From Selaginella moellendorffii (Eukaryota; Plantae; Lycopodiophyta), in NCBI RefSeq assembly GCF_000143415.4, contig NW_003314266.1:3666398-3730397 (forward strand): DNA of 64,000 nt, given 5' to 3'. A program made the position numbers and the translations under genes. The notes under the pieces were generated by a model, which ran no database searches, was not told the DNA's origin, and was given only the letters and a program-made list of their open reading frames with translations. Positions 1 through 64,000 of the stretch are shown here, piece after piece (the stretch's first letter is position 1; the number at the start of each line of letters is the position of its first letter).

Positions 1-620
1 ACGATTTGAGGTTGTAGAACTTGAGGTAGAACCGCAGGAGGAACTGCTACAACTTGCGGTGCTGCCATAGGCATGGCTGGACTTTGCTGTGCTACTAGAG
101 GTGGCGCCGCCTTGTCGACCAAAACCACAGGTTTTTTGTGCTGCTCCTCCAAAACCACGTTGGCCTTCCTATAAACTCCATTCACAGCCTCGACGAACTT
201 GTGCTCCGGATCGCCAGCATTCTCGTGACCCGGTGGCTGCTTCGCGGACACCGGAAAGAGAAAGAGCCTCAGCCTCGACGATGAATCCTTGGATTCCATC
301 CTGTCATACTCCTCCATCATGTTCTCCAGGTCCTCCTCCGAGATCACCGAGACCAGCGCGTCCAAATCTTCGTTTGGCAGCTGGTACTTGAGGATAAAAC
401 TCTCGTATGGACAGATCTTTCGGAGCTTCGTCATGAGATCGATCACTGAGACGCCCCTGTGCACCGAGAGAATTCTCGTCTCACCACCCACGTAGCGGAG
501 CTGGGAGTCGTGCGGGCGAGGCATGATTCGACCACCATAGCTGCACAGGAATTTGGCGCGTCCCGTGAGCGAATCCTCCGACTTGACGGATCCCTGGTCC
601 TCTGCAAAGGCCGCACACAT
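1..620 (-). CDS. PB1 (octicosapeptide/Phox/Bem1p) domain protein, 5' part; runs off the left edge
   Basis: Manual translation from ATG at 620: MCAAFAED...KFLCSYGGRIMPRPHDSQLRYVGGETRILSV...LKYQLPNEDLDALVSVISEEDLENMMEEYD...RLRLFLFP, the plant PB1 signature. It is absent from the ORF track because no stop lies inside the window. Confidence 0.92.
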   Translation of the reverse strand, partial: MCAAFAEDQGSVKSEDSLTGRAKFLCSYGGRIMPRPHDSQLRYVGGETRILSVHRGVSVIDLMTKLRKICPYESFILKYQLPNEDLDALVSVISEEDLENMMEEYDRMESKDSSSRLRLFLFPVSAKQPPGHENAGDPEHKFVEAVNGVYRKANVVLEEQHKKPVVLVDKAAPPLVAQQSPAMPMAAPQVVAVPPAVLPQVLQPQI

Positions 621-1040
621 GATTGAAAGCTCCTGGAGGGACAAAGGAAAAAGCTCGCTTTCAACACTGTACACTTTAAACAGAAAAAAAATTCCCAACT
701 TACTCAAAGCCTTTCGAATCTTTGCCTTTCCGTTGCCTCCATCGCTAGATCGCGCCGCCAAGCTCACAAAAGCCCCATTCCCGCGCAGGCAAGGATCAAT
801 CTAGGTCAAAAATGCACCTGAGAGAATCTAAGCGCCGATGCGCCGGAGCAGTGCCGCCGATCCAAATCACATAGCCAAAACGCTCCCCGTGAGCGCCAAG
901 AAATCAGGGCTCTCCAAAACCGCCATAGCTTGACCTCCAAAACGTGCCAATGACATGCCCACGTTTACCCTACTTTTCTGACGCGTTTACCTCTCTATGT
1001 CTAGCCACCTATAGCCGGTTAGCCCGCCACTATTCAAACT

Positions 1041-1309
1041 ACCGGTCACGATCTCCTCGAACCTGGACGCTCCAGATCTCTTTCCTGTCAGGGGATATGG
1101 CGCTGCCCAATGGGAAACCAACGCGTGTTCTCCAATGGACCAACGACATTGACCATATTGACCGAGCGTTGACAAACAAGCTGACCTAAAGATATTCTAA
1201 GACGAATATTACCGCGCCACGCCATTTACAAATCCACCGGTCACGATCTCCCCGCACCTGGACGCTTCAGATCTCTTCCTTGTCGATATGGCGCTAGCCA
1301 ATGGGAGGC
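1041..1309. repeat. Imperfect ~75-bp direct repeat (about 1041-1118 and 1236-1309) in the divergent PB1/PsaG promoter
   Basis: accggtcacgatctcc..acctggacgct.cagatctc....gatatggcgct..ccaatggga occurs twice; each copy ends in a CCAAT box. Confidence 0.8.
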
Positions 1310-1515
1310 CACCATTTTGGATTGCACCACCCACACCACTGGGTTGCTAAGCTGACTATCTCGCTTAGCTTAGCAGCTTAATCTAATCCCAGTAGGACTA
1401 CTTTCCCTTGTCACTGTAGCTAGAGTTCCAGAGCTCTTCCTCATCCTCTCTTCCAAAACTCCAGATTTTTGTTCTTCGCGAGAGCTTGGAGATTTTCTCC
1501 AGAGGAAGAGGATCC

Positions 1516-2013
1516 ATGGCTTCTACTTGCGCAGCAGCGTCTTCTTCCTGCATCGTCGCGGGGCTTCCCAGCATCAAGAGCTCGAGCAGCAAGAGATCTG
1601 TGGTCGGTTTCTCTGGATTCCGAGTCGCCAACAAGCTCGACGGCCTCTCAGCAGCAGCTCGGTGCTCCAGTTTCGAGAGCAAGACGGGCTTCGCGAGATC
1701 TATGGCTCGGACCACCTGCCTGGAGGCGCCGATCATCATCAGCCTGTGCACTGCTGCGTCGCTCGCCATGGGACGGTTTGTGTTCCTTCCTTTCCAGAGA
1801 GAGCAGATTGCCAAGGCCGGGTTGCCGCTCCAAAACGGTGTAAGTCACTACGAGGCCGGAGACACCCGGGCTCAGGAGTTTGTGAGCTTGCTCAAGACGA
1901 ACGATCCCGCTGGCTTTAACATCGTCGATGTGCTCTCCTGGGGATCCATTGGTCATATTATTGCCTACTGGATCCTGGCAACTTCAAGCAATGGTTATGA
2001 TCCTCAATTCTAG
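1516..2013 (+). CDS. PSAG: Photosystem I subunit V (PsaG), chloroplast precursor
   Basis: Ser/Ala-rich transit peptide, then GRFVFLPFQR...LPLQNGVSHYEAGDTRAQEFVSLLKTNDPAGFNIVDVLSWGSIGHIIAY...SNGYDPQF. Intronless. Confidence 0.97.
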   Translation: MASTCAAASSSCIVAGLPSIKSSSSKRSVVGFSGFRVANKLDGLSAAARCSSFESKTGFARSMARTTCLEAPIIISLCTAASLAMGRFVFLPFQREQIAKAGLPLQNGVSHYEAGDTRAQEFVSLLKTNDPAGFNIVDVLSWGSIGHIIAYWILATSSNGYDPQF

Positions 2014-2238
2014 AGAGAACTGAAGTATATAAACTCACCGAACTTCAATGGAAAATCGAGGAGTGTTTCTTGTGTATACAGCTCCTGGAAATCCCTTCTC
2101 CCGAGTTCTTGTTTCATACAGTTCTTCAGGAGCTGCAAGAACGAAAGAAAAAAAAAACATATTTTTACCACGTAATGTAAATATGATCGTGCAATATCCT
2201 GGAAATGCGTACCTCTAATTGATTTTTACTCGGTAAAT

Positions 2239-3599
2239 CTACACAGGGGGTGCCGGGAAGTCGTATAAAATCCACAGGCCCGAGCAAGAGTTGGACTCCA
2301 GGGAAGGCTGGATTGCAAGAAAATGCAATCCTCCCGCAGCTTTTTTTGCAGACTCCCATAAGTCGGCTTCCTCGTCGGCCTGCTTGCTTTTCTTGTAGTA
2401 CGAGTAGAACCATTGCCGAGAAGCTCCAGATGACAGGACCAAGGCCGAGTTTTTCTTGTCCACGGAGAGAGACGCAAGCTCCAAGGAATTCGTCCAGGCT
2501 GTGGGAAAGAAGTCATTTTTATTCTTGGGAAGTTTGTATAGAGCACTTACCAGCTAGAGCTAGATCTCTCGAGGATGCAACAGCAACGCCTGGTATTAGA
2601 GTGTCAGGAGAAGGAAGCTCCGTAAGCATGTCAAGCGAGACCTCTCCAAAGTTGGAGCCTTTCTCCACCAGTTTAATTTCTTCTTGAAGCGCTGCAAGCA
2701 AATGACATAGCTCAGCTCTAGTTACGAACAAAGACACCAGAACTTCACCTTGGAATGAAAGCTGAACAAACGCCCACTTCTCGCCTCGATAGTTTGGAGG
2801 GACTTCTTTAGGAACGCTTACACCCATTGACAGTATACTTGGAGCATTCTCCTGAAATCCTGGATGTTGGCGGTAGACTTGATCGTAGCGCTCTTGCAGC
2901 CATCTTACAAGAGCTGTGCACTGCAAAGTAATGCATGAAGATACACACCTAGCTAAAAACCTTTACATACCCTCTGGCTCGAAGTCACTTGGATGCCGAG
3001 CTCTCCACAAGCCTTTGAGATTATAGTTTTCACTTGAGATCTGCATGAATTACATAAAAAAGCCGCGCAAGAAAATAGAAATGAAGTACATACCTGAAGT
3101 AGCGAACTCTCGTAGGCCGTGGTAAATCAAAGGTCTCTATAACTTCCGCTATGGCATTCTTTAACGTTGTGCTGTTGATAACATTACTGGGATAGAACCT
3201 TGCGAATTCCAGCTGCCTCTTTGCGTCACAAATAATCAATTCCCACATCCTCTTCCCCCGATCATCGAAGATAGGCCGTGAGCAAAAGTCGAGCTGCCAC
3301 TCCACAATGGAGGCCAAATCTGCACCTTCCAGAACTCGTCCATCTACCTGAGCACCTTCGCCTTCTTCGTTTTCTTTCTCTTCATTTCCCTTTTCTTCAT
3401 CTAAAGAAGAAATGCTGCTAGCCAAATCTTCACTAACTACACTGCTCGAGCCTTCCACGGCGCATTTCCAAACAGTCCGAGAGTTCTTTGGCCTGCCTAG
3501 TCCTGTATGTAACTGCGCACCTTTACACGGGTGGGGCGTTCTCCAGGAAACTCTACTAGTGGTGATGAATCCACAAGGCACGAAGAGCGCCATAGCCAT
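2239..3599 (-). CDS. TAB2: TAB2/ATAB2 chloroplast RNA-binding protein (multi-exon)
   Basis: WQLDFCSRPIFDDRGKRMWELIICD...NVINS; GEKWAFVQL; C-terminal WESAKKAAGGLHFLAIQ. Short GT-AG introns. Confidence 0.93.
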
Positions 3600-3724
3600 T
3601 TACCTACGGAAGAATCAGTTGTTCCTCCTAATATTCAGATTAGAGAAAATGGAGAGAACAAAACTCAGGAAACAGATGTCATCAGACCTTAGAAGATTTT
3701 CGTGTTTATTTAAGGAGGAAGAAG

Positions 3725-5225
3725 TTAACAGGTTGGCATGACAACTTCTAGCCTTCGTTTGTTTTTGTCGAACTGTGCTCTCGCATTCTTGAAATCCACA
3801 GGGTGTGCCGTTTGTACCTGCGTGCCAAACTCTCATCTTATCCAAAGCCAACATGAACACGAAAAGCTTACCTTGAGCTTATACTTTTCAGGGACGTACA
3901 AAGAGACATCGGATTTCATCACGTCCAGCTCCACCTCGCTCGAAGTTTGCTGGAGACCAAGGATACATCGTAAAGTTTATCAATGCTAAATAAGGAGATG
4001 CTTACCACTTCTGGCAAGTCAACTCGCAACACAATCATCTTCGGTTTTTGATTGCCATTTGGTAGAACAGCCTTATCTGTCCTGAAAAAAGCACATTTTT
4101 TTTTTCTCTGAAAGCATTGTAAGTACCTTCGGATTAGCAGCCAGGAGTTACAAACATACCAGAATTTCCCAAGGTCCAAATCATCTCGGTAGATGAATTC
4201 GAAAGAAGGCTTCACTTCTTTGGAGGCAAGTTCCTTCACGTCTGGCACTGAATCACTTGAAGAAGCACTTGAAGGTTTCTCTCCTGCTCTTGACTTGGAA
4301 GAAACCTCCTTTTCTGTGTTTGCTTGCTCACTTGCCGATGCCTTGCGAACTGTTTGCATCTTAGGATTTCCAGATTGTCCTTTGTACTTTAGCTTGGGCA
4401 GGATAAATTCTGGAAATGGAGGTTAGAATAAAGAAAGAATATAGAAGCAGTTATCTGGTCTACCTTCACTAAGCTCTACGCCTCGTTGTTTTTGAACGTT
4501 CTCAATTGCTGTCTCTGATAGAAACCGCTTAAACCGATTGTTTTTCATGGCACGCTCATGAGCTTCTTCGTTCACCACAAAATCATAAACCTCACACTCC
4601 CCGCCAGCTGAGAGAACCATACGTTTCAACAACGAAGGAGAAAAGAAAAAATACCAAGCAAACCTTTATCCACGTCGTTTCGTGCAGGGCCCAAGCTGTA
4701 AGGGATCGACCACTGTTCGCCTTTTCCAGAATGAGTGAAAGAAGTCGGTTTGTCAATGTTGGTTGTATGGCATATGTTGATAAAAACCTGAGAAAGAAAA
4801 CTATAGCGACCAACAAAAGAAAGGAAAAGAAGAAATGCAACCTTCTTATTGTTCTTCTTGTTCTTCGTTTTGAGACAATATCCAGCAACCGGTATGATCA
4901 AGTCCTTTCCTTCCATTGAAAAACTGCTGCGCTCTTCGGCCATTTTGAGGTATGCCTCAGCTTCCTGGCAAACACAACCCTTTTCTCTAAGCTGCGAGCA
5001 AAAGAAAATCCATATCTACTTACTTCCTTGCTGCCAGGCTGCGAGATCTCCTTCGCATACTCGCTCAAGAGCTCCATAAACTTGGGATCTTTCATACATG
5101 TCTTCAGCCTCGAGAATTCCTGTAGAGAAATCAAAGCCACAGTGATTCCAGCCCAGCGCCTTGCTCGATCGGCGAAGACTAACATCGGAGCTGAGATTCA
5201 TCTCGCGCAGCACTTGCTCCGCCAT
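3725..5225 (-). CDS. DNAAF2: Kintoun/PF13 (PIH1 + CS domain) dynein axonemal assembly factor 2, multi-exon
   Basis: Spliced reading: EFSRLKTCMKDPKFMELLSEYAKEISQP (kintoun N-terminus); IPVAGYCLKT..KVFINIC..WSIPYSLG..D..VYDFVVN (PIH1); C-terminal AQFDKNKRRLEVVMP (CS domain). Confidence 0.85.
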
Positions 5226-5319
5226 GCCGACGAGCCCTAAATCCCAGTTAGGGCAGACAAAAGATCTCAGCCGTCGACATTGGCGCGAAAGATTTAAACA
5301 TTTAAAAAAACAAAAAGAT

Positions 5320-5820
5320 TTAATATGGATAATCCGAGACGCCAAGCATGGCACTGAGCGTGAGATAGACGAGATAGAGCCCGCCCACGATCACAATCAC
5401 TGCTAGAACTCCAGTCACTGGATTGCTGAGAAGATCAAAGATGGGCTTGAAGATCGAATAGAGCCCTCCAGTCGCCACCGTCAAGAAATAGATCCCATAT
5501 CTCCTCATGTTATCCCAGAATTCCTCCAGCAATGGCCCCTCCGGCCCCATCGCCAAATCCCCCAAATTTCTCCCATCTGTGGAGCCGTGAAGATCGATCG
5601 CTGCGTGCGCGGCGTCTGGATGCGTGTGGGAAAGAACACCATAGCCAATTCCAAGCGCTGCTGCTAGATACAGCGCTGTGGGCTTGAAGATCTCTTTTTG
5701 CACTGGAATTTCTGGCCGTGAGCTTGATTTTATAGAGCCCAATGGACGCGATTTGATTCTCTTCGCTCGCAACGCGGGAATTTGAGCGCAAAATGGAGAT
5801 ATTGATAGAGAAAACGCCAT
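5320..5820 (-). CDS. Ycf33/DUF751-like chloroplast membrane protein
   Basis: Transit peptide, then MGPEGPLLEEFWDNMRRYGIYFLTVATGG...LLSNP...YLTLSAMLG with two hydrophobic segments. Confidence 0.85.
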   Translation of the reverse strand: MAFSLSISPFCAQIPALRAKRIKSRPLGSIKSSSRPEIPVQKEIFKPTALYLAAALGIGYGVLSHTHPDAAHAAIDLHGSTDGRNLGDLAMGPEGPLLEEFWDNMRRYGIYFLTVATGGLYSIFKPIFDLLSNPVTGVLAVIVIVGGLYLVYLTLSAMLGVSDYPY

Positions 5821-5870
5821 AGTGGCCACTAAGAACCCTAAAATGCGTATGAAGAGCTCTGCTTTAGGGT

Positions 5871-6263
5871 TTATGAGAAGTAGCCATAGCCATCGTCGTC
5901 TTCCGTGAGCACGCTCAGATTGAGTACCTGCTTCTGGCCGATCCACATCGCATGCGCCGTGTGATCTCGCAGAGGGTTTCCGGTGTTAGGATGGATCAAC
6001 ACCGAGAAATTCCGCCGGTTGAGAGGGATCCAGGTCACAAACTCAACGAAATCTTCGTGCTTCATGAGATTTACCTCGAAATTCCCAATTCCATGAGGGC
6101 CAATTGGCTTGTCCCACACCTTGATCTTGAATTGGGGGAATTTGCCGCGTATCTCGTCCTGGAGCTCCCTGGCCTGGCGCAGCTGGGCCTGATCGGTCTG
6201 GAAGAAATAGACGTGGACGTCGTAGGATCGAACATCGAAAGGGAAATTCGGTGTCTTTGCCAT
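5871..6263 (-). CDS. DOPA 4,5-dioxygenase family protein (fungal/bacterial DodA type, not the LigB type)
   Basis: 130-aa intronless ORF with YDVHVYF, PIGPH, FEV, SVLIHPNTG..DH..AMWIG motifs typical of the DOPA_dioxygen family. Confidence 0.88.
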   Translation of the reverse strand: MAKTPNFPFDVRSYDVHVYFFQTDQAQLRQARELQDEIRGKFPQFKIKVWDKPIGPHGIGNFEVNLMKHEDFVEFVTWIPLNRRNFSVLIHPNTGNPLRDHTAHAMWIGQKQVLNLSVLTEDDDGYGYFS

Positions 6264-6306
6264 GATCATCAAACCCTAGCGAAGAACAGGGCGCTCCTTT
6301 GCTCTT

Positions 6307-7406
6307 ATGGCTCTTGTCCACGCCTTGAATTCGCGGTTCCTGGCGCCCAATCGAAGAATCGAGCGCCACCCATTTGCATTCGCGCCTAGAATCCTTGGAA
6401 ATTCGCCTCGCCGGGTATTAGCCCTCTGCGATCGATGCCTAGCTCACCACTGTGGTTTTTCTTTGGGCAGGCGAACAAGGATCGCGTCGCATGCCCTCGA
6501 TCTTCCGCGGAGGAGACGAAGCCCAAGACAGTGTTCGTCGCCGGCGCCAATGGCAAAACCGGGAAGCGCATCGTGAGCAAGCTGCTAGCGGATGGATTCA
6601 AGGTCCGCGCCGGTGTTCTGGATGTTGCCAAGGCTCGATCCAATCTACCCAGCAGCCCCAACATCGAAATTGTGTGAGATCTTCATCCATTTCCTCCATT
6701 TCTCCGCCATAGCCAAAGCTCGCCTCGTTTGTTCTTCCTTGTCTCAGATCCCGGCTGACGTGACCCAAGGGACAAATCCACTGGCAACTTCTATTGGAGA
6801 CGCGGATGCGGTGATTTGCGCTACTGGATTTCGCTACTCTCTCGATGTCCTGGCTCCCTGGAAGGTAGATTCTTTCAGGATCTCGACTGGATCGATCATA
6901 CATTCTTTCTCCTCAGGTGGACTATCGAGGAACCCTAAACCTCGTGGAAGCGTGCCGCAAGAATGGGATCAAGAGATTCGTGCTCATAAGCTCCATTCTC
7001 GTGAATGGCGCCGCGTGGGGGCAGGCGCTCAATCCGGCCTATCTGGTGCTCAATGCGTTTGGTCTCACGCTCATCGCCAAGCTCCAGGCCGAGAACTATG
7101 TGAGAAGCTCTGGGATCAATTACACGATCATCCGGCCTGGGGGCCTCTCGGAGGAGAAATCGGATGGAAACAAGAAGATCGTCATGGCAAAGCAGGCAAG
7201 GCATTGTTCTCCTTTGATTCTTTGAGAAATTGACGATTTGATCGCAGGATACGCTCTCGTCCGGATCGATTTCGCGAGATCTTGTCGCTGACGTTGCCGT
7301 GGAGTCGATCGATTGCGACGATGCGAGCTTCAAAGTAGTGGAAATCGTCGCGGAGCCTGGCGCCCAAAACCAGAGCATCGCAGAGCTCTTTGCCCTAATT
7401 TCATAA
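6307..7406 (+). CDS. Plastid NAD(P)-binding Rossmann-fold (atypical SDR) protein, multi-exon
   Basis: VFVAGANGKTGKRIV; DAVICATG; VDYRGTLNLVEAC; LISSILVNG; YTIIRPGGL; GSISRDLVA. One intron has a GC donor at 7196. Confidence 0.9.
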
Positions 7407-7475
7407 TCCTGGTGGGCCGAGTGACGCCGAAGAAATCTAGGGCGCGGCATTTTGATATTGTCTCTATCCCCAGCG

Positions 7476-8897
7476 ATGAGCGCCGATCTAGTGTCCAAGC
7501 TGCGCGCGGCGCTTCTCCATCACCAGGTTCGTCTCGATCCAGTGCCGCAGCGCCAGCACGTCGAGGATCCCAACGATCCCACGCTCGCTTACATTTCCCG
7601 GATGCTTCTGGACGAGGAGGAGGAGCCGCCGCCGCAGATGATCCAGCTCCAGGATCCCTACAAGAATCTCATCGCGGAGCTCGCCGTTCTGGTGTCTTCG
7701 CCCGGCGGCAGTGGGAATCTCATCCATCCAGACGATTCTGGAAATATTTCGGTGCCAGACGTCCACGAATCCAGGACGGGGTTCCTGAAATCGATGCTCC
7801 TGGAAGCGGCTCGAGCGGTGGCGGGGAATCGTGGCTCCGAGGTCTACAGGATCATCAGCGAGGTGAGGAGCCTGGCATCGCCAGAGGGCAGCAGTGAAGA
7901 ACGCACGGCCTTGTTCTTCGCGGATGCCCTGATTGCGCGCTTCACAGGGTTTGGGTCTCAGGTCTACAGCGCCATGGTGAAAGGGATTCGCTAGAGGCAC
8001 TCGGTCCACGTCCGGATGCTCAATCTCCCATCCTTCAGGGTCACCCAGCGATTTGCCAACGGCACCATTCTAGACTTTTGCCAAGGAGCTACGAGAATTC
8101 ACATCATCGACTATGGGATCCACTATGGCTGCCAGTGGCCCCAGCTCATCCAGAGGCTCTCGCAGCGGCCAGAGGGACCGCCGGTGATGAAGATCACAGG
8201 GATCGACTTTCCTCGCGTGGACGTCAAGGAGACAGAGAGAAACCTCGTGGAGTATGCCAAGAGCTGTGGAATCTTGCTCGAGTTTGAGGTGATCACGAGC
8301 ACGTCCTGGGAATTGGTCCAGCCCAAGACTCACGTGAATGACTTGCTCATCGTCAACTGCAACCTCCGTATCCGGCATTTGCGAGAAGATGGCAGCGTCG
8401 GCGACAATCCGCGGAAGCTCTTCTTCGAGAAGGTCTACAGCCTCAAGCCGAACCTGTTCATACAGTGCGTGTGGGATGCCGGCTCCAACTTGAGCTCCCC
8501 TTTCTTCATCCAACGTTTCGAGGGGGCTCTCGAGAGTTTCTTCACGAAGATGGACCTGTTTCAGACTCTGCTGCAAGAGGACATGCCGGAGGAGTATGAT
8601 TTCATAGGGAACATCATGGCAAAGACGATCATGAACATGGTGGCTATGGAGGGCGTTGAAAGGCTGGAGCGGCCAAATTCTTACAGGAGCTGGGATTCGA
8701 GGGCTAGAAGAGCTGGATTTGAGCAGGAACCAGTTAGGCCGAAAGCGGTGGAGCTGGTTAAGGCAGCGTGGTGCAGCAGTAAGCCCAATTGCAACTTCAA
8801 GATGGGGATGGATGGAAACTGGTTGCTACTCGGATGGAAAGAGAGGGTCCTCTATGCGATGAGCACCTGGAGGCCGCAGAACAAGCAAGCGGGCTAA
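7476..8897 (+). pseudogene. LISCL-like GRAS transcription factor (type A) with one premature stop
   Basis: In-frame TAG at 7992-7994 where paralogue 22663-24084 has GAG (KGIR-E-RHSVH). IHIID, PFF..RF and STW motifs are intact downstream. Confidence 0.88.
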
Positions 8898-10079
8898 ACT
8901 GCGGTAAGTTTCTCATTTGTTCCTTCTTTAAGTTCTTTCTATTCTAGTGTATCTTAACGCTGACTAGAGCAGCATCAGGGATTCTCTGATGAAGAGTGAT
9001 CTAAAATCCCTGGAAGAGTGGAGCTCGGCTCGGTGGAAGAAGACCGAGTCCAGTCCAGATTCTCTTGAAATGCAAACGGGAATATGTAAAAATGATTGGT
9101 CAGGTTAGTAAATCGTAGTGTCAAACGCCTTTGAGGGAAAGGTACTGCTTGATAGTGAACCCTGTCCAAAGAGTATTCACTTTTTTCTAGTGCCATACGA
9201 AGAGAAACGCAGTCAGACAGTGAAGTATGAAAGTGAAAAATAGTTCTAAGAAATAATTGCATTTGGCTCACTCATTCCTTGAGTAAATCTTCTATCTGTC
9301 ATTATCAAACCAGAAGGTAGTTCACGGGGCGGCACCCCATACATAATTAGATTCATGGCCTTATCAGTAGAGCAGGAGTGTCTATCCAAGAATGGAAGGA
9401 GGTTTCTCAATTTGCCTTTACAAGTGTCAGGATCAAGTGAGATTTACCATAGTCACAGAACAGGCAGTTTGAGTAAGTAATGTTCTTTTTCTTGAGCAAT
9501 AGGTTTAGTGAAGTGTTATCTGGTGTTAATGATAGTTCTTGATTCTTCATCAGGAGAGGGATCTAGAACATGATTTTATTTATAAGTTCTTTAATTTTAA
9601 ATGTTGTTGAAGATGTTGTTTGTCCATCATATGCACTTCCTCCTAGAATTGTAAAATCTATAATAATAAGAACGAAGAACCCACACCCCGGCAGCCGTCC
9701 GATCCCAGGCCCGGGGCAGCCTCGAAAGCCATGGTTCTCGGCAAGGGGAGGCCAGCCCAGGCTCGGGCCAGGGCCGGTGGCCATGGTTGGCGGGAATATC
9801 GGCTCAATGTTGTGGCAGCCAATGGGTGGGATGCATGCGTGGCCAGGAAGGGAAGAGGGCGTGGTGACAAGTGTTATGCCATGCACTCCTAAGGCTCCAT
9901 GGCTGCTGTGGTCGGACACGGTTGTGTGGGCATTCCCGTGAGAGCCTGTGCGTGGTAAGTAACAGGGGCGAGAGTAATGGTAGGATCAACGAGGCCTAGG
10001 CAAAGCAGGAGATGCTGGCTTACCAGGCCCCGTGCCAAGCCGAGCTCATGAGGTCGGAGAAGACGCCCCACCGGACACA

Positions 10080-10810
10080 ACCTGGCACTGCTCCCAATCA
10101 CCAAGAAGTCGAAATATTTCATCGAGCTTCCATCCAGACGTGTTCTTGAATGGCGGCCATTCTGGTGTGAGGAAATCCTCCCATTTGCGGCAGCGTTTGG
10201 TATGATCCCTGTTGGAGACCTGCGTCTTTACCAGTGGATTCATAGAACGCTACTCTTTGAAGGTATGGCATGGAGTCCCTCTTTTGCATTAGAGCGAATG
10301 TTGTGAAGGGGAGCTGACACCTCTCTGTGGGATTTGCAGGCGAGAGAAGATGTACCTCGGTGCTTTTCACTTGAAAGTCGTCCATTTTCATCTTCACCCC
10401 ATCGAAGATCCAAGCCCAAACTCGCAGTGACAAGCAAAGCAGCACAGGGACTCCTAGAGGCTTGGGGATATTATATTCTAAACAGCACGCACGGATTGAT
10501 TGGAGTCAAGTCATGTCACACAAGCAGACGAGATGATGGACTCTGGATATTAACACGTAAGGTGGTACACAGGATTAATTGGTTTTGACTTTCTCACTGA
10601 ACTTTGCCATTGTTTCAGGAGGAAGGAACACCGTGACTTCAATGGCTTTCCCACCTCTCGGTGACGGTCGTAGAAGCAGAAGCCGTTCCACAGCTTCGTA
10701 GCGTGTCGAACAGCGGCTGGTTTCCCCCATCCAAAGTCCAGACTATACATTGGAAATCTTGGAGAGCTGCCAGAGATTGGTAAACACAACATTGGAGTTA
10801 TTTTGTTGTT
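10080..10810 (-). pseudogene. Two BAHD acyltransferase fragments in tandem
   Basis: About 10810-10600: ISGSSPRFPMYSLDFGWGKPAAVR (DFGWG motif). About 10390-10240: MDDFQVKSTEVHLLSPANPT...VAFYE (BAHD-like N-terminus), internally deleted. Confidence 0.75.
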
Positions 10811-10924
10811 CTTGAGTGTGCTTCGCAAAAGTCTAATATTTTCCTTTCAGATCATTACATTTTTATGAAATTTATATATATCCAGCTGTAGTCTGCATTC
10901 ATAAACTTCTATACAAACTCAATT

Positions 10925-10927
<3 letters not shown>

Positions 10928-11018
<91 letters not shown>
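10928..11018. repeat. (TA)n microsatellite, about 90 bp
   Basis: Pure TA run directly upstream of the Helitron. Confidence 0.98.
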
Positions 11019-11019
<1 letters not shown>

Positions 11020-11020
<1 letters not shown>

Positions 11021-14000
11021 CAAACCTATAATCGAAGTGACTGAAAATGCCTCGCCTCCGCCATCTTTTGAGAACCATACGACATAGTAAACAATCTAAT
11101 GGAGATTTAGATGCCTCTGAAACTATGATTGATCATGATACACATACTATAGCTGTTCAAAATAATCATGATAATGATTCTATACACCAAAATATTAATC
11201 ATGATAATGACTATATACAGCAATCAATTGGACACTCAGAAGCATCTGGAACCTTACATGCATGTCATTATGACAATTACATATATCAAACAATATTAAA
11301 TCCACCACTCCCACCCATGAATACCACACTAGCAAGCCATAGCATTTATAATGACTTTAACATAATAATTTTAATATTGGTAGTTTATCATTTGTTTGTA
11401 CTTTTTGTAATGCATTGCATTTTAAAGATGAAAACTCTTCAATGTGTTGCCAGAATAACCAAGTTATATTACCTCCAATTTCACCCTTACCATTTGATTT
11501 ACTTTCACTTTACAAGCAAAATAAAAACTCTAATTTTAAAACAAATATTAGACACTACAATAGTGCTCTTGCTTTTGCATCTATGTCTTCTAATATTGAT
11601 ATTGTAAAAGGTCATGGTCCTTATTGCTTTAAAATCCATGGTCAAATATATCATAATATTGTTTTAGCACATCCTTCTGAAGGTCAATATCAAACTTATG
11701 GACAACTTTATATGCTTGATACTCTAGAAGCTACAAATATAAGAAAGCAAAACCCTTTTAATTCAAGCTGTGAGACAAACTTACTTAAACATCTTGATGC
11801 TCTCTTTCGTCATGTTAACTCATATGCTCAAGCTTTCAAAATGATATATGAAATGGAACAAGAAGAAATTCGTTCTGCTACGCTTTCAGGTTATCCTATA
11901 CATAGTGTTTACATGTTATTAAAAACTGAAGGAACTGATCCACGACGCTATAATGCTCCACGGACAAATGATGTTGTTGTTATGTTTGTTAGTGATGATG
12001 GAGAACCGCCACATAGTCGTGAAACTTGTATATATCCAATTGCAAGCAATTTTAAATGTATCTCAACACTTGATTATAATTGTGATCCAATGGTTTACCC
12101 ATTAATATTTCCTTTTGGTGACAGAGGTTGGCACAAAAATATTTTTAATTCCGGACGTTGAATTACATTGCTCCAATATTATGCATACCGTTTATTTATA
12201 AGAGACACAATACACTTTGGTTTTGATCAAATTTTACATGCAGGAAAACTCACACAACAATATATTGTTGATGCTTATGTAAAAGTTGAAAGCAATAATT
12301 TGAATTACTATCACACTCATCAAAAACAATTATGAGTTGAAATGTATATTGGTCTTATGGATTATGTTGCAAACCGTGCTACTAATGAAAATATAAATCC
12401 AACCAAGATTGTTATTTTACCTTCAAGTTTTGGGGGTGGCCCTAGAGCAATGCAACAAAATTATCAAGATGCAATGCCTATAGTTACTCATTTTTCAAAA
12501 CCAGATCTTTTCATTACTTTTACATACAATCCCAAATGGCCAGAAATTTCTAAAAACTTACATCCAAATGAAAGCCTTGAGGATCGTCTAGATTTGGTTT
12601 CTAGAGTATTTCATATCAAGCTTAAAGAATTTTTGAATGATATTACTAAAAAACATATTTTTGAAATTGTATTGCTTTTATATATGTAATTGAATTTCAA
12701 AAGAGAGGCCTTCCACATTGTCACTTTCTAGGGATTTTATCTCATGAAAACTAAATTAAAAACCGTGATGCTATTAACCAATACATAACGGCACAATTGC
12801 TTGATCCTCAAAATGAACCTAAAATTTCTAAAATAATTACATCTCATATGATACATGGTCTTTGTGGCCCTCTTTACCCTAATAGTCTTTGCATGGAAAA
12901 TGGCTCAAAAGGTTATCCAAAAAAATTTAATTATGAAACTACTTTTAGTGTTGATGGATATCTAGATTATTATAGGCCTGATAATGGCCGTACATTTCTA
13001 AAAAATGGGTATAATCGTTGGGTAGTGCCTTATAATAAATACCTTTATAAAAAATATAATGCTCATATTAATATTGAAATTTGTGCTACTATAAAAAGTA
13101 TTAAGTATTTATTTCAATATGTTTATAAAGGTTATGATTGTGCTACAATTGAAATCCATTCAGCAACCCAACAACCTGATAATATTTTAAATTGGGATGA
13201 AATCTCAACATTTTTAAATACACGTTATGTATCTGCTCTAGAGGCAATATGGAGACTTTTTAAATTTAAAATGCATGGTCATTTGATCCCTATAATCCGT
13301 CTTCCTATTTATCTTCCAAATTTTCAAAACATCTATTTTATAGAAGGTTCTGAACAAATAGCACTTCAAAGAGCTACTCAAAATGATACAATGTTGACAA
13401 AATGGTTTGAATTAAATATAAATGACCCAAATGCTAGACAATATACATATCCTGAAATCCCTTTATATTATACATTTAACCCTCATCCTCATCACTGGCA
13501 AATTCGACATACAAGAAATGTCATTCCCTGAATGTATTCTGTGTCACCATCTAATATTGAACTATATCATTTACATCTTATTTTACTCCATAAAAAAGGT
13601 GCTACATCTTTCAAAGATCTTAAGACAGTTAATAATATTTATTATGACACATTTCAACAAATTGCAGATGCAATGGGGCTTATAGCTGATGATACCGAAT
13701 GGGAAAAATGTTTAGAAGATGCTTGCTTTTTTAGAATGCCATCACAATTAAAACAATTATTTGTATTACTTTGTATCTTTTGCACTCCAAAAGATCCTTA
13801 CCTCCTGTGGGATAAATTTAAAGACTTCCTCTTTAAGGATTTCATGCAAACAAATTCAATTTTTCATTATGAACATGCTTTACATGATATAAATATTAAA
13901 ATGAAAATGCATGGCAAAACTAATCAAAACTATCATCTACCTATGCCGTCTGAAAATTTTGATGATGAAAATATTGTCAACTCAACACAAATATATCAAA

Positions 14001-15461
14001 ATGTTGAACAAAATATTCCTCGATTTAATCAAGAACAGTTAAATATTTTTAATGATATTCTTAATGTTATTGATCACCCAACTGAGCATAATTGATACAT
14101 TTTCATTGATGGTCCTGGTGGTACTGGTAAAACATTTCTTCTTAACACTTTTATAAATATTTTACAACTGAAAAAAATAAATGTTGTTAGCATGGTTTGG
14201 ACAAAAATTGCAAATACTTTACTTTATAATGGCCGAACTTCACATACTACGTTTAAACTTTCCTGTTCCAATAAATGAAACATCAATTTCCGCTATAACT
14301 GCTAATAGTGAAGCAGGTATAAGAATCAAAACTACTAACATATTGTTATGGGATGAAATAAGTATGGTTCACACTCATGCATTCACTGCTGTTGATCAAG
14401 TGTTGCGAGACCTAAAAAATACATCATTACCTTTTGGTGGCATAATTGTTGTCACTAACAGGGACTTTAGACAAACACTTCCAGTCATTCCACATAGACA
14501 TAGGGCATAAATTGTTTCAAGTTCTGTAAGAATGAATAAATTATAGAGATTATTTAGAAAGTTATCTTTGAAAACAAATATGTGGCTTGCTGAAAGTGAT
14601 AAATCATAGTCTGAATGGCTTCTCAAAATTGGAAATGGTGAAATTTTTGAAAATTTACCATCTTTACCTTCTAACTCCATTTTATTACCTTATACACAAC
14701 TAATTTATTCATCAATTATTGATTTTGTTTACCCTTCAGTATTTGATATTTCAAACCCTTATATTGCAGCCAACCGAGTCATACTTACCCCACTTAACGA
14801 TGATATATTTGCAATCAACAACACTATTGTCTCTAAATTACAAGGTGATACATACATTTACAAAAGCATTGATTTTGTTGACACTGAACATCCTGAAAAT
14901 TTTCCAATAGAATTTCTAAATTTTATCACACCTTCTGGTCTCCCACCACATAAACTCTTTCTCAAACAAAGTGTTATTCTTATCCTTCTAAGAAATATGT
15001 CTCCATCAGCAGGATTATGCAACGGCACACGTCTCATCCTGAAAAATGCACTACCAAATGTTTTAGATTGTGAAATTGTGATGGGGCAATTTAAAGGGAT
15101 AAAAGTTTTTATCCCACGTATCACACTAATACCATTAAATACAGAAATTTCATTCAAAATGTCCAGATGACAGTTTCCAATTCGTTTGGGTTACTGCTTA
15201 ACAATCTCCAAATGCCAAGGACAGACATTTGACCGAGTTGGAGTTTACTTGCCCCACCCAGTTTTCACTCATGGGCAACTTTATGTGGCTTTATCAAGAT
15301 GCACATCACCACATGGACTTAGAATTAAAGTTCAAAACACCACACGCCAAAGCCACCTCCTTCCTCAAGATCCTTTTGTTTTTACAATTAACACTATTTA
15401 TAAAGAGGTTTTATATTGAACCTCTTTGTAAACCACCTAGCATTTGCTGGGCAAGTACTTG
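11020..15461 (+). mobile_element. Decayed autonomous Helitron (Rep/PIF1 helicase)
   Basis: Rep motifs PSSFGGGPRAMQQNYQDAM, PDLFITFT, EFQKRGLPHCH, YLFQYVYKG; helicase motifs [35 protein letters not shown]. Many stops and frameshifts. 3' hairpin at 15436-15451 followed by CTTG|T; candidate 5' end A|TC at 11020 (uncertain). Confidence 0.93.
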
Positions 15462-17400
15462 TATAATTATGAATTTATAAGTCATAATAGTGATTTTATA
15501 AAAGATTTTATTTGTATGGATGACAATATGGAAATACCAATAATGAATTGTAAGATATGATAACTCAATTACTTGATGATAATATCCAATAATCACATGC
15601 ACTACGAAGGAAATACACATGGGTGCGCAATATATATAATTTCAATTAAGACTATATCTTGCTCAAGGGTATATTATATTTGAAATAATTATTAATCAAT
15701 AATAATTAAAATCATATCATTTATTTTGATATTATATATAATGCACTCTATCTCTTTCCCCTGAATCCAAATGGAAAAGGAGTAATTTTTTAATGAAAAA
15801 CCCTTAATAACTATTTATCCTTATTTATCCTTTGAGGTTCCAAAGATCCACAGTGACAGTATATTTAAATGTTATTTTATGATCACATATGTTACAATAT
15901 AAACACCTAAATTACCAAGGAAATAATGTTTAATATCATAAAAACATTATATAAGGCCCAAGGGCATAAATTCATAAAGAATAATAGATAATAGGTATTA
16001 TTTAGAGTTAAAAATTATTAAAAGGTAAAACCAGAGGAAACTATCCAAAATGGATAATGCCAAAAGGATTTTAATACAAATATATGGGGCCTATGAATAA
16101 TAATTATGATGTGTTGAATTATAAATTGTGTATATCTAAATTGAAAACCCACTCTTTAAGTCATTGAGTAAATTTATCCTTAAAACACATATTAAGACAT
16201 GGAGGATCAACACTAATGGCCCATTTCATTAAAGATATAGTCAAATATTTTGGAACCTTAAACAATTTATAGTCCAATTGTGAGGCACCATATGTTTATA
16301 TTTATCTTTATTTAATTTGTTTTCTTCTCATTTGACTTTTTTTGTGCTTGTTTCACTTCATTTGAATTTTTTTGTTGTTTGAATTCATTTGGGGGTCAAA
16401 GCATGAAAGGGTGGGCCAGAAAATAGACATTTTTTAGTAGTTTACAGTGAATATAAATTTTAATTTTTCTATTAGATCCTTTATGATTTTTTAAAATATA
16501 AATAAATGTGGAATGTAATGTTGCATATATCTACTTCAACAAAAATTAAAAATCGTTTTTTAAAATTTAAGTTTTGGCTGAACATCCTAAAAAGTCTTTT
16601 TTATGATCTCACCCTTGACTTAGTTTTAAAACTTGGTTTTAGCTTGATTTATGAATTGCACACTATAGATGATTATTGACCATTTTGCAAATACACATGA
16701 ATGCATAGATGCCAAGATGTGTCTTCCATTCATATGTGATCATGTGGTGAGTCAAATAGATAGTGTTGACAAGCCATCAAGAATCAACATTGATGTAGTT
16801 TTTGAAAGTATAGCTACTTACCTATGTAGTGTATATGATATTAAAGGCTACTCAGTGATTCCAAAAGGTAAAGTGGTTGAAATAACTTTGATTGCTTGTG
16901 AAGTGGAAGAATTGAATGGGAGATCAAAGAAGATTTTGAATTAAATGTAAATTCTCCTCAATTAACTCCTCTTAAGCAAGAGCTTATTAGAGAAGATGCA
17001 TAAAGCATTTGGGCTATTTAGTTTCTCTTGTGATTTTCTTAACTTTGATACAAAATTATCACCGCATTTCGAGTACATGCTCCACCTCATAACTCTATGC
17101 CATATATGATATGATGATATGAATACCATACTAATAAATCTTGGGTCATGCTTCTTATACACCAATACTCCAAATAACCAAGGATCTAATAAACTAGAGG
17201 ATTTATAAAAAATTAAGGGAAAATTACAATAAAGATTGAAAATGTATGGGTAATTTAAAACTTTCAAATATATCTACAAAATGTGGTCTGCACTTTTCAA
17301 ATAGAATAATGTTGAAAGTCATCTATTTTTCTTTCTTGTACCTTAAATCTCATTTAATTTGGACCCATGTTATTTCATGAAGAAATCTAGAGCCCCAAAG

Positions 17401-17485
17401 CAGAGCCAGATCTTTCATTGACGGAAGAAATCGTTTGCTGACATATCCAGGAACCTTGGGCATTATGGCACCGAAGCACTGGGAA
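17401..17485 (+). pseudogene. Possible protein-kinase activation-loop remnant
   Basis: ARSFIDG...PGTLGIMAPKH resembles the receptor-kinase motif GTLGYMAPEY; short and isolated. Confidence 0.3.
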
Positions 17486-17799
17486 CATGCTAGGGTTGAA
17501 GAATTCAGTGGATCCAAAATGCGCACTCTTAAGCTCACTAAACCATTGCCGAATCGTGCAGAAGAACTCATGTGAAGAGTTGTCCAAATCATTGGGGGAT
17601 GGACTTAAGCTGTGATACCTTCACCAGAGGAAGCTTTCTGAGATCGGAGATAGATTTTGTTTGGCATTTCAATGATCTTAGAGTGTATTTCGGTATTAAG
17701 AACCCAGAAGCATAGCATTTTATTCCACCACATAATATTTGAAAGGAACACCAGTGTGACCACTGGCAATGGAGCTTGCTACGCTTCACTTTCGGGGGC

Positions 17800-18372
17800 T
17801 TAAACTAGTACCACCACTTTGAGTACAAGGTCTCCCAGCGCACCGGAAGTAGAAAAGGACGGAAGCTGCACAACACAATTCTTGCACTCATCGCTGACAG
17901 ACAGCTTATTACTGCCAGTGTATGGACAATCAAAGTGTATAGTGGCAACTTTGAAGCCCTTCGTATAGATGTCAAATCCACCTGTAGTCCCAGATGGAGA
18001 ACCTTGCCTTCCACATGCAGCAAATGGCGGGTTGGGAGAGGTTGCTCCAGCAGCAATGGTTATCCCACCTGGTGCGCTGCCATCATTGTTCTTATTTGGG
18101 TACTTATACCACTTTCCATATGATAAGAAGGAGTTTTTCACTTCTAAGGTGTCTCGTCCCAGGTTTGTGATCTTGAAGGATACCCACTGAGGATATCCTC
18201 TCAACTTTCCATCTGCATTACACATGTATTTGTAAGCCCAGCAATTAAACTTGAGTTACGAACCGGTGACTTGAAAAATAGAAACCGAGTCCTCTTCTCC
18301 AGCCGAAGCAGCAGAAGCTAAGCTCCCAATGGATATGCAAAGCAATGCTAGAAGGAAAGAAGAACTCGACAT
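17800..18372 (-). CDS. Secreted aegerolysin-family protein; exons 18372-18264 and 18212-17800
   Basis: Signal peptide MSSSSFLLALLCISIGSLASAASA; 51-nt GT-AG intron (18263-18213) restores the frame. GYPQWVSFKITN, SYGKW, ACGRQGSPSGTTGGFDI, FDCPY and SGALG match ostreolysin/pleurotolysin A motifs (AYAQWV, ACGRS..EGTTGTFDL, WDCPW, SGALG). Confidence 0.9.
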
Positions 18373-18405
18373 GATTTCTTGCAAATTTGGATTTGGGCTT
18401 GCAAA

Positions 18406-18411
18406 TTTATA
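18406..18411 (-). promoter_or_regulatory. TATA box of the aegerolysin gene
   Basis: TATAAA on the minus strand about 35 nt upstream of the ATG. Confidence 0.5.
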
Positions 18412-18679
18412 CTCCCTAAATATCACTTTTTAAACGTTTAACAATGATTATGGAATCTAAAACAAAGCACAAAGTTCTAAAACTTGAACCATTTTTTAAA
18501 CAGGTTAGTGCCTCCTAAGACTAAGGAGCAGTATGTGGCATAATTGTCAGTCCCACGTGAAAGATTGCGACGTATAGCGACGTTTAGCTTTCCAACACTA
18601 GAGTATAATTATCATAGGAGAAAATTGAAAAGATAGATCGTCACATATTTCAGCTGAATTCTTACGTGAAATGGTCATT

Positions 18680-19620
18680 GTTTAAGAAATGCAGTACCAA
18701 CGGGAGCAAGAGTTCACGGCGAGATCCTCCAATTTTGCAGCAAAACCAGGAATCTGTTGCGTGCAAAAGAGATTTACGAATTCGGGGGGAGTGACGATTG
18801 TGCAGCAAGCAGCTGCACAATCCATCCATGAATTTGGATGGATCCATGCACATTCATGAAATTGGAAATCCAGATGTTTGGAAGATGTGGGAGCTTGCAA
18901 GAAGCAAGAGAGAGATCGCATGGGATCTGCAAGGAATCGTTTCTTGTGGAACAACATGATTGCTGCGCAGGATATGCCAAACCGGCTATCGGGAGTGAAG
19001 GAATTGCTATGGGAGACAAGAACATTGTAGCCTGGAATCAGGTCAAAGATATTGAAAAGGAAAGATAATTTGATGCAATGCCGGATAAGTTTAGTGGACT
19101 GCGATTCTTACAGCATATGCCCGGTGTGGGTATTTGATAAAAGCGAAGCTAATCTGTGATTCGATGACATTTTTTCCTGGAATTCAACGAGGCCTTTTCG
19201 AACGAATTCCCGAGCACGCCTCATGACGTGGAATTGGCTATCTTTTAAATGCCAAAGCCGAGAGAGTTGTTTCCTCCATCGTCAGAGCATATGCCCGGAG
19301 CGGGCATACGACCAGAGCCAAGCGGATGTTCGCTGCCTTCTCGGGAAGAAAGATCTCATCGCCTGGAACACGCTGAACACGGCCTTGTCGCATTGCCAGG
19401 ATCACGGCAGAGACACCATCAACGTGGCGTTTGATCCCGAGCATTCGGCGTTTGTGAGCGTTCTTGGTGCTTGCGGCCAGCTTGGGCTGTTCTAGTGGGG
19501 ATGGAGCTACTTTCGAAACATGCCCAATGATCACCGCCAAGTGGATCTCTGCACTTGATCTGGTCAACTAGCTGCCGAGGATCTCATATCCAGCACGTCC
19601 CGGATGGAGCCTGGCAAGAG
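18680..19620 (+). pseudogene. Degraded PLS-class PPR gene
   Basis: Fragments MFGRCGSLQEARE, KNIVAWN, KDLIAWNTL and AFVSVLGAC in shifting frames with stops. Confidence 0.8.
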
Positions 19621-19746
19621 TCAAGAGGATACACAATGAGCAGAACTGGTTGCTCATAGTGCGTCCACTCCTTGACACCATCATTTAGTTATTGTATGCT
19701 CTCCTTTCCCATATTTAAGTCACTCATAGCTCATCACATGGTCCTC

Positions 19747-19765
19747 TGTGTGTGTGTGTGTGTGT
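19747..19765. repeat. (TG)n microsatellite
   Basis: Short TG run. Confidence 0.85.
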
Positions 19766-20670
19766 ATTCATTGTTTTGTGATTCCAATGCGTGATAGGAG
19801 ATAGTCAAAATGGGATCCAACGTATACATCTCTCTCCAAAAGTAGAAGTAGTGTTTTATAATTTTACAAAAACTTACAAGCGATTTATTCTTTCCTGGAG
19901 TTCAGAAATCATCCTCAATGCTGATGCTTCTTGGAAAAATTAAGATATAAATATCTTTGAAATGTCCAAGGCATCTGTTCTTCACTCTTATTATCATCAC
20001 GTTGCACTTTGAAAGAGAAATTTGCCGCAGGAGTGATTGTTTCCTTCAAGCTGGAATGAAACCTAAGTTTGCTCATAGATTTAGATGTTTGTAATAATGT
20101 ATGTATGGTATGTTTGATCTTGGGTGCTTTACAAGTTGACTACATTTTGATATTTTCTTATCTATACTAATATATCTTCTCTAAATCTCTTTAGAATTTT
20201 TGAGCAGCATAAACCTTTTTATACAGGGTTTTCTCAAAACCCAATTTTAGGTCTATATAATATTCATTTGGGAAATTTACATAGCTTTTGAGTGCGTTTA
20301 ATAAGTTTTCTCAAATTTTTTTCTCTATGATATTGTACCACTTGTGTCTAGCTTCCCACAGAGCTTTGTTGTATAGTTTTATATTGTATATTGCAGGTGT
20401 GAATGTGTTAATCATGTCTGCCATTTCTTATAGGAATTCATCTATATAAAAACTTCTTAAAACTTCATGAAACTTCCAGGGGTATTTTTGTCTGTTTCAA
20501 TCTTTTGAGGGTAAAATTATTTTCACGTACCGAGGTGTGAATATTCAGTATCAAGAATATGGACAAAATTTAAAATTCTAATCTGTATGCAAAAGTCAAT
20601 ATTATGGCGGACTTAAACGACTCCTCAACTTTACTTATACAGATAAGATAGAAAGGTTTGATCTATTATC

Positions 20671-21507
20671 ATGTTGATCTTGTTGTTGGTGACCCTATTA
20701 AGTAGCATCCCTCACTCGAGCCCTCAAATAATTGTTGATCCAGGCATAGGAGGGAGAATACGTCGTGAATACTTTCCAATCATCATAGGCGGCCTTGCCA
20801 GCTTGGTGACGAACATCCCAGGCGGCCCAGTCTCACCTGGTATATTTGCTAGGGTTGTTTTAGTTGGCAGCCAGCAGTGCCTCCTCCGTGTCTCCTTTTA
20901 CAGCAACACCTGTGATGCCACACCAACACATGACGACACCCTTAGACGCTACCAACTTATCTTTGCATTTCAGAACCTCCTACATATAATGTTGAACAAC
21001 TTGTATGCAACAGGAGCAAACTATATTACAATCATTAATGGAAGATTTGGGATGGAGTATGTGCTTGACGAGGCAACTCAGCAAGACTCACGTCAGAGCT
21101 CTATGCTATACGATCTTGGGTCATGCTTCCCATATGTCAACATGATCCAGAGTGGGCCAAAGTCACGAGTCTACTCAAGGGTCAATGCTGGGTCAAAGTT
21201 GGAGTCTCAAAATGGGTGGTACTCAATGGAGGTGCGGTATGGGTGTGACATGGTGGTCAAAAAGGCAAGTGGTGTCTTGTGGAAAACAGATGTGAGAGAA
21301 AGTAGCCAAACTGGCTGCTACTTTGCATTGCAAATGGATGGGAATGGTGTGCTTGAGAATGAGAGTGTTTGTGTTTGGGCAACAAATACTATGGAAGGTG
21401 GATTGATTTCATCAATATTAGTGATGCAGAATGATGGCAACCTAGTGTTGTACAAGACTGACACACAGAAAGCAGTGTGGGCATCTAATACAAATAATAA
21501 TAAATAA
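20671..21507 (+). CDS. Secreted protein: unknown N-terminal domain + bulb-type (GNA/B-) lectin domain
   Basis: Signal peptide MLILLLVTLLSSIPHSS; C-terminal CYFALQMDGNGVL..VWATNT..MQNDGNLVLY..VWASNT. Intronless. Confidence 0.88.
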   Translation: MLILLLVTLLSSIPHSSPQIIVDPGIGGRIRREYFPIIIGGLASLVTNIPGGPVSPGIFARVVLVGSQQCLLRVSFYSNTCDATPTHDDTLRRYQLIFAFQNLLHIMLNNLYATGANYITIINGRFGMEYVLDEATQQDSRQSSMLYDLGSCFPYVNMIQSGPKSRVYSRVNAGSKLESQNGWYSMEVRYGCDMVVKKASGVLWKTDVRESSQTGCYFALQMDGNGVLENESVCVWATNTMEGGLISSILVMQNDGNLVLYKTDTQKAVWASNTNNNK

Positions 21508-22662
21508 TGTATATTTTATATTGGGCATTAATCACTATACTCCATCTTCCTTGACTAGACTAGTTCTTGTTCAAGAGGAGCCAACTGAAGAGTATTTGCA
21601 CTTGGTTTGAATTCTTCTTTGATCTCTTCAAAAGGATCAACATTCAATTCTTCCATTACATCAATAGTTAGAGCCCTTGTCTCAACCACCTTACCTCTAG
21701 ACATGCTCAGCATTGCTTTGATGTCAAAGGTAAACATATGGCATTAATTTTGTCTAGGTCTACTGAAGCTTGCAATGTCACCATCCCGTCCATACACATG
21801 TAGGGGCATACATCATGAAAGCATTGCACATTTAGTCACGCCTTATAAAAATCAATATCAACTCCAATTTACTTTCCTTTCCAATAATTTTATTGGTATC
21901 ATATATCATAAGATGCTTATTTGTCTTCTTTAGTAAATCCAAATTCAGGCTTATAGATAGAAACGACTTTGCTTGACTCCATTTTAACAACTGGTTAAGA
22001 TAATTAATTTATTGGAGTGAATCATTTAGCTGGTGGAGCCCAATATTACTTAAAAACCTTCAACATCCATGAAATAAAGCCAATGAGTAAACACTACGAT
22101 CACACCAAACAGCCTTTTCCCTGATTGTCATAGAAAGCAAAACTTGGAGACTGCACTGTCCTCTCGTCCCAATCCAGATACAATTCATTCACATCCTTCT
22201 GCAAGCCGTATTCAAAGTAGTTGACTCCGTCAGAAAGATCAAGGCAGATACCCCAAGATAACAACGAGCACACGCAATCGACTTTGAGGACGCGGCAGCA
22301 AGAAACTCTCGGAAGTGATCTGGTTCCGGATCGCGGGAGTCATGGGCGGAGAATCTAGCAGCCGTGTTCTTGACCAAAAGCTGAACTTTGGAGTGATCCT
22401 GCGCATGAGCGGCGGCGTCGTGGGATCGTTGTCACTGTCCCTGGTCTTGGTGAGAGCTCCGAGAGGGCATTGTCCGACAACGCGGAGCTCTTCATGGTCT
22501 CTATGCTCGAGCAAGCCGCAGAAGAGCACAAAGTTGACAACCACCGCAAGTGGAGATTGTTTCCGCTGCAGCCCTTGTAGCTCCAATCTCCGTGTCTACT
22601 TTAAATCACAGACAGCGTCATCTATGCTAGAAAAGGAACTTTGGAAAAGCTGACCAGAGTTT

Positions 22663-24084
22663 CTACTTGCTCGTCCTCCAGGCGCTCATCGCAAAGACGA
22701 TACTCTCCTTCCATCCGAGCAGCAGCCAGTGCCCATCCACGCCCAGCTTGAAGTTGTTGTTTAGCTTGCTGCTGCTGCACCACACGTCCTTCACCACCTC
22801 GATCGTTTCCAGTCGAACCGGCAGCAGCTCAAATCCAGCTCTTCTAGCCCTCGAGTCCCAGGTCCTGTAAGAATTTGCCCGCTCAATCCTTTCAACGCCC
22901 TCCAGAGCCACCACGTCCATGATCGCCTTTGCAATGATGCTCCCCATGAAATCATACTCCTCCGGCATGTCCTCTTGCAGGAGCAGCGTCTCGAACAGCT
23001 CCATCCTCGTGAAAAGCGTATCGAGCACCCCCTCGAAACGTTGGATGAAGAAAGGAGAGCTCAAGTTGGAGGTGGCATCCAACACGCACTGTATGAACAG
23101 GTCCGGCTTGAGGCTGTAGACCTTCTCGAAGAAGAGCTTCCGCGGATTGTTCCCGACGCTGCCATCTTCTCGCAAATGCCGGAGGCGGAGGTTGCAATTC
23201 ACGATGAGCAAGTCCTCGACGTGCGTCTTGGGCTGGACCAATTCCCAAGACGTGCTCGTGATCGCGTCGAAGTCGAGCGAGACTCCACAGCTCCTGGCAA
23301 ACTCGACGAGGTTTCTCCCCGTCTCCTTGACGTCCACGCGAGGAAGGTCGATCCCAGTGATCTTCATCGCCGGGGGGCCTTGCGGCCGCTGCGAGAGCGC
23401 CTTGATGACGTGAGGCCACTGGCAGCCATACTGGATCCCATAGTCGACGATGTGAATTCTCTTCGCGCCCTGGCAAACGTTGAAGATGTTGCAAGCGGCG
23501 AAACGCTGGGTGACCCTGAAGGATGGGAGATTGAGCAGCCGGACGTGGACAGAGTGCCTCTCTCGGATCCCTTTCACCATGGCACTGTGTACCTGTGGAC
23601 CAAACCCTGTGAAGCGCGCAATCAGGGCATCCGCGAAGAACAAGGCCGTGCGTTCTTCACTGCTGCCCCCTGGCGATGCCAGGCTCCTCACCTCGCTGAT
23701 GATCCTGTAGACATCGGCGCCGCGATTCCCAGCCACTGCTCGAGCCGCCTCCAGGAGCATCGATTTGAAGAGAATCGTCCTGGATTCTTGGAAAGCTTGA
23801 CCGTCGAGCGGCGGCGGCGGCGGCGGCACCGAAATGCTTCGACGCTTGGAATCCCCACAGCCCGCCGAGACCAGGGCGCCGAGCTCCGCGATGAGATTCT
23901 TATAGGGATCCTGGAGCTGGATCATCAGCGGCGGCTCCTCCTCGTCGTCCAGGAGCATCCGGGAAATGTAGGCGAGCGTGGGATCGTTGGGATCCTCGAC
24001 GTGCTGGCGCTGCGGCACTGGATCGAGACGAACCTGGTGGTGGAGGAGCACGGCGCGCAGCTTGGAGACGAGGTCGGCGCCCAT
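22663..24084 (-). CDS. LISCL-like GRAS transcription factor (type A), intact
   Basis: 473-aa ORF; YISRMLLDDEE (LISCL-type N-terminal motif), IHIVDYGIQYGCQWP, PFFIQRF, MSAW. Confidence 0.95.
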   Translation of the reverse strand: MGADLVSKLRAVLLHHQVRLDPVPQRQHVEDPNDPTLAYISRMLLDDEEEPPLMIQLQDPYKNLIAELGALVSAGCGDSKRRSISVPPPPPPLDGQAFQESRTILFKSMLLEAARAVAGNRGADVYRIISEVRSLASPGGSSEERTALFFADALIARFTGFGPQVHSAMVKGIRERHSVHVRLLNLPSFRVTQRFAACNIFNVCQGAKRIHIVDYGIQYGCQWPHVIKALSQRPQGPPAMKITGIDLPRVDVKETGRNLVEFARSCGVSLDFDAITSTSWELVQPKTHVEDLLIVNCNLRLRHLREDGSVGNNPRKLFFEKVYSLKPDLFIQCVLDATSNLSSPFFIQRFEGVLDTLFTRMELFETLLLQEDMPEEYDFMGSIIAKAIMDVVALEGVERIERANSYRTWDSRARRAGFELLPVRLETIEVVKDVWCSSSKLNNNFKLGVDGHWLLLGWKESIVFAMSAWRTSK

Positions 24085-25567
24085 CGCGAAGCTCGCGAAA
24101 GCTTCTCGCGAGGAAAGAAGACGTGATTCGCTTGATATGCCCTGCCTGATGATATGTGTTGCATTTTTATAAGTTTTTTATTAAGGGTCAGTACGCTAAC
24201 ATTTCTCTTTCGTTATTGTTTTATCCAGAAATATCTTTAGATTAACAAACCTATTATGAAATAAACCTAGACAATAGCAGCAGCATTTTCGTTGAGAAGC
24301 TCTTGCTAGCGAGCATTTTCATCTCGTATGGAGGACCAACCCTTGGTTCTCCTCACCACCATCAGGCAGAACCAGCGACCGCCTTACCTTGAGGTACCAC
24401 ACCCTGATCGATGCCATCGATGCGAGTCACCAGCTGATCATACGTAAATGGAACACGAATCTTTGCCTGGGTGCATTCAATCGCTATCTGCGCCTGTAGA
24501 TGCGATCAGTAGCACTAACAATCAGATGAATCACTGCAGATGCATATACCACTTTGTGCGCGGGAATGGTGACTTGATACTCCGATTGCCTTTTAGACGT
24601 CAATGCCTTGTGGTGGTGACGCTCTCCGTCATGGTGGCCACCACAGCCATGCGCGGCCACCACCGCTGCGAGAAGATAGCGCACTCCAAAGATGGACTGG
24701 TGAATCCCGGTGAATCGCAGCCTCTTTGACTATGAAATGGGCATCAGGTCATCTCTGTAGTTGTAGCTTTGAGTACATTCTCCCTTCTGGTGTAGTAGCG
24801 ATTTGTAGAAATCGTGCAGGCCTGATGCTGCTGCTCAGTTTGATCGGGGCAAATCATGATCTTGAGTTTTGTTCATGCGCAGCGAAGGTGCCATTGCTAG
24901 CCCAGTGCTGAAGATGGATTCTCCATGGCCAATAGTCCTCCACTTTGCCAACTTATACTGGGATTTTGTATGGAGAGACGATGGTTCACAACTTGAAGGG
25001 TTTAGGGTTGAAGCGGTAGTTTTGACAATGAACATCTCTAGCGTTTGGAACGTGTTGCTCGTCCTTGCTTTCAAGAGAGTGGATAGAAAGTTTAGCATTC
25101 GCGCTTAGCAATAAGATCGATTTACAACAGCAAGTACGGAGGAAATTGTAAATAAAATTGAAGTGTCAAACCTCATTTTCTTGATTTTCTTTTCAAATTT
25201 TTTTTTCCAGAGAAAAAGGTTGTTCTAGTTTCCACAGACAATACGGCTGTGACCAGTAAAACAAAAGCCACTAGGCCTAGTTATATAGAGACGAACCAGC
25301 ATGATATTTCAAAGTGTTAATCAGGAGATGATGTTAATATTTGTCAACTTTTAGTCTCAAGGTCTTTAATGATACTTCCAGAAGCATGGTTTGATCGTGA
25401 AGGAAGCTTCTTGCTTTTGCGAGCGACGCAACCGTCAGATTTTGGAATCGTTGATTCTAATCGTACGACTGTGGCTCGGCGGAGCTGCCTTTTAAGCCGG
25501 CATTTTCGGACATGGCGATCGCAGTGGTGGAGAGCGAGCTAGGGTTTTGGAGCGCGACACCGACCAA

Positions 25568-28500
25568 ATGGCGTGGGGGAGCACTCTCTGGAGGCGCGTC
25601 AAGGTGTTCCGGGTAGCATTGCAGGTCTTCTTGGATTACAGGGTGCGTATCTCTTGCTTTTCGAGAGCTTGCGAGTGATCCACCGGTCGAAAATTTCCAG
25701 GCCGCGCGCAAGAAGGCCGCTGGATTGCCCAAGGAGGATCAGAACCTGCTGTGGGATCGCATCCACCACAGGAATGCCGAGCGCATTTTGGCGGCAATCA
25801 CCGAATTGGAGGGATTGTGGGTGAAATTTGGGCAGTATCTATCGACTCGAGCGGATGTTCTTCCGGAAGCTTACATCTCCATGTTTCGCCAGCTCCAAGA
25901 CTCACTACCTCCTCGTCCCATTGCCGAGGCAACTTGCTTTCCTCGTTTTCTTTTTTTTTTTTTCTCTCTCTTTATTGATCCTTCTCTTTCGTCAGGTAAC
26001 CGCTACTATAGAGAAGCAACTGGGAAAACCGTTGGACGAGCTGTTCTCAGAGTTCGACCGGAAGCCTTTAGCTACTGCCTCAGTCAGTTTCTTTCGCCTT
26101 CGATTCTTTTTTCTTGTCTTAGAACTCAAGCAACGTATTGCTTTTTCAACACAGATAGCGCAAGTTCATCGGGCGCGCATGAAGGACGGCCGTGATGTTG
26201 TAGTGAAAGTGCAACATCAAGGCATTAAGGAGTGCGTATTACAGGTTCTACATTTTAACACCTTTTAGAGGTATTTGTAGCGTAGAGACTTAATTCTCAT
26301 GCCAGCCATTGATCGGGAGTCGCTTGTCCAGGACTTGTACAATGCACGAGTGATTGTTGAGTGGGTCGCATGGGCGGAGCCTGATTACGATTTCGGCCCT
26401 GTTCTAGACGAATGGTGCAGAGAAGTTCCCCAAGAGTTGAATTTCAACCAGGAAGCGGGTATGGACATTTCCATGCATGCTTTGTTTTTTATTTCCTTCA
26501 ACTACTTCTACTTTTCTTCTTCTCCAGAAAACACCAAGAAAGTAGCACACAACCTCAAATCATGGACCAAAGACGGTACCATCAGTATCGATCCTGTTGA
26601 TGTGCTTCTACCTGAAGTCGTTCAGGTTCATGTTAAGCTTCTTGAAAACCAAGCTGCTGTAACTCGAGTTTTGTTGTTGTTAACAGTCAGCCGAGAAAGT
26701 CCTGATTCTCACGTACATGGATGGAGTTCGCATAAATGATGTGGCTGGCCTTGATAGACTAGGCGTGGACAAGCAAGCTGCTGTCGAAACTATCACCCGG
26801 GCATACGCTCACCAGATATATATCGACGGATTTTTTAATGCCGATCCTCATCCTGGTGAGTGAACTGAAACTGATTCCTAAAATGCTAACATCTTTTCGT
26901 GAACAGGGAATTTTCTAATAAGTACTCAACCACCTTTCCGACCAATTTTACTTGACTTCGGGCTCACAAAGTCCATCTCATTGCCTTTTAGGCAGTCACT
27001 GGCGAAGATGCTTCTTGCTGCTGCGGAGGTACGTCGAAAACAAAACAATGCGTGCTAACACTGCTTTGTGTAGGGAGATTATTCTGCTTTGTTGTCCGCA
27101 TTTTCTGAGATGGGGCTTGTTCTGAAGCTGGACATGCCAGAAGAGGCGATGGAAATCACCAACTTTTTTTTCCGTCGTTCTTTGCCGGCTGAGGAATCTG
27201 TGGTAAGGTTGTTTTACGTATTTGGACTTTGGGAACATTGAAACTTGACAGGCCGAAATGAAAGAGCTCGTCAAAGATAACGATAAGCGCATCCAACGTT
27301 TAAAATCCAGGATGGATAGTAAAGAGACTCTTCGTACTCCAGTAAGTGGTCATGTTTCGAATATTTAAAGACCAATTTCCGTGACGCTTTCAGGTTTCTG
27401 CTTTCCCAACTGACTCTGTGTTTTTCATGCGAGTCCTAGGCCTACTAAGAGGTAAAGCTCTTGTGACTTTCAGAAAGAGTGGAGATTCATTAGGATGTTG
27501 CAGGACTCTCTTCGGTACTCGGTGCGAGAGTGGTTTATCTTGAGATCATGAAGCCATACGCAGAAGCAGTACTATATAGGTTTGTACTGTTTCTATTTGC
27601 TGTAGTTTGACACGAAATTAATTGCAGTGGTGGTCGCTCTAATGGTGGGAACGAACTACCAATTTTTGATAGTCCATTGCATTCTCAGGCTGAGGTCAAG
27701 CTCCATCAACTTTTACGTGAGATGCACAAGCAACAACGGATACTTGGTGTTCAAGTAAGTTTTTTCTATACCAGTTTTGTTTAGAACAATGTTTTCCAGG
27801 TTTGTGCGTACAAGGATGGGAAAGTTATCGTCGATACAGCGGCTGGTTACCTTGGAAAGTATGATCCTCGCCCGGTGCGTTGTGACAGTTTGTTTCCGGT
27901 GTTCTCCGCAACAAAAGGAGTTACGGCGGCCTTGTTACACTGGCTTGCAGATCACGGGTGAGATTTTTGCGGTTATGCCACTAAGGCTGACATACTTTGT
28001 TTCCTAGAAAACTATCGCTGGCGGAAAAGATTTCCAGCATCTGGCCCGAGTTTGCGGAGAATCACAAGGACGCTTGCACAGTAATATTAAATCTTAGATT
28101 TTCCTTGTGAGTCTCATTTTCTGTATGACAGGTTGCACATGCCTTGAACCATACCTGTGGCCTACAAAATGCGCTGTATGATGTGCTAAGGAAGAATCCT
28201 CTGGCTATGTGCGATTGGAGTGAGATGCTAAAGCTCATTGCAGCCGCCAAACCAGAATCACCCCCTGGCCAAGATCAAAAGTACCATGCTCTTTCTTTTG
28301 GATGGATATGCGGTGGGATAGCTGAGGTACGACGTTTCTTTGACAGGCCTCGTGCAGTTTTACCTTTCTTTTTCTTTACTTACAGAAAGCCACCGGGAAA
28401 ACATTCCAACAACTTATCGAAGAAGCGTTTGTTACACCGCTGAAGGTTAATGGCGAGTTTTACGTCGGCATTCCTCCTGGTATAATCCAGACATTCTCTA

Positions 28501-29369
28501 GTCTATGACATGCGTTATAAAACAAACGTTTCTTACTGGCAGGCGTGGAGGAGCGCCTCGCATCGCTCACTTTGGATCCCGAGGAGCTCAAGAACATACC
28601 CGCGGCATCCGCTGCTGCTCTAAGAACGCATCTCTCGACGCTGGAAGTAGGGACGACTAGTGATGGCGTCGGACCGGCGTCACTCGAAGACTTCCTGACA
28701 AACGGATCGCCTCTGTCCGTGAGCTCGCTGCCAAGCCTTTTCAACATGCTCTTCATCAGGCGGGCAACCATCCCAGCTGCAAACGGCCACTTCTCGGCCC
28801 GGGCACTGGCGCGCTTCTACGCGACGCTTGCAAGTGGTGGACGCGTCCCCCCCGGCACGTCCTCGTCCAAGCCACCTCTCGGCAGCCACGCTCATCGACC
28901 GCACCTGGGAGGATCCTCGAGCACAGCCAAGAGGAAAAAGGGATCCCGGATAACAGGAAAAAATTGCTGCAAGACGAGGAGCTTGTCATCGGACTTGAGT
29001 GGGGGCCAGATCCACTTCCAGGAAGAGGAAGACGCACCGGCAAAGATCTTCACCAGCGGTGACATCCACGACGCGTTTGTAGGGGGCGGGAAGTACAGCG
29101 GCCTGGTTGCTAGAGACAGCGAGAAGTTTGGGCTTGGGTTCTGGAAGCTCAAGACTGGTGATACTAGCGCAGGCGCAGGGAAGAAGATGGCATTTGGACA
29201 CTCTGGGATTGGGGGCTCGTTTGGCTACTGCGACCCCGACAACGATTTCGCGGTGGCGATCACGGTGAACAAGATGACGCTCGGGCAAGTGTCGGGTGAT
29301 ATCGTACGACTCGTCTGCTCGGAGATCGGGATCCCATGTCCACTGGCGATGGAGAGGCCTTCCCAGTGA
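25568..29369 (+). CDS. ABC1/UbiB atypical kinase with C-terminal beta-lactamase-like domain, copy 1 (many exons)
   Basis: MAWGSTLWRRVKVF; GLWVKFGQYLSTRADVLP; ATAS/IAQVHRA; VVVKVQH; FNADPHPG; LLDFG; then FSATK (SxxK), IPAANGHFSARALARFYA and FGHSGIGGS. Confidence 0.92.
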
Positions 29370-29904
29370 TAGATGGTCCAGGTATCAAATGGGTCAAATA
29401 GTAGAAACCTTAAACGTTGCATGGGAAGTACTTATAAAACGAAAACAAGTCTTGGCCTTACGGTGGTCAATGCTGATCTATCATGAAAACAACTTCCTCG
29501 AATGCTTGTCCTCTATAGCCATTCACCACGCCTCTTCAGCCCTTGACTAGAAAACCACCATCGCTCCAATTAATTTGTGGTCAAGAATATTTTTTAAAAA
29601 TATTTTAACCGGTTATTTGGATTTTGCATGAAAAACAATGTTTGTACTTAACAATTGGTGGTGTAAAAATAATGTGCAATCAGATCATGTTTTTATTTCA
29701 TATATTTCACATTTTTTTCCAGGCCGCGTAGAACCTCCTTCCAAAACCTGCCATCGTTGCTATACCTACAAAATCAAGTGTCATGCTTCATGTGGGAATG
29801 CAGATCAGCTACTCTCCTAAAAGCCATTTCATCTAGTGAAGCTTGCCTATTCTGTTGCTTTAATAACCTAAAAGAATAGTCTTGACCGCACATCTAAGGG
29901 TTTC

Positions 29905-30615
29905 ATGGCGGCTTGGCAAGAGCGATGGGGCAGAAGCAGCGTACCGTTTCCATGGGAGGACGTGAATCTAGAGGAGCTACGGAACGCTCTCCCTTGTGTT
30001 CTTGCAAAGGTCGAGCTAAGCAACCAGTGGCTGCTTGAAAACTCTGCCATCATTGGTTACTCAGGCTGGCTCATGCAAGAGCTACGGTCGAGGGAAGGAT
30101 GACGGTTGCGCTGGATCTGGACAACACACTCATCTCCTCCACGTCAATTCTGCTGCACCGGCGGAGCCAGTGTGATTTGGAGGTGAGAGATAATGGCAGT
30201 CGCAAGTGCATCAAGAAGCGACCGCATCTCGACGAGTTCCTGGACGCCCTGGCGCTGTTTGCCGAGGCTGTGCTCTTCAGCCCGGCCCCCTACGCAGCTC
30301 GATCCTCGCGGGACTTGCTTCCGGTACGTTCTTGGCCTCAGTGATTGCACGCTTGGCACGACACCCGCCTCGGCAAGGAGGCGGTGTTCAAGGATCTGGC
30401 CATCCTCGGCAGGGACTTGCGAAAGGTTGTGCTGGTGGACAACGACCCTGGCTTCTTTTGCCAACCTGGGAGTGGCAACGAGATTGTGATTGGGAAGTTC
30501 ACTGGGTAGAGGAGCGACGACGAGCTTCTCAAGCTACTTCCTGAGTTGCAGTCTCTGGCACAGCTCGACGACGTGAGGCCTGCTGTGCGCACTTATCAGC
30601 AGCCTCCAGCACAAG
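29905..30615 (+). pseudogene. SCP/FCP1-like CTD phosphatase pseudogene, copy 1
   Basis: VALDLDNTLI (DxDxT), KRPHLDEFL, KDLAILGRDL..VVLVDN; frameshifts and a stop. Confidence 0.85.
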
Positions 30616-30895
30616 GTAATAATAGTTCACTTGTTCTCGATCTAAAAGCTTCAATGGTGTTGGTTTTCTACGTAGTTGTGAGAGGTCAAGGGCTGAAGAG
30701 GACGTGGCGAATGGCTATAGAGGACAAGTATTTGAGGAAGTTGTTTTCATGTTAAGGTTTGGTGAAGTTGACGATTAGAGTTAATTGACCATAACTAAGA
30801 CTTGTATTCGTTTATAAGTTGACTCAATGCGACGTGGGGTTTTTTATTTGATCCATTTGATGCAGAAGGAAACAAACCCGGAAGCGGGTATATCC

Positions 30896-31060
30896 AAAAG
30901 GTGGCAGCAAGAGACATCATGACCATCGTCGCGTGTGAAGGGCTGGATCGAGTGGACGCGTATCGCATCTGGGATGCTCGGGTGAAGCGAGCAGGCTTCG
31001 AAGGGGTGGCACTGACGGAGGAGATTTACGAGAAAGTGAGTGGCTCCAGCACGAGCAGGC
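30896..31060 (+). pseudogene. GRAS type C 3' fragment (inverted relative to 52021-53439)
   Basis: AARDIMTIVACEGLDRV..YRIWDARVKRAGFEGVA matches the C-terminus of 52021-53439. Confidence 0.85.
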
Positions 31061-31109
31061 ACAAAGAAGTTAAAGAAAGAATGTAGCTGGTTATAGGCAC
31101 AGGGTGGAT

Positions 31110-32320
31110 GACTGGTGTTTGAAGCGCGCTAGCTTCTCAATCGGCTTCCAGACGCTCAAAGCATTCAAAACTACGTCTTTCTCGTCCATTCAGCAAGCCA
31201 AATTCTCGCAAACGGACATAACCATCTCGAGCGCTTCCGAGCCAGGCGGTCCCAGGTTTTGCACGAGGAGATGCGCTCCACATATGGCAGACACCTCGAT
31301 GAACTTATCCATGAAGTCAAGCTGCGACTGGTCGATCAACCCGAGCTTCATCGTCTCCTCGAACGACTCCAGCCTCGCCAGGAAGCTCCTCCAGGCCCTG
31401 TCGAAGCGGTGGATGAAAAATGGAGAGCTTATGTCAGCGTGCACCACGGACTGGAACAACATAACAGGCTTGAAGCTGAGGATCTTCTCGAAGAAGAGCT
31501 TCCGGGGCTGTCGATGATCCCGTTCTCGCAGACGTGCCGCATCCAAAGGATGATATCTCGGCTGCGCTGACTCCCATGCCACGGTGGCGATGGAGTGCAA
31601 CTCGAGGTGCATCCCACACGTAGTCGACCAGCCGGTTTTCTCGAGGTTGACACGGGACGGGAAGTTAATGCCGGTGATCTTGAATAGTGGCAGCCCCTCG
31701 GCTCTCTCGGACAGCGCCTTGATGAGCGACGGCCACTGATCGCCATAGAGGACCCCATAGTCAATTATGTGGACGCGCTTGGCAGGATCATCTGGTTGGA
31801 AGCGCTCCATGGCCCGGAGGCTGGGAAGATTCATCCGGATGGAGATACTCTGCATCCTCGTCACGTCCTGGTGCATCGCAGCGTACATCCGCCGAGCTCC
31901 ACACCCGGACAGCCTTCTCCACTGGACGCAACTGAGGTGAGGCTAAAGTTCTGATCTCTCTCACGAGCTCATGGACTTGGGTAGAATTGTTGGCAGCCAC
32001 GGCGGGCGCAGTCCATGAGCCTTAAGCTGTGGAAAGAGACGGTGCGGAGGAAGAGAGGCGGCGTCCACGGACGAGGTACTGCTAGCACAAGAATTTGGGA
32101 AGAGACAAGGAGACAATTTCCGTGAGCTCGCAGAGCAGTACCTGGTAAGAGGTTTGCTGTTGTTGTGGCAACTTGAGGAGGAGCTCCAAGCCATCCTTTT
32201 CTTCAAGTATTCTGGTGAGATAGTCGAGCCGCGAGCAATCAAAGAGGGACTGCTGCTCCTGGGAAGAGATTTGAGCCTGGACCGAGCGGCTCGCAGTTGT
32301 AAGCATGGATTGCTGTCCAT
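31110..32320 (-). pseudogene. GRAS type B pseudogene, inverted copy with many deletions
   Basis: MDSNPCLQLRAA...RVHIIDYGVLYGDQWP...; collinear with 34098-35529 but frameshifted. Confidence 0.9.
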
Positions 32321-32577
32321 TTGTACAGGAGTGGCCTTAGGTCGGTAATTTACACTTAATTTTAATGCAACTTTGAATATAGAATAAATGGTGATCTTTC
32401 ACTAATGTAAATTAAAATCTTTTAATCAAGATTAGTCTTCGCATCACAGATGACAAGTGTTTTCTTACTATGAGGATTTGTTTATTTCATGAAGATGGCT
32501 ATAACAATCAATTTGTGATTGTCAATATGAGGCGTGGAATGGGTGGCACCCGGGGTCATGGAAAGCCCTAGAATTAG

Positions 32578-33615
32578 TCACTGATGCTTTGATCTCCCGG
32601 AGCAAAAACTCTGTGGTCTCGCGATGTCATCAAACTCATCGTCATAACGACCATCATCTTTAGCTAGAAGTAGCAGCAGTGGCAAATAGAGCGTAGGCTT
32701 GATCTTCTTCACGCACTCAAGGACGCTGAACCAGGCTTTGTCGCTTATCTGTGACGAAGAGGCACACAAGATGAGCATCTCGCTCATCCTCTCTCTCACC
32801 AAGCAGCCATTTGCGAATATCTCATAAAAAATCCGAGGTATTCGATTGAAGTCCCTGGCCTGTGGAGCCTTGATGAGCATCATGTAGAAGGCCCGCCTTT
32901 GGAAACACGGCCAAGTTCTTGAGCTTGTCACACATGGCCGCGACCTCCACCACCATACCTTTGGTTCATCAAGATCCCGTAAGTCATATGATCTGGCTAA
33001 TGCTTCTCCTCTTCCATCTCTTGATCAAGCTCTCTGCCCTCTGGATGTTGTCACTCTCTACACACACCTTGGGCAACGTGTTGTAGATGAGCTTCCATTT
33101 CTTCCGCTTGATGGTGTTGTAGGGCCTGGTGTACATGTCGATGAGGATGCTAAGAGTTATCTCCGACGGCTCCAAGCCATAGCTTGCCAGCTTGTCAACA
33201 TCCCTTGGGCGAGCGTGACTTTCCTTGCTCATCCTAGAGTTCCAATCAAAATGTTAAAGAGAACTTGATCTTGCACTTGCTCCATGTCTGGAAGAGCCGC
33301 AAGATCACTTGTTAGTCCCCAACTCTCGAGTAGATGTTTGTGATCACACCAAGTTCAAGATGAGGGAATTGCCCACCTGGATCTGGACTCGATGGTCACA
33401 CCAAGTCGGGCTTCCAGTTCTTCCGCATTATCTGGTAGAGGTCCATGGTCTCTGCCGTTCTCCCAGCCTTCCCGTAGAGGTCGATCATGACACTGTATGT
33501 AACTCTGTCAAAAGAAACCCCGGTTTCACAAAGCCGGTGGAACCAGGCCATGGCATTCTTAGCTCAACCGCAACACTTGGAACAGCTAACGAAGATGCTG
33601 AAAGTGTAGTTGTCC
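32578..33615 (-). pseudogene. P-class PPR pseudogene, copy 1
   Basis: YGLEPSEITLSILIDMY, LIYNTL and FYMMLIKA repeats, broken. Confidence 0.75.
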
Positions 33616-34097
33616 ACTCCCTTATATTAAACCCTTGTTTTTAGTAAAGAACTTTACCACTGTGCTGTAATATATATCCCCATACCAAGTATACATCCCC
33701 TCTTGCGGACTTTCCACACTTTGTCTTTTATCTCTGTAGCAAAATAACCTAGTCCACCAAATCTCCTCCTTTTCAATTCTCAATTATATTGTTTAAAGAC
33801 TTTTTAATCTCAATTAAAAAAATTATTTTGGAAAATGTCAAACATATAGCTCTCTCCAAAACTACCACTATAGAACAAGGTTGTCGGGAATGGCTGTTCG
33901 GTGCAATTAGTAGGGACAACAATCTATATGAATAGTGGTGTCTTAATTTGGACGATGACAGCTTATCTAATCCTATGACAGCGTACAACTGATGAATACC
34001 TCCTATGCTTAGCCACTCGGAGGGAAATATAAACATCTATTCTACTACATTCAACATAAAGATAACAGTGTAAATTCTTGACCTGTGGCTATTACAA

Positions 34098-35529
34098 ATG
34101 GACAGCGATCTATGCTTGCAATTGCGAGCCGCTTTGCTGCGCCATCAAATCCCTCTCGAGCCAGTCCAGGCTCAAATCTCTTCCCAGCAGCATCACTCCC
34201 TCTTTGATCGCTCGCGGCTCGACTATCTCACCAGAATTCTGGAAGAAAACGATGAGGAGCTCCTCCTCCAGCTGCCACAACAACAGCAAACCTCTTACCA
34301 GGTACTGCTCCGCGAGCTCACGGAATGTCTCTCCCCCAATTCTTGTGCTAGAAGTTCCTTGTCAATGGACACCGCCTCTCCTCCTCATTCTCTCTCGCGC
34401 ACCTCCACCGTCTCCTTCCACAGCTTGCTCATGGACTGCGCCCGAGCCGTGGCTGCCAACAATTCCACCGAAGTCAATGAGCTCGTGAGAGAGATCATAA
34501 CTTTAGCCTCACATCAGTCGCGTCCGGTGGAGAAGGCCGCGCTCTACTTCACCAACGCGTTCGTCGCGAGGCTGGCCGGGTGTGGAGCTCGGATGTACGC
34601 CGCGATGCGCCAGGACGTGACGAGGATGCAGAGTATCTCCATCCGGATGAATCTTCCCAGCCTCCGGGCCACGGAGCGCTTCGCCAACCAGATGATCCTC
34701 GATGCCTGCCGTGGTGCCAAGCGTGTCCATATCGTCGACTATGGGATCCTCTACGGCGACCAGTGGCCGTCTCTCATCAAGGCGCTGTCCGAGAGAGCCG
34801 AGGGGCCGCCACTGTTCAAGATCACAGGCATTGACTTCCCGTCCCTTGTCAACCTCGAGAAAACTGGAAACCGGCTGGTCGACTACGCAGAGTCGTGTGG
34901 GATGCACCTCGAGTTCCACTCCATCGCCACCGCGGCGTGGGAGTCAGCGCAGCCGAGATACCATCTCTTCAGCGAGCTTCTCTTCGTCAACTGCCAGCTG
35001 AGGATGCGGCACATCCGCGAGGACGGGATCATCGACAGCCCCCGGAAGCTCTTCTTCGAGAAGATCCTCAGCTTCAAGCCTGTTATGTTTTCCAGTCCGT
35101 GGTGCACGCTGAGATGGGCTCTCCGTTTTCATCCACCGCTTCGACGGGGCCTGGAGGAGCTTTCTGGCGAGGATGGAGTCGTTCGAGGAGACGATGAAGC
35201 TTGGGTTGATCGACCAGTCGCAGCTCGACTTCATGGATAAGTTCATCGAGAAGTGCGCCATGGGTGTCATTGCCTGTGACGGGCAGAACCGTGTGGAGCG
35301 TATCTCCTCGTACAAAACCTGGGATCGCCTGGCTCGGAAAGGCCAGTTCGGACAGCTTCCAGTCAGCAAACAAGCGCTCGAGATGGTCATGTCCGTTTGG
35401 AGCGGACACGAGAACTTCACGTACGGAATGGACGAGAACTGGCTGCTGCTTGGCTGGAAAGACGCAGTCTTGAATGCTTTGAGCGTCTGGGAGCCCATTG
35501 AGAAGCTACCGCGCTTCAAACACCAGTGA
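34098..35529 (+). pseudogene. GRAS type B copy 1 with a 1-nt frameshift
   Basis: atgTTTTcc (4 T) at 35088-35091 versus 5 T in copies 2 and 3; otherwise near-identical to them. Confidence 0.85.
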
Positions 35530-35806
35530 TCCACCCTGTACCTATATTCTTTCTCTAACTTCTTTGTTCCTGATCGTCCTAAACCTTGGCCACAAATAAC
35601 TGGCAGTTATTTAAGTGCAAACATTGTTTTTGGTGGTGTAAAAATAATGTGATGTTTTTTATTTCATATAATCCCTCCAAAAGCTATACCTACAAAATCA
35701 AATGTCATGCATGTGGGAATCCAGATCCTAAAAGCCTTTTTAATCTAAGTGAAGCTTGCCTGCTTTAAAAACCTAAAAGAATAGTCTTGGCACATCTAAG
35801 GGTTTC

Positions 35807-35997
35807 ATGGCGGCTTGCGATCAGCGTACCGTTTCCATGGGAGGACCTGAATTAGAGGAGCTACGGAACGCTCTCCCTTGTGTTCTTGCAAAGCTCGAGC
35901 TGAGCAACCACGAGCAGCGCCAGTGGCTGCTTGAAAACTCCATTGATTACTCAGGCTGGCTCAGGGAACTGCTAGAATGCAAGACGTGCGGAATGGC
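35807..35997 (+). pseudogene. 5' fragment of the CTD phosphatase pseudogene
   Basis: EELRNALPCVLAKLELSNHEQRQWLLENS, cut at the unit 1/unit 2 junction. Confidence 0.8.
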
Positions 35998-37091
35998 ACC
36001 ACTTTGTGCGCGGGAATGGTGACTTGATACTCCGATTGCCTTTTAGACGTCAATGCCTTGTGTGAAGCTCCGGGGGCTTGTGGTGGTGACGCTCTCCGTG
36101 CGTGCGAGGCTCACGGTCATGGTGGCCACCACAGCCATGCGCGACCACCACCACTGGGAGAAGATAGCGCACTCCAAAGATGGACTGGTGACTATGAAAT
36201 GGGCATCAGGTCATCTGTAGTTGTAGCTTTGAATACATTCTCCCTTCTGGTGTACTAGCGATTTGTAGAAATGGCAGGCCTGATGCTGCTGCTCAGTTTG
36301 ATCGGGGCGAATCATGATCTTGAGTCTTGTTCATGCGCAGCGAAGGTCCCATTGCTAGCCCAGTGCTGAAGATAAATTCTCCATGGCCAATAGTCCTCCA
36401 CTTTGCCAACTTATACTGGGATTTTGTATGGAGAGACGATGATTCAAGCCAACTTGAAGTTTGTGTTGAAGGGGTAGTTTTGACAATAAACATCTCTAAC
36501 GTTTGGAACGGTGACAAGCAAGTTTAGAGCTGGATAGAAAGTTCAGCATTCGAGCTTAGCAATAAGATCGATTTACAACAGCAAGTACGGAGGAAATTGT
36601 AAATAAAATTGAAGTGTCAACCTCATTTTCTTGATTTTCTTTTCATTTTTTCAAATTTTTTTTTCACAGAAAAAGGTTGTTCTAGTTTCCACAGACTATA
36701 CGACTGTGACCAGTAAAACAAAAGCCACTAGGCCTAGTTATATAGAGACGATATTTCAAAGTGTTAATCAGGTAACTGGCGGTTATTTAAATTTTGCATG
36801 AAAAACAATGTTTGCACTTAACAATTGGTGGTGTAAAAATAATGTGCAATCACATCATGTTTTTATTTCATATATTTCACATTTTTTTCCAGGCTAGTAT
36901 TTGTCAACTTTTAGAGTCAAGGTCTTTAATGATACTTCCAAGAAGCATGGTTGCTTTTGCGAGCGACGCAACCGTCAGATTTTGGACTCGATTCTAATCG
37001 TACGACTGTGGCTCGGAGCTGCCTTTTCAGCCGACATTTTCGGACATGGCGATCGCAGTGGTGGAGAGCGAGCTAGGGTTTTGGAGACCAA

Positions 37092-40000
37092 ATGGCGTGG
37101 GGGAGCGCTCTGTGGAGGCGCGTCAAGGTGTTCCGGGTAGCATTGCAGGTCTTCTTGGATTACAGGGTGCGTATCTCTTGCTTTTCGAGAGCTTGCGAGT
37201 GATCCACCGGTCGAAAATTTCCAGGCCGCGCGCAAGAAGGCCGCTGGATTGCCCAAGGAGGATCAGAACCTGCTGTGGGATCGCATCCACCACAGGAATG
37301 CCGAGCGCATTTTGGCGGCGATCACCGAATTGGAGGGACTGTGGGTGAAATTTGGGCAGTATTTATCCACTCGAGCGGATGTTCTTCCGGAAGCTTACAT
37401 CTCCATGTTTCGCCAGCTCCAAGACTCACTACCTCCTCGTCCCATTGCCGAGGCAACTTGCTTTCCTCGTGTTTTTTTTTTTTCCTCTCTTTATTGATCC
37501 TTCTCTTTCGCCAGGTATCCGCTACTATAGAAAAGCAACTGGGAAAACCATTGGACGAGCTGTTCTCAGAGTTCGACCGGAAGCCTTTAGCTACTGCCTC
37601 GGTCAGTTTCTTTCGCCTTCGATTCTTTTTTCTTGTCTTAGAACTCAAGCTAACGTATTGCTTTTTCAACACAGATAGCGCAAGTTCATCGGGCGCGCAT
37701 GAAGGACGGCCGTGATGTCGTAGTGAAAGTCCAACATCAAGGCATTAAGGAGTGCGTATTACAGGTTCTACATTTTAACACCTTTTAGAGGTATTTGTAG
37801 CGTAGAGACTTAATTCTCATGCCAGCCATTGATCGGGAGTCGCTTGTCCAGGACTTGTACAATGCACGAGTGATTGTTGAGTGGGTCGCATGGGCGGAGC
37901 CTGATTACGATTTCGGCCCTGTTCTAGACGAATGGTGCAGAGAAGTTCCCCAAGAGTTGAATTTCAACCAGGAAGCGGGTATGGACATTTCCATGCATGC
38001 TTTGTTTTTTATTTCCTTCAACTACTTCTACTTTTCTTCTTCTCCAGAAAACACCAAGAAAGTAGCACACAACCTCAAATCATGGACCAAAGACGGTACC
38101 ATCAGTATCGATCCTGTTGATGTGCTTCTACCTGAAGTCGTTCAGGTTCATGTTAAGCTTCTTGAAATCCAAGCTGCTGTAACTCGAGTTTTGTTGTTTG
38201 TTGTTAACAGTCGGCCGAGAAAGTCCTGATTCTCACGTACATGGATGGAGTTCACATAAATGATGTGGCTGGCCTTGATAGACTAGGCGTGGACAAGCAA
38301 GCTGCTGTCGAAACTATCACCCGGGCATACGCTCACCAGATATACATCGACGGATTTCTTAATGCCGATCCTCATCCTGGCGAGTGAACTGAAACTAATT
38401 CCTAAAATGCTAACATCTTTTCGTGAACAGGGAATTTTCTAATAAGTACTCAACCACCTTTCCGACCAATTTTACTTGACTTCGGGCTCACAAAGTTTAT
38501 CTCAATGCATTTTAGGCAGTCACTGGCGAAGATGCTTCTTTCTGCTGCCGATGTACGTCGAAAACAAAACAATGCGTGCTAATACTGCTTTGTGTAGGGA
38601 GATTATTCTGCTTTGTTGTCCGCATTTTCTGAGATGGGGCTTGTTCTGAAGCTGGACATGCCAGAAGAGGCGATCGAAATCACCAACTTTTTTTTCCGTC
38701 GTTCTTTGCCGGCTGAGGAATCTGTGGTAAGGTTGTTTTACGTATTTGGACTTTGAGAACATTGAAACTTGACAGGCCGAAATGAAAGAGCTCGTCAAAG
38801 ATAACGATAAGCGCATCCAACGTTTAAAATCCAGGATGGACAGTAAAGAGACTCTTCGTACTCCAGTAAGTGGTCATGTTTCGAATATTTAAAGACCAAT
38901 TTCCGTGACGCTTTCAGGTTTCTGCTTTCCCAACTGACGCTGTGTTTTTCATGCGAGTCCTAGGCCTACTAAGAGGTAAAGCTCTTGTGACTTTCAGAAA
39001 GAGTGGAGAGTCATTAGGATGTTGCAGGACTCTCTTCGGTACTCGGTGCGAGAGTGGTTTATCTTGAGATCATGAAGCCATACGCAGAAGCAGTACTATA
39101 TAGGTTTGTACTGTTTCTATTTGCTGTAGTTTGACACGAAATTAATTGCAGTGGCGGTCGCTCTAATGGTGGGAACGAACTACCAATTTTTGATAGTCCA
39201 TTGCATTCTCAGGCTGAGGTCAAGCTCCATCAACTTTTACGTGAGATGCACAAGCAACAACGGATACTTGGTGTTCAAGTAAGTTTTTTCTATACCAGTT
39301 TTAGTTTAGAACAATGTTTTCCAGGTTTGTGCGTACAAGGATGGAAAAGTTATCGTCGATACAGCGGCTGGTTACCTTGGAAAGTATGATCCTCGCCCGG
39401 TGCGTTGTGACAGTTTGTTTCTGGTGTTCTCCGCCACAAAAGGAGTTACGGCGGCCTTGTTACACTGGCTTGCAGATCACGGGTGAGATTTTTGCGGTTA
39501 TGCCACTAAAGCTGACATCATTTGTACTTCGTTTCCTAGAAAACTATCGCTGGCGGAAAAGATTTCCAGCATCTGGCCCGAGTTTGCGGAGAATCACAAG
39601 GACGCTTGCACAGTAATATTAAATCTTAGATTTTCCTTGTGAGTCTCATTTTCTGTATGACAGGTTGCACATGCCTTGAACCATACCTGTGGCCTACAAA
39701 ATGCGCTGTATGATGTGCTAAGCAAGAATCCTCTGGCTATGTGCGATTGGAGTGAGATGCTAAAGCTCATTGCAGCCGCCAAACCAGAATCACCCCCTGG
39801 CCAAGATCAAATGTACCATGGTCGTTCTTTTGGATGGATATGCGGTGGGATAGCTGAGGTACGACGTTTCTTTGACAGGCCTCGTGCAGTTTTACATTTC
39901 TGTTTCTTTACTTGCAGAAAGCAACCGGGAAAACATTCCAACAACTTATCGAAGAAGCGTTTGTTACACCGCTGAAGGTTACTGGCGAGTTTTACGTCGG

Positions 40001-40817
40001 CATTCCTCCTGGTATAATCCAGACATTCTCTAGTCTATGACATGCGTTATAAAACAAACGTTTCTTACTGGCAGGCGTGGAGGAGCGCCTCGCATCGCTC
40101 ACTATGGATCCCGAGGAGCTCAAGAACATACCCGCGGCATCGCATCTCTCGACGCTGCAAGTAGGGTCGACTAGCGATGGCGTCGGACCGGCGTCACTCG
40201 AAGACTTCCTGACAAACGGATCGCCTCTGTCCTTGAGCTCGCTGCCAAGCCTTTTCAACATGCTCTTCATCAGGCGGGCAACCATCCCATCTGCAAACGG
40301 CCACTTCTCGGCCCGGGCACTGGCGCGCTTCTACGCGATGCTTGCAAGTGGTGGACGCGTCCCCCCCGGCACGTCCTCGTCCAAGCCACCTCTCGGCAGC
40401 CACGCTCATCGACCGCACCTGGGAGGATCCTCGAGGAGCTTGTCATCAGACTTGAGTGGGGGCCAGATCCACTTCCAGGAAGAGGAAGACGCACCGGCAA
40501 AGATCTTCACCAGTGGTGACATCCACGACGCGTTTGTAGGGGGCGGGAGGTACAGCGGCCTGGTTGCTAGAGACGGCGAGAAGTTTGGGCTTGGGTTTTG
40601 GAAGCACAAGACTGCTGATACAGGGAGGAAGAAGATGGCATTTGGACACTCTGGGATTGGGGGTTCGTTTGGCTACTGCGACCCCGACAACGATTTCGCG
40701 ATGGTGATCACGGTGACCAAGATGACGTTCGGGCAAGTGTCGGGTGATATCGTACGACTCGTCTGCTCGGAGATCGGGATCCCATGTCCACTGGCGATGG
40801 AGAGGCCTTCCCAGTGA
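37092..40817 (+). CDS. ABC1 kinase/beta-lactamase-like gene, copy 2 (possibly decaying)
   Basis: Same exon structure as copy 1, with in-frame deletions in the last exon and a GT-to-GC donor change after ADPHPG (about 38380). Confidence 0.85.
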
Positions 40818-41304
40818 GAGATGGTCCATGTATTAATTGGATCATATAGTAGAAACCTTAAACGTTGCATGGGAAGTAAATCGAGTCAACTTATAAAACG
40901 AAAACAAGTCTTGGCCTTACGGTGGTCAATGCTGATCTATCATGAAAACAACTTCCTCTTCAGCCCTTGACTAGAAAACCACCATCGCTCCAATTAATTT
41001 GTGGTCAAGAATATTTTTTAAAAATATTTCTACGTTTTTAACCCCTAAACCTTAGGCCCACAAATAACAAAAATAATGTGCAATCACATAATGTTTTTAT
41101 TTCATATATTTCACATTTTTTTCCAGGCCGCGTAGAACCTCCTTCCAAATGCCATCATTGCTATACCTACAAAATCAAGTGTTATGTATGCAGCTCTGCT
41201 TCATGTGGGAATGCAGATCAGCTACTCTCCTAAAAGCCTTTTTATTCTGGGTGAAGCTTGCCTGAGGATTTATTCTGTCGCTTTAATAACCTAAAAGAAT
41301 AGTC

Positions 41305-42045
41305 TTGGCGGCTTGGCGATGGGGCAGAAGCAGCGTACCGTTTCCATGGGAGGACCTGAATCTGCCGTCTATAGAGGAGCTACGGAACGCTCCCCCTTGT
41401 GTTCTTGCAAAGCTCGAGCTAAGCAACCACGAGCAGCGCCAGTGGCTGCTTGAAAACTCTGCCATCATTGGTTACTCAGGCTGGCTCACCTACGGAATGG
41501 TGGTGGAGCACCTCTGCGCAAGGAATACGCTCCTGCCGCCGCAGGGCGCTGTGCTCGAGGGGAGGATGACGGTTGCTCTGGATCTGGATCCTCCACGTCA
41601 ATTCTGCTGCACCGGCGGAGCCAGTGTGATTTCGAGGTGAGAGATAATGGCAGTCGCAAGTGCATCAAGAAGCTACCGCATCTCGACGAGTTTCTTTACG
41701 CCCTGGCGCTGTTTGCCGAGGTTGTGCTCTTCAGCTCGGCCCCCTACGCAGCTCGCGTTGTCAAGCAGCTGGATCCTCGCGGGACTCGCTTCCGGTACGT
41801 TCTTGGCCTCAGTGATTGCACGCTGTGGCACGACACCCGCCTCGGCAAGGAGGTGGTTGTGCTGGTGGACGACGACCCTGGCTTCTTTTGCCAACCTGGG
41901 AGTGGCAACGAGATTGTGATTGGGAAGTTCACTGGGCAGAGGAGCGACGACGAGCTTCTCAAGCGACTTCCTGTGTTGCAGTCTCTGGCACAGCTCGACG
42001 ACGTGAGGCCTGCTGTGCGCACTTATCAGCAGCCTCCAGCACAAG
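41305..42045 (+). pseudogene. CTD phosphatase pseudogene, copy 2
   Basis: Deletion within DLDNTL and loss of the KDLAILGRDL segment. Confidence 0.85.
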
Positions 42046-42325
42046 GTAATAATAGTTCACTTGTTCTCGATCTAAAACCTTCAATGGTGTTGGTTTTCTA
42101 CGTAGTTGTGAGAGGTCAAGGGCTGAAGAGGACGTGGCGAATGGCTATAGAGGACAAGTATTCGAGGAAGTTGTTTTCATGTTAAGGTTTGGTGAAGTTG
42201 ACGATTAGAATTAGTTGACCAGAACTAAGACTTGTATTCGTTTATAAGTTGACTTAATGCAACGTGGGGTTTCTTATTTGATCCATTTGATGCAGAAGGA
42301 AACAAACCCGGAAGCGGGTATATCC

Positions 42326-42480
42326 AAAAGGTGGCAGCAAGAGACATCATGACCATCGTCGCGTGTGAAGGGCTGGATCGAGTGGACACGTATCGCATCT
42401 GGGATGCTCGGGTGAAGCGAGCAGGCTTCGAAGGGGTGGCAGTGACGGAGGAGATTTACGAGAAAGTGAGTGGCGCCTGC
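42326..42480 (+). pseudogene. GRAS type C 3' fragment, copy 2
   Basis: AARDIMTIVACEGLDRV...RAGFEGVAVTEEIYEKV. Confidence 0.85.
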
Positions 42481-42539
42481 ACGAGCAGGAACAAAGAAGT
42501 TAAAGAAAGAATGTAGCTGGTTACAGGCACAGGGTGGAT

Positions 42540-43788
42540 GACTGGTGTTTGAAGCGCGCTAGCTTCTCAATCGGCTTCCAGACGCTCAAAGCATTGAAAC
42601 CTACATCTTTCTCGTCCATTCAGCAAGTCAAGTTCTCGCAAAACGGACATGACCATCTCGAGCGCTGCGGTCCCAGGTTTTGCACGAGGAGATGCGCTCC
42701 ACACGGTTATGTCCATGGCACCTATGGCACACACCTCGATGAACTTATCCATGAAGTCAAGCTGCGACTGGTCGATCAACCCGAGCTTCATCGTCTCCTC
42801 AAACGACTCCAGCCTTGCCAGGAAGCTCCTCCAGGCCCTGTCGAAGCGGTGGATGAAAAACGGAGAGCCCATGTCTGCGTCCACCACGGACTGGAACAAC
42901 ATAACAGGCTTGAAGCTGAGGGTCTTCTCGAAGAAGAGCTTCCGGGGCTGTCGATGATCCCGTCCTCGCAGACGTGCCGCATCCAAAGGATGATATCTCG
43001 GCTGCGCTGACTCCCATGCCACGGTGGCGACGGAGTGCAACTCGAGGTGCATCCCACACGTAGTCGACCAGCCGGTTTTCTCGAGGTTGACACGGGACGG
43101 GAAGTTAATGCCGGTGATCTTGAATAGTGGCAGCCCCTCAGCTCTCTCGGACAGCGCCTTGATGAGCGACGGCCACTGATCGCCATAGAGGACCCCATAG
43201 TCAATTATGTGGACGCGCTTGGCAGGATCATCTGGTTGGTGAAGCGCTCCATGGCCCGGAGGCTGGGAAGATTCATCCGGATGGAGATACTCTGCATCCT
43301 CGTCACGTCCTGGTGCATCGCAGCGTACATCCGAGCTCCACACCCGGACAGCCTTCTCCACTGGACGCAACTGAGGTGAGGCTAAAGTTCTGATCTCTCT
43401 CACGAGCTCATGGACTTGGGTAGAATTGTTGGCAGCCACGGCGGGTGCAGTCCATGAGCCTTAAGCTGTGGAAAGAGACGGTGGAGGTGCGGAGGAAGAG
43501 AGGCGGCGTCCACGGACGAGGTACTGCTAGCACAAGAATTTGGGGAGAGACAAGGAGACAATTTCCGTGAGCTCGCAGAGCAGTACCAGGTAAGAGGTTT
43601 GCTGTTGTTGTGGCAACTTGAGGCTCCAAGCCATCCTTTTCTTCAAGTATTCTGGTGAGATAGTCGAGCCGCGAGCAATCAAAGAGGGACTGCTGCTCCT
43701 GGGAAGAGATTTGAGCCTGGACTGACTCTAGGAGGATTTGATAGCGCACCAAAGCGGCTCGCAGTTGTAAGCATGGATTGCTGTCCAT
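42540..43788 (-). pseudogene. GRAS type B inverted pseudogene, copy 2
   Basis: MDSNPCLQLRAALVRYQI...; frameshifted, and shares lesions with 31110-32320. Confidence 0.9.
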
Positions 43789-44022
43789 TTGTACAGTAGG
43801 TCGGTAATTTACACTTAATTTTAATGCAACTTTGAATATAGAATAAATGGTGATCTTTCACTAATGTAAATTAAAATCTTTTAATCAAGATTAGTCTTTG
43901 CATCACAGGTGACAAGTGTTTTCTTATTATGAGGATTAGATGGCTATAACAATCAATTTGTGATTGTCAATATGAGGCGTGGAATGGGTGGCACCCGGGG
44001 TCATGGAAAGCCCTAGAATTAG

Positions 44023-45035
44023 TCACTGATGCTTTGATCTCCCGGAGCAAAAACTCTGTGGTCTCGCGATGTCATCAAACTCATCGTCATAACGGCCATC
44101 GTCTTTAGCTAGAAGTAGCAGCAGTGGCAAATAGAGCGTAGGCTTGATCTTCTTCACGCACTCAAGGACGCTGAACCAGGCTTTGTCGCTTATCTGTGAC
44201 GAAGAGGCACACAAGATGAGCATCTCGCTCATCCTCTCTCTCACCAAGCAGCCATTTGCGAATATCTCATAAAAAATCCGAGGTATTCGATTGAAGTCCC
44301 TAGCTTGTGGAGCCTTGATGAGCATCATGTAGAAGGCTGCCTTTGGAAACACGGCCAAGTTCTTGAGCTTGTCACACATGGCCCCGACCTCCACCACCAT
44401 ACCTTTGGTTCATCAAGATCCCGTAAGTCATATGATCTGGCTAATGCTTCTCCTCTTCCATCTCTTGATCAAGCTCTCTGCCCTCTGGATGTTGTCACTC
44501 TCTACACGCACCTTGGGCAACGTGTTGTAGATGAGCTTCCATTTCTTCCGCTTGATGGTGTTGTAGGGCCTGGTGTACATGTCGATGAGGATGCTAAGAG
44601 TTATCTCCGACGGCTCCAAGCCATAGCTTGCCAGCTTGTCAACATCCCTTGGGCGAGCGTGACTTTCCTTGCTCATCCTAGAGTTCCAATCAAAATGTTA
44701 AAGAGAACTTGATCTTGCACTTGCTCCATGTCTGGAAGAGCCGCAAGATCACCTGTTAGTCCCCAACTCTCGAGTAGATGTTTGTGATCACACCAAGTTC
44801 AAGATGAGGGAATTGCCCACCTGGATCTGAACTCGATGGTCCGGGCTTCCAGTTCTTCCGCATTATCTGGTAGAGGTCCATGGTCTATGCCATTCTTCCA
44901 GCCTTCCTGTAGAGGTCGATCATGACACTATATGTAACTCTGTCAGAAGAAACCCCGGTTTCACAAAGCGGCCATGGCATCCTCACGGAACACTTGGAAC
45001 AGCTAACAAAGATGCTGAAAGTGTAATTGTCCACT
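44023..45035 (-). pseudogene. P-class PPR pseudogene, copy 2
   Basis: Near-identical to 32578-33615. Confidence 0.75.
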
Positions 45036-45346
45036 CCCTTATATTAAACCCTTGTTTTTAGTAAAGAACTTTACCACTGTGTTGTAATATACATCCACCC
45101 ATACCAAGTATACATCCCCTCTTGCGGACTTTCCACACTTTGTCTTTTATGTCTGTAGCAAAATAAACTAGTCCACCAAATCTTCTCCTCCTTTTCAATT
45201 CTCAATTATATTGTTTAAAGACTTTTTAATCTCAATTAAATTTTTTATTTTACATTGGTGGAAAATGTCAAACATAAACATGATAGCTCTCTCCAAAACT
45301 ACCACTAGTGATAACAGTGTAAATTCTTGACCTGTGGCTATTACAA

Positions 45347-46774
45347 ATGGACAGCGATCTATGCTTGCAATTGCGAGCCGCTTTGCTGCGCCATCAAATC
45401 CCTCTCGAGCCAGTCCAGGCTCAAATCTCTTCCCAGCAGCATCACTCCCTCTTTGATCGCTCGCGGCTCGACTATCTCACGAGAATTCTGGAAGAAAACG
45501 ATGAGGAGCTCCAGCTGCCACAACAACAGCAAACCTCTTACCAGGTACTGCTCCGCGAGCTCACGGAATGTCTCTCCCCCAATTCTTGTGCTAGCAGTTC
45601 CTTGTCAATGGACACCGCCTCTCCTCCTCATTTTCCCTCGCGCACCTCCACCGTCTCCTTCCACAGCTTGCTCATGGACTGCGCCCGAGCAGTGGCTGCC
45701 AACAATTCCACCAAAGTCCATGAGCTCGTGAGAGAGATCAGAACTTTAGCCTCACCTCAGTCGCGTCCGGTGGAGAAGGCCGCGCTCTACTTCACCAACG
45801 CGCTCGTCGCGAGGCTGGCCGGGTGTGGAGCTCGGATGTACGCCGCGATGCGCCAGGACGTGACGACGATCCAGAGTATCTCCATCCGGATGAATCTTCC
45901 CAGCCTCCGGGCCACGGAGCGCTTCGCCAACCAGATGATCCTCGATGCCTGCCGTGGTGCCAAGCGTGTCCACATCGTCGACTATGGGATCCTCTACGGC
46001 GACCAGTGGCCGTCGCTCATCAAGGCGCTGTCCGAGAGAGCCGAGGGGCCGCCACTGTTGAAGATCACAGGCATCGACTTCCCGTCCCTTGTCAACCTCG
46101 AGAAAACTGGAAACCGGCTGGTCGACTACGCAAAGTCGTGTGGGATGCACCTCGAGTTCCACTCCATCGCCACCGCGGCGTGGGAGTCAGCGCAGCCGAG
46201 ATACCATCTCTTCAGCGAGCTTCTCTTCGTCAACTGCCAGCTGAGGATGCGGCACATCCGCGAGGACGGGATCATCGACAGCCCCCGGAAGCTCTTCCTC
46301 GAGAAGATCCTCAGTTTCAAGCCTGTTATGTTTTTCCAGTCCGTGGTGCACGCTGACATCGGCTCTCCGTTTTTCATCCACCGCTTCGACGGGGCCTGGA
46401 GGAGCTTCCTGGCGAGGCTGGAGTCGTTCGAGGAGACGATGAAGCTCGAATTGATCGACCAGTCGCAGCTTGATTTCATGGATAAGTTCATCGAGAAGTG
46501 CGCCATGGGTGCCATTGCCTGTGACGGGCAGAACCGTGTGGAGCGTATCTCTTCGTACAAAACCTGGGATCGCCTGGCTCGGAAAGGCCAGTTCGGACAG
46601 CTTCCAGTCAGCAAACGAGCGCTCGAGATGGTCATGTCCGTTTGGAGCGGACACGAGAACTTCACGTACGGAATGGACGAGAACTGGCTGCTGCTTGGCT
46701 GGAAAGACGTAGTCTTGAATGCTTTGAGCGTCTGGGAGCCCATTGAGAAGCTACCGCGCTTCAAACACCAGTGA
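45347..46774 (+). CDS. GRAS transcription factor type B copy 2, intact
   Basis: 475-aa ORF; VHIVDYGILYGDQWP, PFFIHRF, NRVER, LSVW. Confidence 0.95.
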   Translation: MDSDLCLQLRAALLRHQIPLEPVQAQISSQQHHSLFDRSRLDYLTRILEENDEELQLPQQQQTSYQVLLRELTECLSPNSCASSSLSMDTASPPHFPSRTSTVSFHSLLMDCARAVAANNSTKVHELVREIRTLASPQSRPVEKAALYFTNALVARLAGCGARMYAAMRQDVTTIQSISIRMNLPSLRATERFANQMILDACRGAKRVHIVDYGILYGDQWPSLIKALSERAEGPPLLKITGIDFPSLVNLEKTGNRLVDYAKSCGMHLEFHSIATAAWESAQPRYHLFSELLFVNCQLRMRHIREDGIIDSPRKLFLEKILSFKPVMFFQSVVHADIGSPFFIHRFDGAWRSFLARLESFEETMKLELIDQSQLDFMDKFIEKCAMGAIACDGQNRVERISSYKTWDRLARKGQFGQLPVSKRALEMVMSVWSGHENFTYGMDENWLLLGWKDVVLNALSVWEPIEKLPRFKHQ

Positions 46775-46908
46775 TCCACCCTGTACCTACATTCTTTTTG
46801 TAACTTCTTTGTTCCTGATCGTGTCCTTCCTGTAAGGAGACGATTTAAATGTCTTCAAAGAACACTCAAGAGGCACTTACCTTGTCATGGAAGTTCTCAA
46901 GTCCATCG

Positions 46909-47412
46909 CTATAGAATCTGAAACATGTAAAGATGTAGTACATCTGAGATCACCATATGGCTGAGACACGTGGTGACACGTGGTGGATCTGGAGAGTCAC
47001 TGACTCTCACCTGTGTATGTATAGAGATGATGATATTTAAGTGATAGAGTTTTTCTCTTCTTCCTTAGTTTTCAACAAAACATACCAGCCACTTGTAGGA
47101 CACGCTTTGGTTGCCAAGCAGTTATCGTGTAAAACACTGTGTCCTTCCACCCCAGCAACATTCAGTTTCCATCTCTTCCAAAGCCGAAGTCAGGGTTCCT
47201 GAAATTTCCACAAGCGCTCCTCACTTTATGGTAAATCTCCTCCTTCAGTGCCACCCCTTCGAAGCCCGAGCATCCCAGATGCGATACAAGGCCGCTCTCT
47301 CCACTCGATCGAGCCCTTCGCACGCGACGATGTTCATGATATCTCCTGCGGCCACCTTTTGAATAAATCCGTGCTCTTCCAGCTTTCCTTCTGCCACCGC
47401 TTCAAAGTACTC
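46909..47412 (-). pseudogene. Truncated 3' end of GRAS type C
   Basis: EYFEAVAEGKLEEHGFIQKVAAGDIMNIVACEG matches 52021-52380; interrupted by a solo LTR and cut at 47412. Confidence 0.88.
46926..47077. mobile_element. 152-bp solo LTR (TG...CA) with 5-bp target-site duplication AAACA
   Basis: aaaca|tgtaaag...ttcaaca|aaaca; the paralogous empty site tgaaacataccagcc lies at about 52031. Confidence 0.85.
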
Positions 47413-47934
47413 GCTCGGGCAAGTGTCGGGTGATATCGTACGACTCGTCTGCTCGGAGATCGGGATCCCATGTCCACTGGCGATGGAGAGGCCTTCCCAG
47501 TGATAGATGGTCCAGGTATCAAATGGGTCAAATAGTAGAAACCTTAAACGTTGCATGGGAAGTACTTATAAAACGAAAACAAGTCTTGGCCTTACGGTGG
47601 TCAATGCTGATCTATCATGAAAACAACTTCCTCAAACCTCTATATCAGCCCGTTTGTCAAGAATATTTTTTAGAAATATTTCTAGGTTTTTAACCCCTAA
47701 ACCTTGGCCACAAATAACTGGCGGATTTTGCATGAACTGTTAAGTGCAAACAGTGGTGTAAAAATAATGTGATGTTTTTATTTCATATAATTCCTCCAAA
47801 AGCTGACATCATTGCCATACCTACAAAATCAAATATGCAGCTGGGAATCCAGATCCTAAAAGCCTTTTTAATCTAAGTGAAGCTTGCCTGCTTTAAAAAC
47901 CTAAAAGAATAATCTTGGCACATCTAAGGGTTTC

Positions 47935-48685
47935 ATGGGCGATCAGCGTACCGTTTCCATGGGAGGACCTGAATCAGAGGAGCTACGGAACGCTCTCCCT
48001 TGTGTTCTTGCAAAGCTGGAGCTAAGCAACCACAAACAGCGCCAGTGGCTGCTTGAAAACTCTGCCATCATTGATTACTCAGGCTGGCTCAGGGAACTGC
48101 TAGAATGCAAGACCTACGGAATGGTGGTAGAGCACCTCTGCGCAAGGAATACGCTCCTGCCGCCGCAGGACGCTGTGCTCGAGGGGAGGATGACGGTTGC
48201 GCTGGATCTGGACAACACACTCATCTCCCCCTCGTCAATTCTCTGGCGGAGCCAGTGTGATTTCGAGGTGAGAGATAATGGCAGTCGCAAGTGCATCGCA
48301 TCTCGACGAGTTCCTGGACGCCCTGGCGCTGTTTGCCGAGGTTGTGCTCTTCAGCTCAGCCCCCTACGCAGCTCGCGTTGTCAAGCAGCTGGATCCACGT
48401 TCTTGGCCTCAGTGATTGCACGCTGTGGCACGACACCCGCCTCGGCAAGGAGGCGCTGTTCAAGGATCTGGCCATCCTCGGCAGGGACTTGCGCAAGGTT
48501 GTGCTGGTGGACAACGACCCTGGCTTCTTTTGCCAACCTGGGAGTGGCAACGAGATTGTGATTGGGAAGTTCACTGGGCAGAGGAGCGACGACGGGCTTC
48601 TCAAGCTACTTCCTGTGTTGCAGTCTCTGGCACAGCTTGACGACGTGAGGCCTGCTGTGCGCACTTATCAGCAGCCTCAAGCACA
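47935..48685 (+). pseudogene. CTD phosphatase pseudogene, copy 3 (most complete)
   Basis: LLPPQ..RMTVALDLDNTLIS...KDLAILGRDLRKVVLVDN...DDVRP, with small frameshifting deletions. Confidence 0.85.
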
Positions 48686-49013
48686 AGGTAATAATAGTTC
48701 ACTTGTTCTCGATCTAAAAGCTTCAATGGTGTTGGTTTTCTACGTTGTTGTGAGAGGTCAAGCGCTGAGGACGTGGCGAATGGCTATAGAGGACAAGTAT
48801 TCGAGGAAGTTGTTTTCATGTTAAGGTTTGGTGAAGTTGACGATTAGAATTAGTTGACCAGAACTAAGACGTTTATAAGTTGACTCAATGCATTCTCTTA
48901 TTTGATCCATTTGATGCAGGAGGAAACCAAACCCGGAAGCGGGAATGGGTGGCACCCATGGAAAGCCCTCTGGAATGGGTGGCACCCGGGGTCATGGAAA
49001 GCCCTAGAATTAT

Positions 49014-50040
49014 TCACTGATGCGGAGCAAAAACTCTGTGGATGCCATCAAACTCATCGTCATAACGACCATCGTCTTTAGCTAGAAGTAGCAGCAGTGG
49101 CAAATAGAGCGTAGGCTTGATCTTCTTCACGCACTGAACCAGGCTTTGTCGCTTATCTGTGACGAAGAGGCACACAAGATGAGCATCTCGCTCAGCCATT
49201 TGCGACCATCCGAGGTATTCGATTGAAGTCCTTGGCCTGTGGAGCCTTGATGGGCATCATGTAGAAGGCTGCCTTTGGAAACACGGCCAAGTTCTTGAGC
49301 TTGTCACACATGGCCCCGACCTCCACCACCATAGCTTTGGTCACGCAGACGTTCATCAAGATCCCGTAAGTCATATGATCTGGCTAATGCTTCTCCTCCG
49401 ATTAAGCTCTGCCCTCTGGATGTTGCCACTCTCTACACACACGTTGGGCAACGTGTTGTAGATGCCATTTCTTCCGCTTGATGGTGTTGTAGGGCCTGGT
49501 GTACATGTCGATGAGGATGCTAAGAGTTATCTCCGACGGCTCCAAGCCATAGCTTGCCAGCTTGTCAACATCCCTTGGGCGAGTGTGACTTTCCTTGCTC
49601 GTCCTAGAGTTCCAATTAGAATGTTAAAGAGAACTTGATCTTGCACTTGCTCCATGTCTCGGAAGAGCCGCAAGATCACCTGTTAGTCCCCAACTCTCAA
49701 ATAGATGTTTGTGATCACACCAAGTTCAGGAGGTCCATGGTCTCTGCCGTTCTTCCAGCCTTCCTGTATGGCACTGTATGTAACTCTGTCGAAAGAAACC
49801 CCGGTTTCACAAAGCTGGTGGAACCAGGCCATGGCATCCTCAACTCAACCGCAACACTTGGAACAGCTAACAAAGATGCTGAAAGTGTAGTTGTCCAGCA
49901 TGATCTTTTCCTCGAGCATATCCTTGGGAAGTTCTCTTCCAAAAACCTCCACTGTTCTCCATCGCACAGTAGCTTGAGCATCATGTTGTATGCAAAGACA
50001 GTGATCTCAAAAATCTCTATGATCTCTAATAATCTCATCT
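49014..50040 (-). pseudogene. P-class PPR pseudogene, copy 3 (longest)
   Basis: TVFAYNMMLKLLC and MTYGILMNVC repeats; frameshifted. Confidence 0.78.
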
Positions 50041-50440
50041 AGCCCCTACTACAGCCACAAAATTCTACTCCCTTATATTAAACTCTTGTTCTTAGTAAAG
50101 AACTTTACCACCATGTTCTAATATACATCCACCTATACCAAGTATGGGGACCCAAATTGCTTTCCACACTTTGTTTTTTATCTCTGTAGCAAAATAAACT
50201 AGGCCACCAAATCGTCTCAAGAAAATACTAAACATTCAGTCTTTAAACAATATGAACTTTTCAATTCTCAAACATTTTGTTTAAAGGCTTTTTAATCTCA
50301 ATTAAAAAGCTATAGTGAGAAAAGTCAAACATAAACATGAATACTGTAGATAGCTCTCTCCAAAACAAATATAAACATCTATTCGACGTAAAGTCAATAG
50401 TGTCAAATTCTTGAACTATGGCTATTCCCGTCCAACACAA

Positions 50441-51886
50441 ATGGACAGCGATCTATGCTTGCAATTGCGAGCCGCTTTGCTGCGCCATCAAATCCCCCTC
50501 GAGCCAGTCCAGGCTCAAATCTCTTGCCAGGAGCATCACTCCCTCTTTGATCGCTCGCGGCTCGACTATCTCACCAGAATTCTGGAAGAAAACGATGAGG
50601 AGCTCCTCCTCCAGCTGCCACAACAACAGCAAACCTCTTACCAGGTACTGCTCCGCGAGCTCACGGAAATTGTCTCCTGTTGTCTCTCCCCCAATTCTTG
50701 TGCCAGCAGTTCCTTGTCCATGGACGCCGCCTCTCCTCCTCATTCTCCCTCGCGCACCTCCAGCGTCTCCTTCCACAGCTTGCTCATGGACTGCGCCCGA
50801 GCAGTGGCTGCCAACAACTCCACCAAAGTCCATGAGCTCGTGAGAGAGATCAGAACTTTAGCCTCACCTCAGTCGCGTCCAGTGGAGAAGGCCGCGCTCT
50901 ACTTCACCAACGCGCTCGTCGCGAGGCTGGCCGGGTGTGGAGCTCGGATGTACGCCGCGATGCACCAGGACGTGACGAGGATCCAGAGTATCGCCATCCG
51001 GATGAATCTTCCCAGCCTCCGGGCCACGGAGCGCTTCGCCAACCAGATGATCCTCGAAGCCTGCCGTGGTGCCAAGCGTGTCCACATCGTCGACTATGGG
51101 ATCCTCTACGGCGACCAGTGGCCGTCGCTCATCAAGGCGCTGTCCGAGAGAGCCGAGGGGCCGCCACTGTTCAAGATCACAGGCATTGACTTCCCGTCCC
51201 TTGTCAACCTCGAGAAAACTGGAAACCGGCTGGTCGACTACGCAGAGTCGTGTGGGATGCACCTCGAGTTCCACTCCATCGCCACCGCGGCGTGGGAGTC
51301 AGCGCAGCCGCGATACCATCTCTTCAGCGAGCTTCTCTTCGTCAACTGCCAGCTGAGGATGCGGCACATCCGCGAGGACGGGATCATCGACAGCCCCCGG
51401 AAGCTCTTCTTCGAGAAGATCCTCAGCTTCAAGCCTGTTATGTTTTTCCAGTCCGTGGTGCACGCTGAGATGGGCTCTCCGTTTTTCATCCACCGCTTCG
51501 ACGGGGCCTGGAGGAGCTTTCTGGCAAGGCTGGAGTCGTTCGAGGAGACGATGAAGCTTGGGTTGATCGACCAGTCGCAGCTCGACTTCATGGATAAGTT
51601 CATCGAGAAGTGCGCCATGGGAGCCATTGCCTGTGACGGGCAGAACCGTGTGGAGCGCATTTCCTCGTACAAAACCTGGGATCGCCTGGCTCGGAAAGGC
51701 CAGTTCGGACAGCTTCCAGTCAGCAAACAAGCGTTCGAGATGGTCATGTCCGTTTGGAGCGGACACGAGAACTTCACGTACGGAATGGACGAGAACTGGC
51801 TGCTGCTTGGCTGGAAAGACGTAATCTTGAATGCTTTGAGCGTCTGGAAGCCCATTGAGAAGCTACCGCGCTTCAAACACCAGTGA
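50441..51886 (+). CDS. GRAS transcription factor type B copy 3, intact
   Basis: ORF from ATG 50441 (MDSDLCLQLRAALLRH) with a full GRAS domain. Confidence 0.95.
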   Translation: MDSDLCLQLRAALLRHQIPLEPVQAQISCQEHHSLFDRSRLDYLTRILEENDEELLLQLPQQQQTSYQVLLRELTEIVSCCLSPNSCASSSLSMDAASPPHSPSRTSSVSFHSLLMDCARAVAANNSTKVHELVREIRTLASPQSRPVEKAALYFTNALVARLAGCGARMYAAMHQDVTRIQSIAIRMNLPSLRATERFANQMILEACRGAKRVHIVDYGILYGDQWPSLIKALSERAEGPPLFKITGIDFPSLVNLEKTGNRLVDYAESCGMHLEFHSIATAAWESAQPRYHLFSELLFVNCQLRMRHIREDGIIDSPRKLFFEKILSFKPVMFFQSVVHAEMGSPFFIHRFDGAWRSFLARLESFEETMKLGLIDQSQLDFMDKFIEKCAMGAIACDGQNRVERISSYKTWDRLARKGQFGQLPVSKQAFEMVMSVWSGHENFTYGMDENWLLLGWKDVILNALSVWKPIEKLPRFKHQ

Positions 51887-52020
51887 TCCACCCTGTACCT
51901 ACATTCTTTTTGTAACTTCTTTGTTCCTGCTCGTGTCCTTCCTGTAAGGAGGCGATTTAGATGTCTTCAAAGAACACTCAAGAGGAACTTACCTTGTCAC
52001 GGAAGTTCTCAAGTCCATCG

Positions 52021-53439
52021 CTATAGAACCTGAAACATACCAGCCACTTGTAGGACACGCTTTGGTCGCCAAGCACTCATCGCGTAGAGCACCGTGCCCT
52101 TCCACCCCAGCAACATCCAGTTTCCATCTCTTGCGAAGCCGAAGTTGGGGTTCCTGAATTTTCCACAAGCGCTCCTCACTTTATCGTAAATCTCCTCCGT
52201 CACTGCCACCCCTTCGAAGCCTGCTCGCTTTGCCCGAGCATCCCAGACGCGATACGAGGCCGCTCTCTCCACTCGTTCGAGCCCTTCGCACGCGACGATG
52301 TTCATGATATCTCTTGCGGCCACCTTTTGGATAAATCCGTGCTCTTCCGGCTTTCCTTCTGCCACCGCTTCAAAGTACTCCATCTTCTGCTTGTAAAACT
52401 CGAGGGCGTTCTTGAACCGCTGCAAGAACAAGGGCGAGCCCATATCGGCACTGATCTCGGTTTGCAAGAACAAGTCCGGCCTGAGCCCGCAAATCTTCCC
52501 GAGGAAAACTTCTCTGGGATTGTCCACCGCAACCGTGCCATGATCTCGCAAGTGGCGCAGCCGGAGCACGCTATTCACCACCAGCACCTCGTTCTTACAC
52601 CGGATAATCCTCTCCTTTTCCCAGTTCTCGCTTGCCACTGCCATGAACTCGAACGGAACTCCACACGATCTCGCAAACTCGACCAGCTTCCTCCCGGTCT
52701 CGGCCAAGTTGACGACGTGAGGACAATCCACCCCAGTGATCTTGAGCTCGGGAGGACCGCCGCTACGCTGGGACAAAGCCTTGATCAGATACGGCCACTG
52801 GAAGCCATACTGGATGCCATAGTCGACGATATGGACGCGACGAGCTCCTCTAGCCAGCTCCAGTATGTGCTCGTTGGCGAATCTTTGCGAGAGCTTCAAG
52901 CACGGGAGATTCAAGAGCCTCACGGACAAGTACTGGCGGCGAGTGACCTCCTTTGCCATGGCGGCGTACACCTGAGCCCCAAAGCCCTCCAATCGGGCAG
53001 TCAGTGCGTCGACGAAGAATGAGATCGTCCGACACAAGCATCCCATCGATCCCGACGATCGCCACAGCGCGCCCTTGATGTCACTGACCAGCGCGAAAGC
53101 CCGTGAGGAATCCCCCGCCGCCACCGCCTGGGCGCAGCGGACGAGCAGATATTCCAAACCGCCATCGCTGTCGCTGTTCTTGGGAGAATCAAGAGGCCGC
53201 GGCGCAACGATCGCTGTGAGCTCGCTTAGAATCTGGCAGTACTCACCGGACCGCGCGAGCTGATCGTGATCCTCGTTGTCGCCGTCGTCGTCCAGCAGCA
53301 CGCTCGAAATGTAAGACACTGTCGGATCCATGAAACCCTTGCGTGCCTCCTCGTCGTCGTCCTCCAGCGGTGGATCTTGCCGCAAGCCGTGGCGCAGCAG
53401 CGCGCACTTAAGCATCGATGAGAGATCGATCGACGCCAT
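52021..53439 (-). CDS. LISCL-like GRAS transcription factor type C, intact
   Basis: 472 aa; YISSVLLDDD, VHIVDYGIQYGFQWP, PLFLQRF, ERVER, MSAW. Confidence 0.95.
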   Translation of the reverse strand: MASIDLSSMLKCALLRHGLRQDPPLEDDDEEARKGFMDPTVSYISSVLLDDDGDNEDHDQLARSGEYCQILSELTAIVAPRPLDSPKNSDSDGGLEYLLVRCAQAVAAGDSSRAFALVSDIKGALWRSSGSMGCLCRTISFFVDALTARLEGFGAQVYAAMAKEVTRRQYLSVRLLNLPCLKLSQRFANEHILELARGARRVHIVDYGIQYGFQWPYLIKALSQRSGGPPELKITGVDCPHVVNLAETGRKLVEFARSCGVPFEFMAVASENWEKERIIRCKNEVLVVNSVLRLRHLRDHGTVAVDNPREVFLGKICGLRPDLFLQTEISADMGSPLFLQRFKNALEFYKQKMEYFEAVAEGKPEEHGFIQKVAARDIMNIVACEGLERVERAASYRVWDARAKRAGFEGVAVTEEIYDKVRSACGKFRNPNFGFARDGNWMLLGWKGTVLYAMSAWRPKRVLQVAGMFQVL

Positions 53440-53510
53440 CGTCCTAGACTCGCGGAACTTTGAATTTTAGGGTTCTTGGAGAGAGAGTCGTGTCCAAATG
53501 GAAGACAAGA

Positions 53511-54705
53511 CTACCGATCAAAAGCCGTGCAATCTCTCCTCACGTCGCCATCGCTCCCAACCTTCACTCCAACGCTCGACAGTCTTTGCATCGCGGCGCC
53601 AAATTCCTGGTAGAACTTTTGCTCGTCTCTCGCGAATTCCCTGATCATCTCCCTCGTCTTGCGCTTGGCGAGGAGCGTCTCGTCCGAGATGAGCAGCGCG
53701 TTTCCAGCGACGAGGGTCTTGTAGTAGGAGTTGTCGAAGGCGAATGGAGTGGAGGGATCGAAGGGCAGCACCAAGCCTGGATCATCGCCACGCTCGGGAC
53801 AGGCGGCCTTGAGGCTCGACGCGAAAACCGGAGGGAGCCTCGGATCCATTGCGCGATCGCGGCTAAAGTTGTAGAGCCTCTTGTGGAATTGCTTGCAGTG
53901 AGCGAATCCAAAAGTGTGAGCACCTAGGGAGGAATCCATGAAACTTTTCGAGCTTTTAGATGAAAAGCTTTGAGAGCTTACCACTCAGTACCACGAGATC
54001 TTCCATGTCCAGTCCTTTGCTCTTAAAGTTGCGTAAAAGTTGATGGAGATTCAAGGTGGAGCCTGGAAGGTTGTCCTGGACCCTCGCGGCCTCGGAGATA
54101 AATCCATCTTTTCTTCCCTTGAGAACAGGATACGAAGGCCCACCAGTCTGTCAATCAAAAAGACCTTTTGATCAACCTGGAAGCTAGAATTGCATGAGAA
54201 CTAATGAAACTTAATCTTACCAGCTCTATGAAGTTTCTCGCTATGATCACCAAGATGTCAGCACAAGACACCACTCCCGGGCACTCGGCTTCCACCGCCG
54301 CCTTTGCTCGAACCACGGCATCAAAACCATCACCAGCCAAGTCCCTGTTAACTTCCGCGTCTCTTTCAGCCAAGTTGTCCGGAGTAGAAGTTATCATGAT
54401 CGAGGCATCGCATCCCTGCACCATGCAAACAAGATCATCACAAGATCGAAAAATAAAAAGCAGAGAAACGAGAAAATCGGACTTACCTCTATGAAGCAGT
54501 CGTGGAACAAGAGCCTCACAACAGCCGCAGGAGTCGTGGGTGCTTCGGCCAGCTTAAGTTTAGCAGAGGTTGCGAGGATCTCTTCCAAATTTGGACACGT
54601 CTCGGAGTAATAGCCGAGCTCGAGTTTATCTGCTGCTGCGCTAAAAACCACCAACGAAGCCTTCAACAAGGAAACCATTACCAAAATCTCACACGCTGGC
54701 GCCAT
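53511..54705 (-). CDS. Class III secretory peroxidase (4 exons)
   Basis: Signal peptide, YYSETCP, RLLFHDCFIE/GCDAS, ECPGVVSCAD, LS/GAHTFG, TPFAFDNSYY; canonical 3-intron layout. Confidence 0.96.
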
Positions 54706-55162
54706 AGCGCAGCGCAGCTCGTGAGCAAACCTTGGACGAGCTGGGCCTTTTGCGCACCATTTCTAAACGAAATAAAAATAAACAGGCTCGTTAGCTGGAG
54801 CTGGCCCAAAAAAATCACTATACTATACTTAGAAGCGAACCAGTTTTGAGTGGACTAAAATGACGATGCATTCTTCCAGAATATACAGTTTCATTTCTGT
54901 TGGAGAACGGAAAAAAAAAAGAAGAGAAAGGTAAACAAAAAAAAAACGGAGGATGAGGAGGATCGAGAAATAAGAACCAACAAACATTAAGGAAACAAAG
55001 CTTAAAAAAAAGTATGGAAACTGAAGAACCTTCTTGTCGTAGAGAGTGCCTCACTGAAAGAATTTGACTCCTACTGTTTTTCTTTCTTTCACTGACGAAG
55101 AACTGATGTCCTGTACCGGTTCGGGAAAAGCTGCTCTTGCCTGTTTCGATCGACCATCGCTT

Positions 55163-56247
55163 CTACACCCGGGCCCTCTTGCTGCAAGACGGGCATTTGT
55201 ACTGCTTGATGTGTTCCGCTCTGGCCGGTGTAACCTTGACACAGCTCCCATGAAACCACTTTTGGCACGTATCGCATCCTATCCAGAACTCCTTCTTGTC
55301 CGCGTTGTAGGGGCCATTGCAGGTCCCGCAGAAGGTGTCACCGTGCTCCTCCTCGTCTTCGTCGTAAGGAGAGTCTTCGTCCTCCTCGTCGCTCGATGGG
55401 GGCTTCTTCTGCGGACGCAGTGACACCATTAGCAAGCACGCAGAGAACCAAGTTCGCCTTACAGATTTCGCACTAGAAGCCCTTTTGGAGCTGCTGTTGC
55501 CGTTTGTTTTCTCCTGCGCTTGCTTCTTCCCGGTGACCGTATCGTAGATGGTTGGAAGCGAGTTCATCAAGCTAAACAAGCGCTTCCTGTGTGCCACACG
55601 CGAAAAAGAGAGAGAGCAAAAGACAACACACATCAGGGAATGGGAAAGATAAAAGAAAATAGGAGAGTCACCTGTCTGCCCTGTCAAAATGGGCACCATA
55701 GAAAAAAGCCACTGCAATTAACCACGCGTCGCTGTGGACTGCTACTAGCGACAGCCATGCCTTGCGCTCCATCCCATCTCTCGCAAAGTTGATGCCGAGC
55801 GCCGGCTCCGGGAGCTCCGGAGGAACTTCTTCCGCTGGGAAATTCACCTCCCAGCTCTCGTCGGGAAATCCATACAGGCACAGGTTTTCCTTGTCTACAC
55901 ACACAAAAAACACCCACGCACGAACGGCGGCAGTCAGAGTTTAATCACTCTATCCGAGAGAAAAAAAGAGAAAAAAATTCAAGGCCCTGAGAACTAAATG
56001 AGCGCACCTGGATCGCATTCATTGCAGAATTGCTCCACATCTGGGCAGCCCAAAACAAAAGCAAGGCAAGAAAAAAATCTCTCATCAGTACCGGTCGAGC
56101 AAAAAAAGAGTGGGAAAATTCCACGATTGAGTGGAATTGGAGGAGCTCACCTTCTGTCAGCGCTTTCACCATTCCAGCTCTCCGGTTCTTGAAATCGGTG
56201 AAAATCTCCTCCACAGTACGTGGGTTGTATGGAGCAGCATTTTCCAT
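55163..56247 (-). CDS. Alfin-like PHD-finger protein (multi-exon)
   Basis: [17 protein letters not shown]; [31 protein letters not shown]; PHD finger [28 protein letters not shown]. Confidence 0.96.
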
Positions 56248-56857
56248 GGCGGAATTCGTCCAAGAGCGAGCCCAAGAATCGCGCAGCGCAGCTCCTACAC
56301 CCAAACCCTAGTCACTAAAACCCTGGCAGCCGCGGCCAAGAAGGAGCGCGCATCGCCGCCGAGGAAAAGGCCAATCCGTGGAGAGCGCCGAGAGGGATTT
56401 ACCGTGGGGCGGGAGCTGAGAGAGAGGCGGCGGTGGAGCGGCCGCGGCGCAGCAACACAGATCTCGCGCACCCAACGCCCAACCAGCGACGAACCAAACC
56501 CTAGCGAGACAAAAGAAACCAACAAGATCCCTCTTTGACTGTTAGCATATGCTGATTCTGTTAAGTGCGGAGGCGAATATTCGTCACGGTAGAAAAAAGT
56601 ATGAAGCCGTTGACGTCCCCGAGAAAGAAAAAAGAAAACCATGGAACTGAATGTTCTCAAACTTTTTTTCCTTTTTTTCGATCATAGCGTTATCAGTGTT
56701 GTCGATTACAAACCAAAACAACTTTAGCTTCTCTCATCTATAGGACGGTCACGAAATGTAGCTACAAAGAAAGGAAAAAGGATAGAACAGAACAGAGCTT
56801 GGATCGATGGGGTGGATCGATGATCGCTCGCTGCGAAAAGAAAGAGGAATCGATCGA

Positions 56858-57802
56858 TCACGCGCTGGCCCGGGAGACGAGGAGCTCGCTGATGTCCCAG
56901 AGCTTCTTCCCGAGCTGTGGATCCAGCGCCTTCTTGGACGGCTTCGCCTCCTGGCAATCCGCGAGGTAGCGGCCGCTCACATCCGCCATGTCGGGGTGGA
57001 TGGCCGCGTAGATCGTCGTCGCCGCGCCCTGCTCCACGCTCTTCCATTTGCCCGCGTATATGATCTTGACGAAGAGCTTCATCGCCGCCGAGTGGCGCCA
57101 CAGCGGCGTCCCGATCAGCCCCGGGTGGACCGCGTTGGCCGTGATGTTGATCTTCTCCCGCTGGAACATCACTGCCAGGGAGTTCGCATGGAGGATGTTG
57201 GCCAGCTTGGATTGCCCATACGCCTTCTTGGAATCGTAGCTCCCGCGATCGTTGATAGCGTCGAGATCGCGGATCCCTTCCTTGTAACCCACCGTCGTGT
57301 GCGCCACCGACGAGAGATTGACGATCCGGCCCTGGATCCCGGATTTCGCCGCCGTCTCCTTCATCGTGTCGAGCAGGAGATTCGTGAGCAAGAAATGGCC
57401 CAGGTGATTCGTCGCGAACTGCGATTCCACGCCGTCGGCCGTGAGGCTGAAGGGGCAGAACATCACACCCGCGTTGTTGATGAGGAGATTGAGCGGCAGG
57501 CCGGATTTCTTGAAATCCTCGACGAAGCCCCGGACGCTCGCCAGCGACGCCAAATCCAGCTCCATACACTGCACCGACGCCCCCGGCAGCTCCTTCTCCA
57601 TCGCCGCGCGGGCTCTCTCCGCCGCTTCCTTGTTCCTGGCCGCGATCACAACCCTGGCGCCCTGCTTCGCAAGAATGCGCACCACTTCCGCGCCAATGCC
57701 GCTCGCCCCTCCCGTGACGATTGCCGTGAGATTCTTGGCGTCAATCCCCTGCGCCACTTCCTCAGCGGTGGAGTGCGCGCCATAGCCTGATCGCTTCCCC
57801 AT
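56858..57802 (-). CDS. TIC32-like short-chain dehydrogenase, intronless
   Basis: TGGASGIG, LINNAGVM, FATNHLGHFLLT, YGQSKLANIL, VHPG, QGAATT. Confidence 0.95.
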   Translation of the reverse strand: MGKRSGYGAHSTAEEVAQGIDAKNLTAIVTGGASGIGAEVVRILAKQGARVVIAARNKEAAERARAAMEKELPGASVQCMELDLASLASVRGFVEDFKKSGLPLNLLINNAGVMFCPFSLTADGVESQFATNHLGHFLLTNLLLDTMKETAAKSGIQGRIVNLSSVAHTTVGYKEGIRDLDAINDRGSYDSKKAYGQSKLANILHANSLAVMFQREKINITANAVHPGLIGTPLWRHSAAMKLFVKIIYAGKWKSVEQGAATTIYAAIHPDMADVSGRYLADCQEAKPSKKALDPQLGKKLWDISELLVSRASA

Positions 57803-57986
57803 TCTTTCTTTCTCCCTCGTATAAAAGACACTTTCCTATAAACCCTAAACGCGCGCGATCCAATGGCCTAGATCTAAATATATCCAACGGCCGGAACCGA
57901 CTAATCGGATCCAACGGCCGGTAATATCGATCGCACGGCCCCAGCACGTCTTGCGTGGAAGACCTTTAACCGCGTTGGCATTTAAA

Positions 57987-59639
57987 ATGCTCCAGGCGCT
58001 CGCCAAGAGCCCTAGATTCGATTCTTCCTCGTCGCGGCTGCGCGATCTCCTCAATCTCATCGACGCGGGATCCATCCGCCCCGACGCGGCGGATTTCCGT
58101 CGCCTCATCGCGGATTGTACAGATCTTCGCCTCCTCCACGAAGCAAGATGCATCCACAGCTTGGTCCACCGCCACGGCCTCGCCGGCGATCGATTGATCG
58201 GCAACTACCTCGTCAAGATGTTCGTGCGCTGCGGCGACATCGACAGGGCGCGCGAAGTCTTCGATCGGGTAAGCGCCAGGGACGTGATCCTCTGGACGGA
58301 GATGATCGCCGCATATGGCGAGAGGGGATATTTCCAGGAATCGCTGGAGCTTTGGAAGATCATGAGGCTCGAGGGAGCCATGCCGGACCTCATCGCATTC
58401 GTCACAGCGCTCAAATCTTGCTGCTGCCCGGCGAGCCTCGGCACTGGGGCTCTCATCCACTCGATGATTCTCGAGAGCGGCCTGGGATCCAACGTGATCG
58501 TGGAGACCGCGCTGGTGAATATGTACGCTAGATGCGGCAGGATCGAGCAGGCAACCACGATGTTCTTCGGGATTTCTCACAGGGACATTGTCGCGTGGAA
58601 CGCTATCATAGCGGTAAATGCCGAGAGAGGGCATTTTGGCCAGGCCATGCATCTCTTCCATTCGCTGCTGCTCGAGGGGGAGAGATGGCCCAACAAGAGC
58701 ACCTATGTGGCGGTTCTCTCGGCTTGCAGAGATCTCCACGATCTCAAGCTCCTCCACTCGTGCTCGATCCACGGTGGCCTGGAGCTCCACGTAGAGGTCG
58801 CCACGGCACTCGTGCACGCGTATGCCCTGCTCGGGCACCTCTCCATCTCTCGCTCGATCTTCGACCGGTTGCTCTGCCAAGACCGAGACATCGTCCTCTG
58901 GAACGCGATGATCGAAGCCTATGCCCAAGAGGGCGATCGCGAATCCATCGCCCTGTTCCGGCAAATGCAGCTCCTCGGCTGCCAGCCAGACCGAGCGACG
59001 TTCCTGAGCTTGCTCTCGGCGTGCTCGGCTATGGTGGACCTGGAAGAAGGAAAGAGACTACACTCGCGGATCGGGAGCTGCCTCGAGGACTTCCAGATCC
59101 AAAACGCGCTGCTTGCGATGTACGCCAGGTGTGGGAGGCTCGAGCTCGCGCAGCTCCTCTTCGATGGTATGCCCGAGAGGTCGGTCTTCTCTTGGAACTC
59201 CATGGTGGCCGCGTATGCTCAGCACGGGCATCTTGACCAAGTCTTCCAGAGCCTCAAGAGGATGCAAAACGAAGGCGTCAAGCCCGACAGCGTGACGTTC
59301 GTGAGCGTCCTCAGTGCTTGCAGTGGAGCCGGACTGCTGGCAGAGGGCCGGAGCCACTTCGAGTTTGTGAAGCGTCACATTCGCGAGTGGCCGAGCACCG
59401 AGCACTACGGCTGCATGATCGATCTCCTTGGTCGCCTGGGAAGATTGGAGGAGGCCGAAAGACTAGTTTTGGAGGTCCCGGACGAAGCAGCGGACGCGGT
59501 GCTGTGGAGAACACTGCTCGCTGCTTGCCGGACTTACGGAGATTTGGAGCGAGGGAGACGAGCGGCCGAGAGAGTGGTGGATTTAGATCCGGACGACTCT
59601 GCTGCTTACGTCGTGCTCTACAACACAGTTGCCACTTAG
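57987..59639 (+). CDS. PLS-class PPR protein ending in an E domain (no DYW), probable organellar RNA-editing factor
   Basis: P/L/S repeats (LVNMYARCG, DIVAWNAII, PDSVTFVSVLSACS), HYGCMIDLLGR, WRTLLAAC, AAYVVLYN, then a stop. Confidence 0.93.
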   Translation: MLQALAKSPRFDSSSSRLRDLLNLIDAGSIRPDAADFRRLIADCTDLRLLHEARCIHSLVHRHGLAGDRLIGNYLVKMFVRCGDIDRAREVFDRVSARDVILWTEMIAAYGERGYFQESLELWKIMRLEGAMPDLIAFVTALKSCCCPASLGTGALIHSMILESGLGSNVIVETALVNMYARCGRIEQATTMFFGISHRDIVAWNAIIAVNAERGHFGQAMHLFHSLLLEGERWPNKSTYVAVLSACRDLHDLKLLHSCSIHGGLELHVEVATALVHAYALLGHLSISRSIFDRLLCQDRDIVLWNAMIEAYAQEGDRESIALFRQMQLLGCQPDRATFLSLLSACSAMVDLEEGKRLHSRIGSCLEDFQIQNALLAMYARCGRLELAQLLFDGMPERSVFSWNSMVAAYAQHGHLDQVFQSLKRMQNEGVKPDSVTFVSVLSACSGAGLLAEGRSHFEFVKRHIREWPSTEHYGCMIDLLGRLGRLEEAERLVLEVPDEAADAVLWRTLLAACRTYGDLERGRRAAERVVDLDPDDSAAYVVLYNTVAT

Positions 59640-59851
59640 AACAAAGCACGGAGAAGAAAAGACCGATGCAAGAGACCTCAGGAAATTGGATGATAAGTTA
59701 CGTGAATAGTTTCCTGGCTGCCAGAGCAACGAGGCCTTTGAAACACTACTAAGAAAAACAAACTACGCGCTTCACGGCTGGATTTTCCTGAGAAGATCGA
59801 AAGGTTCTGAGGAGAAAACGAAGGAAAACAAGCGCTACCTCTTTTGTGAGC

Positions 59852-60376
59852 TTAGAAAGATGGCTTCCGGATCGGTCTCGAGGGTGGAAGTAAACCACGG
59901 CGAGCTTGACGCTTGAGGTAGTGACGCCGCGCAGCAATCATCTCCTTGTGCGTTGGTCCCTGTAAAAAACGAAGGAAGTTCATGCCAGAAACTTTGCATC
60001 GATTGCTTTTTACTTTTGGAAGGTCATAGAAATCGTCCGTCGTTGGAGAAGTTCCATCTTCCTGGAAAGAAAAAAAAAAAAAAACAATCAGAGAGCTTGA
60101 ATCACTAAGATCTCAAAAATGTACCTTGTTCTCCCCCTCTGGAGCTCCCTCTTCCTGGGAAAGAAAACGAGCGATCAATCTACAAGCCGAGGAAGCATCG
60201 CATACCTTTGGCGGCGGGAGATGGGGTCCAATCGCGGGGAAGAAAGAGTACCCTCGAGCACAAATCACGAATCCACCATCGCTAGCGTGCGGCACTGCGT
60301 GCGAAGCGCTGCCACGGGATGCATTGGCGTGCAGTGCTTGCAGAGCCTTGCCCGAGCTCCTTACCGCTCGAAACAT
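59852..60376 (-). CDS. Small (118-aa) unknown protein with a mitochondrial-like presequence; exons 60376-60206, 60154-60125, 60061-60014, 59959-59852
   Basis: Three phase-0 GT-AG introns join MFRAVRSS...PPPK/EEGAPEGENK/EDGTSPTTDDFYDLPK/GPTHKEMIAARRHYLKRQARRG...KPSF*. Confidence 0.72.
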
Positions 60377-60399
60377 TGCCGCAAACCCTAAACCCCGTT

Positions 60400-62900
60400 A
60401 CAGTTTAGGGCATTTCATGTTCTTAGAATATTCCTTCTGAAAATATCTCATTTTCTTAAATAAATAAATACAACTTTGGAATGATGGTTTAAAAGGAGGT
60501 CCACCAAACGTTAAGTGATAAACCAGGTGATCTCCATCTAACCTCCCACCAATACCAAATTGCACTTTGTGCAAATTTGCTACCCACATCCCATGTTTCC
60601 TAAGCATTGCAGGCATAACCTTGTTGTTGTCAAACATTGCCATTGCCTGGATGTTTTCTCCAAATAGACAAAACCAAGGGCTTCTACATCAATAGTGTCA
60701 GATATCAAGTTTCCAAGCACCACCTTTCCTAAAACCCAAAAAGCCATCCATAAAAGAGAAAAGAAAAAGAAAAATAAGAAATTTACTAGTTACAAGTGAG
60801 GAGCTATTGTATTGATATGGCCTATTGTATATTTCTTGATGCAAGTCTATGGGAAGATTTGTTTAGGTTTCCAAAGTTGTCATCTTGCACTCTAAATCCC
60901 ACATGTTGACACACTTGAGTAATCTGATGAAGTAAAGCTTATCCTCCAGAAGTATGCAATTGTTAGCATTTTTTGGAGAAGATATAATGATTTATGTATT
61001 TGATTTTTCATCCTTGATAAATCTTTTTTTTTTAACTTAATTTGACTTTGTGTTTGCACTACATTCAGTCTAATCTAAAAAAGAGTTTATGAAAAAATAC
61101 AATAATGAATACTAAGCTAATAGATTAGTCTTGATTGATCTAGTTATAATTATGCTTAAGAAGGATCCACTAGTGCCATGCTAAATAATTGTGGATTAGC
61201 CTATTTGCCACTCATAGCAAACTTAGGGGAAGTTTAATTTTACTCATAGTAACATAATAACAATTCATAATAACCATTGATAGGTTTATATTAATCACAC
61301 CATAACCTTTAAGTTGTTAATATGCTTCATTTACAAGCCCAAGTGGACAAATGATTCATCCCAAATCCATTTTACAAACTCAAGCGAAAGCTTATGCAAT
61401 ATGGTACAAAAATGGTATACATTACTACTAGTGGTACTAACACATAAGTTTGGCTAGACTGTGGCACTCTTTCTTTTACATTTGCCAAAAAAAATTACCA
61501 AGCTCCACACTCAAGTGTATCCAAGCCTCAATGTACTAGTTGTCAACATGAAAGCATCCAAATCAAAAGTAAAGGCTTATAAGAATGTAACATAGCAAAT
61601 TTGAAATTCAGCAAAAGCTATATGTTTGGGTGCTTGGACACTAAGAGCTTGATTGAAATATATAAACACTGTTTAGAAAATATATTATGAGAAAAATGAT
61701 TGTTATAATGAAGCTCAAAATAATACAAGTGGGAATTCCAAAAACATAGTGAAAAATGGAAAAGCTAAAAATACCAACAGACACAAGTCAAAAATCCTAA
61801 AATGTTGTAAAAACTCTTAACACCAGTTGAAAGTCAAGCAACTCCAATAGAAATCCCTGAAAAATTAGCCAAAATTGAAGGAACTCTAATAGCATAGCTC
61901 CACTATGTCAAATGTAAAGAATCTAGAATAGATAGACATCACTATAGGATGGCTAGATAGCATATTTGGGGCTTTCTAAAAAACTTTTGCCTTGCTTTTG
62001 CTTTTAGAATATGGATGAGGAGAAACTTTGGTGTTGGAATTGTAAAATTCTTGCACTATAACTTTATCAAACTTTTGTAATGCACTTTACAATTGTTGAC
62101 AACTGTGATTAATCAATCTGTGTTGCCCATCCCAGACCTCTCCATAGTAGGCTATCTAATGCCCCAAACCATAAGGAATACTGCTCAAGACCTATGTGGA
62201 GATTATGACCTACCCTGTCAGCTACCTCCTTACCATCACAGATCACTTGAACTCTTCATCCATGCTTGGGTGTTTTAAAAACCTATGCAAAATATCTTGC
62301 TTCACATTGAGTGAGAGTTGTTATGTGGCCTTGAGAAAGCTCTCCACAGGTTGTTTGGCTATCCTTCTATCTCCTATCTCAGCCATTACTCTATGAGTTC
62401 CAGCTCTCCACCATTACCCTCATGTAACTGGTACAAGTAGTGTAATAATGATGTCATCTTGATGTTGTGACACACTCCTATTGGATAATTAAATGTATGG
62501 AAAAAAGGGAGAGCTCACAAAGCTTTGTTCTAGAACCATGCATGCTTAAGTTGTAAATGAGCTCATAACATGTGGAAATGGAAAAGATGACCATCATCAC
62601 TTGGAAGTGGAGCACACTTCCAAGTAGAATCTTTGTTGTATGGTTAACATTGGTTGTTTCCAGTTTATTCTAACTAAAAATAAAGGTTTGGGTTTATCTA
62701 ATAGACTTATATTCTATATTTAGAGAAGTGGGGATATATACATACATAAATATATATACATATATAAAATTCATATAAAATTTGTGATGCATGAGATATA
62801 TTAACAAATTGCTGTTTCTAATAAAGTTAGGACAAAATGGAATGTGAGAAGAATACATATGGCACTTCCTAAGCTAAATAAATTTTAAAAAATATAAATA
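60400..62900. other. AT-rich degenerate region, probably old transposon debris
   Basis: Abrupt drop in GC, only short broken ORFs, no diagnostic motif recognised. Confidence 0.35.
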
Positions 62901-62955
62901 CCTATACTGCAAGCTATATATTTCTATTTTATATATATATTTTATATTTTAAAAA

Positions 62956-63885
62956 ATGAATTACAGTTTTAGTTTTTCTATTTGTCATACCAAGAAAAAT
63001 ATTTTATATTTATACTTTTTATTTTATATTCACAGTTATTGTGTTTGTATTAAAACATTGTATGAAAATCCAGCAGGGGTTATTTCAATTGAGGTTAGAC
63101 AAAACATAATAATACCAACTATTAAAGAGCTTATTAAAGAAGTAGGCAAAAGAAAAGAAATTTTTATGGGATTTTCTTACTCTAAAATTTTACATGAACA
63201 AGATACTAGCTTACTTATTACAATAAGTGCACTTGACATGCAAATGTCAAGAAAAAACTTTTATATATATTGTACTATTATTCCTTTTCTTTTTACTTTA
63301 AATAATGGTAAAGCCATAGAGAAAGAGTTTACTTTAACATTACAAAATTATGTTGAGCAAGACTTAGTAACATATGGATCTGTAGAGTATATAAATGGAA
63401 GATATTCTATATCATATGTATTAGATAAAGATAGTAATGTTTACTTACAAGAGTTTCTAAATACTAATAATTTTATTTTATTTAAAGAAGAAACAGATTG
63501 TATTCTTCATAAAACCTGTATTAAAAGTGGACCAAATTATTCATCATTTTCTCGCCTTAGGGAAGGAGAGTTTCTTCAATCACCAAATTTAGTATTTATT
63601 TTATATATGCGATTTGATTGTAATCTTGTGTTATATTATGGTAAAATTTCTATTTGGGATACTGAAACATCAGGAAAAGGTATTGGATGTTTTCTACGTT
63701 TTCAGAAAGATGGAAATCTTGTTATTTATAATCAGTATCATAACGTTGTATGGTCTTATGATATTTATTGGAAGAATATTTGGGTTACATTTTCATTATG
63801 TGTAGAAAATACAGGTCATGTTACTGTATATAATACAAATAATCAGACATCTATTTGGAGAAGGCCTATAGAAAGAAAAAAATGA
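62956..63885 (+). CDS. Unknown N-terminal domain + B-lectin protein, AT-rich paralogue of 20671-21507
   Basis: 309-aa open frame in very AT-rich DNA. Hydrophobic N-terminal stretch; INGRYSISYVLD and IKSGP shared with 20671; MRFDCNLVLY..FQKDGNLVIY..VVWS lectin motifs. Confidence 0.85.
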   Translation: MNYSFSFSICHTKKNILYLYFLFYIHSYCVCIKTLYENPAGVISIEVRQNIIIPTIKELIKEVGKRKEIFMGFSYSKILHEQDTSLLITISALDMQMSRKNFYIYCTIIPFLFTLNNGKAIEKEFTLTLQNYVEQDLVTYGSVEYINGRYSISYVLDKDSNVYLQEFLNTNNFILFKEETDCILHKTCIKSGPNYSSFSRLREGEFLQSPNLVFILYMRFDCNLVLYYGKISIWDTETSGKGIGCFLRFQKDGNLVIYNQYHNVVWSYDIYWKNIWVTFSLCVENTGHVTVYNTNNQTSIWRRPIERKK

Positions 63886-64000
63886 GTTATACTTATGAAC
63901 AAATAAGAAATTAATTTATATTTAATTTTAAATAAATGTATACGAATTACTGAATAAGTAGATATTTTAGGACATAATTATTTTAAGAAATCTCTCAAGG

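What the first reader, a model, noticed from the sequence alone, without database searches (positions are those of the whole stretch)
5871..6263. Microbial-type DOPA 4,5-dioxygenase in a plant genome
Seen: an intact intronless 130-aa ORF with the His motifs (YDVHVYF, GPH, LIHP, DH) of the DodA/DOPA_dioxygen family. Known: this family makes betalamic acid and muscaflavin in Amanita and some bacteria, whereas Caryophyllales use the unrelated LigB-type DODA. Inference: an ancient retained or horizontally acquired extradiol ring-cleavage enzyme, possibly supporting unrecognised catechol or betalain-like chemistry. It is flanked by plant genes, so contamination is unlikely.
Basis: partly seen in the sequence, partly recalled or inferred. 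Interest (0 to 1): 0.72.

Follow-up and report, generated by a model that had tools for sequence, protein, structure and literature searches.

The report
Amanita-type dioxygenase gene of seed-free plants
The spikemoss Selaginella carries an intact gene for the small "fly-agaric type" ring-cleaving dioxygenase, but it is an old gene shared with liverworts, a hornwort, clubmosses and ferns, not a recent import, and what it does in plants is untested.

Summary
Window 5871-6263 (minus strand) is an intact 130-aa ORF that matches Pfam PF08883 (DOPA_dioxygen) over the full domain (E 8e-37). It keeps every family-invariant His/Asp, and its model superposes on the solved family structures 2PEB, 2NYH and 2P8I (rmsd 1.2-1.6 Å).

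The genome is Selaginella moellendorffii. The gene lies between plant genes (DUF751, an intron-bearing NmrA-like gene, GRAS). It is also present, in the same gene order, on the second haplotype.

It is not a Selaginella oddity. Orthologues occur in ferns, another lycophyte, liverworts and a hornwort, and they form one clade (UFBoot 99 / SH-aLRT 96) whose subclades follow plant taxonomy. This excludes recent transfer and contamination and dates the gene to at least the land-plant ancestor.

No seed plant, named moss or named alga appeared among the relatives. The deeper origin (ancient transfer or retention) is unresolved: an AU test cannot separate a eukaryotic from a bacterial affinity.

I infer a metal-dependent extradiol catechol dioxygenase that probably cleaves L-DOPA in vitro. 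The substrate in plants is unknown.

The scan reached the same conclusion earlier on the other haplotype (s1-420846).

The parts
5871..6263 (-). Complete intronless CDS (130 aa plus TAA stop) of a PF08883 DodA-type extradiol dioxygenase. The domain spans residues 14-117. The C-terminal tail is acidic and ends in a YG-aromatic motif shared with lycophyte and fern orthologues.
6264..6434 (.). Short divergent intergenic region between the dioxygenase ATG (6263) and the first long ORF of the NmrA-like gene (ATG 6435). On the other haplotype the annotated neighbour model begins only 44 bp from the dioxygenase ATG. A shared bidirectional promoter is inferred, not shown.
5320..5820 (-). Downstream same-strand neighbour: a 166-aa DUF751 (PF05421) protein with a transit-peptide-like N-terminus. 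Its ATG lies only 50 bp after the dioxygenase stop codon.
6435..7225 (+). Upstream divergent neighbour: NmrA-like / NAD(P)H-binding Rossmann gene, split by short introns. Exons were seen at 6435-6674 and 6917-7222; the exact splice sites were not determined.
7452..7994 (+). Start of a GRAS-domain transcription factor gene, a plant-type context marker.

Best explanation
This is a genuine single-copy nuclear gene of Selaginella moellendorffii. It encodes a small (about 15 kDa), probably cytosolic member of the DodA / DOPA_dioxygen family (PF08883), the family that contains the Amanita muscaria, Gluconacetobacter and Anabaena L-DOPA extradiol dioxygenases.

Shown here: it belongs to a clade of orthologues found in liverworts, a hornwort, lycophytes and ferns. 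It was therefore already present in the common ancestor of living land plants and has been inherited vertically since. It appears to have been lost in seed plants.

Inferred mechanism: the protein folds as the ferredoxin-like alpha+beta domain of 2PEB/2NYH, probably as a homodimer. The invariant histidines (H17, H57, H91, H101, with D100 nearby) would hold a divalent metal, most likely Fe(II). A catechol substrate would bind the metal, O2 would be activated, and the ring would be cleaved next to the diol. With L-DOPA this yields 4,5- and/or 2,3-seco-DOPA, which cyclise spontaneously to betalamic acid and muscaflavin.

I put in-vitro L-DOPA cleavage at about 60%. The physiological substrate in plants is unknown and may be another catechol.
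For: Family membership:
- Pfam E 7.8e-37 over the full domain.
- phmmer hits to PDB 2PEB (3e-17) and 2NYH/2P8I (1e-15).
- All positions invariant in 89 diverse family members (H17, Y19, P56, H57, H91, H101, G109, plus D100, W78, W107) are retained.
- The AlphaFold2 model has pLDDT 94.5 and matches 2peb_A at rmsd 1.2 Å, TM 0.85.

Plant gene:
- It lies on a 4.1-Mb scaffold between DUF751, an intron-bearing NmrA-like gene and a GRAS gene.
- The second haplotype has the same gene order, with 7 nucleotide differences, 5 of them synonymous.

Vertical descent:
- Named orthologues come from Adiantum (two species), Ceratopteris, Diphasiastrum, Marchantia, Riccia and Nothoceros.
- The plant clade has support 99/96, with lycophytes 99/88, ferns 100/98 and liverworts 98/91.
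- Vascular-plant monophyly is not rejected (AU p 0.42).
- The Ceratopteris orthologue carries a spliceosomal intron.
- The Nothoceros sequence comes from a transcriptome assembly.

Function by homology:
- AmDODA, GdDODA and AcDODA are about 32% identical to one another and are kin of 2P8I/2PEB. All three cleave L-DOPA at both the 4,5 and 2,3 positions.
- A His-His-His site corresponding to the Zn site of 2PEB is proposed as the metal site (PMC9097196; PMC6426604).
- The Selaginella protein is 31-41% identical to bacterial members and 38-51% to fungal members.
Against: - No enzyme of the plant clade has been assayed.
- The kinetics of the characterised members on L-DOPA are poor: Km 1.4-4.5 mM, and kcat 0.5 per min for GdDODA. 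L-DOPA may therefore be a side substrate for the family.
- To my knowledge, no betalain or hygroaurin pigments are reported from seed-free plants.
- No tyrosinase or CYP76AD-like partner lies next to the gene.
- The claimed losses in seed plants and mosses rest on absence from hit lists, and several plant-clade sequences are unnamed.
Confidence: 0.72

Rival explanations
1. Origin rival A: a single ancient horizontal transfer, from a fungus-like eukaryote or a bacterium, into the stem lineage of land plants, followed by vertical descent and loss in seed plants.
For: - No named green alga, streptophyte alga, red alga or glaucophyte appeared among the closest relatives.
- The gene is intronless in Selaginella, Diphasiastrum, Marchantia and Riccia.
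- The nearest named outsiders are fungi of all major phyla and an amoebozoan.
- A grouping of plants with bacteria is not rejected (AU p 0.38).
Against: - The plant clade is not nested inside any fungal or bacterial group. It is one arm of an unresolved polytomy, and in one quick tree it sits outside all other eukaryote rows.
- Many close hits are unnamed and could be algae or protists.
- A 130-aa gene without introns is weak evidence of transfer.
Confidence: 0.4
2. Origin rival B: an ancient eukaryotic gene inherited vertically into the green lineage and retained only in seed-free land plants, with many independent losses elsewhere.
For: - Eukaryote-dominated rows (plants, fungi from chytrids to Dikarya, Balamuthia) separate from the bacterial rows at 91/84 and group at 88/85.
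- A plant clade outside the fungi plus Amoebozoa rows is what vertical descent predicts.
Against: - It requires losses in all sampled algae, in mosses and in seed plants.
- Support for the deep branches is weak, and the AU test does not reject plants plus bacteria.
- Only 134 alignment columns are available.
Confidence: 0.32
3. Function rival: the enzyme is a catechol extradiol dioxygenase whose native substrate in plants is not L-DOPA (for example another phenylpropanoid- or tyrosine-derived catechol, for catabolism or detoxification). Any betalamic-acid formation would be an in-vitro side reaction.
For: - Characterised family members have millimolar Km and very low turnover on L-DOPA.
- The family is very widespread: 1083 clusters in the exhaustive search, in bacteria and fungi that make no betalains.
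- The plant clade has its own fixed residues (S13, T23, K48, W50, L66, P97) that are rare in other members.
- No pathway partners are adjacent.
Against: Three distant members from a fungus, an alphaproteobacterium and a cyanobacterium all accept L-DOPA. No alternative substrate has been demonstrated for any member in the papers read.
Confidence: 0.4
4. Artefact rival: a contaminating fungal or bacterial sequence in the assembly, or a recent transfer specific to Selaginella.
For: Before comparison, the family is known mainly from fungi and bacteria. RefSeq names the protein after a fungal '21.2 kDa protein'.
Against: - The gene sits in a 4.1-Mb scaffold among plant genes, and the allelic copy on the second haplotype has the same neighbours.
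- The closest relatives are other land plants at 52-61% identity, against at most 51% for fungi and at most 41% for bacteria.
- The plant clade has 99/96 support.
Confidence: 0.02

Closest known systems
Amanita muscaria DodA (AmDODA) and the bacterial GdDODA (Gluconacetobacter diazotrophicus) and AcDODA (Anabaena cylindrica): the characterised PF08883 L-DOPA extradiol dioxygenases
   Same: Same Pfam family, the same single small domain, and the same invariant His/Asp set proposed as the metal site.
   Different: The plant protein is untested. It is shorter than the fungal enzymes (130 aa against 185 aa for AmDODA) and has no introns, whereas dodA has four. It belongs to a separate land-plant clade with its own fixed residues. 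Direct identity to AmDODA was not computed, because no tool supplied that sequence.
PDB 2PEB (Nostoc punctiforme) and 2NYH/2P8I (Paraburkholderia xenovorans) 'putative dioxygenases'
   Same: 31-32% identity, the same fold (rmsd 1.2-1.6 Å over 110-114 columns) and the same conserved histidines.
   Different: These are bacterial structural-genomics targets with no published activity in the papers I read. The plant protein adds about 12 N-terminal and about 12 C-terminal residues of lower model confidence.
LigB-type DODA of Caryophyllales (and E. coli YgiD)
   Same: The same reaction on L-DOPA is reported (4,5-extradiol cleavage to betalamic acid).
   Different: An unrelated family and fold. The Pfam scan of this ORF returns only PF08883 and no LigB domain. 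[quoted passage not shown]
Orthologues in seed-free plants: Marchantia MPTK1_2g09460, Riccia R1flu_009695, Diphasiastrum O6H91_13G064900, Ceratopteris KP509_21G004800, Adiantum GOP47_0006538, and a Nothoceros transcript
   Same: 50-59% identity, one clade, the same invariant residues, and a YG-aromatic C-terminus shared with lycophytes and ferns.
   Different: Ceratopteris has one roughly 930-bp intron. The Marchantia and Riccia models carry annotated N-terminal extensions. No conserved neighbourhood was seen.

Membership tests
PF08883 DOPA_dioxygen (DodA-type extradiol dioxygenases) | Profile-HMM score above Pfam's gathering threshold over the whole domain | tested here: met
   126.2 bits against a cut-off of 25, E 7.8e-37, profile positions 1-105 of 106
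PF08883 DOPA_dioxygen (DodA-type extradiol dioxygenases) | Invariant histidines and the neighbouring Asp of the proposed metal site (HxY, GPH, HP, DH) | tested here: met
   H17, Y19, P56, H57, H91, H101 and G109 are invariant, and D100, W78 and W107 nearly invariant, in 89 diverse members. All are present in the query and aligned with 2PEB/2NYH.
PF08883 DOPA_dioxygen (DodA-type extradiol dioxygenases) | Ferredoxin-like alpha+beta fold of 2PEB/2NYH | tested here: met
   Model pLDDT 94.5. The top Foldseek hits are 2peb_A, 2nyh and 2p8i (E about 2e-11, TM 0.85, rmsd 1.2-1.6 Å); the next hits have E above 7e-3.
PF08883 DOPA_dioxygen (DodA-type extradiol dioxygenases) | Metal-dependent extradiol cleavage of L-DOPA (4,5 and 2,3) | not testable with these tools
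   Shown only for AmDODA, GdDODA and AcDODA in the literature. It needs a recombinant assay.
PF08883 DOPA_dioxygen (DodA-type extradiol dioxygenases) | Homodimeric assembly, as in GdDODA and 2NYH | not tested
   Only a monomer was modelled. The dimer is reported for GdDODA and 2NYH in PMC6426604.
LigB-type DODA (class III extradiol dioxygenases of Caryophyllales, YgiD) | LigB domain | tested here: not met
   The Pfam scan returns PF08883 only. The fold search returns no LigB structure.
Betalain / hygroaurin biosynthetic pathway | Presence of an L-DOPA-forming partner (tyrosinase or CYP76AD) or other pathway genes beside the dioxygenase | tested here: not met
   The neighbours are DUF751, an NmrA-like gene, GRAS, PIH1, Tab2-like and PsaK. 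The rest of the genome was not searched.
Horizontally transferred gene specific to Selaginella | Nearest relatives are non-plant, with no orthologues in other plants | tested here: not met
   The nearest relatives are land plants, and the plant clade has 99/96 support.

The most novel reading that the evidence does not exclude
Seed-free land plants (liverworts, hornworts, lycophytes, ferns) use this DodA-type enzyme in vivo to open L-DOPA or a related catechol. That would feed an unrecognised family of seco-catechol-derived metabolites (betalamic-acid or muscaflavin-like). The pathway would have been lost with the gene in seed plants, long before Caryophyllales re-invented betalains with an unrelated LigB enzyme.
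Probability: 0.12. Interest if true: 0.75.

Novelty: new member of a known kind. Interest (0 to 1): 0.4.

Why it matters
Betalain research treats AmDODA-type enzymes as fungal and bacterial, and plant DODAs as LigB-type only. I found no paper in the searchable library that mentions the plant members, by Pfam name or by gene identifier.

Several features together point to a conserved but unknown role in catechol chemistry:
- the clade is conserved across liverworts, a hornwort, lycophytes and ferns;
- it is under purifying constraint;
- it is absent from the seed-plant sequences searched.

This role is easy to test, by recombinant assay or by a Marchantia knockout. If the plant enzymes do cleave L-DOPA, they would be a compact plant-native alternative for betalain engineering. 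The gene would also be a case of a pathway component lost at the origin of seed plants.

The finding is still an ordinary family member with an inferred function, and public databases already label its orthologues automatically as 'DOPA 4,5-dioxygenase'.

Tried and rejected
- NCBIfam scan: no hit. That library covers prokaryotic naming models, so this is uninformative.
- Literature searches found nothing on plant members. I searched PF08883, DOPA_dioxygen and InterPro ids, the term 'DOPA 4 5-dioxygenase' with Marchantia or Selaginella, the gene ids (Mp2g09460, Mapoly0158s0017, SELMODRAFT_6300, XP_002977209), and the SRA run ids of the unnamed contigs.
- The single Ephedra mention of DOPA_dioxygen is a weak multi-domain EST label, not evidence of a seed-plant orthologue.
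- PMC6664185 (Burroughs et al.) is not held.
- The ESM Atlas look-up returned only bacterial PF08883 clusters and no structure.
- The search with the nearest orphan outgroup, P0021, was meant to find named algal relatives and found none.
- Unnamed Logan, JGI and ENA members of the plant clade could not be assigned to species. Only P0004 could be called plant-like, from its PPR-gene neighbour.
- AU tests did not resolve the deep origin: plants plus bacteria is not rejected.
- No conserved synteny was found around the orthologues.
- AmDODA itself was not placed on the tree or compared directly, because no tool returned its sequence and I did not type it in.
- Contamination and recent transfer were considered and rejected.

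Full report
**1. The observation**

On the minus strand an ATG at 6263-6261 opens a 130-codon frame that ends with TAA at 5873-5871. A second in-frame ATG two codons upstream (6269-6267) is possible, but alignment with orthologues favours the 6263 start. The translated ORF matches Pfam PF08883 (DOPA_dioxygen) at 126 bits, E 7.8e-37, covering profile positions 1-105 of 106. NCBIfam, a library of prokaryotic naming models, has no model for it.

In my alignment of 89 diverse members, H17, Y19, P56, H57, H91, H101 and G109 are invariant, and D100, W78 and W107 nearly so. The Selaginella protein has all of them.

**2. Fold**

The protein hits the three solved structures of the family by sequence: 2PEB from Nostoc (E 3e-17) and 2NYH/2P8I from Paraburkholderia (E 1e-15). 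An AlphaFold2 model built on the 89-sequence alignment has mean pLDDT 94.5. Its only significant Foldseek matches are those same entries (E about 2e-11, TM 0.85 on the target, rmsd 1.2-1.6 Å over 110-114 columns). The next hits are generic ferredoxin-like folds with E above 7e-3.

**3. Genome and context**

The exact protein is in public collections on a 4,135,178-bp contig. Its 90% cluster holds XP_002977209.2, 'uncharacterized 21.2 kDa protein [Selaginella moellendorffii]', on a second scaffold of 1.85 Mb. At 130 aa the protein is about 15 kDa, so the RefSeq name is evidently borrowed from fungal homologues labelled 'putative 21.2 kDa protein'.

The neighbours in the window are plant genes:
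- a DUF751 protein with a transit-peptide-like N-terminus (5320-5820, same strand);
- an NmrA-like NAD(P)-binding gene with short introns (from 6435, opposite strand);
- a GRAS gene (from 7452).

The second scaffold has the same order: GRAS, NmrA-like, dioxygenase, then PIH1, Tab2-like and PsaK. It aligns with the window at 97.0% identity over 7 kb with 55 gapped positions. The CDS differs at only 7 of 393 bases with no gaps; five of those differences are synonymous and two are not (D10R, Q110E). These are the two haplotypes of the assembly. The small numbers are in line with purifying selection. Contamination is excluded.

**4. Relatives**

The word-indexed search with the protein, and then with a 13-sequence alignment, together with the exhaustive HMMER search, gave a consistent picture. 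The exhaustive search returned 1083 clusters at E up to 1e-3 and only three at E up to 1e-30.

The closest sequences, at 50-61% identity, are all from seed-free land plants wherever a name is available:
- ferns: Adiantum nelumboides, A. capillus-veneris and Ceratopteris richardii;
- lycophyte: Diphasiastrum complanatum;
- liverworts: Marchantia polymorpha and Riccia fluitans;
- hornwort: Nothoceros aenigmaticus (a Trinity transcript in EukProt, hence expressed there).

Nine further unnamed Logan, JGI and ENA sequences belong with them. One of these (P0004) lies beside an 883-aa PPR gene, a land-plant hallmark.

Next come fungi of every major phylum and Balamuthia, at 36-51% identity. Bacteria follow at 31-41%. 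No seed plant, named moss or named alga appeared. With hundreds of angiosperm proteomes in the collection, an angiosperm orthologue inside the plant clade would have ranked at the top. These remain absences from hit lists, however, and several plant-clade members are unnamed. A search from the nearest orphan outsider (P0021) found no named alga either.

**5. Phylogeny**

I ran a careful IQ-TREE analysis: 81 rows, 134 columns, LG+C20+F+G4 PMSF, ultrafast bootstrap / SH-aLRT. The rows left out were long-branch or compositionally odd representatives and most unnamed representatives.

The support values are:

| Group | UFBoot / SH-aLRT |
|---|---|
| All 17 plant and plant-like rows | 99 / 96 |
| Lycophytes (Diphasiastrum, Selaginella, three unnamed) | 99 / 88 |
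| Ferns | 100 / 98 |
| Liverworts | 98 / 91 |

The order of these groups is weakly resolved. A constraint joining lycophytes and ferns, as in the species tree, is not rejected (AU p 0.42). The gene tree is therefore compatible with vertical descent from the land-plant ancestor.

Outside the plants the tree is a polytomy. A eukaryote-dominated group (88/85) is set apart from the bacterial rows (91/84). In one quick tree the plants fall outside all other eukaryote rows. The AU test nevertheless does not reject plants plus bacteria as one clade (p 0.38). With 134 columns the deep origin cannot be decided. I rate a single ancient transfer into the land-plant stem at about 0.4 and deep eukaryotic retention with many losses at about 0.3.

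**6. Gene structure**

The gene is intronless in Selaginella, Diphasiastrum, Marchantia and Riccia, since the gene span equals the CDS length. Ceratopteris has one intron of about 930 bp directly after the HPNTG motif. No neighbourhood is conserved among these species.

**7. Function**

The literature read here shows the following.
- AmDODA (185 aa, four introns), GdDODA and AcDODA are mutually about 32% identical. All three are related to 2P8I/2PEB.
- All three cleave L-DOPA at both the 4,5 and 2,3 positions, giving betalamic acid and muscaflavin.
- All three are metal-dependent, with a His-His-His site that corresponds to the Zn site of 2PEB (PMC9097196).
- GdDODA is 46% identical to 2NYH and is a homodimer, with Km 1.36 mM and kcat 0.5 per min (PMC6426604).

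The Selaginella protein is about as similar to bacterial and fungal members as the characterised enzymes are to each other, and it keeps the whole proposed site. I therefore infer a metal-dependent extradiol catechol dioxygenase that would probably (about 60%) open L-DOPA in vitro.

Several points argue against assuming that L-DOPA is the native substrate or that betalain-like pigments are made:
- the kinetics of the known enzymes are poor;
- the family is very widely distributed in organisms without betalains;
- the plant clade has its own fixed residues (S13, T23, K48, W50, L66, P97);
- no pathway partners lie nearby;
- as far as I know, such pigments are not reported from seed-free plants.

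**8. What could not be done**

AmDODA itself was not aligned or placed on the tree, because no tool returned its sequence.

**9. Earlier work in this scan**

A look-up by words showed that the scan had already followed up the same gene on another piece of this genome (s1-420846), evidently the other haplotype. Its conclusion was the same, and it added that the gene is transcribed. My analyses were done independently before I saw that note. Its transcription claim remains unchecked by me.

**10. Verdict**

This is a new, uncharacterised plant branch of a known enzyme family. It is of moderate interest because it is easily testable and is not discussed in the literature I could search.

Noticed in passing
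window 5820-5871 and 6264-6434: The packing is extremely tight. The DUF751 gene's ATG (5820) lies 50 bp after the dioxygenase stop on the same strand. The divergent NmrA-like gene starts 172 bp from the dioxygenase ATG by its first long ORF, or 44 bp by the annotated model on the other haplotype. This implies overlapping UTRs or promoters, or read-through transcription.
   Followed up: partly
L014:6001-7385 (Ceratopteris richardii CM035426.1): The fern orthologue has a single intron of about 930 bp directly after the HPNTG motif. The Selaginella, Diphasiastrum, Marchantia and Riccia genes are intronless.
   Followed up: yes
P0019 (Marchantia, 187 aa), P0170 (293 aa), P0169 (Riccia, 223 aa): The liverwort gene models carry N-terminal extensions of 55 to about 90 residues that have no counterpart in other plants. 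An internal Met aligns with the start of all the other orthologues. The extensions are either over-extended annotations or a targeting peptide.
   Followed up: no
P0287 (MCP8719391.1, 'Asgard group archaeon' MAG) in the cluster of P0098: A protein labelled as coming from an Asgard archaeon MAG sits in the same 90%-identity cluster as Candida tropicalis 'putative 21.2 kDa protein' sequences. It is most likely a yeast contig binned into the MAG.
   Followed up: no
window 12001-16000 and 62001-64000: These AT-rich stretches (GC 0.29-0.31) stand out against about 0.45-0.57 in the gene-dense parts of the window. They may be repeats or transposon remnants.
   Followed up: no
L017 (Logan SRR25018404 contig, 4986 bp): An unnamed PF08883 homologue (P0025, 42% identical) lies beside a Stealth-domain gene and a C-type lectin gene. 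It comes from an unidentified non-plant eukaryote.
   Followed up: no
window 6264-6272: An alternative in-frame ATG (6269-6267) and TTG (6272-6270) lie just upstream of the accepted start. They would add 2-3 residues (M-I or M-M-I).
   Followed up: partly
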